The notes below the pieces were generated by a model. That model worked only from the letters and a program-made list of their open reading frames with translations, had not been told where the DNA came from and ran no database searches. Below are positions 1-64,000 of a stretch of 64,000 nucleotides of DNA, piece after piece. How positions within the stretch are numbered: position 1 is the stretch's first letter; every line of letters begins with the position of its first letter. This DNA comes from Pseudomonadota bacterium (GTDB taxonomy: Bacteria; Pseudomonadota; Gammaproteobacteria; Burkholderiales; Methylophilaceae), in the NCBI GenBank assembly GCA_029781535.1, contig JAKOWL010000214.1, positions 5,550-69,549 on the forward strand, read 5' to 3'. Made by a program: the position numbers and the translations under genes.

Positions 1-1
1 T

Positions 2-133
2 GCCCGCGGATTGCTGACGAATAGTCTGCGTCAGCGCATGAAGGGGATGAATTTCACCCTCAATATCATTTTGGCAATGGCAATCGCTAATATTGCTTTA
101 GCAATTCTTAAGATGTTTGGCCTAATGCATTGA
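2..133 (+). CDS. 3' end of a gene entering from the window edge; hydrophobic C-terminus (...NFTLNIILAMAIANIALAILKMFGLMH*), product not identifiable
   Basis: Open frame from position 2 to TGA at 131-133, followed by a hairpin at 149-168. It is too short to assign. Confidence 0.3.
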   Translation, partial: ARGLLTNSLRQRMKGMNFTLNIILAMAIANIALAILKMFGLMH

Positions 134-148
134 CTCTTATTTTCTTCT

Positions 149-168
149 GGTAAAGCGCTGGCTTTACC
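149..168 (+). terminator. Possible terminator hairpin for the upstream gene (ggtaaagc-gctg-gctttacc)
   Basis: 8-bp perfect stem with a 4-nt loop, 16 nt after the stop. The downstream T-run is poor (gcttgttgt). Confidence 0.3.
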
Positions 169-313
169 GCTTGTTGTACCTGTTGTCTCCAACTTGCATA
201 AGTACAGCTTTGATTGATTGTTGAGGACGTTAAAACCGTGAACCCAGGCCGTAACTGGCTGTTCAAATAAACGCGGTTTTAGGATGAATTTAGCCTGCTT
301 AAATGCTTGAATC

Positions 314-322
314 GTGCTAGAA
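314..322 (+). promoter_or_regulatory. Candidate extended -10 element (TGcTAGAAT) upstream of gyrA
   Basis: TG-n-TAGAAT lies 47 nt upstream of the gyrA ATG. No good -35 was found. Confidence 0.25.
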
Positions 323-368
323 TCCAACGGATAAGTTTGTCAAGAAATGTAAGTAGAAAATCTAGAAA

Positions 369-2924
369 ATGACCGATAAATCAATGGACCAGTTCGCGAA
401 AGAAACCCTCCCGATAAGCCTAGAAGACGAGATGCGACGTAGTTACCTAGACTACGCGATGAGTGTGATCGTGGGTCGTGCGCTGCCGGATGTGCGGGAT
501 GGTCTTAAGCCCGTGCATAGGCGCGTTCTGTATGCGATGCATGAGCTTTCCAACGATTACAACAAGCCATACAAGAAATCCGCGCGTATCGTCGGTGATG
601 TCATCGGTAAATACCATCCGCATGGAGACACTGCGGTGTATGACACCATCGTGCGCATGGCGCAGGATTTCAGCCTGCGCTATATGTTGGTGGATGGCCA
701 GGGTAACTTCGGTTCGGTGGATGGCGACAATGCGGCGGCGATGCGTTATACGGAAATCCGTATGGCGAAAATCGCGCACGAACTGCTGGCGGATATCGAT
801 AAAGAGACGGTGGATTTTGGCCCGAACTATGACGGTAGCGAGAGTGAGCCGCTCATCATGCCGGCGCGCATCCCAAACCTGCTGATCAACGGTAGCTCTG
901 GTATTGCGGTAGGGATGGCAACGAACATTCCGCCGCACAACCTGAATGAAGTACTGGATGCCTGTTTTGCGGTATTAAAGAATCCGGAAATCGGTATCGA
1001 GGAGTTGATTGAGCTTGTGCCGGCACCGGACTTTCCGACAGCTGGCATCATCTACGGGACGGCAGGCGTCAAAGAAGGTTATCGTACAGGTCGCGGCCGC
1101 GTGGTGATGCGTGGCCGTACACATGTGGAGGATATGGATAAAGGCGGACGCCAGTCCATCATCATTGACGAACTGCCATATCAGGTGAACAAGAAGTCAC
1201 TGATTGAAAAGATTGCCGAGCTGGTCAATGAGAAGAAGATCGAGGGGATATCCGATCTGCGCGATGAATCAGATAAATCCGGCATGCGCGTGGTGATCGA
1301 GCTGAAACGAGGCGAGATTCCCGAGGTGATTTTAAATAACCTTTACAAGCAAACCCAGCTGCAGGACACCTTCGGTATGAATATGGTGGCCTTGATGGAT
1401 GGCCAGCCGCGTTTGCTGAACCTGAAACAGATGCTGGAAGCTTTCCTGCGTCATCGTCGCGAGGTGGTCACACGGCGTACAGTGTTCGAGTTGCGCAAGG
1501 CGCGTGACCGTGGCCACGTGCTGGAAGGCTTGGCGGTGGCGTTGGCGAACGTGGACGAAATGATCTCAATCATCAAGGCCGCGCCAACACCGCCGGAAGC
1601 CAAAAAGGATTTGATGGCCAAAGTATGGCATTCGCCGGTTGTAGAAGAGATGCTGAAGCGTGCCGCGATGGAAGCTGCACGTCCTGAAGGTTTGAGCGTG
1701 GATTTCGGCCTGACGCCGGATGGTTACAGGTTGAGCGACATCCAGGCACAGGAAATCCTGCAGATGCGCCTGCAGCGTTTGACCGGACTGGAACAGGACA
1801 AGATCGTCAGTGAGTATAAAGAGGTGATGGATCTGATTGCCGATTTGCTCGATATCCTGGCGACACCGGCACGTGTGACCGCCATCATTACGGAGGAGCT
1901 GGCGGAAATCAAACAGCAATTCGGCGACAAGCGCCGCAGTGAGATTGTCGTGAATGGCCAGGATTTGTCTCTGGAAGATTTGATCTCGCCACAAGATGTG
2001 GTCGTGACTTTGTCGCATACTGGCTATATCAAATCCCAGCCATTGGACGAGTACCGTGCGCAACGCCGTGGCGGTCGTGGCAAACAGGCGGCAGCAACCA
2101 AAGAAGATGATTTTATCGACAAGATGTTCGTGGCAAATACCCATGATTACATCCTGTGTTTCAGCAGTCGCGGACAAGTATACTGGCTGAAAGTCTACGA
2201 GGTGCCACAAGGCAGCCGCATATCGCGTGGCAAACCGATCGTGAACCTGTTCCCGCTGGAAGAAGGCGAGAAGATCAATGCCATCTTGTCAGTAAAAGAG
2301 TTCGACGAGAACCACTATATCTTCATGGCGACTGCGCAAGGCACCGTCAAGAAGACGGCCTTGACCGAGTTTTCTAACCCACGCAAGTCCGGCATCATCG
2401 CCATCAAACTGGATGAGGGTGACTACCTGATTGGGGCGGAAATCACGCATGGCAAGAATGACATCGTGCTGGTCTCGGATGGTGGTAAGGCCGTATGGTT
2501 CACTGAGGATGATGTGCGCCCAATGGGACGTGCGACACGTGGTGTCCGCGGCATGAAACTGGGGTCGAAACAAAAAGTATTGTCGTTGTTGATCGCTGAG
2601 AATGACCAGCAGTCCGTGTTGGTGGCGACTGAGAACGGTTATGGCAAACGCACTGTCCTGGCGGATTTCCGCCATTCCGGACGTGGTACGCAGGGCGTGA
2701 AGGCCATTGCCATCAGTGAGCGCAATGGTGTTGCGGTTGCAGCTAAATTGGTCAGCGAGGAAGACGAAATTATGCTTATTACGACTGGCGGCGTGTTAAT
2801 ACGTACACGCGTCAAGGAGATTCGTGAGCTAGGTCGTGCGACACAAGGCGTGACACTGATTAACCTGGGTGAAGGTGAAAAATTGTCCGGCCTGGAAAAA
2901 ATCGTCGAAACTGATGAAGAGTAG
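369..2924 (+). CDS. gyrA: DNA gyrase subunit A
   Basis: 851-aa ORF with the QRDR motif [13 protein letters not shown], the active-site Tyr motif AAMRYTE, C-terminal beta-pinwheel repeats and an acidic tail. Confidence 0.98.
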
Positions 2925-2946
2925 TTCGAAGAATAGTGATTGAATA

Positions 2947-4032
2947 ATGACAAAAACAGTTTATAACTTTTCTGCAGGGCCTGCCGTGTTACCAAAACCG
3001 GTGCTGTTGCGTGCCCAGGCCGAGATGCTGGACTGGCATGGCAGCGGTATGAGTGTGATGGAAATGTCGCATCGCGGCAAAGAGTTCATGAGCATCCTCG
3101 CCAAAGCTGAAGCAGATTTGCGCACACTGATGAGTATTCCTGCAGAATATAAAGTGCTGTTTCTGCAAGGTGGGGCCATTGCGGAGAACGCCATGATCCC
3201 ATTGAATCTGCTGGCTGGAAAAGGTGCGGATTATGCTATTACAGGTACGTGGAGTCAGCGTAGCGTTGAAGATGCGCGCCCTTATGGAGATATTCGGGTC
3301 GTAACCAGCAATGCTGCGGATAACTTTACGCATGTACCTGCACTGGATAGCTGGACGCTGAACCGTGATGCCGCATATTTGCATGTATGTACTAATGAAA
3401 CGATTTGCGGTGTTGAGTTCCTGGATATGCCGGATACACATGGTGTGCCGATTGTAGCGGATATGTCCTCGCATATTCTTTCACGGCCTGTAGATGTGTC
3501 ACAGTATGGTGTTATCTACGCGGGGGCTCAGAAAAACATCGGTCCTGCCGGTTTGTGTATCGTGATTGTGCGGGAAGATTTGCTGGAAAGGGCATCTAAA
3601 CTGACCCCGGCAGTGTTTCATTGGAAAACGCAGGCGGAAAATCAATCTATGATCAATACCCCGCCTACCTATGGTATTTACATCGCGGGTTTGGTATTCG
3701 AGTGGTTGATGGCGCAGGGCGGTGTTGCAGCTATTGAGCAACATAATATTGCCAAATCCAGATTGTTGTATGATTACATCGACAGTACGGATTTTTACAA
3801 TAACCCGGTAGCCAAAGCGAACCGTTCTCGGATGAATATTCCATTCAGATTGCAGGATGAAAGCCTGAACGATGCTTTTTTAAAAGGGGCGGAAGCGCGT
3901 AATCTGTTACAGCTCAAGGGCCACCGTTTGGTTGGCGGCATGCGTGCCAGTATCTACAATGCTATGCCTTTAGAAGGGGTACAGACATTGGTAGATTACA
4001 TGAAAGAATTTGAGAAATCACATTCAATGTGA
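2947..4032 (+). CDS. serC: Phosphoserine aminotransferase
   Basis: 361 aa with the PLP-lysine motif [11 protein letters not shown]. Close to full-length collinearity with enterobacterial SerC. Confidence 0.96.
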
Positions 4033-4060
4033 TTGTTAGTTTATTGATATTTATATAAAA

Positions 4061-5143
4061 ATGTCAGAGAAATTAAAACAATACCGCAATCAGATCGATA
4101 GTATTGATTCACAGTTGCTACAGCTTATCAACGAGCGTGCAAAGCTTGCGCGCTCAATCGGTGAGTTGAAGGATGATGGAGTGATATATCGTCCTGAGCG
4201 TGAGGCACAAGTGCTTCGCCGCTTGCAAGACGAGAACGGCGGGCCATTGTCCAGCGAGGCTGTCAGTCAGATATTTCGTGCTGTGATGGCGAATTGTCGG
4301 GCCCTGGAGAAAGAACTCTCGATTGCTTTCTTGGGTCCTATCGGGACATACAGCGAAGAGGCCGCATTAAAACAGTTCGGCCAGGGCCGTACTGCAGCAG
4401 TGTGCGGCACGATCGACGAGGTATTTCGTACCGTAGAAGCAGGCCAAGCAGACTACGGCGTAGTGCCGGTAGAAAACTCTACGGAAGGCGCGATAGGCCT
4501 GACGCTGGACTTGTTGCTGGAAAGCCCATTGAAGGTGTGTGGTGAGGTCATGTTGCCGATACACCATTGCTTGCTCTCCAAGCAATCAGATATCGCGCAG
4601 ATCACTCACGTGTTTTCTCACACGCAATCTTTGTCCCAATGTCATGAATGGTTGAATAAGAACCTTTCCAATGCTCAGCGAGAGGCGGTGACCAGCAATG
4701 CTTATGCAGCAAAGATGATCCACGATTTGGTATCGACACCCGGCACATTCGCTGCAGCGATCGCCAGCAAACGGGCAGCCGAGCTGTTTGAGCTGAATGT
4801 GTTGGCAGAAAACATCGAAGATGATCCTAACAACACCACTCGTTTTCTGGTGCTAGGAAAGCAGGATGTTGCTCCATCCGGCAGGGATAAGACGTCGCTG
4901 GTAATGGCGACACAGAATAAGCCAGGTGCAATGGTTGGCTTGCTTGAGCCGTTGGCTAAACATGGTGTAAGCATGACCAAATTCGAGTCACGTCCTTCCA
5001 GGCAAGGGTTGTGGGACTATGTGTTCTTTGTGGATGTCGAAGGACATGAAACAGATGCGTCTGTGAAGGCAGCGCTGGCAGATCTGCATCAGCGTGCATC
5101 CTGGCTGAAAGTTCTTGGTTCTTATCCCGCTGCTGTCATTTGA
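4061..5143 (+). CDS. pheA: Bifunctional chorismate mutase / prephenate dehydratase (P-protein)
   Basis: N-terminal CM_2 helix (IDSIDSQLLQLINERAKLA), PDT domain with the TRF motif, and a C-terminal ACT motif ESRPSR...GLWDYVFFVD. Confidence 0.95.
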   Translation: MSEKLKQYRNQIDSIDSQLLQLINERAKLARSIGELKDDGVIYRPEREAQVLRRLQDENGGPLSSEAVSQIFRAVMANCRALEKELSIAFLGPIGTYSEEAALKQFGQGRTAAVCGTIDEVFRTVEAGQADYGVVPVENSTEGAIGLTLDLLLESPLKVCGEVMLPIHHCLLSKQSDIAQITHVFSHTQSLSQCHEWLNKNLSNAQREAVTSNAYAAKMIHDLVSTPGTFAAAIASKRAAELFELNVLAENIEDDPNNTTRFLVLGKQDVAPSGRDKTSLVMATQNKPGAMVGLLEPLAKHGVSMTKFESRPSRQGLWDYVFFVDVEGHETDASVKAALADLHQRASWLKVLGSYPAAVI

Positions 5144-5151
5144 GTTTTCCT

Positions 5152-6258
5152 ATGAGCCTTTGTGATTTAGCCCCCGATTATATTCGTGCAATTGCGCCTT
5201 ACCAGGGCGGAAAGCCTATCAGCGAACTGGCGCGCGAGATGGGACTGAATGAAGCCGATATCGTTAAGCTGGCTTCGAACGAGAATCCGCTAGGCATGAG
5301 CCCTAAGGCGCAAATGGCAGTGGAAGATGCGATTGCCGATATCGCACGTTATCCGGATGGCAACGCGTTTGCCCTGCGTGAGGCGGTGAGCAAGAAATAC
5401 GGGGTGTCGGCCAATCAAATCGTGTTCGGCAATGGTTCCAATGACATTCTGGAACTTGCGGCACGAGCCTTCTTGCAACCGGGAGACGAGGCGATTTATT
5501 CGCAGCATGCATTTGCCGTTTATCCGCTGGTTACCCAGGCGGTCGGGGCAAAAGGCGTGGTAGTGCCAGCCATAGGTTTTGCACATGATCTGGATGGCTT
5601 TTTACAGGCCATCACTTCAAAAACTAAACTGATCTTTATCGCGAACCCAAACAATCCGACGGGTACGCTGATTAAAAAAGATGCCCTGAAAGCCTTTATT
5701 CATGCGGTCCCTGAGCATGTTCTGGTATTGCTGGACGAGGCATACGACGAATATTTGAACGAGGTTGACAAGTCAGAGGCTGTTAACTGGCTAGCACAGT
5801 TCCCGAATTTGATCATTTCACGCACTTTTTCCAAAGCCTATGGTCTAGCAGGATTGCGGGTAGGCTTTGGTCTGATGCACGCTGAGATTGCAGACATCAT
5901 GAACCGCGTGAGACAGCCGTTCAATGTCAACAGCATAGCGCAGGTGGCAGCTATCGCGTCATTGGCCGATGATGACTTTGTCGCGCGCAGCTATGCCGCC
6001 AATCAGGCTGGGATGGTGCAATTGGCGCAGGGTTTACATGAATTGGGGTTAGAATACATTCCTTCTTTTGGCAATTTTGTCAGCTTTAAAGTGAAAAACG
6101 CTGCTCAGGTGAATCAACAACTGCTAAAAGGCGGCGTGATAGTGCGACCCATCGCCAATTATGAGATGCCTGATTACTTGCGCGTGAGCGTCGGGTTATT
6201 CAGCGAAAATGCCAAGTTCCTGCAGGTATTGAAAAAGATTTTAGAAGCAAACGCATGA
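5152..6258 (+). CDS. hisC: Histidinol-phosphate aminotransferase (class II aminotransferase)
   Basis: PLP-Lys motif SRTFSKAYGLAGLRVGF and an NPNNPTG motif. The ORF track starts at TTG 5140, which overlaps the pheA stop. ATG 5152 is preferred. Confidence 0.9.
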   Translation: MSLCDLAPDYIRAIAPYQGGKPISELAREMGLNEADIVKLASNENPLGMSPKAQMAVEDAIADIARYPDGNAFALREAVSKKYGVSANQIVFGNGSNDILELAARAFLQPGDEAIYSQHAFAVYPLVTQAVGAKGVVVPAIGFAHDLDGFLQAITSKTKLIFIANPNNPTGTLIKKDALKAFIHAVPEHVLVLLDEAYDEYLNEVDKSEAVNWLAQFPNLIISRTFSKAYGLAGLRVGFGLMHAEIADIMNRVRQPFNVNSIAQVAAIASLADDDFVARSYAANQAGMVQLAQGLHELGLEYIPSFGNFVSFKVKNAAQVNQQLLKGGVIVRPIANYEMPDYLRVSVGLFSENAKFLQVLKKILEANA

Positions 6259-7337
6259 CCAAATACGAAAAACTCGCTACGGATGACGTAAGAATCCGTG
6301 AAATCAAACCGTTGGTACCAGCTTCGGTAATGTTGGAGCAGCTAAAAGAAAGCGCTCAGACTACCCAGAATATTCTGGCGACACGTAATGCCATCCATCA
6401 GATACTGCACCATGGTGACGACCGTCTGTTGGTTGTGGTCGGGCCATGCTCCATTCATGACACAAAGGCTGGAATGGAATACGCGCAGCGCCTGTTGGAA
6501 GTGCGTAAACGCCTGTCGGCGGACCTGCTGATTGTCATGCGGGTGTATTTTGAGAAGCCGCGCACCACTGTAGGATGGAAAGGGCTTATCAATGACCCGG
6601 ATCTGGATGGCAGTTATGAGATCAACGAGGGTTTGCAGAAGGCGCGTCAATTCCTGCTGGATGTGAATGAGATCGGTATGCCGGCTGGCGCAGAGTTCCT
6701 GGATACCATCACGCCGCAATATACCGCCGATTTGGTCAGCTGGGGTGCAATCGGGGCACGGACGACAGAATCTCAGGTGCATCGTGAGCTGGCTTCTGGC
6801 CTAAGCTGCCCGGTCGGTTTCAAGAACGGTACGGATGGTAATGTACGCGTGGCGATTGATGCGATTAAGACGGCATCGAGTCCGCATCATTTCCTGTCCG
6901 TGACCAAGGAAGGGCAGTCAGCCATTATTTCTACATCTGGTAATGAGGATTGCCATGTCATCCTGCGTGGCGGAAAAGTGCCGAATTACGATGCCGCAAG
7001 TGTCGATGCTGCCTGCACCAGCCTGGCATCCGCCGGTTTGGCGCCGCTGCTGATGATTGACTGTAGCCATGCGAACAGCAGCAAGCAATATCAGAAGCAA
7101 ATCGAAGTCGCACACGATATCGCGCAACAGGTGGGGCAGGGTGATGAGCGTATCATCGGTGTGATGCTAGAGTCTCATCTAATGGCGGGACGTCAGGATC
7201 ATGAGCCTGGCTGCACGCTGGAGTATGGCAAGTCGATTACTGACGGCTGTCTGGGTTGGGAAGAGACTGTGCCAGTCCTGGAATTGCTGGCTGAAGCCGT
7301 CCGTACACGCCGGAAAGCAAAAATCGAATCTGAGTAA
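6255..7337 (+). CDS. aroG: Class I (AroG/F/H-type) 3-deoxy-7-phosphoheptulonate (DAHP) synthase
   Basis: 360 aa with KPRTTVGWKGLINDP, GARTTESQVHRELASGLSCPVGFKNGTDG and HANS motifs. ATGA overlap with hisC. Feedback specificity cannot be told from the sequence. Confidence 0.93.
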   Translation: MTKYEKLATDDVRIREIKPLVPASVMLEQLKESAQTTQNILATRNAIHQILHHGDDRLLVVVGPCSIHDTKAGMEYAQRLLEVRKRLSADLLIVMRVYFEKPRTTVGWKGLINDPDLDGSYEINEGLQKARQFLLDVNEIGMPAGAEFLDTITPQYTADLVSWGAIGARTTESQVHRELASGLSCPVGFKNGTDGNVRVAIDAIKTASSPHHFLSVTKEGQSAIISTSGNEDCHVILRGGKVPNYDAASVDAACTSLASAGLAPLLMIDCSHANSSKQYQKQIEVAHDIAQQVGQGDERIIGVMLESHLMAGRQDHEPGCTLEYGKSITDGCLGWEETVPVLELLAEAVRTRRKAKIESE

Positions 7338-7478
7338 TTGTTTTTTCTCAGAGACATCATGAAAATCACTAGCTTGCATTCCATGTTGCCTGCAGGTCTT
7401 TCATAAAACCAAGCGCGTATAGTAGCAGTCATACAAGCACATCATTCTGATGCCTGTATTTTGATAAGGAGATAAATC

Positions 7479-7550
7479 ATGTGGACAAAACCAGCTGCTA
7501 CTGAAATGCGCTTCGGCTTCGAAGTAACAATGTACGTAATGAACAAATAG
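7479..7550 (+). CDS. pqqA: PQQ precursor peptide PqqA (23 aa: MWTKPAATEMRFGFEVTMYVMNK)
   Basis: Conserved E-x3-Y (EVTMY) cross-link residues, an AAGGAGA RBS 7 nt upstream, and position immediately 5' of pqqBCDE. It is below the ORF-track size cutoff. Confidence 0.92.
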   Translation: MWTKPAATEMRFGFEVTMYVMNK

Positions 7551-7568
7551 TTGCCCAGTGCGACTAAC

Positions 7569-7591
7569 AAGGCCGCAAAAGCGGCCTTTTT
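7569..7591 (+). terminator. Stem-loop with T-run after pqqA (aaggccgc-aaaa-gcggcctt-ttt); partial terminator or transcript-stabilising hairpin
   Basis: 8-bp GC-rich perfect stem, tetraloop and a T-run, 19 nt after the pqqA stop and 27 nt before pqqB. Confidence 0.65.
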
Positions 7592-7617
7592 CACAAAGAA
7601 TCTAAGAAGTATTCAAT

Positions 7618-8544
7618 ATGCATATTCATGTTTTGGGTTCCGGAGCCGGCGGAGGCTTCCCACAATGGAACTGTAACTGTTTTAACTGTGACGGCTTGCG
7701 TAAAGGCACCATTAAAGCCACCAAGCGCACACAATCTTCCATTTGTGTCAGCAGCGATGGAGTGAACTGGGTTTTGTTCAATGCTTCTCCGGATGTACTG
7801 CAGCAGATTCAGGATTTTCCTGCTTTGCAGCCTGCGCGAGCGATACGCGACAGTGGCATTCAGGCAGTCGTTCTGATTGATGCGCAAATCGACCATACCA
7901 CGGGTTTGTTCATGTTACGTGAGGGCACAGTCAAGCGCGATATCTATTGTACCGATATGGTATATGGCGATTTGACCTCTGGTAACCAGATACTTAACAT
8001 TCTCGGCCATTACTGTGGCATCAATCACCATCAGGTCCCTATCGATGGTAAAACCAGTTTCGAGATGCCGAATGTGCCAAACCTGCGCTTTACCACTGTC
8101 GCACTGAAAAGTGCTGCACCGCCTTATTCACCGCATCGCAATAATCCACAGGCTGGAGATACGATAGGCGTTTTGATCGAAGAGATATCGACTGGCAAGA
8201 AATGCTGGTATTCCCCAGGGTTGGAGCTGATCGAACCGCATTTGCCTGCTTTGATGCATCAAGCAGACTGCATTATGGTGGATGGCACCTTCTGGACAGA
8301 TACCGAGATGATTGATCTGGGCTTGATGACTAAAACGGCCCGAAGCATCGGCCATAATCCGCAGTCCGGCTCCAATGGCATGATTGAGGACCTGGATAAG
8401 TTTGGTCAGGATAAGAAAGTTCGTAAGGTATTGATTCATATCAATAATACAAACCCGATTTTACGCGAAGATTCTGCAGAGCGTGCAATTTTAACCCGTC
8501 ATGGCATTGAAGTCGCCCATGATGGAATGGACATTATTCTTTAG
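7618..8544 (+). CDS. pqqB: PQQ biosynthesis protein B (metallo-beta-lactamase fold)
   Basis: 308 aa with N-terminus MHIHVLGSGAGGGFPQWNCNC, typical of PqqB, and the expected operon position. Confidence 0.95.
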   Translation: MHIHVLGSGAGGGFPQWNCNCFNCDGLRKGTIKATKRTQSSICVSSDGVNWVLFNASPDVLQQIQDFPALQPARAIRDSGIQAVVLIDAQIDHTTGLFMLREGTVKRDIYCTDMVYGDLTSGNQILNILGHYCGINHHQVPIDGKTSFEMPNVPNLRFTTVALKSAAPPYSPHRNNPQAGDTIGVLIEEISTGKKCWYSPGLELIEPHLPALMHQADCIMVDGTFWTDTEMIDLGLMTKTARSIGHNPQSGSNGMIEDLDKFGQDKKVRKVLIHINNTNPILREDSAERAILTRHGIEVAHDGMDIIL

Positions 8545-8553
8545 GAGTGAAAC

Positions 8554-9327
8554 ATGAATGCAATGACAACTGATAACTTACCTTGGTCCCGTGAAGAGTT
8601 TGAGGCGAAACTGCGTGAGAAGGGCAAGAGTTATCACATTTACCACCCGATTCATGTGTTGATGTATGAGGGTAAACTCAGCCAGCAGCAAATGCAGTGC
8701 TGGGTGGCTAACCGTTATTACTATCAGATTGCCATTCCAATGAAAGATGCAGCGATTCTGTCAAATTGCCCGGATCGTGAATTGCGTCGTGGCTGGATAC
8801 AGCGCATTTTTGACCATGATGGCAGTGGCAAGATTGCCGAGGGCGGCGAAGGTGGTATTGAAGCATGGATCCATCTGGGCCACGCTGTCGGTTTGACCCG
8901 TGAAGAAATCATGTCTTTGAAGTTGATCGCACCTGGGACGAAATTTGCAGTAGACGCCTATATCAATTTTGCCAAACAACGTCCTTGGCAAGAAGCAGTA
9001 TGCTCCAGCTTGACTGAACTATTCGCGCCGCATATCCACCAACAACGTATTGATTCTTGGCCGGATATGTATCCATGGATCAATCAGGAAGGCATGCAAT
9101 ACTTCAAGAACCGTCTCACACAAGCGCGTCGTGACGTAGAGCAGGGCCTGCAAATCACATTGGATTACTTTGGCCGTACTCGCGAGTTACAAGAGCGTGC
9201 CTTGGAAATCCTGCAGTTCAAATTGGATGTGCTGTGGGTAATGGCGGATTCCATCATGTTGCAATGCACAGATGTGACTACTGAAGGGCGTCCATATACA
9301 CGTCAGCCTGTGGTTGAGATCAAATAG
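8554..9327 (+). CDS. pqqC: Pyrroloquinoline-quinone synthase
   Basis: 257 aa, TENA/THI-4-like PqqC sequence (YHIYHPIH..., NRYYYQ) at the expected operon position. Confidence 0.95.
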
Positions 9328-9333
9328 CCAACC

Positions 9334-9615
9334 ATGAGTATGATACAAGCAACAGATATTTACGCATTAGCACTACATCACCGCTTCCAATGGGAAGAGG
9401 CACAGCAAAGCCATGTGATTTTGTTTCCTGAAGGGATGATCAAATTACATGGTGGCGCGGGCGAGGTCATTAAACGTGTGAATGGCAAAGCAACAGTAGG
9501 GGAAATAGTGGCAGAGTTAAAAGCTGCTTTTCCCGATGCTGAAGACATCGAAAATGACATCCTCGGCATGTTTGATCTGGCGCTAAGTAAAGGTTGGTTA
9601 AGGAAGGTGAGTTAA
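9334..9615 (+). CDS. pqqD: PQQ biosynthesis peptide chaperone PqqD
   Basis: 93 aa, lying between pqqC and pqqE. The stop abuts the pqqE ATG. Confidence 0.92.
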   Translation: MSMIQATDIYALALHHRFQWEEAQQSHVILFPEGMIKLHGGAGEVIKRVNGKATVGEIVAELKAAFPDAEDIENDILGMFDLALSKGWLRKVS

Positions 9616-10797
9616 ATGACGCAAGTCAATAACGGTGTGGCATCCAATGTGACTAAAACCCAACCATTATGGTTGTTGGCAGAGATTACCTATCGATGCC
9701 CGATGCATTGCGCTTTTTGTTATAACCCGACGGATTATGACAAACACACCAAGAATGAGTTGAGTACGGAAGAATGGGTTAGTGCTTTGCGTGAGGCGCG
9801 CAAGATGGGTGCCATACAGCTTGGTATATCAGGTGGCGAACCATTGCTGCGCGATGATATCGAAGAAATCGTCGCTGAAGCGCACAAACTTGGCTATTAC
9901 AGCAACCTGATTACCTCCGGTGTCGGGCTGACTGAAAAACGCATACAAGCTTTCAGGGAAGCCGGGTTGGATCATATCCAGCTCTCGATGCATGACATTA
10001 CCGAAGAAATCAACAATTTCATCACTAATACCAAAACGTTTCAGCTCAAACAAAAAGTAGCAGCGATGATCAAGGGGCATGGCTACCCCATGGTGTTAAA
10101 CGTTGTGATACATCGTTATAACATCGAGCATATTGGCCAAATCTTGGAAATGGCCGAAGCGCTGGGTGCCGATTACGTCGAGTTGGCCAACACGCAATAC
10201 TACGGCTGGTCTTTGGTCAACCGTAGTCAGCTAATGCCGACCCGTGAGCAACTTCAAGAGGCCGAACGTGTGACAAATGTATTTCGTGACCGCGTTGGCA
10301 GCAAGATGAAAGTATTTTTCGTTGTGCCAGATTATTACAACGATCGTCCGAAAAAATGCATGAACGGCTGGGGCGAGGTGTTCATGATAATCACGGCAAA
10401 CGGCGATGTGCTGCCTTGCCATTCTGCACGCTCCTTGCCGGGTCTCGCGTTCCCCAATGTGCGCGAGAACGGCCTGGAATGGGCATGGAATGAAAGCCCG
10501 GCTTTCAATAAATATCGTGGTACAGAATGGATGAAAGAGCCGTGTCGTAGTTGCGATGAGAAAGAGAAGGATTTGGGCGGGTGCCGTTGCCAGTCATATC
10601 TATTGGCAGGTGATGCTGAAGCGGCAGACCCGGTTTGTACCAAATCACCACATCGGCATTTGATTGATGAGGCGATTGCGGATGCGCAAAATCCACAGTT
10701 GCGCGAGCAACCCATCATTTTCCGCAACGATAAGAACTCCAAGAAATATGTGGAAGGCGATAAAGAACGTATTGAACAGTTCCATGCCTTGCCGTAG
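9616..10797 (+). CDS. pqqE: PqqA peptide cyclase, radical SAM/SPASM enzyme
   Basis: 393 aa with the CxxxCxxC motif (CPMHCAFC) and a C-terminal SPASM cysteine cluster (CHSA..., CRSC..., CRCQ). Confidence 0.96.
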   Translation: MTQVNNGVASNVTKTQPLWLLAEITYRCPMHCAFCYNPTDYDKHTKNELSTEEWVSALREARKMGAIQLGISGGEPLLRDDIEEIVAEAHKLGYYSNLITSGVGLTEKRIQAFREAGLDHIQLSMHDITEEINNFITNTKTFQLKQKVAAMIKGHGYPMVLNVVIHRYNIEHIGQILEMAEALGADYVELANTQYYGWSLVNRSQLMPTREQLQEAERVTNVFRDRVGSKMKVFFVVPDYYNDRPKKCMNGWGEVFMIITANGDVLPCHSARSLPGLAFPNVRENGLEWAWNESPAFNKYRGTEWMKEPCRSCDEKEKDLGGCRCQSYLLAGDAEAADPVCTKSPHRHLIDEAIADAQNPQLREQPIIFRNDKNSKKYVEGDKERIEQFHALP

Positions 10798-10833
10798 TAT
10801 GCCTGCTTAGGCAATTTTTAACGGAGGCAGTCA

Positions 10834-11460
10834 ATGCACGAGTCCAGTAAGTCTGTCATGCGACGTTTGCATGATAGCCGATTTGCAACACGTTATCTGG
10901 TAGGTCATGGAATCGATATTGGTTGCGGTCCGGATTCCATCTTTAACTATCGTGAACAATTCCCTTTGATGCAAAGCTGCCGTAATTGGGATTTGCCTGA
11001 TGGCGACGCGCAATTTTTGGAAACCGTTCAAGACGAAACTTTCGATTTCGTACATTCCAGTCATTGCCTTGAACATATGCGTAATCCCCAGGAAGCTTTG
11101 TACTACTGGCTGCGTGTACTCAAGCCCGGCGGCCATTTGATTGTGATGATTCCGGATGAGGATTTGTATGAGCAAGGCATTTTTCCTTCCACCAATAATG
11201 ACGACCACAAATGGACGTTTACTATTTTCAAAGAGAATAGCTGGTCAGCACAATCTATCAGCCTGATGAGCCTGCTGGCTGATTTCAGCAGCATAGCCCA
11301 GATATTGAAAGTCGAACTGCTGGATGCAACATTCAGATACGGCTTGCCGCGCTTCGATCAGACACTGACTCCGGTGGGAGAGTGCGCAATAGAGTTTGTT
11401 ATGCGCAAATTGCCTCAGGAAGAGGTCGCGCGCATGGGGCGTTATCCTGACCCTGCCTAG
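10834..11460 (+). CDS. Class I SAM-dependent methyltransferase (Methyltransf_11-like), substrate unknown
   Basis: 208 aa with motif I GIDIGCGPD and post-I and motif III regions (LKPGGHLIVMIPD). GGAGG RBS, 36 nt after pqqE with no terminator between. Confidence 0.8.
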   Translation: MHESSKSVMRRLHDSRFATRYLVGHGIDIGCGPDSIFNYREQFPLMQSCRNWDLPDGDAQFLETVQDETFDFVHSSHCLEHMRNPQEALYYWLRVLKPGGHLIVMIPDEDLYEQGIFPSTNNDDHKWTFTIFKENSWSAQSISLMSLLADFSSIAQILKVELLDATFRYGLPRFDQTLTPVGECAIEFVMRKLPQEEVARMGRYPDPA

Positions 11461-12671
11461 TGTCTAACGTATCAAAGAACATCACTATCAGTAGCCAGAA
11501 TCTCGTTGTGCTAGTTTTGGCCGCGCTGGCTGCGTTGGCTCCATTCGCTATCGATACCTATTTGCCGGCTTTCCATGCCATGGCGGCAAATTTAAACGCG
11601 TCCGATGTGCATATCCAGCAAAGTCTGGCCGTGTATTTACTGCCTTATGCCATCATGACGTTGTGGCATGGCGCGATTTCTGACGCGATTGGCCGCATCA
11701 CCACCATCAGATGGGGCCTGGGCATTTTTGTGCTGGCCAGCATCGGTTGTGCGCTTGCGCCTAACGTGGAAACGTTATGGTTCTTCCGCGCGCTGCAGGG
11801 CGCAAGCGGCGGGGCAGGCAACACGGTGGCGCGCGCCATGGTGCGTGACCTGTTCGAAGGCCCGCAAGCGCAGCGTGTCATGGCTACCGTGCAGATGTTG
11901 TTTGGCTTGGCGCCTGCGGTGGCGCCTATCATCGGTGGGTTTTTGCTTGGCTTCCATTGGCAGGCCATCTTTATCTTTCTGGCGCTGTATGCCGCAGTGA
12001 GCTTGTGGGCGGCGGTGAAATACCTGCCGGAAACCATGCCGCCAGAAAAGCGCATCCCGCTATCCACAAAAAGCGTGCTACATAGCTACAAAATCATCTT
12101 TAGCGATATGGAATTTGCCAAACTAAGCATCGCGCTGGGCGCAGTGTTTGCGGCATTCTTTGTGTACGTGCTCGCCAGCCCACAGTTTTTGGGAAAACTG
12201 CTGGGTTTTACGCCGCAGCAATATGGCTACTTCTTTGTTTCCACCGTCACCGGCATGGTCATCGGTTCGTATTTATCCAAACGCGCGGCGGGTAAATACG
12301 CGGCTAGAAAGATGTTGCGCGTCGCCTACACCTGGATGTTCGCCATCGTGTCGTTGAACCTGTTCATCTGTTATCTGTTCCCCGTCAAGCCTATTTTTAA
12401 CATCCTGCCCGTCGCCTTGTTCAACATCGGCATGGGCTTGGTCATGCCCATCATCTCCATCGCCGCGCTGGACAGGCACCCCAAAATCCGCGGCACGGCG
12501 GCTTCCGGCCAAGCCTTTGTGCAGATGCTGTTCTCCACGGTTTCAGCCGGCATTATCGTGCCGCTGGTGTGGAGCGGGGTGTTTGGTCTTGCAAGTGCGA
12601 TGCTGGGGTTCTGGTTGATAAGCGCGCTGGCGATACAACAAACACGGCTTTGGAGAAACAGCAAAATTTAA
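11460..12671 (+). CDS. MFS transporter, Bcr/CflA drug-resistance subfamily-like
   Basis: 403 aa with about 12 predicted TM helices and an MFS motif-A-like ISDAIGRITTI. The GTG start overlaps the methyltransferase TAG stop (taGTG). Confidence 0.85.
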   Translation: MSNVSKNITISSQNLVVLVLAALAALAPFAIDTYLPAFHAMAANLNASDVHIQQSLAVYLLPYAIMTLWHGAISDAIGRITTIRWGLGIFVLASIGCALAPNVETLWFFRALQGASGGAGNTVARAMVRDLFEGPQAQRVMATVQMLFGLAPAVAPIIGGFLLGFHWQAIFIFLALYAAVSLWAAVKYLPETMPPEKRIPLSTKSVLHSYKIIFSDMEFAKLSIALGAVFAAFFVYVLASPQFLGKLLGFTPQQYGYFFVSTVTGMVIGSYLSKRAAGKYAARKMLRVAYTWMFAIVSLNLFICYLFPVKPIFNILPVALFNIGMGLVMPIISIAALDRHPKIRGTAASGQAFVQMLFSTVSAGIIVPLVWSGVFGLASAMLGFWLISALAIQQTRLWRNSKI

Positions 12672-12726
12672 ATTTTTAGTGTCAAATCTAGATTTATGCG
12701 TAAACAAGCCATAAGCAAAAAGCTAA

Positions 12727-14655
12727 TTAACTTTTACGCGCTTCTAGAAACTCCCAGCGCATCAGTTGGTTTTCTAGCAGGCTTTCAATTTCAATTAACC
12801 TTGCCTGCAGCGTTTTTACTTTTTCCGGCGCTGATTTGTAAATTTCACCATTCATTAACAGCGCGTTAATTTCTGCTTGCTCGGCTTCCAGTTGTTCGAT
12901 TTTTTCCGGGATTTCGTCCAGCTCTTTTTGTTCCTTAAAACTTAATTTTGCTGGCTTGTCTGGCTTCGAGCCTGATTTGGGTGCCTCGGAAGCCGCATGG
13001 ATATTGGATTCCAGGGTAGATGTTTTGATAGGTGCAGGTGCTTTCTGATTTTTTGACGCCGAAAAGCGCTGCCAGTCATCGTATCCGCCGCCAAATTCGG
13101 TGAGCTTTCCGTTGCCTTCAAACGCGATGACTTGCGTGACGGTGTTCTCTAAAAACGCGCGGTCATGGCTGACCAGAAACAGTGTGCCGCTAAAGTCTTG
13201 CAGCAAACTTTCCAGCAGTTCCAAGGTGTCGATATCTAAATCATTGGTGGGCTCATCCAGCACCAGAACATTGGCGGGGCGGGCGAAAAGCCGCGCCAGC
13301 AACAGGCGGTTTCGTTCACCGCCGGAGAGCGATTTGACGGGTGAGCGCGAGCGCTGCGGCGGGAACAGAAAATCTTCCAGATAGCTGATGACGTGTTTGC
13401 GCTCGTTGCCGATTTCAACAAAATCGCTTCCAGGACTAATTGTGTCTGCCAATGTGGCTTCTTCGTTCAGTTGTTCGCGCATTTGGTCGAAATAGGCGAC
13501 ATTGATTTTGGTGCCGCGCGTGATTTTTCCGCTGTCCGGTTCTAGCTCACCCAGAATGAGTTTGAGCAGTGTGGTTTTTCCAACGCCATTCGGGCCAAGC
13601 AAACCGATTTTATCGCCACGCATGATGCGTGTGCTGAAATTTTTGATGAGGACTTTGTCGCCATACGATTTTGATACGTTCTCAAGCTCAGCCACTAGCT
13701 TGCCACTACGTTCACCCGCGTCCAGATTCAGTTTTACGTTACCCTGGCGTTCGCGTCGTGCAGCGCGCTCCAGTCGCAACGCTTCCAGCCTGCGCACGCG
13801 GCCTTCGTTGCGAGTGCGGCGCGCTTTGATGCCTTGGCGTATCCACACTTCTTCTTGCGCCAATACTTTGTCAAACTTGGCGGCGTGGGTTTCTTCCACG
13901 GCGAGAAGCTCTTCTTTTTTCACCTGATATTGCGAGAAATTGCCGACGAAATCGGTCAGCTTGCCACGGTCAAGCTCGGTGATGCGTGTGGCGAGCTTGT
14001 CCAGAAAGCGTCTATCGTGCGTAATAAACAGCACGCTGCCCTTGAAGCCTAGCAATAAATCTTCCAGCCACTCGATCGCTTCCAGATCCAGATGGTTGGT
14101 CGGTTCGTCCAGCAACAGCACTTCAGGCTCTGCCACCAGCGCACGCCCCAGTGCCACGCGTTTGCGCCAGCCGCCGGAAAGCGTGGAAACCAGCGCGTCG
14201 GCGTCCAGCTTCAAGCGGCTTAACACGGTTTCCACCCGTGATTGCGCCGCCCAGCCATTTTGGGCATCCAGTTCGTGCTGCAAATGCTGCATTTTCCCCA
14301 TGAGTTTTTCGATATCGGCACCCGGCATACCCATGTCGTGCGTCACTTGGTGATAATCGATGATGATTTGCTGCAAGTTTCCCAGGCCTTCGGCAACCGC
14401 CTCGAATATGGTGTGTGTGGTGTCCAGTTCCGGTTCCTGTGGCACATACACCACGCGTGCGTCAGGTGCGCGCCACACTGTTCCATCGTCTAGTTTGATA
14501 GTGCCCGCGATGGCTTTTAATAAGCTCGATTTTCCCGCGCCGTTGCGGCCAATGAGTCCTACGCGTTCGCCAGCATCCAGCTGAAAAGCCGCATGATCGA
14601 GCAGCGCATGGTGACCAAAGGCAAGGCAAGCATTATCGAGGGTGATGTAGGGCAT
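12727..14655 (-). CDS. uup: ABC-F family ATPase Uup
   Basis: 642 aa with two ABC cassettes (GRNGAGKSS/LSGGWRKR and GPNGVGKTT/LSGGERNR) and a C-terminal coiled-coil tail. Collinear with E. coli Uup. Confidence 0.9.
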   Translation of the reverse strand: MPYITLDNACLAFGHHALLDHAAFQLDAGERVGLIGRNGAGKSSLLKAIAGTIKLDDGTVWRAPDARVVYVPQEPELDTTHTIFEAVAEGLGNLQQIIIDYHQVTHDMGMPGADIEKLMGKMQHLQHELDAQNGWAAQSRVETVLSRLKLDADALVSTLSGGWRKRVALGRALVAEPEVLLLDEPTNHLDLEAIEWLEDLLLGFKGSVLFITHDRRFLDKLATRITELDRGKLTDFVGNFSQYQVKKEELLAVEETHAAKFDKVLAQEEVWIRQGIKARRTRNEGRVRRLEALRLERAARRERQGNVKLNLDAGERSGKLVAELENVSKSYGDKVLIKNFSTRIMRGDKIGLLGPNGVGKTTLLKLILGELEPDSGKITRGTKINVAYFDQMREQLNEEATLADTISPGSDFVEIGNERKHVISYLEDFLFPPQRSRSPVKSLSGGERNRLLLARLFARPANVLVLDEPTNDLDIDTLELLESLLQDFSGTLFLVSHDRAFLENTVTQVIAFEGNGKLTEFGGGYDDWQRFSASKNQKAPAPIKTSTLESNIHAASEAPKSGSKPDKPAKLSFKEQKELDEIPEKIEQLEAEQAEINALLMNGEIYKSAPEKVKTLQARLIEIESLLENQLMRWEFLEARKS

Positions 14656-14771
14656 ATTCTGGAATTAACCTAAAGGGTGTTGATTATACGGCCTGCCAGT
14701 ACTTTTATTGAAAAGTATCTAGTGACGGATGAAGTTCGGAGCGATATTTGCCTGCTGTGTGGCGATGATGG

Positions 14772-15365
14772 CTAGCTTCGCGTTAGCCTGCCAATATTAC
14801 CGAGCACAGACTTTATGCCGCGCCAGAGCTTGGGGATCAGCCAAATCATCAGCAAGATAAACATAGCCAGCAGGCCTAAAAACACCGTAGGATGCGCGAA
14901 TGCCAGCCAGCCACCGGTGATGAGTATACTTTCTTCGCCAAACGAGGTTGCTATGTTGGTGACAGGTTCTGGAGTGGTGTTGATCAAAGCGCGGCTGCCA
15001 GCCTTGGTCATGTGTGTGGCGCCTGCCAAAGAACCACCCAGCAGTGCGACAATGGTGGCGATAACTGGGTCACCGGTATTCATGGAGCCCATCGCCAGCA
15101 ATGCTCCTGCCGGGATGCGGATAAAGGTATGGATGGAATCCCAAATACTATCGATATAAGGGATTTTGTCTGCCAAAAACTCGATGACGGAAAGTAGTCC
15201 GGATGCAGCGATGACTAAAGGGTGCGTCAAAATGCCAAGCGAATCGGGCAGATAGATGACGCCAAACTTCGCCATAATGCCAATGGCGAATATGGTGAGG
15301 TAAGTTCGTAAGCCGCTAGCCCAGCTCAGGCCACTGGCTAGTGCTAAGGTAGAAATTGCATCCAT
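14772..15365 (-). CDS. DUF4126-family inner-membrane protein
   Basis: 197 aa, multi-TM, with the characteristic FLADKIPYIDSIWD segment. Confidence 0.8.
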   Translation of the reverse strand: MDAISTLALASGLSWASGLRTYLTIFAIGIMAKFGVIYLPDSLGILTHPLVIAASGLLSVIEFLADKIPYIDSIWDSIHTFIRIPAGALLAMGSMNTGDPVIATIVALLGGSLAGATHMTKAGSRALINTTPEPVTNIATSFGEESILITGGWLAFAHPTVFLGLLAMFILLMIWLIPKLWRGIKSVLGNIGRLTRS

Positions 15366-15400
15366 AGGGTTAAATTATCATATGTAAAGTTTTTGGCAAT

Positions 15401-15426
15401 AAAAAAGGAGGCTAGGCCTCCTTTTT
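15401..15426 (-). terminator. Rho-independent terminator after fdxA (A-run, ggaggc-tag-gcctcc, T-run)
   Basis: A perfect 6-bp GC stem extended by A/T runs on both sides, 17 nt after the fdxA stop. Confidence 0.7.
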
Positions 15427-15442
15427 AACCCCGATTGATTGG

Positions 15443-15766
15443 TTATTCAATCAGCAGATCACGTTTGCCGGGAACACCATTCATGGCGTCAGCATCCGGC
15501 AATGGATCCTTACGTGCCGAGATGACTGGCCATACTTTAGCCAAGCGGGCATTCAGTTCGATATATTCCTGTTGGTCGGCAGGAACATCATCCTCGGCAA
15601 AGATCGCTTCGGCAGGGCACTCTGCCACGCATAGCGTACAGTCGATACACTCATCCGGATTGATTGCCAGAAAGTTAGGGCCTTCTACGAAGCAATCTAC
15701 AGGACAGACATCCACACAATCGGTGTATTTGCACTGAATGCAATTCTCGGTCACTACATAAGTCAT
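15443..15766 (-). CDS. fdxA: 7Fe ferredoxin (Azotobacter FdxA type, 3Fe-4S + 4Fe-4S)
   Basis: 107 aa with the cysteine pattern [18 protein letters not shown]...[12 protein letters not shown]. Confidence 0.92.
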
Positions 15767-15851
15767 TTCTATTCCTTAAATCAGCTTAAAGCCAAAAGTG
15801 TTATTTTATTCGAAATTTAACAAGTGCGCTTAATTTGCGTTTTGCCTTGAA

Positions 15852-17129
15852 TCAAACAATCATGCCGGCACCGACAGTATTGTTAGTGCTTTCATCAATC
15901 ACAATAAAGGCGCCCGTCGCGCGGTTTTTGCCATAACTATCCACCATCAATGGCTGTGCTAGTTTGAAGCTCATGCGCGCGATATCGTTCATTTTCAAAT
16001 CAGCCGTGGCTTGCTGCTCCAGCGTATTGACGTCCACCTTATAGCTGATTGTGCCGACCTTGGCTTTCGATTCACGTGTGGTGTGACGCACAATGTAAGT
16101 GCGGGCAGGTGAGAGCGGTGTCTCGGAAAGCCAGCACACATGCGCTTCGATTTGCTTGACGGGCTCTACGTTCGCACCGGATTTCACTATCATGTCGCCA
16201 CGGGATGTATCGATCTCATCCGCCAGCAGCAAGGTGATGCTTTGTTCGGTTTGTGCGCTTTGCAGCTGCTGATCCCCAAGCAGAATCTGTTTGACTTTGG
16301 ATTGATAACCGTTAGGTAAAACGGTGACTGCATCCCCTACGGAAATTTCGCCGCTTTCCACGCGCCCCATGAAGCCGCGGAAGTCATGCAGTTCATGGTC
16401 GGCAGAGGCGTGCGGCCGGCAGACGAACTGCACGGGGAAACGGAATTCCTCGGATTGTTCGGTATGCGCGGCAGGTGCGGTTTCCAGAATCTCCAGCATG
16501 GTCTGGCCCTTGTACCAGGGCATGTTGTCGCCGCGGTCTACCAGCATGTCGCCGTTCAGTGCGGATAATGGAACAAACTGGATGTCATGTCCGTCGCGCT
16601 GCAGGCCGATCTGCTCGGCAAAGGCTAGGTAATCTGTCTTGATTCTGTCGAAGGTAGTCTGGTCATAGTTCACCAGATCCATCTTGTTGATGGCAACCAC
16701 GATATGTGGGATGCCCACCAGATGTGCCAGGTAACTATGGCGACGGGTCTGCGTCAGTACGCCTTTGCGCGCATCAATCAGGATGATTGCCAGGTTGGCG
16801 GTAGAAGCTGCAGTCACCATGTTGCGAGTGTATTGTTCGTGGCCAGGCGCGTCGGCAATGATGTACTTGCGGGTGCCGGTACTGAAATAGCGATATGCCA
16901 CGTCGATAGTGATGCCCTGTTCGCGTTCGGCTTGCAAGCCATCCGTGAGCAAAGACAGGTCAACCGCTTCCATGCCGCGTTTTTTGGAGGTCTTTTCGAT
17001 CTGCGTCAGCGTATCGGCCAATATCGTTTTGGTGTCATACAGCAAGCGGCCAATCAAGGTGCTTTTCCCATCATCGACACTGCCGCAAGTCATAAAGCGC
17101 AAAAGGGAGTCATTGTGTTGCATTGTCAT
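15852..17129 (-). CDS. cysN: Sulfate adenylyltransferase subunit 1 (GTPase), with no fused APS-kinase domain
   Basis: G1 GSVDDGKST, G3 DAPGH and G4 NKMD. The preferred start is ATG 17129, one nt after the cysD stop. The ORF track extends to 17171, overlapping cysD. Confidence 0.93.
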   Translation of the reverse strand: MTMQHNDSLLRFMTCGSVDDGKSTLIGRLLYDTKTILADTLTQIEKTSKKRGMEAVDLSLLTDGLQAEREQGITIDVAYRYFSTGTRKYIIADAPGHEQYTRNMVTAASTANLAIILIDARKGVLTQTRRHSYLAHLVGIPHIVVAINKMDLVNYDQTTFDRIKTDYLAFAEQIGLQRDGHDIQFVPLSALNGDMLVDRGDNMPWYKGQTMLEILETAPAAHTEQSEEFRFPVQFVCRPHASADHELHDFRGFMGRVESGEISVGDAVTVLPNGYQSKVKQILLGDQQLQSAQTEQSITLLLADEIDTSRGDMIVKSGANVEPVKQIEAHVCWLSETPLSPARTYIVRHTTRESKAKVGTISYKVDVNTLEQQATADLKMNDIARMSFKLAQPLMVDSYGKNRATGAFIVIDESTNNTVGAGMIV

Positions 17130-17130
17130 G

Positions 17131-18057
17131 TTAGAAGTAACCTTCCTTCTTGCGTTGTTCCATGGATGCATCCGAGGTTTGGTCGTCCAGACGCGTCGCG
17201 CCGCGCTCCGTGATGGTGGTTGTGGCGGTCTCCAGTACGATCTTGCTTACTGTGTCAGCGTCAGATTGTACCGGTGCGGTACACGTGATATCACCCACTG
17301 TGCGGAAGCGTACTTGCATGTTGATGATTTCTTCACCAGCTTTAGGCGGCATGATGACTTCGCCGCTGGCGAGCGGTACGTTCACGGGCACGATAGCGCC
17401 GTTGCGCATCACCACATCCCGCTGGTGTGCGAAATAGATGCTGGGTAACGCCAGATTTTCGCGTTCGATGTATTGCCACACGTCCATCTCTGTCCAGTTG
17501 GAGATAGGGAAGGCGCGGATGTTCTCGCCTTTATGTGAGCGGGCGTTGTACAGGTTCCATAATTCCGGACGCTGGTTTTTCGGATCCCATTGGCCGAATT
17601 CGTCGCGGAAGCTCATGATGCGCTCTTTTGCACGGGCCTTTTCTTCATCGCGACGTGCGCCGCCGATACAGCAGTCGAAGCCGAATTCCTCGATTGCTTC
17701 CAGCAGGGTGACAGACTGGTGTTTGTTACGAGGCTCGTCAGGTGTTTTCAGTACGACGGTACCACGTTTCATAGAGTCTTCGACAGAACGCACAATCAGG
17801 CGCTCACCTAGCTCAGCGGCGCGCTGGTCGCGAAAATCAACGACCTCCTTGTAGTTGTGGCCGGTGTCGATGTGCATCAGTGGAAACGGGAAGCGGCCTG
17901 GGCGGAAAGCCTTTTCAGCTAGGCGCAGGATGCACAGGGAATCCTTGCCGCCCGAGAATAACAATACAGGGTTGGAACACTGGCCGGCGACTTCACGCAG
18001 TATGTGAATCGCTTCGGCTTCCAGCCAATCTAAATGGGATAAAGGTTGTTTTGACAT
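17131..18057 (-). CDS. cysD: Sulfate adenylyltransferase subunit 2
   Basis: 308 aa with the PP-loop LLFSGGKDS. Collinear with E. coli CysD. Confidence 0.95.
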   Translation of the reverse strand: MSKQPLSHLDWLEAEAIHILREVAGQCSNPVLLFSGGKDSLCILRLAEKAFRPGRFPFPLMHIDTGHNYKEVVDFRDQRAAELGERLIVRSVEDSMKRGTVVLKTPDEPRNKHQSVTLLEAIEEFGFDCCIGGARRDEEKARAKERIMSFRDEFGQWDPKNQRPELWNLYNARSHKGENIRAFPISNWTEMDVWQYIERENLALPSIYFAHQRDVVMRNGAIVPVNVPLASGEVIMPPKAGEEIINMQVRFRTVGDITCTAPVQSDADTVSKIVLETATTTITERGATRLDDQTSDASMEQRKKEGYF

Positions 18058-18096
18058 TTCAATTAGTTACGATTTTAATTTAACCTAAAACTTTAA

Positions 18097-18873
18097 TTAT
18101 TTCTTGACGTGCAGGCCGCATTCCTTATTCTGCGGATCCTCCCACCACCATCTGCCTGCGCGCACATCTTCGCCCATCGCAACCGCACGCGTACAGGGTG
18201 CGCAGCCGATGCTGGGGTAGAACTGATCGTGCAGTCTGTTGTAAGGGACTTCGTGCAGACGAATATACGCCCATACTTCTTTCTCACTCCAACTGCTTAA
18301 TGGATTCAGCTTTTCCAGCTTGTTACTTTCGTCAAACTCGCGCACGGGCAGGCTTGCACGCGTTACCGCCTGTGCCGCACGCATCCCGGTAATCCACGCT
18401 TTTTTCCCAGTCAGTGCGCGCTGTAATGGTTCTACTTTACGCATGTGGCAACAGGCTTTACGCAACTCGACGGATTCATAAAACGCATTGATGCCGTGTG
18501 TATGTACATAGCTTTCAACCGCTTCCAGCTTGGGAAAGTACACCTTAAGCTTCATATTATAATGCTTTTCGGTCTCACCCATTAAGTCGTAAGTTTCGAT
18601 AGGCAGGCGGCCGGTATCCAGCGAAAATATTTCGATGCCAGCCCCGCACTTTGAAATCATATCAGTGAGCACCATGTCTTCCGCCCCAAAGCTGTTGGCG
18701 AAAGTGATGTGATTCGCACCGAATTCCTTGCTTGCCTGCAGAAGCAATACCATGGCCTCACGGGTTTTTTCATTGACGTGTTCAACCAGTTCATCGGTAA
18801 GCTCCGGACGGGTGGCAGGATTGTTCGCGGCAGGTTTCAGCATCGTTACACCTGAGTCGAAGTTAGCCATCAT
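18097..18873 (-). CDS. cysH: Adenosine 5'-phosphosulfate (APS) reductase, Fe-S type CysH
   Basis: 258 aa. The CC pair (KACCHMRK) plus SIGCAPCT provide the 4Fe-4S ligands typical of APS-specific enzymes. C-terminal ECGLH. ATGA overlap with the upstream DUF934 gene. Confidence 0.9.
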   Translation of the reverse strand: MMANFDSGVTMLKPAANNPATRPELTDELVEHVNEKTREAMVLLLQASKEFGANHITFANSFGAEDMVLTDMISKCGAGIEIFSLDTGRLPIETYDLMGETEKHYNMKLKVYFPKLEAVESYVHTHGINAFYESVELRKACCHMRKVEPLQRALTGKKAWITGMRAAQAVTRASLPVREFDESNKLEKLNPLSSWSEKEVWAYIRLHEVPYNRLHDQFYPSIGCAPCTRAVAMGEDVRAGRWWWEDPQNKECGLHVKK

Positions 18874-19487
18874 GCGCCTCGGTTGTATCGCTGAAATGCC
18901 GGGCGAGAGTCATCCGCAGCGCCTTGGTAAGGAGCGCTGAAATCGTTGAGGCTGGTAATTGCATCGTTTGCAGACCGGTCAGCACGGATGACGAACTGGT
19001 CGAAACCGGAACGCTTCTGGAAGAATAATTGGTCGCGCAATACGTCGCCAAAAGAACGCAGGGTATTCTTGTAACCGTAGCGTGTGCGCAGCAGGTTGCC
19101 GAGTGAAAAGATGCGGCCATCGGCAAAGCGCTCGACGAAGATCGCAATGATGGGCAGGGTGTTCAGGTCAGGTAGGGCGTTCGTTAAGTCTTCCAGTATC
19201 TCATGGGTAGCCAGCCAAACACCGATTTCACCTTTGCCGATGCGTGCTTGCAAGGTTTTCTGGTTAGCCAGAAACACTTTTAGCGGCAGGATGACTTTGC
19301 CGCTGGCCGGGATGGTTGTGTTTGTGATTTGCTCTGGGGTAACGGTTTGCTCGCCTGTCAGTTTGAACAGCACAACCTTGCCTGCCTGTTTACGTTCTTC
19401 CACATGCGTCTGTGGTAATTTCACCAGCAACCAATCATCCTCAATAGTGCTGGCTGCTCCGTTTTTCAATGCAATCAATTGGCTCAT
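18870..19487 (-). CDS. DUF934 protein associated with ferredoxin-type sulfite reductases
   Basis: 205 aa. Conserved position between cysI and cysH, with a typical C-terminal region (GRIFSLGNLLR...GFDQFVIR). Confidence 0.8.
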   Translation of the reverse strand: MSQLIALKNGAASTIEDDWLLVKLPQTHVEERKQAGKVVLFKLTGEQTVTPEQITNTTIPASGKVILPLKVFLANQKTLQARIGKGEIGVWLATHEILEDLTNALPDLNTLPIIAIFVERFADGRIFSLGNLLRTRYGYKNTLRSFGDVLRDQLFFQKRSGFDQFVIRADRSANDAITSLNDFSAPYQGAADDSRPAFQRYNRGA

Positions 19488-19497
19488 TTGCTGTTTC

Positions 19498-21150
19498 CTA
19501 CTTTGCGTAAACGTGGGTTTTGAACGGGTCTACGCCAATCCGGCGGACGGTATCTATGAATCGTTCTTCATCCGTACGCTGCTGGATATACACATCGATC
19601 AGTTTCTGTACCACACCAGGCATTTCATTGGCGCTGAAAGAAGGGCCGATCACAGTGCCCAGGCTGGCGTCGTTGCCTTGTTTGCCGCCAATGGTGACCT
19701 GATACCATTCGGAGCCATCCTTGTCGACGCCCAAGATGCCGATATGGCCGACGTGGTGATGGCCGCAGGCGTTCATGCAGCCGGAGATGTTCAGCTCGAT
19801 ATCCCCGATATCATGCAGGTAATCCAGATTGTCGAACTGCGTCTGGATCGCTTCTGCGATGGGGATGCTTTTGGCGTTTGCCAGGCTGCAGAAATCGCCG
19901 CCCGGACAACAGATGATGTCGGTCAGCAAGCCGATATTAGGCGTGGCGAGACCGGCAGCACGGGCTTTTTCCCATACTGCGTACAAGTCGCTTAGTTTCA
20001 CGTCGGCCAGAATCAGGTTTTGCTCATGTGAAGAACGCAGTTCACCAAAACTGTATTGGTCAGCCAGATTCGCCACCACATGCATCTGTTCGCAGGTGAT
20101 GTCGCCCGGTGGGTGGCCGTGCGGCTTCAGTGAAAGCGTCACGGCACGGTAGCCCGGCTGTTTGTGAGGATGAACACAGCGTTTTGTCCAGGCGGCAAAG
20201 GCAGGATTGTTGGAAATCGCAGCGTCAAAGCTGGCGTCTGTATCAGGCAGGGACTCGTATGGCATCGGCTCAAAATGTTTGGCGACGCGTGCAAGTTCAG
20301 CCTCTGTAATGGTGTTGGGGCCATCTTTCAAGTGCACCCACTCGGCGTCCACCTGGCGGCGGAACTCATCGATACCCAAGGCTTTCACCAATATCTTGAT
20401 ACGTGCCTTGAAGGCATTGTCACGACGGCCATGCAAATTATAGACACGGATGATCGCTTCACAGTAGGTGAGGATGTATTGCCATTCCAGATGTTCGCGG
20501 ATGACCGTGCCCAAGATCGGTGTGCGGCCCAAGCCGCCGCCAACCCAGACCTTGATGGCCATTTTTCCTAGTGTGTCTTTGTAGAATTCCAGCCCAATGT
20601 CATGCACTTGTACGATGGCGCGGTCTTGCCGGGTGCCGGAAACAGCAATCTTGAACTTGCGCGGCAGCAAGGCGAACTCTGGATGGAACGTGCTCCACTG
20701 GCGCATGATCTCGGCAACCGCACGCGGGTCGATGATCTCGTCTGGCGCGACACCGGCAAACTGGTCGGTGGTGATGTTGCGGATACAATTGCCGGAGGTT
20801 TGCACCGCATGCATTTCCACGGTCGCCAACTCGGCGAGGATGTCCGGTGTATCTTCCAGTTTTGGCCAGTTCAGCTGCAGGTTCTGGCGGGTAGAGAAGT
20901 GGCCGTAGCCTTTGTCGTATTTTTTGGTGATATCGCCTAGTTTGCGCAATTGTGTGCTGGATAGCAGGCCGTACGGTACAGCGATACGCAGCATCGGGGC
21001 ATGGCGCTGAATATATAAGCCGTTTTGCAGGCGAAGTGGGCGAAATTCATCGTCGGTCAGTTCTTTCGCCAGATAGCGACGTATTTGGTCGCGGTACTGG
21101 TCGACACGTTCATTGATGATGGTTTGATCGATTTTGTCGTATTTATACAT
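19498..21150 (-). CDS. cysI: Sulfite reductase hemoprotein (NirA/CysI family, siroheme-4Fe4S)
   Basis: 550 aa with cluster/siroheme cysteines CCPGGDFC and SGCMNACGHHH, and duplicated NIR_SIR ferredoxin-like halves. Confidence 0.92.
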   Translation of the reverse strand: MYKYDKIDQTIINERVDQYRDQIRRYLAKELTDDEFRPLRLQNGLYIQRHAPMLRIAVPYGLLSSTQLRKLGDITKKYDKGYGHFSTRQNLQLNWPKLEDTPDILAELATVEMHAVQTSGNCIRNITTDQFAGVAPDEIIDPRAVAEIMRQWSTFHPEFALLPRKFKIAVSGTRQDRAIVQVHDIGLEFYKDTLGKMAIKVWVGGGLGRTPILGTVIREHLEWQYILTYCEAIIRVYNLHGRRDNAFKARIKILVKALGIDEFRRQVDAEWVHLKDGPNTITEAELARVAKHFEPMPYESLPDTDASFDAAISNNPAFAAWTKRCVHPHKQPGYRAVTLSLKPHGHPPGDITCEQMHVVANLADQYSFGELRSSHEQNLILADVKLSDLYAVWEKARAAGLATPNIGLLTDIICCPGGDFCSLANAKSIPIAEAIQTQFDNLDYLHDIGDIELNISGCMNACGHHHVGHIGILGVDKDGSEWYQVTIGGKQGNDASLGTVIGPSFSANEMPGVVQKLIDVYIQQRTDEERFIDTVRRIGVDPFKTHVYAK

Positions 21151-21157
21151 GGTTCTA

Positions 21158-21952
21158 TTAAGCTAAAACAAACTTTAAGCCGATGATTAACAGTAATGTG
21201 GCCAGCATTGGGCGCAATGCTTTCTCAGGGATCCTGGCGCTAACGTGGCTACCTACCCAGATACCGGGCAAGGAGCCAATCAAAAGCGTGCCAAGCAGCA
21301 TGAAATTCACGTGGCCGAGTGTCCAGTGACCAAAGCCGGCAATCGCCGTTAATGGAATGGCATGCGCCAGATCCGTGCCCACTACTTTTAATGTACTCAT
21401 TTTAGGGTACAGGAACAGGATGGCGACCGTGCCGAGCGCACCGGCACCTACGGATGAAATGGTTACCAGCACGCCCAATGTTATTCCAACCAGGATAGTC
21501 GCTGGAATTTGCAGTTGTTTGAACCGTCCGCTGCTGATCAGGCTATCTTCTACCTGGCGAATCTTTTTACGGGTGACATAACAGCGAATGAGCACAGCGA
21601 TGGCAGTGAGGATCAGCGCAACACCCAAGGTGAAGGTGATGATGCCAGTGATATCCTTCTCGATGGTGATAAGATGCTTGATCAGGAAGATCGTAGCGAT
21701 GGATGATGGCAGACTTCCCAGTGCAAGCCATCTCACGACGCGCCAGTCCACCGACTTGTGCGTGTTGTGGTGTACCAGTACACCGCCGGATTTGGTGATG
21801 GCGGCATAGAGCAGATCCGTGCCGACGGCTACGGCTGGCTTGAATCCAAACAGGAATACCAGCAGCGGTGTCATCAGAGAGCCGCCGCCAACGCCTGTAA
21901 CGCCTACCAGCAAGCCCACAGCAAAGCCGGAAATGATGTAACCAATGTCCAT
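21158..21952 (-). CDS. TauE/SafE-family sulfite/anion exporter-like membrane protein
   Basis: Multi-TM with the repeated GVGGGSL / SVGAGALG motifs of TauE. The ORF track start 21985 is a TTG, so ATG 21952 is preferred. Confidence 0.82.
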   Translation of the reverse strand: MDIGYIISGFAVGLLVGVTGVGGGSLMTPLLVFLFGFKPAVAVGTDLLYAAITKSGGVLVHHNTHKSVDWRVVRWLALGSLPSSIATIFLIKHLITIEKDITGIITFTLGVALILTAIAVLIRCYVTRKKIRQVEDSLISSGRFKQLQIPATILVGITLGVLVTISSVGAGALGTVAILFLYPKMSTLKVVGTDLAHAIPLTAIAGFGHWTLGHVNFMLLGTLLIGSLPGIWVGSHVSARIPEKALRPMLATLLLIIGLKFVLA

Positions 21953-22013
21953 TGATGCCCAGATATGATTGAAAACAGGTCGCAAATATAGCAGAAATTC
22001 ATATAATTACTTA

Positions 22014-22036
22014 ATACCGATTGCTTATTTTGGTAT
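22014..22036. promoter_or_regulatory. Dyad ATACC-N13-GGTAT in the divergent tauE-cysI / cysB-like promoter region; candidate LysR-type operator
   Basis: Inverted pentamers seen in an 84-bp AT-rich intergenic region, 34 nt upstream of the regulator ATG. Confidence 0.3.
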
Positions 22037-22069
22037 ATGATTTGGTTATAAAAACAAGGGAACTGTAAC

Positions 22070-23005
22070 ATGAAGCTGCACCAATTAAGATACGTGCACG
22101 AAGTGGCGCGACAGGGTTTGAACATCTCGGCTGCCGCTGAGGCGTTGCATACTTCCCAGCCTGGCGTCAGCAAACAGATCCAGCTGCTTGAAGAAGAGCT
22201 CAATCTGCAGATTTTCCAGCGGAATGGCAAGCGTCTGACCGGTGTCACCGAGCCTGGCAAGCATATTCTTAAGCTGGCTGCTACCGTCATGCTGGAGATG
22301 CAGAACATCAAGCGAGTCGGTGACGAGTTCAGTAAAGTGGAAAGCGGTATATTAACGATCGCCACGACCCATACCCAGGCACGTTATACGCTGCCAAACG
22401 CGATCAAGCAGTTCATAGAGACTTATCCGCATGTCAAAATCAATATCCATCAGGGAACACCGGAGCAAGTGACTGCGCAGGTGGTGGAAGGTATTGCGGA
22501 TATCGGGATTGCGACCGAGAAAATCAGCCAGAACGAACACCTGCTGTGCCTGCCTTGTTATGAATGGAATCGTTGTGCGGTGGTTCCCAAGGGGCACAAG
22601 CTGGCCGAAGCTGATCCGCTTACCTTGTCAAAATTGGCCAGCTATCCGTTGATCACCTATGATGCCACTTTCACAGGCAGTAGCGCGGTCAACAAGGTGT
22701 TTCATGACGCCGGTGTGATGCCAAATATTGTGCTGACTGCAATCGACGCGGACGTGATTAAAACTTACGTCAGTCTAGGGCTGGGTGTGGGGTTGATTGC
22801 CAATATGGCTTACGACGAAACGCGGGACGATGGTCTTGTCCGCTTGGATTGCAGCCATCTGTTTCCTGCAAGCACGACTTACATTGGCGTTCGCAAAGAT
22901 GCCTACTTGCGTGGTTACATGTACGGGTTTATTCAAATGCTTGCCCCGAAATATAATCGCAGGACGATTGACGACGCCTTTAGGGCAAGTCGTGGTTTTG
23001 CGTGA
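22070..23005 (+). CDS. cysB: LysR-family regulator of sulfur assimilation (CysB/Cbl-like)
   Basis: 311 aa with N-terminus MKLHQLRYVHEVARQGLNISAAAEALHTSQPGVSKQI. Collinear with E. coli CysB through TDADVIKTYV. Confidence 0.9.
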   Translation: MKLHQLRYVHEVARQGLNISAAAEALHTSQPGVSKQIQLLEEELNLQIFQRNGKRLTGVTEPGKHILKLAATVMLEMQNIKRVGDEFSKVESGILTIATTHTQARYTLPNAIKQFIETYPHVKINIHQGTPEQVTAQVVEGIADIGIATEKISQNEHLLCLPCYEWNRCAVVPKGHKLAEADPLTLSKLASYPLITYDATFTGSSAVNKVFHDAGVMPNIVLTAIDADVIKTYVSLGLGVGLIANMAYDETRDDGLVRLDCSHLFPASTTYIGVRKDAYLRGYMYGFIQMLAPKYNRRTIDDAFRASRGFA

Positions 23006-23077
23006 CTGTAGTCACTGGGAAGCGATATGGCCGGTACCATAATGCAATTCTTCTATCATCGGAGGAATGTGATGTAT

Positions 23078-23596
23078 ATGCGAAAAATGGGCATATGTTT
23101 ATGCTTGGCTATGTTGCTGGGGTGCGCACATGTGCCGCAGTCCAGATTGGTGGCGATGCCGAACGGGCTTCCGCCGCTGGATCCGGACAATGCCATCTAC
23201 GAAGTGCCGGTCCAGGATGGGGTGAGTTACCAGGACGTGATTGATAGTCTCAAAAGTGTTTCCGAGGGGATGAATTTCGTGAACCCAGCCAATTTTCCAA
23301 TCGGCGACCATATGAAGCAGCGCGGCATTGATCCGCAAGGGGTGAAAGAAGTTCGCAGCTACTGCAACCTGAGCATGGGCACGGAGATCATGCTGGATCA
23401 TCCCGAGTTTCTGGTGTTCGCACCTTGCCGCGTGGCAATCTACGAAAAGCAGGGCAAGTTGTTTCTGGCATTGGATAGGCCGACTTTTGATTTGAAAAAC
23501 ATCAAAAACCCGACTGAGCGTGCCAAAAAGTCGGCCCAGCAACTTGAGGACGCACTGATTAATCTGATCGATAAAGCCAGAAAAGGCGATATTTAG
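23078..23596 (+). CDS. DUF302-domain lipoprotein
   Basis: Lipobox LLGC after MRKMGICLCLAM, and a DUF302-like core (FLVFAPCRVAIYEKQGKLFL). The ORF track starts at 23027. Confidence 0.7.
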   Translation: MRKMGICLCLAMLLGCAHVPQSRLVAMPNGLPPLDPDNAIYEVPVQDGVSYQDVIDSLKSVSEGMNFVNPANFPIGDHMKQRGIDPQGVKEVRSYCNLSMGTEIMLDHPEFLVFAPCRVAIYEKQGKLFLALDRPTFDLKNIKNPTERAKKSAQQLEDALINLIDKARKGDI

Positions 23597-23763
23597 CCTT
23601 ACGAAACTTCATTGCTGAATTGGTTGCTCCGGAATCGGCTTGCGGATTGGCCTGCGGGGTGAGTGCTCTGATAATGAACGTATACGTACGCGAGATTGAG
23701 CCACTGTAATTCAGCTTGTGCTTGGTTTATACTGACTAGAAATCAACATCAATATTTCAGACC

Positions 23764-25239
23764 ATGGCAAACCCAGTTCGCATCGCAAAAGCTGAAGATT
23801 TCCTTTATATCCTCCCTAAAATGGCTAACCGCCATGGCCTCATTGCCGGGGCAACAGGTACCGGAAAAACGGTGACCCTGCAAAGCATCGCCGAGCAGTT
23901 CTCGCGCATCGGCGTGCCGGTATTCATGGCAGACGTCAAAGGCGATCTGAGCGGGATGAGTCAGGTCGGCGGAGGTAACCCGAAGGTCGAGGCGCGAGTC
24001 GCACAGCTGGGGCTGCAAGAATACAAGCCGCAGGCGGCTGCCGTGACGTTCTGGGATGTGTTCGGTGTCAAAGGTCACCCGATGCGTACGACGGTGGCGG
24101 AGATGGGGCCGCTGTTGCTGGCGCGTATGCTCAATCTGAACGATGTGCAGGGTGGTGTGCTGAATGCGATTTTCAAAATCGCCGATGACAATGGCATGCT
24201 GCTGCTGGATTTGAAAGACTTGCGCGCCATGTCGCAATTTGCCGCCGAGAATGCCGAAAAGTTCCAAGTGCAATACGGCAACATCTCCTCAGCCAGCGTG
24301 GGTGCGATACAGCGGGCTTTGCTGCAGCTAGAGACCGAAGGTGGCGAGATGCTGTTCGGAGAGCCGGCGTTGAATCTGGATGACCTGATGCAGACGGATG
24401 GCCAGGGTAGGGGCGTTATCAATATCCTTGCCAGCGACAGGCTGTTGAACTCGCCGCGTGTGTACGCCATGCTGCTGCTGTGGCTGCTCTCTGAGTTATT
24501 CGAAAAATTACCGGAAGTCGGCGACCTGGAGAAACCTCGCCTGGCGTTCTTTTTTGACGAAGCGCATCTGCTGTTTACCGATACGCCTCCGGCACTGATG
24601 CAGAAGATCGAGCAGGTGGTACGTATTATCCGTTCCAAAGGCGTGGGGGTTTACTTTGTAACGCAGAATCCGCTTGATGTGCCGGATATCGTGCTGGGAC
24701 AGCTGGGCAATCGCGTACAGCACGCCTTACGTGCATTCACCCCGCGTGACCAGAAGGCAGTCAATTCTGCCGCCGAGACTTTCAGACCAAACCCTAAAGT
24801 GAATGTGGCCACTGCCATCACCGAATTAGGTGTTGGCGAAGCGCTGGTGTCTTTTTTGGACGAGAAAGGTATTCCGACGCCAGTGGAACGTGCTTTGATC
24901 ATTCCGCCGGAAAGCCGTATCGGGCCAGCGACCGATGCTGAACGCGCGGCTGTGATGAATGCATCTTTGGTACGTGGCATTTATGACAAGCCGGTCGACC
25001 GTGAGTCCGCCTACGAGCTGTTGAAACAGCGTGCGGATAAGTCCGCGACTGAGGAGGAGTCTGCCAAAGGTGTCGAGGAAGGCAAGGGTTTTGATTGGGG
25101 AGACTTGCTGGGCGGGCGCAGCAAGCGTTCGGATTCCGTGCTGGAAAGCGCCGCCAAATCGGTTGCCAGATCTGCCGGGTCTCAGCTGGGGCGTGCCATC
25201 GTACGGGGCGTGCTTGGTACACTGTTCGGTAAGAAATAG
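23764..25239 (+). CDS. HerA-like P-loop ATPase, DUF853/YjgR family
   Basis: 491 aa with Walker A GATGTGKT, Walker B FFFDEAH and a basic C-terminal tail. Confidence 0.85.
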
Positions 25240-25248
25240 GAGCCATAA

Positions 25249-26904
25249 TTGCTTAGTGATATTGAAATTGCCCAAGCCGCCAAGCTGAAGCCGATTTCAA
25301 GTATCGCAAAACGTCTCGGTGTCGCCGGGAAGGAACTGATTCCTTACGGCAGTCATATCGCCAAACTCGATCCGGCATGCTTGTCTAGGCTTTCATCCAA
25401 GCCGGATGGCAAACTTATCCTGGTGACCGCTATCAGCCCCACGCCTGCTGGCGAGGGTAAAACCACTACAACGGTCGGTCTGGCCGATGCTTTGTGCAGG
25501 GTGGGTAAAAAAGCCATGGTCTGCATTCGTGAACCATCGATGGGGCCGGTGTTCGGCATGAAGGGCGGTGCTACCGGTGGCGGCCATGCTCAAGTGGTGC
25601 CGATGGAGAACATCAACCTGCATTTCACAGGAGATTTTCACGCCATCACAGCGGCGAACAACCTGCTGGCGGCATTGATCGATAACCACATCTATCATGG
25701 GAATGCACTAGGCATAGATCCAAAAACGGTCACCTGGCGTCGTTGCATGGATATGAATGACCGAGCATTGCGACATGTGCGTCTGCTGCAGAAGCACGGT
25801 GAAACTGAAACCGGTTTTGATATCACGGTGGCCAGCGAGGTGATGGCTATCTTTTGCCTGGCGGAGAACCTGGCAGATCTGAAAGCACGCCTTGGCAATA
25901 TTCAGGTGGCGCAGAATATGGCCGGCGAGCCATTATTGGCCAGCGATCTGCAAGCGCACGGTGCAATGACAGCCATATTGAAAGATGCTTTTCAGCCTAA
26001 TCTGGTGCAGACGCTTGCCCACACCCCCGCATTGATACATGGCGGTCCGTTTGCGAATATCGCGCATGGCTGCAACTCAGTGGTTGCCACGAAAACAGCT
26101 TTGAAGCTTGCGGATTATGTGGTGACAGAAGCTGGTTTCGGAGCTGATCTGGGAGCAGAGAAGTTTCTTGATATCAAATGTCGCAGTGCCGGTTTGCGGC
26201 CGGATGCGGTTGTGTTGGTTGCTACGATACGTGCCTTGAAATATCACGGCGGCGGCGAATTGGCCGAGCTTGACCGAGAAAATATCGATATGTTATTAAA
26301 AGGAATCAATAACTTAAAAAGACATATTGATAATTTACATGATGTTTTTGGCATGAAAGTGATAGTGGCTATCAATCACTTTTCTCATGATACGCCAGAT
26401 GAAATCAATGCGCTCATTAATGCAGTGGATGCATCAGGCTGTAAGGCGTTGATGTGCAAACATTGGGCGCAAGGTGCGCGGGGCGCTGAGTCTTTGGCTA
26501 GGCAGGTCATAGAGATGGCCGAGCAGGCAGGCCGGCCACCGCAATATTGCTATGATATGATGGCACCGCTAGAGGCCAAGATCCATGCGGTCGCCAGCCG
26601 CATCTATGCTGCAGGTGCGGTGGAATATGGCAATCTGGCACGTGAAAAACTCGAACGTCTGGCCAAAGACTATCCCAATCTGTCTATCTGCGTGGCCAAG
26701 ACCCAGTATTCCTTCTCCTGCGACCCCAAGCTGCGCAATGCGCCAGCAGGGCATGTGCTTAAGGTCACTGATTTGCGGCTTTCCAGGGGAGCCGGATTCA
26801 TCGTGGTGTTGTGCGGCGATATCATGACCATGCCCGGGCTGCCGAAGATGCCATCCAGCAACAGGATAGACGTCCTGGATGGTCGCATCATAGGCGTGTC
26901 CTGA
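25249..26904 (+). CDS. fhs: Formate-tetrahydrofolate ligase
   Basis: 551 aa with the P-loop [18 protein letters not shown] start with an AGGAG RBS 6 nt upstream. Confidence 0.95.
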
Positions 26905-26928
26905 CCGAATTGGTGATATGATGCAGCC

Positions 26929-27489
26929 ATGCTGACCTTATCCAGACCGGGAAACGCTGAACAAACCATCAATAAATCCCGCTTCATCGCCACTGCTAAA
27001 CGCTGCGATACAGAAAGGGAAGTGGCTGCTTTGCTGCGCGGCATGGCCACGGAATATCATAACGCCAGCCATCTGGCATATGCGTACAGGGTAAAAACGC
27101 CAAACGGTATCGTAGCCCGTTTTTCCGACGCAGGAGAGCCATCCGGTACGGCCGGCAAGCCAATCCTGCAGATGCTGGAAGCACGCGACCTGATCAATAT
27201 CGGGGTGGGGGTAATACGCTATTATGGCGGCATCAATCTTGGCACGGGTGGTTTGGCGCGTGCATATGGTGGAACCGCCAAAGAGGCGCTGGAGAACGGG
27301 CAAATCGTTCCTTTCGTGGAGATGCAGGAACTCCAGCTGAATGTGGATTACAAACGGCTGGACGAATTGATACGCGCGGTATCACAGCATGAGGGTACTG
27401 TACTGGATAAAACCTTTGGTGAATCCGTGCAGGTGAAAATCAGCTTGCCTGCGCAGCAGAGCCAGACATTATTGAACCGATTCTCCTAA
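26929..27489 (+). CDS. yigZ: IMPACT-family protein YigZ
   Basis: 186 aa with the UPF0029 signature (KSRFIA..., ASHLAYAYR, DAGEPSGTAG). Confidence 0.85.
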   Translation: MLTLSRPGNAEQTINKSRFIATAKRCDTEREVAALLRGMATEYHNASHLAYAYRVKTPNGIVARFSDAGEPSGTAGKPILQMLEARDLINIGVGVIRYYGGINLGTGGLARAYGGTAKEALENGQIVPFVEMQELQLNVDYKRLDELIRAVSQHEGTVLDKTFGESVQVKISLPAQQSQTLLNRFS

Positions 27490-27505
27490 AATAAAAAGAC
27501 GTTTT

Positions 27506-28519
27506 ATGACTGACCAAACAGAAGCAGATAAACTCAAAATAGCCGCATGGATATTTATGGCATGCGCAATGTTGTTCGTGCTGTCTGTACATCTCCTGCC
27601 TGCGTTGCTGGTCGGGCTATTGGTGTTCGAACTGGTGCATATCATCTCACCTTATATTGCACGCAAGCTACCTGGGAAAGGTGCCAAGCTGGTGGCGGTA
27701 GGCTTGTTGGCGGCAGTCGTCGTCGGGCTGGTGACGCTAGTTGGGATGGGATTGACGGCCTTGCTTGGGTCAGATACTGGCGGATTGAGTACGTTGGTGT
27801 CGCAAATGGCACAAATCATTGAAGATTCACGCCAGATATTGCCCAAATGGATAGATGAACGCCTGCCGGAAAATGCGGTGACTTTACAACAGACAGTGAC
27901 CCTGTGGCTGCGTGAACATTCATCTGACTTGCAATTCTTTGGTAAACAAGCTGGCCGGCATGCAGCACATATTCTTATCGCAATGGTTATCGGCGGTATT
28001 TTGGCGTTGCGGGAGGCGATCGTGATCGATCACTACAAACCGTTTGCACGCGCTTTGGTGCAGCGTATCACCTTGTTTTCCGATGCGTTTCGTAATATCG
28101 TTTTTGCGCAGGTGCGCATCTCTGCCATCAACGCGACATTCACTGGAATCTATCTTGCCTTGGTGTTGCCAATGTTGGGGATACATCTGCCATTCGCCAA
28201 GACATTGATTGCCATCACCTTTATCGTAGGCTTGTTGCCGGTGATCGGTAACCTGATTTCCAACACAGTGATCGTCGTGGTCAGCATGAGCCATTCGCTC
28301 GCAGTCGCTATTGGGTCATTGGCCTTTCTGGTCGTGATTCACAAGCTGGAATATTTCCTTAATGCACGTATCGTCGGCGGGAAAATCCGCGCCAATGCCT
28401 GGGAGTTGCTGGTGGCAATGTTGTGTATGGAAGCAGCGTTTGGCTTGCCTGGCCTGGTGGCTGCTCCCATCTATTATGCTTATATCAAGAGTGAGTTACG
28501 TAAACTGGAATTGATATAG
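27506..28519 (+). CDS. AI-2E family (PerM/YhhT-like) transporter
   Basis: 337 aa with about 8 TM helices and a typical C-terminal segment (VVIHKLEYFLNARIVG). Confidence 0.8.
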   Translation: MTDQTEADKLKIAAWIFMACAMLFVLSVHLLPALLVGLLVFELVHIISPYIARKLPGKGAKLVAVGLLAAVVVGLVTLVGMGLTALLGSDTGGLSTLVSQMAQIIEDSRQILPKWIDERLPENAVTLQQTVTLWLREHSSDLQFFGKQAGRHAAHILIAMVIGGILALREAIVIDHYKPFARALVQRITLFSDAFRNIVFAQVRISAINATFTGIYLALVLPMLGIHLPFAKTLIAITFIVGLLPVIGNLISNTVIVVVSMSHSLAVAIGSLAFLVVIHKLEYFLNARIVGGKIRANAWELLVAMLCMEAAFGLPGLVAAPIYYAYIKSELRKLELI

Positions 28520-28525
28520 CGTTAT

Positions 28526-29497
28526 CTAGTGCAACGTGTAAAGACGGCTTTCCAGCGTTTTTCCCGGTTTCAGGTTGTCCAGCTGGTTTCCGGCCGCGTC
28601 GCCCAATTTAGTCAAACGTTCATCCGGGTGCGGATGGGTCTTGAACAGCAACGCCATGCTATTATCTCCGGGCTTGATCTGCCCCATGGTTTGCAGCACT
28701 TCGGATAAACCATAAACATCATAGCCAGCGCGCGCCGCTAGTATCATACCCATGCGGTCTGCTTCGAATTCGGCATCTTTATCTAGACTGCGTGCGCTGA
28801 TTTCTGCGCCAGTGCCAATCGCTTTTTCGGCAATCTTGTTCTTCTTGCCGAATCTGTCCTTGATCCAGTCTGAGCCCGCGCCAAGTAGTTGCTGCTTTTG
28901 CAGCACTTTCAACTGATGTTTTTTGACCACATGCGCAATTTCATGTCCCAGGACGCCGGCCAGTTGAGCTTCATTTTGCAGGTTTTGGTATAAACCTTTG
29001 GTTACCAATACGTAGCCCCCAGGTGCTGCAAATGCGTTGATGTCAGTGCTATCGATCACCCCAAATTTCCAGGGCAGATCAGCACGTTCGGATTGACTGG
29101 CTACCCAGCGGCCTACCTGATTCACATATTTCTGCAGGGCATCGTCCTTTACTAATGGCGCGGCACCTAACAAGCTACCGGTGATTTCTCGTCCCAAAGC
29201 AATTTCTTCTTCCTTGCTTGGTTTTTTCCAGTTGAAAGCGGGTTTGTCAGCCGTGCTTGCTGTGGCGACCTCCGGGGTGGTGGCTGGAGCCTGGTTTGCA
29301 GATTGAGTCTGCGTTGCTTCGGCCGGCGCTGCAGAAGCTGGGTTGGGTGTGGTTTCAGCGGGTTTTTCAACACCCAGGTCTTTCTCCAGCTGTTTCTTTG
29401 CTGCATCCTTTAATGCATCGCCCAAATTTAATGCATCAACGGAAGCACTAGCAAACAATCCTGCTGAAATCAGCGCTAATAAAACAGGTTTACGCAT
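28526..29497 (-). CDS. Secreted M48-family zinc metallopeptidase
   Basis: 323 aa with a signal peptide, a P/A/T-rich linker, HEIAH zinc motif and a downstream EFEAD glutamate. The start overlaps the SH3b gene stop (TAATG). Confidence 0.88.
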   Translation of the reverse strand: MRKPVLLALISAGLFASASVDALNLGDALKDAAKKQLEKDLGVEKPAETTPNPASAAPAEATQTQSANQAPATTPEVATASTADKPAFNWKKPSKEEEIALGREITGSLLGAAPLVKDDALQKYVNQVGRWVASQSERADLPWKFGVIDSTDINAFAAPGGYVLVTKGLYQNLQNEAQLAGVLGHEIAHVVKKHQLKVLQKQQLLGAGSDWIKDRFGKKNKIAEKAIGTGAEISARSLDKDAEFEADRMGMILAARAGYDVYGLSEVLQTMGQIKPGDNSMALLFKTHPHPDERLTKLGDAAGNQLDNLKPGKTLESRLYTLH

Positions 29498-29985
29498 TAT
29501 TGCGCTCCTTTCAAGTACTTGATATTCATGGCGTTCAGCCCGCCCGCGTTTGCAAAAGTCTGGGCGTCTGCCGCGCTCGTGGCAAAGCTCTCCATCTTTT
29601 TCATTTCAGACTCATTGAATTTGGCTGCTGTTAGCTCTTCCGCACTCAGGCCTCGGATACCTGTAGTGGAAACGACTTTACCAGTCCCCGCGCGACCGGT
29701 GGCTACGTCAATCGCGCCGCCAACCGCATTGCTGCTGGATGCGCTTCCGCGCTTTACTGACAAGAGGCGTACCCAGCCAGAGGTTTTGCTGGTTTTAATC
29801 TGTAACCATGCCCCTTTCTTCGTCACGATATCTACCTTGTCACCTTTGTTGATAGTGCCAGTCGTTTTGGCGTCGGCAAAAGGTTCCGCACGCAGGCTGT
29901 CTGCTTTGAGTGCGGTGCCTGGTTCGGCAAAAACATTGAATGTAGTGATCAAGGCCGCGCAGGCGACCCATGGTTTTATATTCAT
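29497..29985 (-). CDS. Secreted bacterial SH3 (SH3b) domain protein with a Gly/Ser/Ala-rich tail
   Basis: 162 aa with a signal peptide and an SH3_3-like core (GTINKGDKVDIVTKKGAWLQIKTSKTSGWVRLLSV). Confidence 0.8.
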   Translation of the reverse strand: MNIKPWVACAALITTFNVFAEPGTALKADSLRAEPFADAKTTGTINKGDKVDIVTKKGAWLQIKTSKTSGWVRLLSVKRGSASSSNAVGGAIDVATGRAGTGKVVSTTGIRGLSAEELTAAKFNESEMKKMESFATSAADAQTFANAGGLNAMNIKYLKGAQ

Positions 29986-29994
29986 GCAAATTCC

Positions 29995-31680
29995 TTAATG
30001 TTCAGGATGTTCCAGCTTAAGCACAGCTTGTGCGAAGAGGCTGCGCCATTGCGAGGCGAGGGTGGTGACATCGCTTTGGCTGTTAAGTTTACCTTCATGC
30101 AGACTATAACGCGCAGCCGTGTCGTTGGGTAGACCAATTTGCGCAATCAAAGTTGGTAACTGTTCGGCAATGTTCCTGGCATCAGCTAATGCGGCTTCAG
30201 CATATTCGGTATGGTTGTCGGCATATAGCCAGCTTATCACGAGCATGTCGGTGAATAATCCCCAGATGCCGCTTTGTGTGCCATGGATGAACTCGATGCT
30301 GTTAGGGGTGCGGCTGCAGAGCTCTATGGCGCGTCTCAGTTTCTTCAATGTGCCGTCATCCAAGGCTTCCTGGCTTTCAATCAAGATAGGCATGATCAGT
30401 GCTGCGGATGTTGTATCGCCGGATTTGACGCCAAAGGCTAACCAGCGTTGCAGGGCGCGGTCATTCGCCAATGCGTAAATCTTGGCAATCCCGAAGAATG
30501 CGACCGCCCATGCAATGGGGGCAGTCAGGTCGAAATAGGTATTGCTCAGGTTGATTCCGGCATATGAAAGCACCAGCATGCCGATTTGGCTGCTAGTAAA
30601 GATGGTGTTGAAGCGGTCTCGGTCGACATTGAAATAAAACGCCAACGTGGCTGCCCATATCAGTAGCAAACTCATTAAGATATAAGGAATTTTTCCTCGC
30701 CAAACTTTCAGGTAGTCGCGATGTTTCACATTGTCGATCGCAGTGGCCAGAATCTCCACGCCCGGGAATTGTTTATCCATCGCTGTAGGCTTGATATCAA
30801 AAAGCCCAGGTGCGGTAGAACCGATGATCACGATTTTGTTGCTGAACTCGTTTTGTGGACGCTTTTTGACTTTGCTGCTCAAATCAGTAAACACGTCGCT
30901 AAAGGTAACGTAGTTGTAGCTGAACGGTTTGCCACGCCAGTTGATCAGCATGTTCTGTGGCAAGGGAAGGCTGTTCATCTGAGTGAATTCGCCCACCTCC
31001 AAAGGTAATGATGGTAATTCCCAGCCAGCATTTTCATGCCAAAGCCGATATTCACGCACGATGCCGTCGTTGTCTGGATATACATTATGTGTACCGATAC
31101 GATGAGGGCGTAATGCGGCTTTGAAATAGGGGAGTACAGCGGCCAACGTAGCATTCTTGTCTGCATCTGACCCAGGTTGCAGGCCAGGAATCTGGGTATA
31201 TTTCAGTCTGCTTAGCTTGTCCTGCGAGGCGTCCAATCGCAGAATCGGGAAAAAGCAGTTGTCGCAGGAGCTAATTACCTCGTTGAAATAAGCATCACTA
31301 TCTTCATTGTAGATATCGGCGTCACTGAACACGATATCGAATACGATGGCTTTTGGATTTTGCGCTTGTATATTCTCGACGAACTCTCCCAGAACCTGTC
31401 GCGGCCACGGCCAGCGTCCATAATCTTTAGCCATGTCTGCCAGACTGGCCTCGTTAATGTCGACAATAACTATGTCAGGATCGGCTTTTGGGGTTAACAC
31501 ACGATGTTTGACCATGAAGTCAAACGCCTTGTCGCGCATATTGATGCCGATATGAAAAACACCCGCATCCAGTAATACAAGTAAAGTAAAAAATGTCGCC
31601 AGATATATATAGAAATTGTTCTTAAGCTTGCGCGTAAGGTTAGCCAGCCATTGGCCAATGATGAGTTTAAGTTTGGTCAT
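29995..31680 (-). CDS. CHASE2 sensor-domain membrane protein with a short uncharacterised cytoplasmic C-terminal domain
   Basis: 561 aa: N-terminal TM, an approximately 300-aa periplasmic CHASE2-like region (VIVDINEASL..., VIIGSTAPGLFD), three TM helices, then about 165 aa with no kinase, GGDEF or intact cyclase motifs. Confidence 0.8.
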   Translation of the reverse strand: MTKLKLIIGQWLANLTRKLKNNFYIYLATFFTLLVLLDAGVFHIGINMRDKAFDFMVKHRVLTPKADPDIVIVDINEASLADMAKDYGRWPWPRQVLGEFVENIQAQNPKAIVFDIVFSDADIYNEDSDAYFNEVISSCDNCFFPILRLDASQDKLSRLKYTQIPGLQPGSDADKNATLAAVLPYFKAALRPHRIGTHNVYPDNDGIVREYRLWHENAGWELPSLPLEVGEFTQMNSLPLPQNMLINWRGKPFSYNYVTFSDVFTDLSSKVKKRPQNEFSNKIVIIGSTAPGLFDIKPTAMDKQFPGVEILATAIDNVKHRDYLKVWRGKIPYILMSLLLIWAATLAFYFNVDRDRFNTIFTSSQIGMLVLSYAGINLSNTYFDLTAPIAWAVAFFGIAKIYALANDRALQRWLAFGVKSGDTTSAALIMPILIESQEALDDGTLKKLRRAIELCSRTPNSIEFIHGTQSGIWGLFTDMLVISWLYADNHTEYAEAALADARNIAEQLPTLIAQIGLPNDTAARYSLHEGKLNSQSDVTTLASQWRSLFAQAVLKLEHPEH

Positions 31681-31726
31681 AGTGTTATATTCTATGACAC
31701 AAATGTGGAATGTTTAAATATACCCT

Positions 31727-32449
31727 TTATGGAGATGGCTGCCGATATTTCAGGAATATATCTTTAATCCAGCCACAGAGGTAACAATTCGTACCATTTT
31801 GGCTTGTTGCGATTGAAAATACGTACCAAAGAATAAAACTGACCGTTATCATTTCCCCGCCATCTTCAATGATGCCAAACAAGAACTTTATTTTACGATT
31901 GAAGCTGAAGATGGAATGTAGCATGTCGACAGCAATTCCAAAGCCAGCCAAAATGAATACCAGGAGCGCAAGGTCGTGAGATGTACTTTTGAAAGTGTCA
32001 GTCCCTTTCCTGTATGCCAGCATAAGCGGTATTGATAAAGCGCTGCCTACGGTTGCTGAAATGGTGAGTTCACCAAAATCCTCAGGTCTAAGTCCCATAT
32101 AAGACTGAAATTGCAAGCTTTTTGATAGCGCAAGACCTGCTAACTCATGTATCTGCACAGAATCATCGGCCAAAAAATAAGCAAAGAGGATAAACCAGGC
32201 TGAATAATGCCAAGTGTCGTCCCTGATTTGGATGTAAATCAATAACAAACAAATCCAGAACAACTTCATGTATCCATAGAATTCCGAATAGCTATGATCA
32301 AATTCGATACTGTAGATGGGGATGTGATGCAAGAATGCGTTTACGATGTGGATAATGATATAAGCGGCATCTCCGCTCAGCAGCAAAGTCAAGAGCGCTA
32401 ACGCACCGCGATCATCCAAACACCCAGTGGTTGTCTTTCCCCTTGCCAT
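31727..32449 (-). CDS. Hypothetical polytopic membrane protein (AT-rich gene)
   Basis: 240-aa ORF with about 6 hydrophobic helices and no recognisable family motifs. Confidence 0.6.
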   Translation of the reverse strand: MARGKTTTGCLDDRGALALLTLLLSGDAAYIIIHIVNAFLHHIPIYSIEFDHSYSEFYGYMKLFWICLLLIYIQIRDDTWHYSAWFILFAYFLADDSVQIHELAGLALSKSLQFQSYMGLRPEDFGELTISATVGSALSIPLMLAYRKGTDTFKSTSHDLALLVFILAGFGIAVDMLHSIFSFNRKIKFLFGIIEDGGEMITVSFILWYVFSIATSQNGTNCYLCGWIKDIFLKYRQPSP

Positions 32450-32699
32450 TTCGATTCCCGCCGTTTCAGATTTTGAATCTAACCGCGCTCGATTTGTGTC
32501 GGCAAAGTAATCTGCCGAATTTTATTTTTATTGTTTTAAAGAATACTCTAGCATAGCTACCAACTATTGATATAGTCAGATCGGGCTAGTCGGACTGGGG
32601 CTTTGCGAGTAAGGTATATACGGTTTTTGACAATGCACTACCTAGCATCGTATGCTGCGGCTAGCCCGGATGTGTGTCATCACTATTATTGGATGTTTA

Positions 32700-33470
32700 T
32701 CATGGTGCCCGCTTGCAATGCATTTCATGTGCATTGTAGCCCCAAGTGATCAAAGCTTCACTTCCATGCAACAAAAAGATCTCATTGCGGCCTTGGTATC
32801 TGGTTTCCTTAGTGCTGGGCTCCAGGTACATCAACGATGTGGTGTCTCCGCGTTCGGCAATCAGCGTTGGAGGATCTGTCATGAAGAAGGTCGTAATGAC
32901 TTCATTGGCTGGGTTGCCATCACAGGTGTAACGGGCCGGGCCATCGCTGAGGACAAGACGATAGGTAGCCTGTAGTTCAGCGATGCGGCGCACATACTCG
33001 CGCTTGACACATCCGCGTTTATCGCTATCTTTCCAGCATTCGTCTCGTCCTTTGATCCAGCCTCTCTGCATCGCTTTGAGTACCGGCGGACGTTCGTTCA
33101 CCGCTTTCTTGGATGCGCTGGCATAGACGTCTGCGAGTTTTCGGTCGAGAGCCGATAGTTCCTCGTCGCCGCAGACCATTGCATCGATGCTTCCAGTCTT
33201 GGCTTTGCTGCAGTCAAACGAAGGGCCTGTCATTTTTGCCGATTTGCCAGAACCTGCGCTTGCTGTAGAGGAGTTGTTGGCAGGTGCATTAGAAACAAAA
33301 CCGGCCTTGGCATTTTCTTCTTTGGTCTTGGTAATGTCACAGCCTTGCGCCTCTGAAACTTGCGTACAGCCGGAACGCTCGAGTTGTTGCCTATATTTTG
33401 CGTTGATCGCATAGGCGGAATTGTGTGCTAACAGAACAACACCTGCAGCAATAATCAATTTTGTCTTCAT
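32700..33470 (-). CDS. Secreted LprI (DUF1311) + MliC two-domain protein, putative lysozyme inhibitor
   Basis: Signal peptide (MKTKLIIAAGVVLLAHNSAYA), a DUF1311-like helix pair (LDRKLADVYASASKK...MQRGWIKGRDECW), and a C-terminal MliC-like beta domain (YTCDGN...VITTFF). Confidence 0.75.
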   Translation of the reverse strand: MKTKLIIAAGVVLLAHNSAYAINAKYRQQLERSGCTQVSEAQGCDITKTKEENAKAGFVSNAPANNSSTASAGSGKSAKMTGPSFDCSKAKTGSIDAMVCGDEELSALDRKLADVYASASKKAVNERPPVLKAMQRGWIKGRDECWKDSDKRGCVKREYVRRIAELQATYRLVLSDGPARYTCDGNPANEVITTFFMTDPPTLIAERGDTTSLMYLEPSTKETRYQGRNEIFLLHGSEALITWGYNAHEMHCKRAP

Positions 33471-33585
33471 ATTGTTGTGGCCTTTCTAAAGAATGGTAGT
33501 TTAGATAAATTAAATGGATTTAATTTAAAGTGCAATACTTAAATGTTTATGCCAACAAATCATGTGAGTGGCGAACTGAGGATAG

Positions 33586-34113
33586 TTAGCCATGCTTTTT
33601 TAATGCCAGTATCCTGAGGAGCTTTTTGCTGCGCGCCTTCATGGCGAGAGTACCGATAATGGAAAGCTCTTCGATGTGTTGTTTAATCTCGGGTAGAAAA
33701 CGGTGGCTACGGAGTGCAATGTCAGCTAAGGCTTGCATGGACATGGTTTTTACGATGCTGCTGCGGTCGTTAGTGTAGCTAAGCAGCAAATTCACTACGG
33801 TAGTTTCTTCGACATCTGTCAAAGGCAAGCGAGCCAGCATTGGGGCAACATGCCAGCGGACTTCTTGTTGTTCAACCTTCGTGAGGCGATTCAATATGGT
33901 TTCCTTGAAAGGAACCAGAAGGTCGGGACGCTTGACCGTGATTTTCTCGATTGCGTCAGCACAGCGCATACGCAGTACTGGATCGGAGGTTTCAATTCCC
34001 TGAAATAGAACACCGATTAACTCAGGATTTTCAAGAACGGCTGATGCCGCACGGTTTGATTCTCCAACGGAACGCCGATCACCTCCAGCGAGAATCTTCA
34101 GTAACGGGTGCAT
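33586..34113 (-). CDS. Array-terminal cassette-like ORF: small all-helical HEAT/ARM-repeat-like protein, function unknown
   Basis: 175 aa. The ATG lies 7 nt after the attC core GTTAGGC. Repeat-like amphipathic helices. No canonical attC downstream. Confidence 0.7.
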   Translation of the reverse strand: MHPLLKILAGGDRRSVGESNRAASAVLENPELIGVLFQGIETSDPVLRMRCADAIEKITVKRPDLLVPFKETILNRLTKVEQQEVRWHVAPMLARLPLTDVEETTVVNLLLSYTNDRSSIVKTMSMQALADIALRSHRFLPEIKQHIEELSIIGTLAMKARSKKLLRILALKKHG

Positions 34114-34120
34114 TGGTAAT

Positions 34121-34178
34121 GCCTAACGTTTGAATTAAGGGGCGCCGTTAGGCGTCCCGCTTGATGGATGGGTTGGGC
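34121..34178 (-). repeat. attC recombination site (58 bp): R'' GCCCAAC ... R' GTTAGGC read on the minus strand
   Basis: Read on the minus strand: GCCCAAC-CCATCCATCAAGCGGGACGCC...GGCGCCCCTTAATTCAAAC-GTTAGGC. It starts 4 nt after the stop of the upstream cassette ORF. Confidence 0.85.
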
Positions 34179-34182
34179 ATCA

Positions 34183-34698
34183 CTATTTACCTTTGGCCTG
34201 ACTAACTTTACTTAGGGCAAGTGCGCGCACGGAATCTAGGCAGCCTGCCGCTTTGAGTTGGGCGAGAGGAATGCAGTGAGCACGAGCTGGAGCAATGAAG
34301 AAAAACATAAAACTACCTGACTCAGCTACCTTTTGAACCGCAGCCCATTTTATGGACATTGTGAAAGCCTCCCCGGAGGCGTGAATACCTTCCGGGCCGA
34401 ATGAATAAATAAATGGCCCTTGTGCAAGAGGATTGCGGCGGCGAGCAAGAAAAAGAGAAAGTACAGTAACCAGTGGCGTAAAAAAGAAACAGAGCAGTAA
34501 CAGTCCAATGTTGCCCAATGTTATTGGGTGATTGTGAGTAAGCCAAAGGTATAGCAAAAAAAGACCGGTAACGGGAAACACGGAGGAGATAACGAGCTGG
34601 AACGGCGAGCGAAGAATAACCTGCAAGGTTGCACGGTATGCTGTCCAGAAAGGAAATGAAATTGGCGCTGTAATTTGTTCTTGCATCAAACTCTCCAT
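34183..34698 (-). CDS. Integron cassette ORF: YcxB-like membrane protein (two N-terminal TM helices plus a small C-terminal domain)
   Basis: 171 aa from ATG 34698. The track start 34707 is a TTG inside the attC core. Bounded on both sides by attC sites. Confidence 0.75.
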   Translation of the reverse strand: MESLMQEQITAPISFPFWTAYRATLQVILRSPFQLVISSVFPVTGLFLLYLWLTHNHPITLGNIGLLLLCFFFTPLVTVLSLFLARRRNPLAQGPFIYSFGPEGIHASGEAFTMSIKWAAVQKVAESGSFMFFFIAPARAHCIPLAQLKAAGCLDSVRALALSKVSQAKGK

Positions 34699-34701
34699 AA
34701 T

Positions 34702-34774
34702 GCCCAACGTTGGACATGAGGGGCGCGCAAAAAGCGCAGCTTTTGGGGCGTCCCGCTCGATGGACTAGTTAGAG
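34702..34774 (-). repeat. attC recombination site (73 bp): R'' CTCTAAC ... R' GTTGGGC read on the minus strand
   Basis: Shares TCCATCRAGCGGGACGCC and GCGCCCCT blocks and both core sites with the 34121-34178 site. R'' overlaps the stop codon of cassette ORF 1. Confidence 0.85.
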
Positions 34775-35283
34775 CGGAATACATTTTTGACCACCTCCTT
34801 GGCTGGCTCTAAGTAGTCAAGAAGCTGCAACACAGTGAGCAGCGATGCCAATGCCGTAATGATGTAGATGACTCCCTTGATTACGCGGCCAGCTAACGAT
34901 TCTTCGGCCTTTTGGCGATTGAAGCCAGCACGACCGATAAGTACAAAAGGAATTCGAGCCACCAAGTCGAAGACGAGACCTACATAGAAAAATGGATTGA
35001 TTGCCCGTCGGAATGCTGGACCAGCGTTGTTTTCGTAGATGCCGATTGCGCGATCTATGAAATCGAGGAGGTTGTTAGGTGCTATGTGAAAGCGATGCAA
35101 ATTGAAAATGTTTTGAACAAGGTCGATGTTCTGGATATACCCACCAACTGCTGGCGGCGGTGTGTACTGGATTGATGGGTTAACGCCTGCATACAAAATG
35201 ATGTCGTGAATTCCATCCATCATTCGATTGATTTTGACTCTGGCTTCTTCGGCCTTCGGTTGTTCAATTCGTTCATCAACCAT
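34765..35283 (-). CDS. Integron cassette ORF (first cassette): hypothetical protein with two C-terminal TM helices
   Basis: 172 aa, no recognisable family. Lies between the candidate attI and the first attC. Confidence 0.7.
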   Translation of the reverse strand: MVDERIEQPKAEEARVKINRMMDGIHDIILYAGVNPSIQYTPPPAVGGYIQNIDLVQNIFNLHRFHIAPNNLLDFIDRAIGIYENNAGPAFRRAINPFFYVGLVFDLVARIPFVLIGRAGFNRQKAEESLAGRVIKGVIYIITALASLLTVLQLLDYLEPAKEVVKNVFRSN

Positions 35284-35399
35284 TCATTCGGCACGGCTGT
35301 TGTTGAAGTACTCAATTACTAGAACCCGAAATTCAGCAAGCCTGTTGAGGCGGCTGTTATTCTCCCAAGGCAATATCTTTGTGTAGTAGGTCATCTAGG

Positions 35400-35433
35400 C
35401 GTTGTTGGTGATTGGCTCTAACGTAAAGTAGGC
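35400..35433 (-). other. Candidate attI region, with putative crossover core GTTAGAG at the reverse complement of 35416-35422
   Basis: The only GTTRRRY-type core between the candidate Pc and the first cassette ORF. No experimental or comparative support. Confidence 0.35.
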
Positions 35434-35462
35434 ATCCTAATTGACGGAAAGTTTTCCGTCAA
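35434..35462 (-). promoter_or_regulatory. Candidate cassette promoter Pc: TTGACG-N17-TAGGAT on the minus strand
   Basis: -35 is the reverse complement of 35457-35462 and -10 is the reverse complement of 35434-35439, with an exact 17-nt spacer. It fires toward the candidate attI and the cassettes. Confidence 0.45.
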
Positions 35463-35544
35463 AGGTGCTTTTTTTGTTGTAAAAATGTAAATAATTCTTA
35501 ATGTTTTCATATGGTTAATTATTTTTAGTACATCCTAAAACATT

Positions 35545-36543
35545 ATGGCTGATACATCAAATTTCGGGTCGCCTAAATTGCTGGATATCGTGCGCGGTAA
35601 AATCCGTTTAAAGCACTATAGTATTCGCACCGAGCAGGCTTATGTAGATTGGATTAAACGCTATATTCTACATTTTGACAAGACACACCCTAGGGATTTG
35701 GGTGCAGCAGATGTGGAGGCGTTTTTGACGTATTTGGCGGTGCAGAGCAAGGTCTCTGCCAGCACGCAGAATCAGGCCAAAAGTGCTTTGTTGTTTTTGT
35801 ATAAAGAGGTGCTGGGCATTGAGTTGCCTTGGCTGGATAAGGTGCAAAAGGCCAAAGCACCCAAACGCTTGCCTGTGGTGCTGGCTAAGGATGAGGTGGC
35901 ACGCATTCTCAATCGTCTGGAAGGTACTAATTATTTGGTGGTGAGTTTGCTTTATGGCACTGGTATGCGTATTTTGGAGGTGTTGCGCCTGCGGGTGAAG
36001 GATATTGATTTTTCCCGCAAGGAGATTTTGATCCGCGATGGCAAGGGCTTTAAAGATAGGGTGACGATGTTGCCGGTTTCGCTGGTCAAGCCTTTGCAGG
36101 CGCATATGGAGAAAGTTAAAGGCCTGCATGAGGCAGATTTGGCCAATGGGTTCGGTGAGGTGTATTTGCCTAACGCATTGGAGAAAAAGTATCCTTATGC
36201 CGCGCGTGACTGGGCTTGGCAGTACGTATTTCCATCTGCCAGATTGTCGGTTGATCCGCGCGGTGGTGGAACTCGGCGGCATCATGTGCAGGATCAGGCG
36301 ATTCAGCGCGCTGTGCGGCAGACAGTGGTGGATGCAGGCATAACCAAGCCTGTCACACCACACACTTTTCGCCATAGCTTTGCCACCCATTTGCTAGAGA
36401 GCGGGTACGATATTCGCACCGTGCAGGAGTTGCTGGGGCACAGTGATGTGAGTACGACGATGATTTACACACATGTGCTGAATAAGGGCGGCAGGGCTGT
36501 TGCCAGCCCGCTGGATGTTATCGGCACATTAGGGGTGATCTGA
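35545..36543 (+). CDS. intI: Integron integrase (tyrosine recombinase, IntI family)
   Basis: 332 aa with catalytic R (GMRILE), HxxR ([12 protein letters not shown]), H and Y ([14 protein letters not shown]). Carries the IntI-specific insertion [38 protein letters not shown]. Confidence 0.92.
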
Positions 36544-36678
36544 AGCTGCAAGAAAAATCATGAACGCTCGTCATGGCATGTAAATGCGCTTACAAAATGT
36601 TGACTCGAGCGCGCACTAATATTCAGGAACGTATAATAAACTGCCTGTTTGCTATCATTGCTCGGTTATAATTCTTTC

Positions 36679-37914
36679 ATGTTGAATCTACTTATTTCCC
36701 TTGCAATATTGCAGGTTCTGATTTCAGTTTTACTGGCTTGGCGTGTTTTTAGAAATACATCTGAAACCAAGCTGTTGCAGACACTTGAAGAAAAGCACCG
36801 CGCGATGCTGCTGGATATAAACGACAGCTTGAATAGGCTTGGAGACCGCATCCAGCTTGCCTCACAGGGCAGTGCAGATTTGCTGAAAAATAGTGTGACG
36901 CAAGAGCTGAATGCGACGCGTGATGCGATGCATGGCCTAAGGCTGGCACAAACCGAGAATATGTCCAGAAACCGCGAAGAGCTGCTGGAAAAACTCAACG
37001 CTACTTTCGAGTCGCTGAGCAAGACAGTAGAAGGGCGTCTGGATCTGATCAGCGGCAAGGTCAGCGAGCGCCTGGATGAAGGGTTCAAGAAAACCAACGA
37101 GACGTTTGCCAATGTGATGGCACGCTTGGCGACTATCGATGAAGCGCAGAAGAAAATCGATGGCTTGACGACGAACGTAGTGAGCCTGCAGGAGCTTCTG
37201 GGCGACAAGCGCAGCCGCGGCGCGTTTGGCGAGGTGCAGCTGGAAGGTTTGGTGCGTAACGTGCTGCCAGCTAACAGCTTTGCCATGCAGCATACGTTTG
37301 AGAACGGTACGCGAGTGGATTGCGCGCTGTTTCTGCCAGAACCGACAGGAACAGTGGCGGTGGACAGCAAATTCCCGCTGGAGAACTACAACCGCATGTT
37401 CGACCAGGCTCTGAGTGAACCGGAACGCGCGCAAGCTAGCAAACAGTTCAAGACCGATGTGAAAAAACATGTGGACGATATTGCCAGCAAATACATCATC
37501 CCGAATGTCACGAGTGACGGCGCGGTGATGTTCATTCCGGCTGAGGCAGTGTTCGCGGAGATTCACGCCTATCATGGCGAGATTATCGAATATGCCATGA
37601 ACAAGCGCGTTTGGGTGGTGTCTCCTACTACATTGATGGCCGTATTGAATACGGCACGCGCCGTGCTGAAAGATGTCGAGATGCGCAAGCAGGTGCATAT
37701 CATCAAGGATGAATTAGGCAAGCTGGCCAAGGATTTCGAGCGTTTTGATGTGCGGATGAAGAAACTGGCGGACAATATCCGTCAGGCACATGAGAACGCA
37801 CAGCAGGTGCACATCAGCAGCCAGAAGATTTCGCGACGCTTCGCGCAGATCGAACGTGCAGAGATTGGTGTGGCAGAGACAGATATGTTAGACGATGTTA
37901 TTGATGATAAATAA
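36679..37914 (+). CDS. rmuC: DNA recombination protein RmuC
   Basis: N-terminal TM, a long coiled coil, and an RmuC nuclease-like C-terminal domain (GAFGEVQLE..., DSKFPLENY). ATG 36679 is preferred over the track's TTG 36649. Confidence 0.88.
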   Translation: MLNLLISLAILQVLISVLLAWRVFRNTSETKLLQTLEEKHRAMLLDINDSLNRLGDRIQLASQGSADLLKNSVTQELNATRDAMHGLRLAQTENMSRNREELLEKLNATFESLSKTVEGRLDLISGKVSERLDEGFKKTNETFANVMARLATIDEAQKKIDGLTTNVVSLQELLGDKRSRGAFGEVQLEGLVRNVLPANSFAMQHTFENGTRVDCALFLPEPTGTVAVDSKFPLENYNRMFDQALSEPERAQASKQFKTDVKKHVDDIASKYIIPNVTSDGAVMFIPAEAVFAEIHAYHGEIIEYAMNKRVWVVSPTTLMAVLNTARAVLKDVEMRKQVHIIKDELGKLAKDFERFDVRMKKLADNIRQAHENAQQVHISSQKISRRFAQIERAEIGVAETDMLDDVIDDK

Positions 37915-37937
37915 GATTAAATTTATTACTTAACTAT

Positions 37938-38195
37938 ATGAATATAAAAGTATTGTATTTTGCAAGAATCAAGGAAAGTGTCAATTATTCCAGTGAAGAA
38001 CTTGCGTTGCCGACTGGCATCACAACGGTGCAGTTGTTAAAGCAATATCTGTCGACCCGTGGGGATACATGGGCGAAGATATTTACCGGTAAACTGGTGG
38101 TGCGGGCGGCTATCAACCATGAGCTGGTGGATGACCAGACCGAGATCAAGGCCGGTGATGAGGTGGCGTTTTTCCCGCCAGTGACGGGCGGTTAA
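37938..38195 (+). CDS. moaD: Molybdopterin synthase sulfur-carrier subunit
   Basis: 85 aa, ubiquitin-like, ending in the obligatory C-terminal Gly-Gly (PPVTGG). Confidence 0.9.
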   Translation: MNIKVLYFARIKESVNYSSEELALPTGITTVQLLKQYLSTRGDTWAKIFTGKLVVRAAINHELVDDQTEIKAGDEVAFFPPVTGG

Positions 38196-38209
38196 TACCG
38201 TTTGATGTG

Positions 38210-38668
38210 ATGAGTATCAGCGTTCAAACTGACGATTTTGATGTGGGGTTGGAAGTTGCGAAATTACGCAAGGCCCATGCTGATGCGGGGGCGGTGGTGT
38301 GCTTTGTAGGACAGGTGAGAGATATTAATGAAGGTGACTTGATTGGCAACATGACGCTGGAGCATTATCCAGGCATGACGGAGAAATCGCTGCAAGCGAT
38401 CGAACATGAAGCCAGGAAGCGCTGGAATATATTGGGTGCGACGGTGATTCATCGTGTTGGCATTCTTAAACCGCAAGACCAGATTGTGCTGGTAGCGGTA
38501 GCTAGTGCGCATCGTGGAGACGCATTTCAGGCCTGTGAGTTCATGATGGATTATCTGAAGACACAGGCACCATTCTGGAAAAAGGAACACACCGAGCAGG
38601 GCGAGCGGTGGGTTGAAGCAAAGGCGAGCGATGACGAGGCGCAAGCTCGCTGGAAAGACACGCTCTAA
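38210..38668 (+). CDS. moaE: Molybdopterin synthase catalytic subunit
   Basis: 152 aa, MoaE-like (GAVVCFVGQVRD..., APFWKKE), directly after moaD. Confidence 0.9.
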   Translation: MSISVQTDDFDVGLEVAKLRKAHADAGAVVCFVGQVRDINEGDLIGNMTLEHYPGMTEKSLQAIEHEARKRWNILGATVIHRVGILKPQDQIVLVAVASAHRGDAFQACEFMMDYLKTQAPFWKKEHTEQGERWVEAKASDDEAQARWKDTL

Positions 38669-38688
38669 CTGGATGAATAAAAAGTATC

Positions 38689-40854
38689 ATGCAAATTTTA
38701 AAACCTGAGGATTTGAACGCACGTAACGCTTTGCCGGATCTGGACTTTACCAGTACGGCAGATTTGCTAGGCAACGGCAACGAGATGCACCAGCATGCCT
38801 GGGTGGCGCAAGCAGAGGCCAAGAAGGCCGCCATGTTTGGGCTGAACATGCCGCATGTCGGCTTTAATGTGCTGGTTCTGGGGGCGCAGGGTAGCGGACG
38901 TAGTTCGTTGATGCAGAGCGCCATGCTGGAAGTATCCAGAGCCAAGCATAAATTACATGCCTTGGTGGATTTGGTGGCCGTATGTACTTTTGAAGACGCA
39001 CAGCTACCATCGCTGATAAAACTGCCGGTAGGTCGAGGAGCTGAGCTGCGCGAGGCGATGGACCAGTTCTCGCGGGATCTGGTGGCAGAGATGATGCGCA
39101 TGGTTTGCGCAAAAACTCACCGAGATGTTTTGGCTAGTGTAGAAACCAGATTGCAGAACTCCATAGAAAAGCTTACGCAGCAAATTACGCGGGATTTACC
39201 GGAGCCGGCAAGCCAGCACTTGGCGCGCTACCTGCGGCTGGTAAAGCATGAAACCTTGCAATTCCTGGCTGGCTGGCAGCCACCCACTCAAGCGGATGGA
39301 GAAGGCGTGGAAGCCTTGATGAGCGAGGCCTCATTGGCGCGCCTGCGCGTGAATGTGCTGGTGGATAGTCGCGTGGCGCATGCGCAAGGCTTAAGGCAGG
39401 CGGTCGTCTATGACAACGATCCTAGCATGCAGTCCCTGTTCGGCGCAGTAGAGAGCGTGACCGACGCCACCAATACGCCCGAATTCCTGCGCTTGCGTGC
39501 CGGGAACATCCATAAAGCGGATGGCGGCATGCTGCTGTTGCATTTGCGTGATTTGTTGTCAGATGAGGCGAACGGGGCGCAAATCATCGAAAAACTGCAT
39601 CGCTTTTTGCGTAACGGCACTTTGCAGATCGAGGATACTGGCGGCGGTACGCAAAACACTAATCTGCTACAGGCAAGGACGCTGCTGCCGATACAGGCCA
39701 AACTGGTATTGATTGCCACGCGCGAGGATTTTTATGATTGTCTGGATCAGAATCCGGATTTCTTTGAACATTTTCCGATCAAGGTGGAGTTTGCGGAGCG
39801 CATTCTAGCCAATACAGAAAATTATGCTGCGATTGCCGGGTTCGTTGCGCAAAAATGTGCGCAGCATGGCACCAGGCATTTTAGTGCGGATGGCGTCTCT
39901 TCCCTGATTAACGCCATGCAGCGTTATGAGGAGGACCAAAGCCGTATCAGTACCAGTTTCGCGCGGCTTGAATGCCTGATGCTGGAAAGTGCTGCCTATG
40001 GAAATGATGCGCCTGTCGTCACTGCGGAGCATGTGCGAAAGGCAATCGCAGCAAGATCGGCGCGCCATGCTTACTTCGAAGCGCAGATCCGTGATTCCAT
40101 CATCGATAACGAACTGCTGATCCAGGTGCATGGCGAAGTGGTGGGGCAGGTAAATGGCCTGACACACATCGAATTGGGAGATGCTAGTTTCGGTTCGCCT
40201 ATCCGTATTACCGCACGTTGTTATCCGGGAGCTAAAGGTCTTATCAATATCGACCGCGAAGTGCACATGAGCGGACCAAATCATGACAAAGGCATTTTTA
40301 TCTTGCAGAACTGGCTTAGTGCCAGTTTCTCACATCTGGCGCCCTTAAGCTTGAACGCATCTTTGGTGTTTGAACAGGAGTATAACGGTGTGGAAGGCGA
40401 CTCTGCCAGCTGTGCCGAGCTGTTTGCATTGCTGTCAGCACTTGCTGGGTTGCCTATTCAGCAAGGTGTCGCAGTCACTGGGGCGCTCAATCAGTTTGGC
40501 GAAGTGATGCCAATTGGCGGCATCAACGAGAAGATCGAGGGTTATTTCCGCGTCTGCCAGGCGCTGGGTCTGGATGGGAAGCAAGGAGTGATGATTCCCA
40601 AGCGTAATCAGCAGCACCTGATTCTTGATGCTTCTGTGATTGAAGCTGTAGAGGCGGGCAAGTTTACAATCATTGCCATCGATCATGTGCTGGAAGGGGT
40701 AGCTTATCTTACTGGCCAGGCAGCAGGGACGCCCGATCATTCTGGCAACTATGCATCGAATACAGTCATGGGAAGAGCGCAGGCAATGCTAGCGCAATAT
40801 CGCACCACATTTGAAAGCAACCAGCAGCGGCGCAGCCATAGTGCGGCATCTTAG
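38689..40854 (+). CDS. Lon-like protease with a degenerate AAA+-like module (LonC/YcbZ-related)
   Basis: 721 aa. C-terminal Lon S16 domain with catalytic Ser (GDSASCAE) and Lys (INEKIEG). N-terminal P-loop reads GAQGSGRS (Arg where Lys is expected). The Walker-B position reads GGMLLLHLRD. Confidence 0.82.
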   Translation: MQILKPEDLNARNALPDLDFTSTADLLGNGNEMHQHAWVAQAEAKKAAMFGLNMPHVGFNVLVLGAQGSGRSSLMQSAMLEVSRAKHKLHALVDLVAVCTFEDAQLPSLIKLPVGRGAELREAMDQFSRDLVAEMMRMVCAKTHRDVLASVETRLQNSIEKLTQQITRDLPEPASQHLARYLRLVKHETLQFLAGWQPPTQADGEGVEALMSEASLARLRVNVLVDSRVAHAQGLRQAVVYDNDPSMQSLFGAVESVTDATNTPEFLRLRAGNIHKADGGMLLLHLRDLLSDEANGAQIIEKLHRFLRNGTLQIEDTGGGTQNTNLLQARTLLPIQAKLVLIATREDFYDCLDQNPDFFEHFPIKVEFAERILANTENYAAIAGFVAQKCAQHGTRHFSADGVSSLINAMQRYEEDQSRISTSFARLECLMLESAAYGNDAPVVTAEHVRKAIAARSARHAYFEAQIRDSIIDNELLIQVHGEVVGQVNGLTHIELGDASFGSPIRITARCYPGAKGLINIDREVHMSGPNHDKGIFILQNWLSASFSHLAPLSLNASLVFEQEYNGVEGDSASCAELFALLSALAGLPIQQGVAVTGALNQFGEVMPIGGINEKIEGYFRVCQALGLDGKQGVMIPKRNQQHLILDASVIEAVEAGKFTIIAIDHVLEGVAYLTGQAAGTPDHSGNYASNTVMGRAQAMLAQYRTTFESNQQRRSHSAAS

Positions 40855-41262
40855 ATGATGGCTATGAAACAGTGGGGTGCAGAACATAAATACCGTCTGG
40901 ACAAATGGTTATGGGCGGCTCGATTCTTCAAGACACGCAGTCTTGCGGCCGATGCGATTGATAGCGGGAAAGTGCGCGTGGACGGAGAGCGCACCAAAAC
41001 AGCCAAAGAAGTGAAAGTTGGCATGCTCATCCATATTCGCACGCGTGATTTTGAAATCGAGCTGAATGTGGCTGGGTTGTCAGATATACGTCGCGGAGCA
41101 CCAGAGGCCGTAACCTTGTATATGGAAACTGAGGCAAGCCGATTAAAGCGCGAACAGGCTAAACTTACCAGAGAAAGCGATTTTGCCACGCGTGACCGTG
41201 GAACCGGGCGTCCCACTAAGCGAGAGTTGCGCGATATCAAGAAATTCACGCAAAACTGGTGA
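40855..41262 (+). CDS. hslR: Ribosome-associated heat shock protein Hsp15 (S4 RNA-binding domain)
   Basis: 135 aa with the RLDKWLWAARFFKTRSLA motif. Collinear with E. coli HslR. Confidence 0.9.
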   Translation: MMAMKQWGAEHKYRLDKWLWAARFFKTRSLAADAIDSGKVRVDGERTKTAKEVKVGMLIHIRTRDFEIELNVAGLSDIRRGAPEAVTLYMETEASRLKREQAKLTRESDFATRDRGTGRPTKRELRDIKKFTQNW

Positions 41263-41263
41263 A

Positions 41264-41272
41264 CCCCCCCCC
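41264..41272. repeat. Homopolymeric C9 tract
   Basis: Nine consecutive C, starting 2 nt after the hslR stop and 142 nt upstream of ugd. Confidence 0.95.
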
Positions 41273-41413
41273 GATTTTTCTTGCATAGACCTGGTGAGTG
41301 TTGATACACTTCGTTCAGTTAATGAACGCAGCGCACTGATGCCAGAAGAGTTGCTGGAAATATTGCTTAAGTTAGCGTTCTCGGTAAATGTCCATTAAGT
41401 GTTTAGGAACAAA

Positions 41414-42580
41414 ATGAAAATTGCCATTGCCGGTACTGGATACGTGGGTCTGTCCAATGCCATATTGCTTGCACAAAAAAACGAAGTGATCGCACTGGAC
41501 ATCGTCGCTGAAAAGGTAGAGATGCTTAATCGCCGACGGTCTCCCATTGAAGATATTGAGATTGAAGATTATCTGGCAAGCAAACAACTCAATTTTAAGG
41601 CAACGCTAGATAAAACAGAGGCATATCAAGGCGCTGAGTTTGTAATTATCGCTACACCGACTGACTATGATCCTGATACCAATTATTTCAATACGCGGTC
41701 TATCGAGGCAGTCATACAAGATGTGTTAAGTGTTAATCCACATGCTGTTATGGTAATCAAGTCCACAGTGCCTGTTGGATATACAGCTAAAATCCGCAAA
41801 CATTTTAATTGTGAGAACATCATTTTCTCACCAGAATTTCTACGTGAGGGACGTGCGTTATATGACAATCTATATCCTTCAAGGATTATTGTAGGAGAAC
41901 GTTCCCAACGAGCAGAAGTTTTTGCTAGCTTGCTAAAACAAGGTGCACTGAAGCAAGATATTGAAGTGCTATTCACGGATAGCACGGAAGCAGAAGCGGT
42001 TAAGCTGTTTGCCAATACTTATCTAGCTATGCGCGTGGCTTTTTTTAACGAGTTGGATACCTATGCATCTATCCATGGACTAGATACCAAACAGATTATC
42101 CAAGGAGTCTGTTTAGATCCACGGATTGGTAATTATTACAATAATCCATCATTTGGCTATGGCGGTTATTGTCTGCCTAAAGATACCAAGCAATTGCTTG
42201 CGAATTATAATGAGGTGCCGCAAAGCCTAATTCGCGCGATTGTTGAGTCAAACACCACGCGAAAAGACTTTGTTGCAGATAGCATCATCAAAAAAACCCC
42301 AAAAGTGGTAGGCATTTATCGGCTGATCATGAAAGCAGGTTCGGATAACTTTCGTGCATCATCTATCCAGGGCATCATGAAGCGTATCAAGGCCAAAGGG
42401 ATTGAGGTGGTTGTTTACGAGCCGACATTGAAAGAATCGGAGTTCTTTCGCTCAAAGATTATCAATGATCTTACTGCTTTCAAGCAGTTGTCTGATGTAA
42501 TTGTGGCGAATCGCGTGACAAGCGATATCAGCGATGTCGTAGACAAAGTTTATACCCGTGATCTGTTTGGAAAAGATTAA
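41414..42580 (+). CDS. ugd: UDP-glucose 6-dehydrogenase
   Basis: Rossmann motif [12 protein letters not shown] and catalytic Cys motif [11 protein letters not shown] 41414 is preferred over the track start 41399. Confidence 0.93.
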
Positions 42581-42600
42581 ATCAGTAGGGTATAGCTTAT

Positions 42601-42945
42601 ATGCTGACGGACGAATATCGTTACAAGATACTCAAGATTCTGGAATCTAACCCGCAAATTAGCCAGCGTGACCTGGCGCGAGTCTTGGGGATGAGCCTTG
42701 GACGCGTGAATTTTTGCTTGAAAGCTTTGATAGAGAAGGGGCTGCTGAAAGCCTCCAATTTTCGCAACAGTCAAAACAAGCTGGCTTATATGTATCTACT
42801 GACACCGAGCGGCATTGAAGAAAAATCACGGATGACCGCACAGTTTTTAAAAATCAAGTTACAGGAATATACTGCATTGAAACGGGAAATCGCTGAGTTG
42901 CGTGAGGAAGCCAAACTGCTGGAAAAACAAAGGAGTGCAGCATGA
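42601..42945 (+). CDS. MarR-family, EPS-associated winged-helix transcriptional regulator
   Basis: 114 aa with the wHTH ISQRDLARVLGMSLGRVNFCLKAL and a C-terminal coiled coil. The stop overlaps manC (ATGA). Confidence 0.8.
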   Translation: MLTDEYRYKILKILESNPQISQRDLARVLGMSLGRVNFCLKALIEKGLLKASNFRNSQNKLAYMYLLTPSGIEEKSRMTAQFLKIKLQEYTALKREIAELREEAKLLEKQRSAA

Positions 42946-44342
42946 CTTCTTACGCCGTGATTTTATGTGGTGGCTCAGGCACGCGTCTATGGCCATTGTC
43001 ACGCACCATGCAGCCTAAACAGTTGCTGGCTTTGAACGGCACGCAGACGCTCTTGCAGCAAACCGCTGGACGCTTGCTGAAGCATGTGGCACCCGACAAA
43101 TTATTCACTGTAACTCATGAGGACCACAAGTTTCAGGTCAAAGGCCAATTGGCTGAGTTAGCAGTAGATGCAGTGGTAAACGTACTGGCAGAGCCCATAG
43201 CACGTAACACCTTACCGGCCATCGCATGGGCGGTCTATCAAATTTATCAGCGTGAACCTGGTGCAATCATTGGTGTTTTTGCTTCTGATCACGCGATAGA
43301 TAATGAAGCTGCATTTTTGCAGGCTTGGCAAGCTGCGGAACAAGTTGCCCAGCAGGATTATCTGGTGCTGTTAGGAATCAAGCCCCACGAGCCCGCGACG
43401 GGCTATGGCTACATCAAGCCAAATCAAAATGAAATTGCGGGCGGAAAGATGCCCGTTTATGAAGTTGAAAAGTTTGTTGAAAAACCTGACCTATCACGTG
43501 CTCAGGAGTTTCTGAAGCAAGGTTTCTTATGGAACAGCGGCATGTTTGTTTTCAAGGCTAGTATGTTCATGGCAATGCTCGCAAAATACCAGCCTGGGAT
43601 TGATAAGCTGGTGCGTGGACTCAAACCAGAAAGTCTTGCCGAACAGTACGCGCAATTCCCGAACTTATCTATGGACTACGGTTTGGCAGAAAAGGCAGAA
43701 AAAGTCGCCGTAGTGCCGGTAGATATGGCATGGAGCGATTTGGGCAGTTGGGATTCTCTATATGCCAAACGCCCGAAAGATGATAATGGCAATGTATTAC
43801 ATGGAGATGTCTATAGCGAAGACACAAATAATAGCCTGATCTGGGCCAGCCGCGGCGTGGTGGCGACATTGGGGCTGAAAAATATCGCCGTGATTCAGAC
43901 GACAGACGCAACTCTTGTGTGTGACCGCAGTAGAGCAGAAGATATCAAGAACCTGGTCGGAAAGGTGAAAACTAGCCGCCCTGATTTAACCGAATTCCAT
44001 CGCACCGTACATCGCCCATGGGGCACATACACAGTTCTGGAAGAAGGATCTAATTTCAAGATCAAGCGCATTGTCGTCAAGCCAGGGGCGAAACTGTCCA
44101 TGCAAATGCACAAACACCGCTCCGAGCATTGGGTGGTAGTTTCTGGCGAAGCGACTATTACCAACGGTGACATGGAGTTTACGCTACAAGCCAATCAATC
44201 GACCTATATACCCAAGACACATCGCCATCGCCTGGCGAATAATGCTGCTGAGCCATTGGCGATTATCGAGGTGCAGTGTGGTGATTACGTGGGCGAGGAC
44301 GATATTGTGCGGTTTGATGATACTTATGGTAGGACGGGTTAA
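42942..44342 (+). CDS. manC: Mannose-1-phosphate guanylyltransferase / mannose-6-phosphate isomerase
   Basis: 466 aa with the GGSGTRLWPLSR nucleotidyltransferase motif and a C-terminal cupin (HRSEHWVVVSGEA). Confidence 0.93.
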   Translation: MTSYAVILCGGSGTRLWPLSRTMQPKQLLALNGTQTLLQQTAGRLLKHVAPDKLFTVTHEDHKFQVKGQLAELAVDAVVNVLAEPIARNTLPAIAWAVYQIYQREPGAIIGVFASDHAIDNEAAFLQAWQAAEQVAQQDYLVLLGIKPHEPATGYGYIKPNQNEIAGGKMPVYEVEKFVEKPDLSRAQEFLKQGFLWNSGMFVFKASMFMAMLAKYQPGIDKLVRGLKPESLAEQYAQFPNLSMDYGLAEKAEKVAVVPVDMAWSDLGSWDSLYAKRPKDDNGNVLHGDVYSEDTNNSLIWASRGVVATLGLKNIAVIQTTDATLVCDRSRAEDIKNLVGKVKTSRPDLTEFHRTVHRPWGTYTVLEEGSNFKIKRIVVKPGAKLSMQMHKHRSEHWVVVSGEATITNGDMEFTLQANQSTYIPKTHRHRLANNAAEPLAIIEVQCGDYVGEDDIVRFDDTYGRTG

Positions 44343-44454
44343 TTTGGTGACGGCAATCACTATTGGACAACCGATTGTTAAATGGGTTGAGTGGTATAGG
44401 CATACATGTGGGAATGAGGCACGCTAATGCCTGACATGTTTGTAATTAGAATAC

Positions 44455-45696
44455 ATGCTTCGTAGTCTTGCGGTTAATAGCGCAGTGCTAGCGATGCAAT
44501 ATGCGCTAGCCGGCTTGGTTCCTTTATTGCTAATACCCTTCATTGTTCGTGAAGTTGGATTAGCACAGTATGGTGAATTGGCAGTTGCAATGGCATGGGC
44601 AACTTATGGCGTTACTGTTGTGCAATACGCATTCCATATTAGCGGACCTGTCCGTGTGGCTAGGTTAACACATGGGGAGTCGGCCCTTCATGCGGTGTGC
44701 ACTATTGGAAGCGCAAAGTTGGTCTTGTTGCTTGCAGTGCTTACCGTCATATTGATGGTTGTTTTTGGTAGCGTGGTTATTAATAGGCCAATTTCCTTAT
44801 CGCAGATCGTGCTGTTGTTGGGGTTGCCTATAGCTTGGACTTTACATACAGGATGGTATCTTCAAGCTGTTGGGAGGTTTACTTTAGTAGCTCTTATTTC
44901 TGTAGCTGGTACCGCGGTTACCTTAATGCTTGGTTTTTATCTAGTAAGTGGTAACCACCCTAATTCAATGTTGGCAGCAGCGATAGCTATGGTATCAGGG
45001 CCTTTGGTTGCGGGGGGGGGTACTTTATTTTTTTGTGTTCGGCAGTTTGGGCTTGAGAATAGGAAGTTAACTTGGCATTCTCCATTTCAAGAATTATATG
45101 AAAGTTTTCATCTTTTTATTTCTCAATTTGTGGCAGTTCTTTATAGTTCATCTGGTCCAATTGTTGTTAGTGTGCTGGCGGGGGTCTCGCAAGCGGGCGC
45201 TTACAGCGTCGTAGAGCGGGTGTGCAGTGCTGTTGTTGGCGCTTGTCTTCTTATACATGTTGCCGCATATCCAAAACTTGCTCAGTTATATGTGAATGAT
45301 CGGCGAGCCTACCTAAAGCTGTTGAAAGTGGTCATTCTTGCATACTTGAGCATAACAATAACTTTAGCAGCGGTTGCTGCAGTAAACATGCCATCGTTGC
45401 AAGGTTTCTTATTTGGGGCGTCTTACGGACAAGAGCATGTGGCACTTTTGGTTTCAGGTATGTTTTGGGTGATTTTGGGAATATTTGGCCCTGCATTAAC
45501 AGGGTATTATTCTGTAAGTGGAAATAGTAGTCGCGTACTTCCTTTGACAATAAAAATACTAGTTTTGTCAGTTTGTTGTGGAATATTGGGTGTTTTTTTG
45601 TTGGGAGCATGGGCTTGGCTAGCTGCCCTTAGCTTGTCGCAGGTTATTGTCCTTGTGTATGGCTGGAGAGCTTGGCTGAAAGAAAGGTTTAAATAA
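44455..45696 (+). CDS. wzx: Wzx-type oligosaccharide flippase (polysaccharide biosynthesis protein family)
   Basis: 413 aa with about 12 TM helices. Low-GC gene in a glycan locus. Contains a G9 tract at 45012-45020. Confidence 0.75.
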   Translation: MLRSLAVNSAVLAMQYALAGLVPLLLIPFIVREVGLAQYGELAVAMAWATYGVTVVQYAFHISGPVRVARLTHGESALHAVCTIGSAKLVLLLAVLTVILMVVFGSVVINRPISLSQIVLLLGLPIAWTLHTGWYLQAVGRFTLVALISVAGTAVTLMLGFYLVSGNHPNSMLAAAIAMVSGPLVAGGGTLFFCVRQFGLENRKLTWHSPFQELYESFHLFISQFVAVLYSSSGPIVVSVLAGVSQAGAYSVVERVCSAVVGACLLIHVAAYPKLAQLYVNDRRAYLKLLKVVILAYLSITITLAAVAAVNMPSLQGFLFGASYGQEHVALLVSGMFWVILGIFGPALTGYYSVSGNSSRVLPLTIKILVLSVCCGILGVFLLGAWAWLAALSLSQVIVLVYGWRAWLKERFK

Positions 45697-45705
45697 GGAG
45701 ATTGT

Positions 45706-46440
45706 ATGAATTTTAATGAACATCCCATTGAATGGGATGATGCTAAGGTTTCTAGGCTTTGGAATTATTACTCTAGAACTGAGCCATATTCAAATATGTA
45801 TTTTTCTAAATCTTATGGTGAGCAGATTTTAAAGGCAAGCAAATTACCACTTAAGGATGATATTCGTGTGTTGGATTTTGGTTGCGGCCCTGGTTTTATT
45901 TGGGAACATGTATTACGGTTGGGTGCGCTTTGGTTATATACAGGTTTAGATTTTTCACTAGACTCTATTAGTTCTCTCAGAGAAAAAGCGGCTAATCACC
46001 CACAGTTTGGCGGGGCGCAACATGTAAAATCCCTACCAGCGGATCTTGCCGGTGAAATGTTTGATGCAGTATTACTTGTTGAGGTGGTTGAGCATCTCAA
46101 TGATGAGTATCTTGAGACCACTTTGGCCGAAATTTATCGTGTACTCATTCCAGGTGGTGTGGTTGTGATAACAACACCAAATAATGAGGATCTATCACTT
46201 TCAACTAGATTTTGTCCAGAATGCGGATCAATTTTTCATCAATGGCAACATGTCCGTACATGGAGTGTGCAAACTCTTGTTGATCAAGTGCAAAAATATA
46301 AATTTCAATTGAAATTTGCTAGTACACTTGATTTCTCAGCGAAAGGATGGGTGATGAATATGGCTAAGGGGTTGGTTCGTCGCATATTTTTAGGTCGGCA
46401 AGAACAGCCTCACATGATTGCAGTATTTCAAAAAATATAG
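45706..46440 (+). CDS. Class I SAM-dependent methyltransferase
   Basis: 244 aa with motif I VLDFGCGPG, and CPECG...HQWQH resembling a small zinc-ribbon insert. Confidence 0.8.
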   Translation: MNFNEHPIEWDDAKVSRLWNYYSRTEPYSNMYFSKSYGEQILKASKLPLKDDIRVLDFGCGPGFIWEHVLRLGALWLYTGLDFSLDSISSLREKAANHPQFGGAQHVKSLPADLAGEMFDAVLLVEVVEHLNDEYLETTLAEIYRVLIPGGVVVITTPNNEDLSLSTRFCPECGSIFHQWQHVRTWSVQTLVDQVQKYKFQLKFASTLDFSAKGWVMNMAKGLVRRIFLGRQEQPHMIAVFQKI

Positions 46441-46481
46441 CACTGTAGCTTTTCTCAGTTGTATGCAAGAAAGTATAAATA

Positions 46482-47312
46482 ATGACCACCAATAAAGCTG
46501 AAATACTTAGCGGGAAACGATTTGCGTTTGGGAAGAACTGGTCTCATTTCCTAGACAATTTAAATGAGCAACGAATTGACCTTGCAGAAAAGTCCATATG
46601 CATCATGTTAGGTTTGGACTCGCTAAAAGGTAAGACCTTTTTAGATATAGGGTCGGGTAGTGGATTGTTTAGCTTAGTTGCTTGGCGTATGGGGGCCACC
46701 GTGCATTCGTTTGATTATGATCCGGATTCTGTTGCATGTACAGCAGAATTGAAAAGACGATTCTCCGATAATGACCCAAGTTGGATTGTTGAAGAGGGGA
46801 GTGTATTGGATAGTGAATATATGAACCAATTAGGTACATTTGATGTAGTGTATTCATGGGGTGTTTTGCATCATACAGGCGCAATGTGGGACGCTTTGGA
46901 TAATGCAGGGAAGTTAGTTGCTCGGGGTGGGCGGTTATATATCGCAATATACAATGATCAAGGGTCGATGAGCAAAATTTGGCTTAAGATTAAAAAAATG
47001 TATAACAAATTACCCAAAAGTTTGCGTTGGTTGGTGTTATGCCCAGCTATGTTGCGTTTATGGGGGCCTCACACGATTGTTGATTTGCTGACGCTGCGTC
47101 CATTTTACACTTGGAATCATTACGCGGAACACAGTGTCCGTGGGATGTCTGCCTGGCATGACGTGTTGGATTGGGTGGGTGGCTTGCCATTTGAAGTTGC
47201 GAAGCCTGAAGTAATTTTCGATTTTTTTCATCAGCGTGGTTTTAATCTGGTTAAATTGAAGACTGTGGGAGGGAAGTTAGGTTGTAATGAGTTTTTATTT
47301 GTTCGAAATTAA
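46482..47312 (+). CDS. Class I SAM-dependent methyltransferase
   Basis: 276 aa with motif I FLDIGSGSGLFS and post-II VVYSWGVLHHT. Confidence 0.8.
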   Translation: MTTNKAEILSGKRFAFGKNWSHFLDNLNEQRIDLAEKSICIMLGLDSLKGKTFLDIGSGSGLFSLVAWRMGATVHSFDYDPDSVACTAELKRRFSDNDPSWIVEEGSVLDSEYMNQLGTFDVVYSWGVLHHTGAMWDALDNAGKLVARGGRLYIAIYNDQGSMSKIWLKIKKMYNKLPKSLRWLVLCPAMLRLWGPHTIVDLLTLRPFYTWNHYAEHSVRGMSAWHDVLDWVGGLPFEVAKPEVIFDFFHQRGFNLVKLKTVGGKLGCNEFLFVRN

Positions 47313-47314
47313 GC

Positions 47315-47535
47315 GTGGATAATTCGACAGTCGTAGTACACTTAACTATAGGTCTTTTGCTGGTGGCGCTGAGATGATGTTACTGAAGTTGCTCGCTAAC
47401 AATGAAGCGAATCTCGAGGCGATGAGCTGCCGAGCCGCCAAAGTCTGGGAGTGGTTTCCGGCGGAAAATATTCTGCGAAGATGGAATCACCTGCTTGCGA
47501 GCTGCCCCACAAAAAAGCTGCTGAAATCGTCATGA
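47315..47535 (+). pseudogene. Relic glycosyltransferase (GT4-like) with a frameshift and a large internal deletion
   Basis: The N-terminal piece VVVHLTIGL, a frameshift, then GGAEMMLLKLLAN mirrors the FITTGLSTGGAEAMLLKLLEN of the next gene. It is fused to a GT-C-terminus-like AAKVWEWFPAENILRRWNHLL. Its TGA overlaps the next ATG (ATGA). Confidence 0.6.
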
Positions 47536-48665
47536 TACGCATCGTTTTTATCACAACTGGCCTATCAACTGGTGGTGCCGAAGCGATGCTGCTCAAGTTG
47601 TTGGAAAATATTGACCGCCAGCGCTTCGAGCCGCACGTGGTTTCTCTGACCACACTGGGAGAGATTGGGCCGCGCATTGTGCAGCTCGATATCCCTGTGC
47701 TGGCGATCGGCATGGCGCCAAGCGTGATGGGGATTTTTTCGGTATTCCGCTTGGCTTGGCTGTTGCGTAAAATCCGTCCGGATATCGTGCAGACCTGGAT
47801 GTACCACGCTGATCTCATTGGCGGAGTAGCCGCCTGGCTGGCGGGCTGCAAGCGGGTCGTCTGGGCGCTGCGCAATAGTAACCTATCCAAAGATACGACC
47901 AAACGTTCAACGTTGATGGTTGTCCGTATCTGCGCATTTCTTTCTGGGTGGCTGCCACGACAAATTCTCTCTTGCTCGGCACGTGCCGGAGCAGTACATG
48001 CCGAGGTGGGTTATTGTAGTCATAAAATCAGAATCATCCCGAATGGATTTAACCTGGCACGTTTCCATCCGGATGATGCAGCGAGACTCGTAGTCCGGAC
48101 CGAGTTTGGGCTGCCCTCTGATGTTAGATTGGTTGGTCTGATGGCGCGCTACGATCCACAAAAGAATCATACTGGATTCATCGAAGCGGCAGCTATGATC
48201 CACAAAGCCATGCCCGATGTCCATTTTGTGCTGGCAGGGAATGGCGTTGATAAGGAAAACGCCTCGCTAACGGCGCTAATCGATGCGCACGGCCTCGACG
48301 GCTGTATACATCTGTTGGGGCGCCAGGATGATATGCCACGCTTGATGGCTGCACTGGATGTGCTGGCTTCCTCCTCATCTTACGGTGAAGCATTTCCTAA
48401 CGTGCTGGGCGAAGCTATGGCTTGCGGCGTGCCCTGCGTGGTGACTGATGTGGGGGATTCGGCAGAGATTGTGAGTGAAACAGGAAGAGTGGTTCAGCCC
48501 GGTGACATGTCCGGTTTGGCAAGATATATTGTTGAACTCTTGTGCTTGCCCAAGGAAGAAAAAACAGCCCTGGGTCTGCAGGCTAGGACGCGGGTCGAAA
48601 CGTTTTATGAAATTGGGTTGATTGCACGAACTTATGAAGCATTCTATGAGCATGCTGTTGTGTGA
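47532..48665 (+). CDS. Glycosyltransferase family 4 (GT-B)
   Basis: 377 aa from ATG 47532 with the E-x7-E motif GEAFPNVLGEAMACGVPCV. Visibly more GC-rich than its neighbours. Confidence 0.88.
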   Translation: MIRIVFITTGLSTGGAEAMLLKLLENIDRQRFEPHVVSLTTLGEIGPRIVQLDIPVLAIGMAPSVMGIFSVFRLAWLLRKIRPDIVQTWMYHADLIGGVAAWLAGCKRVVWALRNSNLSKDTTKRSTLMVVRICAFLSGWLPRQILSCSARAGAVHAEVGYCSHKIRIIPNGFNLARFHPDDAARLVVRTEFGLPSDVRLVGLMARYDPQKNHTGFIEAAAMIHKAMPDVHFVLAGNGVDKENASLTALIDAHGLDGCIHLLGRQDDMPRLMAALDVLASSSSYGEAFPNVLGEAMACGVPCVVTDVGDSAEIVSETGRVVQPGDMSGLARYIVELLCLPKEEKTALGLQARTRVETFYEIGLIARTYEAFYEHAVV

Positions 48666-48701
48666 CTGTTGTAGTGTTGAATATAACGCGGAGAACATTA
48701 G

Positions 48702-49571
48702 ATGCATGCAATTTCTTGGTGGGTAAAAATTGGTGGGAAAATCGTCCTTTCAAGACTCCCATTTAGATATGGGTTTTGGCAAAGTCTCGGTTTTTTTCGT
48801 CATGGCTACATGGATAAGCTTGAGTATGTGAAGGGTGTTTTCGATCGACATGTTGGAGTGGCTTGTCTGACAGGTAAATTAAAGGGAAAAACTATTCTTG
48901 AGATTGGGCCCGGGGATAGTGTGGCAACTGCGTTGATCTCTGCTTGTTATGGTGCTCGGACCATCCTTATAGATGCTGGGGCTTTTGCGGTCAAGGATGC
49001 TGGTATTTATAAACTCATGGCCAAGGATTTGGAGAAGTTTGGGTTGTCTGTACCTCAAGCCATTTATCAGGCTGAATCACTGGAGGATGTGTTAGCTGCG
49101 TGCGAAGCAGAGTATTGGGTAGATGGACTGGATAGTTTCTCAAGGGTTAAGTCGGGGACTGTTGATTTCATTTTCAGTCAGGCCGTTCTAGAGCATGTGA
49201 GAAAAAAAGAATTTCTTGAAACTGTTCGTGAATGTCGGCGCATTATCTCTCCATCTGGTATTGCTTCTCATCGGATCGATCTTAGGGATCATTTAGGTGG
49301 TGGGTTAAACAACTTGCGTTTCAGTGAACGTGTATGGGAATCTGAATTTTTCGTAAAATCCGGTTTTTATACAAATCGTATCCAATATAGTGAGATGCTT
49401 TCATTATTCCGTGCTGGAGAATTTGATTGCGAGGTGCAAAAGGTTTCTCGTAGGGAGTCATTGCCAATCAGACAGTCTTCACTCGCATCGCAATTTAAGG
49501 AATTGCCGGATGATGAACTTTTAGTAAGTGGGTTTGACGTATTATTGCGTCCGACTCGCTTATCGCATTGA
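48702..49571 (+). CDS. SAM-dependent methyltransferase (third in the locus)
   Basis: 289 aa with motif I ILEIGPGDS and the acidic loop ILIDAG. Confidence 0.72.
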   Translation: MHAISWWVKIGGKIVLSRLPFRYGFWQSLGFFRHGYMDKLEYVKGVFDRHVGVACLTGKLKGKTILEIGPGDSVATALISACYGARTILIDAGAFAVKDAGIYKLMAKDLEKFGLSVPQAIYQAESLEDVLAACEAEYWVDGLDSFSRVKSGTVDFIFSQAVLEHVRKKEFLETVRECRRIISPSGIASHRIDLRDHLGGGLNNLRFSERVWESEFFVKSGFYTNRIQYSEMLSLFRAGEFDCEVQKVSRRESLPIRQSSLASQFKELPDDELLVSGFDVLLRPTRLSH

Positions 49572-49615
49572 TTTGTTTGCAGTTATTCTAGATTTAGAAA
49601 GTTGAGAATAAAAAT

Positions 49616-51580
49616 ATGTGTGGACTGGCTGGGTATTTGGGGGCTGTAACCTGGCGCGCTAACGATAAGGTATCGGTTGTTCTGAAGCGGATGGCGGATA
49701 CTATAGTAGCAAGAGGGCCTGACGATTCAGGTGTCTGGTATGACAGTGAGGCTGGAATCGGTCTAGCCCACCGGCGGCTGTCTATTCTCGATCTGTCGCC
49801 GGCTGGACATCAGCCGATGGCTTGCCATACCGGTCGCTATGTCATCGCGTTCAACGGCGAAATTTATAACCATCTCGATTTGCGCAAGTCGCTGGAGCAG
49901 GCCGGTTCTGCGCCTGTATGGCGCGGTCACTCCGATACGGAAACCTTGCTGGCCGGATTTGCCGCCTGGGGTATCAGGGCTACCGTCGAGCGCTGCATTG
50001 GTATGTTTGCTTTTGCCGTGTGGGACAAGCAAACCCGCGCATTGACACTAGGGCGTGATCGCTTGGGAGAGAAGCCGCTGTATTATGGCTGGCAAGGGAG
50101 TGGTGACGAACGGGTATTTTTGTTTGGCTCAGAGCTTAAGGCACTAAAAGCTCACCCTGCATTTAAGACTGAGGTTAATCGCAATGCTTTAGCCTTGTTA
50201 ATGCGCTATAACTATATTCCCGCCCCTTATTCTATTTGGCAGGACATCAACAAGCTGCAACCTGGTTGTCTGCTCACCATATCTTATCAGCATCCTGAGC
50301 CGTGCATCGAACCTTATTGGTCAGGCAAACAGGTGGTTGAGGTGGGTTTTCGTTCGCCATTCAGAGGTACGGCAGAAGAGGCCGTGTCTGCACTTGAAAT
50401 GCTACTGCGAGATGCTGTCAGCCAGCAAATGCTGGCGGATGTGCCTTTGGGGGCGTTTCTGTCGGGCGGAGTGGATTCATCTACGGTTGTCGCTTTGATG
50501 CAAGCACAATCTGGCCTGCCAGTGCGTACTTTTTCAATTGGTTTTAATGAAGTACACTACAATGAGGCGGAACACGCTAAAGCAGTAGCACGGCATTTAG
50601 GAACACAACACACTGAGTTGTATGTTACCGCTGGCGATGCTTTAAATGTTATCCCAAAACTGCCCTCACTTTATGATGAGCCTTTTTCGGATTCTTCTCA
50701 GATCCCCACATTTTTGGTTGCGCAGATGGCACGCCAACATGTGACCGTAGCTTTATCTGGTGATGCGGGAGATGAACTTTTTTGTGGCTATAACCGCTAC
50801 ATAATGGCTAACCGAATGTGGGGCACTTTGTCATATTTGCCGGTAGGATTGCGTCGTGCCGTTGCGAGTAGCTTGACGAAATTGTCGCCGGGCACATGGA
50901 ATCATATAGCTAGTCCGTTGATGAAAGTTTTGCCTAATCGTTTTGGGATGATGAATATTGGAGATAAGCTGCACAAAGGGGCAGATGTATTGGCTAGTCA
51001 AACTGTTGAGGATCTTTATCGCGATCTTGTGTCTCATTGGCGTACTCCTGCTGATTTGGTGTTGAAGGCAACAGAACCTGTGACCGTGCTGACCAGCGCT
51101 GATTTGCAGCTAAATACGTCTACTGATATAGAGCGCATGATGGCTTTGGATATGCTGACTTATCTCCCAGATGATATTTTGACTAAAGTGGATCGTGCAG
51201 CAATGGGCGTTTCATTGGAAACCAGAGTGCCATTTCTCGATCATCGAGTAGTCGAATTTGCCTGGCAGTTGCCATTAGAATATAAACTACGCGATGGCGT
51301 GGGAAAATGGGCGTTGCGTCAAGTATTATATAAGTTTGTGCCACAAGCATTGATCGAGCGTCCAAAAATGGGTTTTGGTGTGCCAATCGATACATGGCTA
51401 CGCGGTCCTTTGCGTGGCTGGGCGGAAGAGTTGCTAGATGCAAGTCGGTTACATAATGAAGGGTTCTTTAATACGGAAATGGTGAGAGAAAAGTGGGATG
51501 AGCATTTGTCTGGTAAGCGCAACTGGCAGTATCTATTGTGGGATGTGTTGATGTTTCAGGCTTGGTTGGAAAAGCAGTAA
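49616..51580 (+). CDS. asnB: Asparagine synthase-type glutamine amidotransferase (WbpS/EpsI-like, glycan-locus associated)
   Basis: 654 aa with the Ntn nucleophile MCGLAGY and PP-loop SGGVDSS. Confidence 0.9.
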   Translation: MCGLAGYLGAVTWRANDKVSVVLKRMADTIVARGPDDSGVWYDSEAGIGLAHRRLSILDLSPAGHQPMACHTGRYVIAFNGEIYNHLDLRKSLEQAGSAPVWRGHSDTETLLAGFAAWGIRATVERCIGMFAFAVWDKQTRALTLGRDRLGEKPLYYGWQGSGDERVFLFGSELKALKAHPAFKTEVNRNALALLMRYNYIPAPYSIWQDINKLQPGCLLTISYQHPEPCIEPYWSGKQVVEVGFRSPFRGTAEEAVSALEMLLRDAVSQQMLADVPLGAFLSGGVDSSTVVALMQAQSGLPVRTFSIGFNEVHYNEAEHAKAVARHLGTQHTELYVTAGDALNVIPKLPSLYDEPFSDSSQIPTFLVAQMARQHVTVALSGDAGDELFCGYNRYIMANRMWGTLSYLPVGLRRAVASSLTKLSPGTWNHIASPLMKVLPNRFGMMNIGDKLHKGADVLASQTVEDLYRDLVSHWRTPADLVLKATEPVTVLTSADLQLNTSTDIERMMALDMLTYLPDDILTKVDRAAMGVSLETRVPFLDHRVVEFAWQLPLEYKLRDGVGKWALRQVLYKFVPQALIERPKMGFGVPIDTWLRGPLRGWAEELLDASRLHNEGFFNTEMVREKWDEHLSGKRNWQYLLWDVLMFQAWLEKQ

Positions 51581-52905
51581 TGAAAGAAAGCGGAAGTCAA
51601 GGGCAGATCCGTTGCTGGGAGTCTGTCAATAATAAACTACATGTAGCTTCACCTGGCGTGTTTTTTCTGGTTTTTACTTACTCATTATTGGCCGGGTTGT
51701 TTATACAATTGGTAGCTTTACCTTTGTTGCCCAATTTGCATGCAGGGCATGGTTTAATGGTAGGTGGAGATTGGGTTAGATTTCACAGTGACGCTGTAAA
51801 ACTTGTGGATTTGATGCGTGATCAAGGTTGGAGCGTATGGGAGTTGCGGCCACAGGGAAATGCGCCTATCGGTATTGCAGCGGCGGCTTATTATTTTTTT
51901 GGGGTCAATGAGCCATGGGTTTTGTTGCCAATCAATGCATTGCTATTTGCGAGCAGTGCTGTTTTTTTGTATGGCATTTTTAAGTCAATTTCGAATGAAC
52001 GTTTGGCCTTTATTGCCATGCTGCCATTTGTGCTGTTTCCAAGTGCTGCCATGATTTATGGTCAGATTCACAAGGATGTGTTTTCAATCACGGGGGTGCT
52101 GGCGGTAATTTATGTCTGGGTTCAATTTTCATTGAGCGAGACATTAAGTTGGCAGCGCCTGCTTAACTATGTTGTAATCATTTGTTTTGGCAGCTTGTTG
52201 GTTTGGGTTGTCCGTCCTTATTTATTACAACCGTTGATCGCAACCTCTTCTGTAATTACCCTGCTATTAATGTTGGTGTGTAGAGGGCGTGGTTTATTAT
52301 GGCGGTTTGGGGTTCTTTTTAGTTTGCTAATTATAGTTGGAGTTAGCAAATTATATGTTGCTCCTGTTGCCCCTGTTGCCCCTGTTGCCCCTGTTGCCCC
52401 TGTTGAGGCCTATTCATATCTTGATAAGTTTGCACTCCAGATCAATGCCGCACGAGTTGAATTTGCTGAGGGGTATCCTGATGCAGGTAGCAACATCGAT
52501 ACAAATGTGCGTTTTGGTAAATTATGGGATATCGCAACATATGTGCCACGGGCCATGGAAATTGGTTTACTAGCACCTTTTCCATCAATGTGGGAAGCTG
52601 AAGGGTCTTCAGCGGGTGGCGGCCTCATGCGATTGGTAGCTGGAATTGAAATGATAGTGAGTTACGTGCTAATAGTCGGGGTGGGCATGCTTCTATATAT
52701 GACTAGTGAAAAGCGCTTAACCACTTTGTTAATTCTGTTATTTGCGATAATAATGATTGTTTTTTTATCGTTGGTTGTATGCAATGTTGGCACTCTCTAT
52801 CGTATGCGCTATGGCAGTTATCAGCTATTGAATGGTTTAGGTGTGCTAGGCTGGGGTTTAATGTTGCAAAAATTTTCCAGGTTAAGTTGTCTGCATGAAC
52901 GCTAA
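51580..52905 (+). CDS. Polytopic membrane protein, putative Wzy-type polysaccharide polymerase
   Basis: About 441 aa from ATG 51580 (TAATG overlap with asnB), with more than 9 TM helices and one large loop. Contains a (VAP)n repeat. The assignment rests on context only. Confidence 0.6.
   Translation: MKESGSQGQIRCWESVNNKLHVASPGVFFLVFTYSLLAGLFIQLVALPLLPNLHAGHGLMVGGDWVRFHSDAVKLVDLMRDQGWSVWELRPQGNAPIGIAAAAYYFFGVNEPWVLLPINALLFASSAVFLYGIFKSISNERLAFIAMLPFVLFPSAAMIYGQIHKDVFSITGVLAVIYVWVQFSLSETLSWQRLLNYVVIICFGSLLVWVVRPYLLQPLIATSSVITLLLMLVCRGRGLLWRFGVLFSLLIIVGVSKLYVAPVAPVAPVAPVAPVEAYSYLDKFALQINAARVEFAEGYPDAGSNIDTNVRFGKLWDIATYVPRAMEIGLLAPFPSMWEAEGSSAGGGLMRLVAGIEMIVSYVLIVGVGMLLYMTSEKRLTTLLILLFAIIMIVFLSLVVCNVGTLYRMRYGSYQLLNGLGVLGWGLMLQKFSRLSCLHER
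52357..52405 (+). repeat. In-frame 9-bp tandem repeat, 5 units (gttgctcct then gttgcccct x4) plus a partial unit, encoding VAPVAPVAPVAPVAPV
   Basis: Direct reading of the sequence. Four units are identical and the first differs by one base. Confidence 0.95.
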
Positions 52906-54031
52906 GCCTAAGCTTTTATTCTTTGTGACAGAAGACTGGTACTTTTGCTCTCATCGTTTACCTTTGGCACTCGCCGCCCAGAGGGCTGGTTATGACGTTG
53001 TGGTAGTAACACGCGTTAGCCAGTATGGCGAGTTTATCCGTTCGCATGGTCTGAAACTAATTTCTTTGGAGATCTCTCGCCGTAGCCGTAATCCGTTCAA
53101 GGAGTTGGGTGTAATCTGGAGTTTGTTTAGAATTTATAAAGATCATCAGCCTGATATTGTGCATCATGTTGCACTTAAACCCGTGCTTTATGGATCTATT
53201 GCCGCGAGGTTGGCTGGCGTGCCTGCGGTTGTGAATGCGTTGGCAGGGCTAGGTTTCCTATTCGTTTCGAAACGCAGCAAAGCGCGACTATTACGTCCTT
53301 TCATTGAAATGGCTTTTCGCTTATTGCTAAATCGCCCTAACACACGCGTTATTTTGCAGAACCCTGATGATATGGCTTTACTCGTAACTCGCGGAGTTTT
53401 AACGCCTGCGTGCGCAGCGTTAATTCGTGGGTCTGGGGTAGATCTTGTGCAGTTTCATGTTGTTGCCGAAAATGATGGAGTTCCTTTGGTTGTGCTTGCA
53501 TCACGCATGCTGTGGGATAAAGGAGTAGGGGATTTTGTAGAGGCTGCTCGCCAGCTAAAGCAAAAAGGAGTAAATGCGCGATTTATTTTAGTAGGTGTGG
53601 GCGACCCAGATAATCCTGCTTCAATTTCTAACAATCAGCTTGATGCTTGGCAACAAGAAGGAATTGTTGAGTGGTGGGGTAAAAGAACTGATATGCCCGT
53701 GGTTCTATCCTTATCTCACATTGTTTGCTTACCGTCTGCATATGGTGAAGGTGTGCCAAAAGTATTAATTGAAGCTGCGGCTTGTGGTAGAGCAATAGTT
53801 ACCACGGATGCGCCAGGGTGTCGTGAGATTGTTCGAAATGAAGAAAATGGGTTGTTAGTACCATTAAAAAATGTTGATGATCTTGCGAAAGCAATTCTTA
53901 AATTAATTGAAAATCCCACACTGCGTAAAGATATGGGTAAACGTGGACGAGTTATTGTAGAAAAAGAATTTTCTATAGAGACAGTGGTACATCAAACCCT
54001 ACCAATTTATGATGAATTGATTCGAGCATGA
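52895..54031 (+). CDS. Glycosyltransferase family 4 (GT-B)
   Basis: 378 aa with the E-x7-E motif GEGVPKVLIEAAACGRAIV. Overlaps its neighbours at both ends. Confidence 0.88.
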   Translation: MNAKPKLLFFVTEDWYFCSHRLPLALAAQRAGYDVVVVTRVSQYGEFIRSHGLKLISLEISRRSRNPFKELGVIWSLFRIYKDHQPDIVHHVALKPVLYGSIAARLAGVPAVVNALAGLGFLFVSKRSKARLLRPFIEMAFRLLLNRPNTRVILQNPDDMALLVTRGVLTPACAALIRGSGVDLVQFHVVAENDGVPLVVLASRMLWDKGVGDFVEAARQLKQKGVNARFILVGVGDPDNPASISNNQLDAWQQEGIVEWWGKRTDMPVVLSLSHIVCLPSAYGEGVPKVLIEAAACGRAIVTTDAPGCREIVRNEENGLLVPLKNVDDLAKAILKLIENPTLRKDMGKRGRVIVEKEFSIETVVHQTLPIYDELIRA

Positions 54032-54984
54032 TAATATTGGTCACAGGTGCAAATGGTTTTGTTGGCAAGGTTTTATGTTCAAGTTTGATTGCACAAGGTC
54101 TAACTGTTCGCGGTATAGTAAGGCAAGATTCTAGCTTGCCAGTAACGACAATTTCCGTTGGTAGTATAGATGCTGATACCTGTTGGCAGAAAGTGTTGAT
54201 CGATTGTGATGTGGTTGTTCATCTAGCAGCTCGGGTGCATGTCATGCAGGAAACGGTCGCAAATCCGCTTGAAGCGTTTCGCAAAGTGAATGTGGTCGGA
54301 ACGCTCAATCTTGCCAGGCAGGCAGCGAATGCCGGGGTGAAGCGATTTGTGTTTGTAAGTTCGGTCAAGGTGAATGGCGAGGAAACAACATCACGGCCAT
54401 TTTCAGAGCTAGATGCACCCAATCCGCAGGATGCCTATGGGGTTTCCAAAATGGAGGCTGAGCGGCAATTGTTAGCGTTGTCTGAAGAAACAGGGCTAGA
54501 GGTGGTGATTGTGCGGCCGACTTTGGTGTACGGAGCAGGGGTTAAAGGCAATTTTGCACAAATGCTGCGTGTATTGCATCGGCGCATCCCCTTGCCGCTA
54601 GCATCTGTGCGCAATGCACGCAGTCTGGTGTACGTGGGAAATCTGGTGGATGCTTTAGTGCTATGTGTTACGCATCCAAAGGCGGCTGGGCAGACTTATC
54701 TTGTGAGCGATGGGGAGGATATTTCCACGCCAGAATTGCTATCCCGGCTTAGCCAGGCGATGGGCTTCTCCGCACGGATATTTCCTTTTCCTATCTGGGG
54801 ACTGGAACTGGCTGCAAATCTGTTTGACAAGGGCGAGCAAGCGCGCCGACTCACTGGCTCACTGCAGATTGATAGCAGTAAGATACGCCGCGAGTTGGGC
54901 TGGTCTCCGCCTTTTACTTTGCAGCAGGGCTTACAGGAAACTGCGAAGCATTTTAAGAATAGACTTTATGAAGCGCCTGTTTGA
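54028..54984 (+). CDS. NAD-dependent sugar epimerase/reductase (SDR; WbpV/WreQ-like)
   Basis: 318 aa with VTGANGFVG, catalytic YGVSK (YxxxK) and an upstream Ser (SSV). Confidence 0.85.
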   Translation: MIILVTGANGFVGKVLCSSLIAQGLTVRGIVRQDSSLPVTTISVGSIDADTCWQKVLIDCDVVVHLAARVHVMQETVANPLEAFRKVNVVGTLNLARQAANAGVKRFVFVSSVKVNGEETTSRPFSELDAPNPQDAYGVSKMEAERQLLALSEETGLEVVIVRPTLVYGAGVKGNFAQMLRVLHRRIPLPLASVRNARSLVYVGNLVDALVLCVTHPKAAGQTYLVSDGEDISTPELLSRLSQAMGFSARIFPFPIWGLELAANLFDKGEQARRLTGSLQIDSSKIRRELGWSPPFTLQQGLQETAKHFKNRLYEAPV

Positions 54985-55528
54985 TATTGTGTTGGTCTTA
55001 ATCGCCATTTTGGTGTTCGCGGCTCCCATGCTGCTGGTCGCGTTGTCAGTCAAGCTGACTTCCCCAGGGCCGATGCTATACTGGTCTGACCGTATTGGGG
55101 CTGGGAATAAATTATTCAAGATGCCTAAGTTCCGTACCATGAAGGTAGATACTCCAGCAGTCGCCACTCATCTATTAAATAATCCTGATCAGTTTTTAAC
55201 GCCTGTCGGTTCGTTATTGCGTAAAACCAGTTTGGACGAACTACCGCAATTGTGGAGCATTTTTGTGGGAGACATGAGTGTTGTTGGCCCTCGGCCTGCC
55301 TTGTTCAATCAAGATGATTTGGTTGGGTTGCGAACTGAGGCTGGGGTGGATAAACTGCTACCAGGGCTGACAGGGTGGGCGCAAATAAATGGGCGAGATG
55401 AATTACCGATTCCAGAAAAAGTGAAATTTGATGTTTACTACTTGAAGAATCAATCTTTCTGGTTGGACTTGAGAATAATATTGTTAACGATGAAAAAAGT
55501 GTTGTACAAAGAAGGCATTCAGCATTAG
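54968..55528 (+). CDS. Small monotopic phosphoglycosyl transferase (bacterial sugar transferase, PglC/WreU-like)
   Basis: 186 aa from ATG 54968 with a re-entrant helix (MKRLFDIVLVLIAILVFAAPML), DELPQL and VGPRP motifs. The track ORF's 5' extension (54710) is out of frame inside the epimerase gene. Confidence 0.88.
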   Translation: MKRLFDIVLVLIAILVFAAPMLLVALSVKLTSPGPMLYWSDRIGAGNKLFKMPKFRTMKVDTPAVATHLLNNPDQFLTPVGSLLRKTSLDELPQLWSIFVGDMSVVGPRPALFNQDDLVGLRTEAGVDKLLPGLTGWAQINGRDELPIPEKVKFDVYYLKNQSFWLDLRIILLTMKKVLYKEGIQH

Positions 55529-55537
55529 TAGGTAAAA

Positions 55538-57430
55538 ATGAAAAAACTAATTACTAAACCCAAAACGATATTTGCTATTGTTCATGACATCCTAGCTTCC
55601 GTGGTTGCTTGGACTTTTGGATTCTCTCTCAGATTTAACTTTGATATTCCAGCGGATTTCATTCGAGTTTTGTTAACAACCATGCCTTGGGTTGTGATGT
55701 TGCAATTAGCTATTTTTATGTATGTAGGGCTATATCAAGGGGTGTGGCGTTTTGCAAGCTTGCCTGATCTTAAACGTATTCTTAAGGCGGTTACATTTTC
55801 GGCGCTTGCAGTAGCTGGAGCATTATTTATGTTAAAGCCCTATGGAGTGATACCGCGTTCTGTATTGATACTAAATCCGGTATTGCTTCTATTGATCATG
55901 GGAGGTAGCCGATTGGCCTATCGTGCCTGGAAGGAGCATAAGTTATATGGATTAACACAGACGTTAGGAAGCCCTGTGCTTGTGCTGGGGGCTGGTGAGG
56001 CTGGTGTTACATTAGTAAAGGATTTGTCTCGTAGTAGCCAGTGGCAGGTGGTGGGTCTGCTAGATAACGATGTCAGTATGATTGGAAGGTCGTTGTTTGG
56101 TGTTAAAGTGCTGGGTAGTTTTTTGCAGTTGGCTCAAATTGTAAAAGCAACAGGGGTAAAACATGTGATTGTGGCAATGCCGGCCACCAATCATCAATTG
56201 CGCAAGGAAGTGGTTGATTTGGCAAATGGTTTGAATTTGGAGGTGTTGACTGTCCCAGCGATCGAGGACTTAATGAGTGGTCGCTTGAGCATCTCCCAAA
56301 TCCGCAAAGTTGAAGTCGAGGATTTGTTGGGGCGTGATGTTGTCACGTTAGATGTTTCCGGCCTAACTCATGCAATCGAGCATCAGACGGTTTTGGTGAG
56401 CGGTGCCGGTGGCTCGATTGGGTCTGAATTGTGTAAGCAAATTCTTAAATTTAGGCCTGCGTTGCTTGTATGTTTAGATGTTTCTGAATATGCGTTATAC
56501 CAGTTAGAGCAAAGTTTTGTTGAAATGACTCAAGATGTACAAAAGCTATTTTTGGTCAGGGATGTAAGGAATGCTGCCAGCATAGTGGAAACATTGAATA
56601 AGTATAAACCCAGTCTTGTTTTTCATGCTGCAGCATATAAGCATGTGCCGATGATGGAAAATTACAATGTATTTGGTGCGTTAGAGAATAATGTATTAGG
56701 CACGTATACGTTAGCTGAGGCAAGCAAGCAAGCCGGTGTGGATCAGTTTGTTCTGATTTCGACAGATAAGGCGGTGAATCCAACCAATGTGATGGGTGCA
56801 AGTAAACGCATGGCAGAGATGGTCTGCCAAGGTTTGCAAGACTCAAAGAGCACTCGGTTTGTGATCGTTAGATTTGGGAATGTGCTCGGAAGCAGCGGAA
56901 GTGTTATTCCAAAATTTCGCGAGCAAATAGCCAAAGGTGGTCCTGTTACGGTCACGCATCCAGAGATTACGCGCTATTTCATGTCTATCCCAGAAGCGGC
57001 CCAGTTGGTGATGCAGGCAGGCTTAATGGGGCGAGGTGGTGAGATATTTGTGTTGGATATGGGGGAGCCGGTTAAAATTGCGGAATTGGCAAAGAATATG
57101 ATTCATTTGTCTGGGTTCGATACTGAGCAGATTAAAATTGTTTATAGCGGTTTACGGCCTGGAGAAAAGTTATATGAAGAGCTTTTGGCTGATGATGAGC
57201 ATACCCTTCCTACGTCACATCCAAAATTGAGAATCGCACAAGCCCGTAAGGCCGATATAATATGGGTAAAGCAATTGCTTGCATGGCTGGATTCGGTTCG
57301 TTTTGAAAACGAGGCGGAAATCAAAAGACAGATAACAGGTTGGGTCGATGAATATCAGGCTCAGCTTGGGTTGCCCGAAGATACCTCCCCCCAGCCCATA
57401 AAAGGTATAAGCAGTACTTTATTACATTAA
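55538..57430 (+). CDS. Membrane-anchored UDP-HexNAc 4,6-dehydratase (CapD/WbpM/PglF family)
   Basis: 630 aa with 4 N-terminal TM helices, two Rossmann folds (LGAGEAG; VSGAGGSIGSE) and a YKHV catalytic motif. Confidence 0.9.
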   Translation: MKKLITKPKTIFAIVHDILASVVAWTFGFSLRFNFDIPADFIRVLLTTMPWVVMLQLAIFMYVGLYQGVWRFASLPDLKRILKAVTFSALAVAGALFMLKPYGVIPRSVLILNPVLLLLIMGGSRLAYRAWKEHKLYGLTQTLGSPVLVLGAGEAGVTLVKDLSRSSQWQVVGLLDNDVSMIGRSLFGVKVLGSFLQLAQIVKATGVKHVIVAMPATNHQLRKEVVDLANGLNLEVLTVPAIEDLMSGRLSISQIRKVEVEDLLGRDVVTLDVSGLTHAIEHQTVLVSGAGGSIGSELCKQILKFRPALLVCLDVSEYALYQLEQSFVEMTQDVQKLFLVRDVRNAASIVETLNKYKPSLVFHAAAYKHVPMMENYNVFGALENNVLGTYTLAEASKQAGVDQFVLISTDKAVNPTNVMGASKRMAEMVCQGLQDSKSTRFVIVRFGNVLGSSGSVIPKFREQIAKGGPVTVTHPEITRYFMSIPEAAQLVMQAGLMGRGGEIFVLDMGEPVKIAELAKNMIHLSGFDTEQIKIVYSGLRPGEKLYEELLADDEHTLPTSHPKLRIAQARKADIIWVKQLLAWLDSVRFENEAEIKRQITGWVDEYQAQLGLPEDTSPQPIKGISSTLLH

Positions 57431-57448
57431 TATTGGTTGAAAGTGTTT

Positions 57449-58312
57449 ATGGTAGCAATAACTAAAGCAGTATTTCCGGTAGCCGGTTTAGGGACGCGCT
57501 TTCTGCCCGCCACCAAGGCTAGTCCCAAAGAGATGTTGCCCATTGTAGATAAGCCGCTAATTCAATACGCAGCGGAAGAGGCGATTGCGGCGGGTGCCAC
57601 GGAGCTTATTTTTATTACAGGGCGTAATAAACGTTCCATTGAAGACCACTTTGATAATGCAGCTGAACTCGAGGCAAGTTTGGAGGCTAGTGGCAAAACA
57701 CAGATGCTTGAAGCGTTAAAAGGGATTTTACCGAGCCATGTGTCATGTATTTTTATTCGTCAACCTAAAGCGCTGGGTTTGGGGCATGCAGTGCTTTGTG
57801 CTAAGCCTGTTGTGGGCGATGCTCCTTTTTCAGTGATATTGGCCGACGACTTGATTGACGCCGATGTTGCAGTAACCAAGCAGATGGCAGATGTGTATGC
57901 TGTGCATAAAGGGTCTGTGCTAGGGGTAGAAGATGTGTTGCCGGAAGATACCGCCAGTTATGGCATTGTGGATGCATTCCCCATCGATCAGAACCTGCTG
58001 CAATTGAAAAGCATCGTAGAAAAACCCAAGCCAGCAGATGCGCCTTCTACATTGGCAGTGGTTGGCAGGTATATCCTGACACCACGGATATTTGATTGTT
58101 TGGAGCGTGTAAAACCAGGCAAGGGTGGTGAGATCCAGTTGACTGATGGCATTGCTGACTTGTTAAGCCAGGAAAGCGTCTATGCGTACCGATTTGCAGG
58201 GAAAAGATACGACTGTGGCAGCAAGCTGGGCTTTATGAAAGCCAATGTGGAACTGGCAATGAAGCATCCGGAAATTGCGCAAGAATTCACGCAATATCTT
58301 AAAGGCTTTTAA
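57449..58312 (+). CDS. galU: UTP-glucose-1-phosphate uridylyltransferase
   Basis: [22 protein letters not shown] motif. ATG 57449 is preferred over TTG 57437. Confidence 0.94.
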
Positions 58313-58322
58313 TCCAGATTCC

Positions 58323-58871
58323 ATGTCCCAACATACAGACGACCCTCTGCAGTTATTGAAGCAAGCCGAGCTGATTTATGATGCAGCCACAGTAAACCGA
58401 GCGATAAATGCCTTATCTAATGCTTTGACTAAGGATTTTTCCGAACAAAAACCAATAGTGTTATCTGTAATGACAGGTGCCAGTTATTTGCTAGGGCAAT
58501 TATTATCGACACTGGAGTTCCCGTTAGAGGTGGGTTATGTTCATGCTACGCGTTACCATGGACAAACGCTCGGAAAGACGCTAAGTTGGAAAGTCAGGCC
58601 AGAAAAAGTCGCAAATCGCCATGTGTTGATTCTGGACGATATTTTAGATGAGGGCATTACGCTGCGTTCTATTGTGGACGAATGTATACAGCTAGGAGCG
58701 CTGTCAGTCAAAACAGCTGTGTTGGCTGATAAACAATTATCCATAGAGAAACCAATTAAAGCCGATTATGTTGCGCTCAGCGTACCAGATAAATATGTTT
58801 TTGGCTGTGGAATGGATGTATTTGGATGGTGGAGAAACTTGCCATGTATTTACGCCCTGAATGATAGCTAA
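58323..58871 (+). CDS. hpt: Hypoxanthine-guanine phosphoribosyltransferase
   Basis: 182 aa from ATG 58323 with the PRPP-binding motif VLILDDILDEGITL. The track ORF's 5' extension overlaps galU. Confidence 0.88.
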   Translation: MSQHTDDPLQLLKQAELIYDAATVNRAINALSNALTKDFSEQKPIVLSVMTGASYLLGQLLSTLEFPLEVGYVHATRYHGQTLGKTLSWKVRPEKVANRHVLILDDILDEGITLRSIVDECIQLGALSVKTAVLADKQLSIEKPIKADYVALSVPDKYVFGCGMDVFGWWRNLPCIYALNDS

Positions 58872-58962
58872 GTTATGTGAATTTAACTCGGTTAAGTTAA
58901 AATCCGACGAATGATTGACGATGATGTTGAAAAATCGCCTTCTCCTTGAGGAAGAACGTACA

Positions 58963-58981
58963 AATATGTTTTTAACATATT
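58963..58981. promoter_or_regulatory. Perfect palindrome AATATGTT-TTT-AACATATT upstream of the LuxR-type EPS regulator
   Basis: 8-bp arms with a 3-nt spacer, ending 9 nt before the first possible start codon (58990). Confidence 0.3.
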
Positions 58982-58989
58982 GATTTTTA

Positions 58990-59844
58990 ATGAAAAATGT
59001 AAAAGGAAAATCTGGTATTAAAACTGCATTAATAAGCTCATCTACAGATAAAGAGCCCAAGGGGACTGTTATGAGCGATAAAAATGTTTCGAGTCAAAAC
59101 TGGGAAAAAGTGTTTGGTGTGATTCAGAAGTCATTTTCTATTCACAAGCATGTGGACTTTTTCAATTGGCTGCAAGAGAGTGTACGGAATGTTTTGCCTC
59201 ACGATATCCTTGTGGCGGCGTGGGGGGATTTTTCCACCGGAGAACTCAATTTCGATGTGTCTTCCAATATCGAAGATATTCGTACGCAAAAGCTGATGGA
59301 TGCACCTGGTGTTTTTGCTTATCTCATGACCAATTTGCATCAGCGTTGGCTGGATAATGGTGAAAGATGGTATCGCATCAATTTCTTTGATGCTTCTGGC
59401 ATCAATGCGCAATCCCCCACTGCCTTTACACATAAACTAATTGGTATGAATTCACTATTGGTGTATGGCGTGCGCGACACAAGAGGAAAAAATGATTGTA
59501 TATATGTATTTTTCGATCGTGCGCGTGAGTTTCAGGTACAGCACTCTGTGCTAGGCTTGTTAATGCCTCATGTAGACGCTGCATTGCGTCGAGTAGAATA
59601 TATGGAGTCGCCTGCGGTAGAAGACGATACTGTTGACGGTCTGAGCCTTGGTGGTTTGAGTGAGCGTGAGCTGGAAATATTGCACTGGGTCAAGTCAGGC
59701 AAGACCAATCTCGAGATTGGTATGATTTTGACAATCAGTCCCAATACCGTTAAGAACCATTTAAAACGAATTTTTCAAAAATTGGATGTAACGTGTAGAG
59801 CGCAAGCCGTGGCAAAATACACGCCTCAAAGCTTGTCCTCATAG
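58990..59844 (+). CDS. epsA: LuxR-family transcriptional regulator, EpsA-like (EPS/PEP-CTERM locus-associated)
   Basis: C-terminal HTH LSERELEILHWVKSGKTNLEIGMILTISPNTVKNHLKRIFQKL. Sits directly before an EpsB-type sugar transferase. The start could instead be Met at 59071. Confidence 0.8.
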   Translation: MKNVKGKSGIKTALISSSTDKEPKGTVMSDKNVSSQNWEKVFGVIQKSFSIHKHVDFFNWLQESVRNVLPHDILVAAWGDFSTGELNFDVSSNIEDIRTQKLMDAPGVFAYLMTNLHQRWLDNGERWYRINFFDASGINAQSPTAFTHKLIGMNSLLVYGVRDTRGKNDCIYVFFDRAREFQVQHSVLGLLMPHVDAALRRVEYMESPAVEDDTVDGLSLGGLSERELEILHWVKSGKTNLEIGMILTISPNTVKNHLKRIFQKLDVTCRAQAVAKYTPQSLSS

Positions 59845-59850
59845 GAAATT

Positions 59851-61299
59851 ATGGTGATACATACTAAACCAAGACCTATTCTACAGCGTAGAGTAGGATT
59901 GGTGAATTTTTTGCAGCCTTTTTTGGATGGACTGGCTGTTCTATTGGTTGCGTGGGTAGTGATAGATGTCAATATTGGGTTTTTGACCCAGGATTACATC
60001 ATCCTGCTGTTAGTTTTGCTTGGCGCGATGTCTGTCTTGTACGACCGTTATGGTATATATCGCACCAGTTCTAATTTTGCTGGCAAACTATTTAGTTTGT
60101 TCAACGCTTGGTCGCTCTCCTTTCTTGGTTTGATTTTGCTAGGGTTTTTATCTAAGCAAACTGAAATATATTCCCGTATAGCTGTCACTGAGATTTATGT
60201 TCTAGGTTTTTTCGCGCAGAGTCTATTACATTTTGTTGTCCGTAAAATCAATCAAACAGTAAATAGACATTCCCAGTCTGTCGAAAATGCGATTATCGTC
60301 GGCCAAGGACAACTTGCCGATTATCTGGAATTCAAAATTTCCTCTAATCCTTGGTTACACCAACGAGTCATTGGCACCGTGTCGATTGCTGAAGAAGAAC
60401 TAGCTAAAAAGAAGGGCAAGAAAAGAACCGGGTTAAATGCGACTTTTAATCGAAATGCGATTGTTTTAGGGCAGGTTGCCGAGTTGCCTAGTTTGATTGA
60501 TGAGCACAATATTTCTACTATATATATCGTGACTCCTTTAGAAGCTTCCAAGGTGCTTGAGGATTTGTATTTTGTCCTGATTGATAAACATGTTTCTATA
60601 CATTGGGTTCCGGATATCTTCTCTTTGCGCCTCATTAATCACAGTGTGAGAGAAATTGCAGGCGTGCCTGTGCTGACATTGTCAGAAACACCTTTAACCG
60701 GGGTGAGCAAGCTGGCTAAAGCAATAGAAGATAGAGTGCTGGCCTTTTTGATTTTGGTCTTCATTAGCCCAGTTTTGCTATTAGTGGCTATAGCTGTCAA
60801 GCTTGACAGTCCTGGGCCCGTATTTTTCAAGCAGAAACGTGCTGGTTGGAATGGTAAGACATTTAATATATGGAAATTTCGAAGCATGCGTGTAGAAACG
60901 CAGGTGCGTGATACAGAAGAACTCAAGCAAGCACAGCGTGATGATCCACGTGTGACTAAGGTAGGTGGATTTATACGCAAAACTAGTCTGGATGAATTGC
61001 CACAATTGTTCAATGTGCTTATTGGTGATATGTCACTGGTGGGTCCAAGACCGCATGCAATACAACACGACGAGGTATATTCACAGCGTATAAGCGATTA
61101 TTATGCCAGACATAATATTAAGCCCGGCATTACTGGTTTGGCGCAGGTGAGAGGATATCGTGGTGAGACGAAAGAAATCGATCAGATGACCAAAAGAATC
61201 GAGTCGGATATCGAATACATCAACAATTGGTCTATATGGTTGGATTTGTCTATCATCGCGCGTACTGTTACTGCTTTCACCGGGAAATCGGCATATTAG
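59851..61299 (+). CDS. epsB: Polyprenyl-phosphate hexose-1-phosphate transferase (large WcaJ/EpsB-type PGT)
   Basis: 482 aa with 4 N-terminal TM helices, a cytoplasmic loop domain, and a C-terminal catalytic domain with DELPQLFNVL and VGPRPH. Confidence 0.9.
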   Translation: MVIHTKPRPILQRRVGLVNFLQPFLDGLAVLLVAWVVIDVNIGFLTQDYIILLLVLLGAMSVLYDRYGIYRTSSNFAGKLFSLFNAWSLSFLGLILLGFLSKQTEIYSRIAVTEIYVLGFFAQSLLHFVVRKINQTVNRHSQSVENAIIVGQGQLADYLEFKISSNPWLHQRVIGTVSIAEEELAKKKGKKRTGLNATFNRNAIVLGQVAELPSLIDEHNISTIYIVTPLEASKVLEDLYFVLIDKHVSIHWVPDIFSLRLINHSVREIAGVPVLTLSETPLTGVSKLAKAIEDRVLAFLILVFISPVLLLVAIAVKLDSPGPVFFKQKRAGWNGKTFNIWKFRSMRVETQVRDTEELKQAQRDDPRVTKVGGFIRKTSLDELPQLFNVLIGDMSLVGPRPHAIQHDEVYSQRISDYYARHNIKPGITGLAQVRGYRGETKEIDQMTKRIESDIEYINNWSIWLDLSIIARTVTAFTGKSAY

Positions 61300-61370
61300 T
61301 GTTTTTGTTGTTTAAATTTAAAAAGTTACTCTGTTTTAAGTATAATTTACTTTAAAAAGATGGGTATTTT

Positions 61371-61400
61371 TAAAAAAAAGGCGACAAGCCTTTTTTTTTA
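61371..61400 (+). terminator. A8-GGC-gacaa-GCC-T9 hairpin; weak or bidirectional terminator-like element
   Basis: Seen 72 nt after the epsB stop. There are only 3 GC pairs and the rest is A:T. Confidence 0.3.
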
Positions 61401-61426
61401 TATTATTGTATTGGCTGGAGGATACT

Positions 61427-61978
61427 ATGAATATTAAACTCATTACATCAACTATTTTAGCCGCTTTGGTCTATACCTCTGTGGCATTTGGTGCCGAACC
61501 ATATCGACTGCATGAAGGTGATATGTTGCAAGTCTCCGTTTGGGGTGAAGATACTTTGCAAAAGGAAGTAAGAGTGCTTCCTGACGGAAGTATTTCTTTC
61601 CCGCTAGCTGGTCGAGTAGAGGTCGCAAATTTGTCAACACCTGAAGTTGAAAAACAAATTACTGAAAAATTAAAAACTTACTTGCCTGACCCGCAAGTGA
61701 CTGTTGTTGTATCTAATATCGAAGGTAATCGTGCTTATATTGCTGGTAAGGTACTAAGACCAGGTGCAATTTTGATTACAGGCCCAGTGACTGTTTTGCA
61801 AGCAATCAGCATGGCTGGTGGTTTGGATAAGTTTGCTGATGATGGCGCTGTCAAAATTATCCGTAGGGAAGGTAATAAGCAAAATGTTTTGTCTGTGAAT
61901 TACGATAAGTTAATAAAAGGACAAAGCCTGGAGTCGAACGTTTTGCTTTCATCGGGTGACACCGTCGTGGTTCCTTAA
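61427..61978 (+). CDS. Periplasmic polysaccharide export protein (Wza/EpsE-like: Poly_export plus one SLBB domain)
   Basis: 183 aa from ATG 61427 (GGAGG RBS) with a signal peptide, PYRLHEGDMLQVSVWGE and a SLBB-like AYIAGKVLRPG. Confidence 0.85.
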   Translation: MNIKLITSTILAALVYTSVAFGAEPYRLHEGDMLQVSVWGEDTLQKEVRVLPDGSISFPLAGRVEVANLSTPEVEKQITEKLKTYLPDPQVTVVVSNIEGNRAYIAGKVLRPGAILITGPVTVLQAISMAGGLDKFADDGAVKIIRREGNKQNVLSVNYDKLIKGQSLESNVLLSSGDTVVVP

Positions 61979-62017
61979 CCGCGTATTTATAAAGTATCTT
62001 GCTTTAAATAGAGGTTT

Positions 62018-63142
62018 TTGTTGTTAAGTTACGATAAGCGATTTACCCGAGTGCTGCTTGCTGCGTCAGTGCTGACTGGGACCCTGACACCCATTTCGGC
62101 TAAAGCACTTATTGTGTTGCAGCAAGCACGATTGCCGGCATCGATTGAATATGATTCAAACCCGACGATGTCTGACAAGAATAAACAATCGGTATGGCGC
62201 TACACACTCAATCCAACTTATAAAATCACTGGGACAAATGGGCTTTCCTCATGGTTTCTTGATGCTGGGCTGCGTTTTCAACGCTCATCAGATCGCAACA
62301 TCAGCATCGACCGTGAAGATCCTTCTGTAGGAATTGGCTGGGAGCGGGAGTTTGACCGAGGTAAATTAAGCGCGATTGCCAATTATGCCGAAACCAGTAC
62401 TCGTTTCTCTGAGTTTGAGGCTGGTACAGGGATAGTGCAAAAAGATGGGACCTCGACAACTAAATCCTTATCTATTAATGGCAGTCGTTTATTGACTGAG
62501 AGACTGTCTGGCTCCGCTGGTATGAGCTACCGTAAAATTGACTACAGCGGTACTCCCTTAAACAATTACAGCTCTAAAGGTGTGAATTTTGGCCTAACTT
62601 ATTTATATAATGAAAAGTTGAGTCCTTTTTTGCAGCTTGGGCTTAGTGATTACAATCCAAGCAATCCCAATGCCAATGGTAATACTTCAAGAAGTATTAC
62701 TTTAGGGACAAGCTATTTGATTTCGCCTCAGCTTTCTTCCAATTTTGGGGTGGGTATTAATCGGGTTTCATCAAACGGTAGTGCTTGGATAGGAAATGCG
62801 GGATTAACCTATGACGGTAACCGACATCACTATTTGTTAACTTATGCTCGTTCTGTAAACGCAACCGGGTTGGGCGGCTTTCAAGAGTCCGACAGGATTG
62901 GCTTGAATTACATATTTGACTTAACCAATACTAGCCGGTTGGGTGCTGATTACTCTCTTATTAAAAACAAAAGCATCAACAATAACGAGACAGAACGCTT
63001 GTCAGGATGGTATTCACGTCAGTTAACCCAGTTCTGGGATTTTAAATTTACGTTAGATCATAAAAAACTGAAGGGGGCTGGAAAATCTGTCGACGCAGAT
63101 ATTGCAGGGATTACTCTCAGTTATCAATGGCCGCAATTTTAA
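62018..63142 (+). CDS. Outer-membrane beta-barrel protein of the EPS export locus (EpsL-like)
   Basis: 374 aa with alternating beta-strand pattern throughout and a C-terminal aromatic residue (…YQWPQF). The start codon is uncertain (TTG 62018 or a later GTG). Confidence 0.7.
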   Translation: MLLSYDKRFTRVLLAASVLTGTLTPISAKALIVLQQARLPASIEYDSNPTMSDKNKQSVWRYTLNPTYKITGTNGLSSWFLDAGLRFQRSSDRNISIDREDPSVGIGWEREFDRGKLSAIANYAETSTRFSEFEAGTGIVQKDGTSTTKSLSINGSRLLTERLSGSAGMSYRKIDYSGTPLNNYSSKGVNFGLTYLYNEKLSPFLQLGLSDYNPSNPNANGNTSRSITLGTSYLISPQLSSNFGVGINRVSSNGSAWIGNAGLTYDGNRHHYLLTYARSVNATGLGGFQESDRIGLNYIFDLTNTSRLGADYSLIKNKSINNNETERLSGWYSRQLTQFWDFKFTLDHKKLKGAGKSVDADIAGITLSYQWPQF

Positions 63143-63157
63143 GGTAGACGATTAAAG

Positions 63158-64000
63158 ATGGCAGCGGATTACGAATTATCGTTAGACGATTATATTTCTA
63201 TAATAAAACGCCGTTGGCATTATATGCTTGCGGTATTTTTATTGGCAATGGTAGCAGCAATCGCTACTGCCATTTTACTGCCGCCTGTATACCAATCCAC
63301 AGGTACAATCCTCGTTGAGTCACAACATATTCCATCAGATTTGGTTAAAGCGACTGTGACTAGCTATGCAGACGAACGCATTGAGGTTATCAAGCAGCGT
63401 GTTATGACGCGAGATAATCTCTATCGCATCATCCAGAAATACAATTTATACGCAGATGAATTGCAGAAAGAAACTATTTCTACACTTATCAATGAAATGA
63501 GGGACAGTATCTCTGTTGACTTGCTAAGTGCCAATGTAGAGGGTTCGAGAGGGGCGAAGGCCACGATTGCTTTTAAGGTAGGGTTTGAGTATAAAAAGCC
63601 AGAGGTTGCTCATAAAGTTGCAAACGAATTAGTTACCTTATTTCTAGATGAGAATGTCAAAGCAAGAACAGAGCGTGCGACAGAGACAACAGAGTTTTTG
63701 ACGCAGGAGGTTGAGCGGTTAAAAACAGAGCTTGAGACAGTAGAGAATAAAGTTGCCACCTATAAGCAGGCACATGCCAATTCTCTCCCAGAACATATGG
63801 AAATGTACATGGGAATGCTGCAGCGTGCTGAGACTGAACTTCAAGAGACAGATCGTGAATATAAAAGCACTCAAGAAGAACTCCGATATCTGGATGTCGA
63901 ACTGACGGCTGCGAAAGCAAACGATAAATCCAATCCGGAAACTCAAGTTTCTGAAGCTATTTCTGAGCTTGATAAAGCCAAAGCTGAATTGGAACGAGCC
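63158..64000 (+). CDS. Polysaccharide chain-length determinant (Wzz/PCP family, EpsF-like), 5' part only
   Basis: Open frame from ATG 63158 to the window end. Has the Wzz N-terminal motif (DDYISIIKRRWHYML, a TM helix, then PPVYQSTGTILVE) followed by a long coiled coil. It is absent from the ORF track because it has no stop in the window. Confidence 0.85.
   Translation, partial: MAADYELSLDDYISIIKRRWHYMLAVFLLAMVAAIATAILLPPVYQSTGTILVESQHIPSDLVKATVTSYADERIEVIKQRVMTRDNLYRIIQKYNLYADELQKETISTLINEMRDSISVDLLSANVEGSRGAKATIAFKVGFEYKKPEVAHKVANELVTLFLDENVKARTERATETTEFLTQEVERLKTELETVENKVATYKQAHANSLPEHMEMYMGMLQRAETELQETDREYKSTQEELRYLDVELTAAKANDKSNPETQVSEAISELDKAKAELERA

Follow-up and report, generated by a model that had tools for sequence, protein, structure and literature searches.

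An integron integrase gene lies directly upstream of rmuC

The window, by which we mean the whole 64-kb stretch of DNA that was analysed, contains an integrase gene, intI, that is followed on one side by rmuC and faces on the other side a divergently oriented array of short genes, beyond which lie further chromosomal genes. The integrase gene and the conserved flanks are as follows.

29995-32449, minus strand: CHASE2 gene and gene for a 240-aa membrane protein; conserved flank on the array side
35545-36543, plus strand: intI, intact 332-aa integron integrase (TIGR02249, Pfam, alignment to VchIntIA)
36175-36288, plus strand: IntI-specific additional domain, residues 211-248 (ALEKKYPY...RRHHV); gapless alignment to VchIntIA
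36649-37914, plus strand: rmuC, conserved flank on the intI side (Pfam RmuC, E 2.4e-65)

A preliminary description of this DNA had read the 332-aa ORF as a recombinase with all of the tyrosine-recombinase catalytic residues and with an extra segment that sets it apart from XerC/D, and our profile searches and alignments agree with it on both counts. The intI product scores 491.4 bits against the TIGR02249 'integron integrase' model (curated cutoff 265 bits), in a single full-length stretch (1-314/315), whereas the XerC and XerD models match it in two stretches at about 152 bits each, short of their cutoffs of 330-335 bits. Its Pfam domains are Phage_int_SAM_4 and Phage_integrase. Residues 11-324 align with VchIntIA (PDB 2A3V; E 3.8e-89) with a sole gap of one residue that falls outside the extra segment, and the alignment sets R142, K167, HxxR, H and Y of the window protein opposite the catalytic R135, K160, HxxR, H and Y of VchIntIA. 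The additional domain corresponds to VchIntIA residues ~205-242, with W219 conserved (W225 in the window protein). The reading frame is full length and free of frameshifts. Against the equivalog model NF011946 the protein scores 395 bits, under the cutoff of 435, and it is 80-81% identical to the integrases of Methylobacillus arboreus and Methylotenera; an exact-match look-up of the protein sequence gave no record. No LexA box (CTGT-N8-ACAG, allowing up to 2 mismatches) was found upstream of intI. Taken together, these findings establish that the ORF at 35545-36543 encodes an integron integrase, and the enzyme is probably active at present.

The integron had been described as lying between rmuC and the CHASE2 gene. 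It is indeed flanked by rmuC, but two extra genes separate the array from the CHASE2 gene, one for the 240-aa membrane protein (31727-32449) and one for an MliC/LprI protein (32700-33470). The CHASE2 and membrane-protein genes keep their order in the integron-free contigs L081/L082 (85%, 66% amino-acid identity) and in L093; the MliC/LprI gene is present in L093 and not in L081. We considered the membrane-protein gene as a possible cassette and rejected it, since it adjoins the CHASE2 gene in an integron-free relative and therefore belongs to the chromosomal backbone. On the other side, intI directly adjoins rmuC in four contigs of a sister lineage (L085-L088), and a MazE/Fic pair separates the two genes in L089-L092 and L031. 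Scanning the window for Rfam families and tRNA genes gave no hits, and there is therefore no signature of a tRNA-linked island.

Two attC sites and an attI site delimit the cassettes

The array on the minus strand comprises three cassettes, two attC sites and the remnant of a third.

34702-34774, minus strand: attC1, 73 bp (CTCTAAC...GTTGGGC); 40.8 bits, E 9.5e-9, full length
34121-34178, minus strand: attC2, 58 bp (GCCCAAC...GTTAGGC); 55.1 bits, E 1.4e-12, full length
34708-35421, minus strand: cassette 1, 714 bp, bounded by core sites
34765-35394, minus strand: cassette-1 gene, 209-aa family of unknown function, TGA at 35284-35286
34127-34707, minus strand: cassette 2, 581 bp, bounded by attC1 and attC2
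34183-34698, minus strand: cassette-2 gene, YcxB-like membrane protein (Pfam YcxB, E 2.5e-9)
33556-34126, minus strand: cassette 3, 571 bp, stranded
33586-34113, minus strand: cassette-3 gene, 175-aa HEAT-repeat protein (Pfam HEAT_2)
33550-33591, minus strand: attC remnant of cassette 3, 42 bp (GGCTAAC...GTTGGCA), without the 5' arm of the stem

Two palindromes with RYYYAAC...GTTRRRY cores had been proposed to be attC sites. A simple scan of the window for core motif plus hairpin returned attC2 only, missing attC1 because its R box pairs weakly, and a covariance model was therefore used instead. This model, R1, was purpose-built and is distinct from that of IntegronFinder; it was trained on 29 attC sites, all of other genomes, picked by a core-motif-plus-hairpin heuristic, with the window sequence and near-identical Methylophilaceae attC excluded. 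Scored by this independent model, both palindromes are attC sites (bit scores above), and both point in cassette orientation. Over the 64 kb R1 gave no further significant match (next best, E 1.7) and no attC signal near the membrane-protein or MliC/LprI genes, and the opposite strand of attC2 gave a partial match of 13.9 bits. When folded, the bottom strands of both sites form hairpins in which T and G bases bulge out. For attC2 the canonical hairpin is the minimum-energy fold. For attC1 the L box and terminal stem form, with three bulged bases, and the R box pairs at 4 of 7 positions; the minimum-energy fold leaves this box open, and closing it costs 1.8 kcal/mol more. Sites nearly identical to attC2 occur in the arrays of Methylobacillus arboreus and Methylotenera.

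The sequence between intI and the array holds three overlapping or adjacent features.

35416-35439, minus strand: attI core region, block CTAACGTAAARTAGGCATCCTA, with the crossover at G35422/T35421 (G|TTAGAG)
35434-35462, minus strand: candidate Pc (TTGACG, 17 nt, TAGGAT), directed into the array
35441-35462, no strand: perfect palindrome TTGACGGAAAGTTTTCCGTCAA, between attI and intI

Alignment shows that the block CTAACGTAAARTAGGCATCCTA is conserved beside intI in relatives. The homology of cassette 1 to its copy in contig L098 begins at window position 35423, and what lies upstream of that point is attI in the window and attC in L098. These breakpoints place attI at G35422|T35421, adjoining intI.

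The palindrome TTGACGGAAAGTTTTCCGTCAA is found once in the 64 kb. Its arms, TTGACG-N10-CGTCAA, are kept in seven Methylophilaceae integrons with a variable spacer, one of them having TTTACG...CGTCAT, and it may be a regulator site, a source of promoter -35 elements, or both. This conserved palindrome near attI includes the candidate cassette promoter. The hexamers and spacing of the latter are conserved among the aligned relatives, and its -10 hexamer ends 12 nt ahead of the attI crossover; a promoter scan gave it 9 of 12 consensus matches, with Pc-like sites in the region no commoner than in shuffled sequence. The candidate TTGACG-17-TAGGAT just upstream of attI probably drives the array.

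The three cassettes differ in their state of preservation

The cassette boundaries proposed in the preliminary description (35421, 34708, 34707 and 34127) coincide with homology breakpoints, and all three 5' junctions are confirmed. The three minus-strand ORFs are likewise present, but the cassette-1 gene truly starts at 35394, 27 nt past the attI crossover, and is interrupted by an in-frame TGA at 35284-35286. The ORFs had been said to have essentially no ribosome-binding sites, which holds in part: a GGAG-like site lies ahead of an internal ATG in the cassette-2 ORF.

Homologues of the cassette-1 product are 86-97% identical and 209 aa long, with Trp at the position of the stop in the window. 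Cassette 1 is 90.2% identical in nucleotides, over 722 bp, to positions 5972-6692 of L098, an unrelated contig; the homology starts at G|TTAGAG beside attI and stops at the R' core. The homologues are flanked by attC in L098, L099, L101 and L102. In L098-L101 they belong to a stretch of three successive attC sites, and none of the genes called up to 6 kb away on either side is an intI; they neighbour relaxase and RadC genes in a region resembling a conjugative element. Pfam and defence-system scans gave nothing for the 209-aa family, and a PADLOC scan gave no match for any of the cassette proteins. A stop codon in the gene of the first cassette, where expression should be highest, is hard to reconcile with recent selection for that gene.

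Cassette 3 begins at a strain-level breakpoint no more than 2 nt from 34127/34126, and its HEAT gene starts 7 nt past the attC2 core. This gene had been noted as having no canonical attC of its own, and we find a remnant (33550-33591) that scores 8.7 bits with R1 (E 3.8) and has a canonical fold of -0.4 kcal/mol. We rejected the possibility that it is a short functional attC, given this score and its failure to fold. Alignment with the intact attC of homologous cassettes shows that the remnant keeps R'', then has a gap of ~32 nt, and keeps L' and R'. Because the attC of cassette 3 is without the 5' arm of its stem, this cassette is stranded and not excisable. The HEAT family has 1767 homologues, and in L096 and L097 a HEAT homologue is followed by an attC (50.9 bits) that overlaps the stop codon; by its homologues, this is a widespread cassette gene.

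Cassettes differ between near-identical strains at an attC core

We compared the locus with related contigs, which are metagenomic assemblies. Contig L093 follows the window at 98.6% identity for 4970 bp, as far as the core of attC2. The homology ends at window position 34129, which is 2 nt short of the G|TT crossover; upstream of the break, L093 carries another attC, of 87 bp, and another cassette in the place of cassette 2, which it is missing. Strains that are nearly identical thus differ in cassettes at the attC2 core, which implies that recombination has taken place since they diverged. In the sister lineage L085-L088 the cassettes are entirely different, with strong attC sites, and IntI is 88.7% and RmuC 90.3% identical to the window proteins; in these contigs intI and rmuC have diverged congruently at a fixed location. 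Cassette turnover, which had been put forward as a check on the integron reading, is therefore seen both in L093 and in L085-L088, and the cassettes of this locus are mobile.

A separate observation concerns the slot upstream of rmuC. It holds three intI lineages that are mutually only 68-70% identical, in genomes whose RmuC proteins are 84-92% identical, and each of the three is nearer to integrases of other genera. In one lineage of the Methylophilus-like clade the slot is empty. The presence of unrelated intI alleles in the same slot of sister lineages suggests replacement of whole platforms, and we raise tentatively, as something rather less probable than its converse, that this slot in the Methylophilus-like clade is a hotspot for platforms (intI and attI) that were swapped or independently acquired. 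If so, platforms, besides cassettes, would be exchanged by homologous recombination through the conserved flanks.

The locus as a small chromosomal integron

The locus thus has an IntI-type recombinase, at least one attC on the cassette strand, attI beside intI, and mobile, variable cassettes. We are highly confident that it is a small chromosomal integron that is complete and probably active, belongs to the soil and freshwater betaproteobacterial type and lies directly upstream of rmuC in a Methylophilus-like (Methylophilaceae) genome. The taxon was deduced from the identity of the flanks to a Methylophilus MAG (L031) and from the RmuC matches. The overall reading of the preliminary description, a small chromosomal integron with an intact IntI and a divergent array, is thereby supported by the profile scores, the attC model and cassette turnover. 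On this model, IntI would recombine attI with the attC of an incoming cassette in the form of its folded bottom strand, and since the crossover lies at G35422|T35421, new cassettes would be inserted at the first position; recombination of attC with attC would excise cassettes. The array, which lies on the minus strand and diverges from intI, would be transcribed from the candidate TTGACG-17-TAGGAT promoter and would encode in its three cassettes the 209-aa protein with the nonsense mutation, the YcxB-like protein and the HEAT-repeat protein, with the stranded HEAT cassette as its fixed end.

We consider it unlikely, though not negligibly so, that the locus is instead a decaying and inactive relic, a once-active platform that is now fixed chromosomal DNA nearing loss, like its integron-free sister lineage. 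In favour of a relic are the very small array with two working attC sites, the last attC, which has lost its 5' arm and no longer folds, and the nonsense mutation in the cassette-1 gene; in addition, neither intI nor attC is present at the locus in the relative that is closest by RmuC (92%). However, intI is undamaged and catalytically complete, the attI and promoter block is conserved, and the exchange at the attC2 core distinguishes contigs that are 98.6% identical.

It is very improbable that a mobile integron came to be here by chance as part of a transposon, a plasmid or an integrative element. The array is as small as those of mobile integrons, the attC arrays that hold cassette-1 homologues lie beside relaxase and RadC genes, and the locus is missing from the closest relative, yet neither genes for a transposase, Tni or a resolvase nor inverted-repeat boundaries were found beside the platform, and the GC content of the integron is the same as that of the window. 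In addition, several sister lineages likewise have intI next to rmuC (one IntI 88% with RmuC 90%; the other IntI 68%), and the intI-rmuC intergenic sequence is common to the window and L086. An assignment to the mobile classes 1-5 is likewise at odds with the sub-cutoff NF011946 score and with the chromosomal, conserved context.

There is next to no chance that the locus is no integron at all, its recombinase being XerC/D-like or phage-type and its palindromes fortuitous or REP-like terminators, for although tyrosine recombinases and palindromes between genes are frequent and the XerC and XerD models match in part, this reading is refuted by an integron-specific score far over its cutoff where those of XerC/XerD are far under theirs, by R1 matches that are significant solely at two sites and solely in cassette orientation, and by homology breakpoints on G|TT crossovers or at most 2 nt away.

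The complete integron that we favour leaves existing integron knowledge unchanged. It is a cleanly delimited methylotroph integron in which the comparison of near-identical strains resolves cassette exchange to the base pair, and it provides a worked example of insertion at attI, a cassette swap at attC and the stranding of a terminal cassette by attC decay. Wider interest attaches only to the unrelated intI alleles at one chromosomal slot.

Comparison with known integrons

Integrons are already known in the Methylophilaceae, and the window locus adds another. Chromosomal integrons with intI of 'clade 2' have been reported in the betaproteobacteria Methylobacillus flagellatus KT, Dechloromonas aromatica and Nitrosomonas europaea (Nemergut et al. 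2008, PMC2426708). The earlier remark that such elements are little studied in methylotrophs was overstated, the integron and cassettes of M. flagellatus KT having been described in 2008 (PMC2426708). The window locus shares with M. flagellatus KT its host family, Methylophilaceae, and with the betaproteobacterial chromosomal integrons an intI divergent from the array and cassettes that are mostly hypothetical. Its array is smaller than those of M. arboreus (L002, at least 12 attC) and Methylotenera (L008, at least 10), with 2 working attC sites, and the flanks of the Methylotenera and Methylobacillus loci differ from those of the window, with none in common.

VchIntIA (IntI4, PDB 2A3V) matches the window IntI in fold and sequence, with conservation of the catalytic residues and of the domain that reads extrahelical bases, W219 included; W157 of VchIntIA aligns with Arg in the window protein. 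The Vibrio superintegron array holds well over a hundred cassettes. Unlike the V. cholerae superintegron, the window locus has three cassettes, heterogeneous attC sites and no LexA box upstream of intI.

The integrons of Xanthomonas and Pseudomonas stutzeri reportedly lie at a fixed locus with lineage-specific cassettes, and some lineages have lost the integron or let it decay (Gillings 2005, Holmes 2003). The window locus would resemble those systems in its shared chromosomal position across related lineages, its lineage-specific cassettes and its loss or decay in some lineages, and would differ from them in that the rmuC slot holds intI lineages 68-70% identical beside RmuC proteins 84-92% identical.

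Sedentary integrons in the sense of Cury et al. (2016) are reportedly recognised by a large array (more than 19 attC sites), by their occurrence in most genomes of the species, or by both, together with a fixed chromosomal location, vertical inheritance and the absence of mobility genes. The preliminary description had called this locus a sedentary chromosomal integron, which agrees with its fixed site and lack of mobility genes but not with its integron-free closest RmuC relative or its size, two functional attC sites and one remnant. A cluster of attC sites without an integrase is reportedly termed a CALIN (Cury et al. 2016), and the cassette-1 homologues in L098-L101, with three attC sites and no intI among the called genes up to 6 kb away, are what resembles one; in the window, intI and attI are intact, and the locus is therefore a complete integron rather than a CALIN.

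Integrase and attC sites

The 332-aa plus-strand ORF upstream of which three short minus-strand ORFs lie encodes an integron integrase.

35545-36543, plus strand: intI, 332-aa ORF, integron integrase

An integrase-specific HMM comparison of the kind proposed in the preliminary description supports this assignment. NCBIfam TIGR02249 ('integron integrase', curated cutoff 265 bits) scores the protein at 491.4 bits, with model positions 1-314 of 315 aligned in one stretch. XerC and XerD, whose cutoffs are 330-335 bits, score it at only ~152 bits and align in two pieces, as would be expected if a domain had been inserted. Its Pfam domains are Phage_int_SAM_4 and Phage_integrase, and its best solved-structure match is Vibrio cholerae IntI4/VchIntIA (2A3V; E 3.8e-89, residues 11-324, one 1-residue gap). 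In the alignment to 2A3V the VchIntIA catalytic residues are matched by R142, K167, HxxR, H and Y, the complete set ascribed to this recombinase. The extra segment noted in the protein (residues 211-248) lines up gap-free with the IntI-specific domain, and the Trp corresponding to W219 is among the matched positions.

Scanning with the IntI protein, one genome per species, yielded 80 related loci, and a core-motif-plus-hairpin scan found candidate attC sites ~9 times as densely upstream of intI as downstream (247 in 294 kb versus 57 in 612 kb). The training alignment comprised 29 distinct attC sites and held neither window sequence nor the Methylophilaceae attC family nearly identical to attC2. 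Its R-box and L-box pairs are backed by covariation (93.8% of cells paired, 47 cells changed on both sides); none of 500 shuffles reached the observed values, and slid controls collapsed. The covariance model built from this alignment (R1), run with filters off over the whole window, scored as attC both of the palindromes previously described as punctuating the ORFs:

34702-34774, minus strand: attC1, 40.8 bits, E 9.5e-9, full length
34121-34178, minus strand: attC2, 55.1 bits, E 1.4e-12, full length

Setting aside these two and attC2's own opposite strand, which matches in part at 13.9 bits, R1 gave no match better than E 1.7 in the window. The attC2 bottom strand folds into a canonical hairpin with a T and a G bulged; in that of attC1 the L box and terminal stem pair, leaving three bulges, and a fold that also closes the weak R box lies 1.8 kcal/mol above the minimum-energy one.

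Cassette boundaries and exchange

Beside intI the minus strand reads ...CTACTTTACG|TTAGAGCC, the bar marking the crossover (35422|35421). A segment of the unrelated contig L098 matches cassette 1 (35421-34708) at 90.2% identity over 722 bp; this homology begins at window position 35423 and stops at 34702, the R' core of attC1. The upstream neighbour of this sequence is another attC in L098 and the conserved intI-proximal block in the window, which is the footprint expected of a cassette inserted at attI. A second contig, L093, shares 4970 bp with the window (34129-29160) at 98.6% identity, and this span takes in the HEAT, MliC/LprI, 240-aa membrane-protein and CHASE2 genes. This identity breaks off at the ACG|TTAGGC core of attC2, past which L093 carries an attC that differs from attC2 (87 bp, 32.9 bits) and the tail of another membrane-protein cassette. 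The two sets of breakpoints confirm the boundaries first proposed (35421/34708 and 34707/34127) and imply that cassettes have been exchanged since the window and L093 strains diverged.

The cassette-1 gene contains an in-frame TGA (35284-35286, minus strand) at a codon that is TGG (Trp) in every close homologue (209 aa, 86-97% identical). Because an ATG directly follows, only a 172-aa C-terminal product, or none, may be made; the TGA could also be a sequencing error. In L098-L101 (~5900-7200), cassette-1 homologues lie among three successive attC sites, and none of the genes called in the 6 kb to either side is an intI. RadC, DUF6573, TrwC-relaxase and Type ISP restriction-enzyme genes are close by, and the arrangement resembles a CALIN that lies in or next to a conjugative element.

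A third cassette

33586-34113, minus strand: HEAT-repeat protein gene, third cassette

The HEAT-repeat family has 1767 detected homologues in many phyla. In contigs L096 and L097 the homologue is one of many small genes that form a long array running in a single direction, and a 50.9-bit attC follows it, with the gene's stop codon falling within the R'' core. The window gene retains R'' (GGCTAAC, including the TAA stop), after which alignment with intact sites places a ~32-nt gap where the stem's 5' arm would lie; beyond it the L' arm, spacer and GTTGGCA are kept. Since this 42-bp remnant (33550-33591, minus strand) scores 8.7 bits with R1 and does not fold (-0.4 kcal/mol), the HEAT gene belongs to a third cassette, one that is no longer excisable. 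The preliminary description was right that this gene lacks a canonical attC of its own, and its start coordinate for the locus holds, the array ending at ~33556.

Candidate regulatory sequences

The attI-intI spacer, 123 bp here, is conserved in other Methylophilaceae integrons.

35441-35462, between attI and intI: perfect palindrome TTGACG-N10-CGTCAA, single occurrence in the window

The palindrome also precedes intI in other Methylophilaceae integrons (L001, L002, L007, L008, L086 and L087), its arms conserved and its spacer variable. On the minus strand one arm gives TTGACG-17-TAGGAT. This element is directed towards the array, stops 12 nt short of the crossover and is, we infer, the best candidate for the cassette promoter Pc. 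A regulator may bind the palindrome, at a site that overlaps the -35 hexamer of the candidate Pc. A search allowing up to 2 mismatches found no LexA box upstream of the window intI.

Chromosomal context

We compared the nearest RmuC homologues and their contigs with the window.

Loci beside rmuC, with RmuC identity to the window
Window: intI at 35545-36543
L081-L084 (92%): CHASE2 gene, 244-aa membrane protein, GDSL lipase, rmuC
L085-L088 (90%): intI 88% identical, directly upstream of rmuC (L086 894-1961)
L089-L092 (89%): intI (L089 8164-9192), MazE/Fic toxin-antitoxin pair, rmuC; other cassettes
L031 (84-86%, Methylophilus MAG): intI (10001-10969), MazE/Fic toxin-antitoxin pair, rmuC; other cassettes

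Cassette content varies among relatives: L085-L088 carry two cassettes differing from those of the window (a 116-aa protein and DUF2695; attC sites of 49-59 bits), and L089-L092 and L031 have others again. Neither intI nor attC was found beside rmuC in L081-L084, which by RmuC are the nearest relatives. The intI-rmuC spacer is common to the window and L086; in integron-free L081, homology to the window picks up again at the promoter-like TATAAT of rmuC. No transposition genes flank the platform in the window, and cassette GC (0.48) equals that of the window. The integron is chromosomal, its platform non-mobile and its contents variable.

The three intI lineages beside rmuC are only 68-70% identical pairwise, compared with 84-92% for the RmuC proteins. 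Divergence of the two is congruent only for the window-L086 pair (88.7% versus 90.3%), and the nearest relatives of the L031 and L089 integrases are in other genera. In these metagenomic contigs the pattern, a mildly unusual feature of an otherwise ordinary integron, hints that the platform may have been replaced, or acquired more than once, at a single site.

Several further features were seen at these loci. L031 and L089 share the MazE/Fic pair between intI and rmuC. L031 also has a direct repeat (9117-9250 and 9669-9880; at least ~100 bp, internally palindromic) around a single cassette, which yields identical ORF fragments (MALCAMRTCARVDERMF...). The attC model gives only a partial match there (24.7 bits, just beside the first copy), and the repeat could represent either an attC of unusual length or a miniature repeat element. 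Where the window carries MliC/LprI and the integron, L081 has a GDSL-lipase gene (8441-9931), which might be a stranded cassette, since L096 (4331-4981) has a similarly sized GDSL lipase as a cassette between attC sites. The 240-aa multi-pass membrane protein (window 31727-32449) has no family match, a GC of 0.42 (window 0.485) and only 66% identity to its L081 counterpart, compared with 85% for the adjoining CHASE2 protein. In one sister lineage (L085-L088; e.g. L086 3633-4001) a small DUF559/MTES_1575 (Vsr-like endonuclease) gene absent from the window is inserted between moaD and moaE.

Comparison with known integrons

The integron observation is confirmed on clean evidence and its interpretation supported. 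The preliminary term 'sedentary chromosomal integron' stands as regards the chromosomal, non-mobile platform but not as regards the large array expected of that type. Nor is this one of the class 1-5 mobile integrons (NF011946 below cutoff). The integron of Methylobacillus flagellatus KT and its cassettes were characterised in 2008, with intI in a mainly betaproteobacterial clade (PMC2426708); the integron also featured in a 2011 survey of SOS regulation (PMC3108266). Given this precedent, the 80-81% identity of the window IntI to those of Methylobacillus arboreus and Methylotenera, and the near identity of attC2 to attC sites of their arrays, the window integron belongs to an already known kind.
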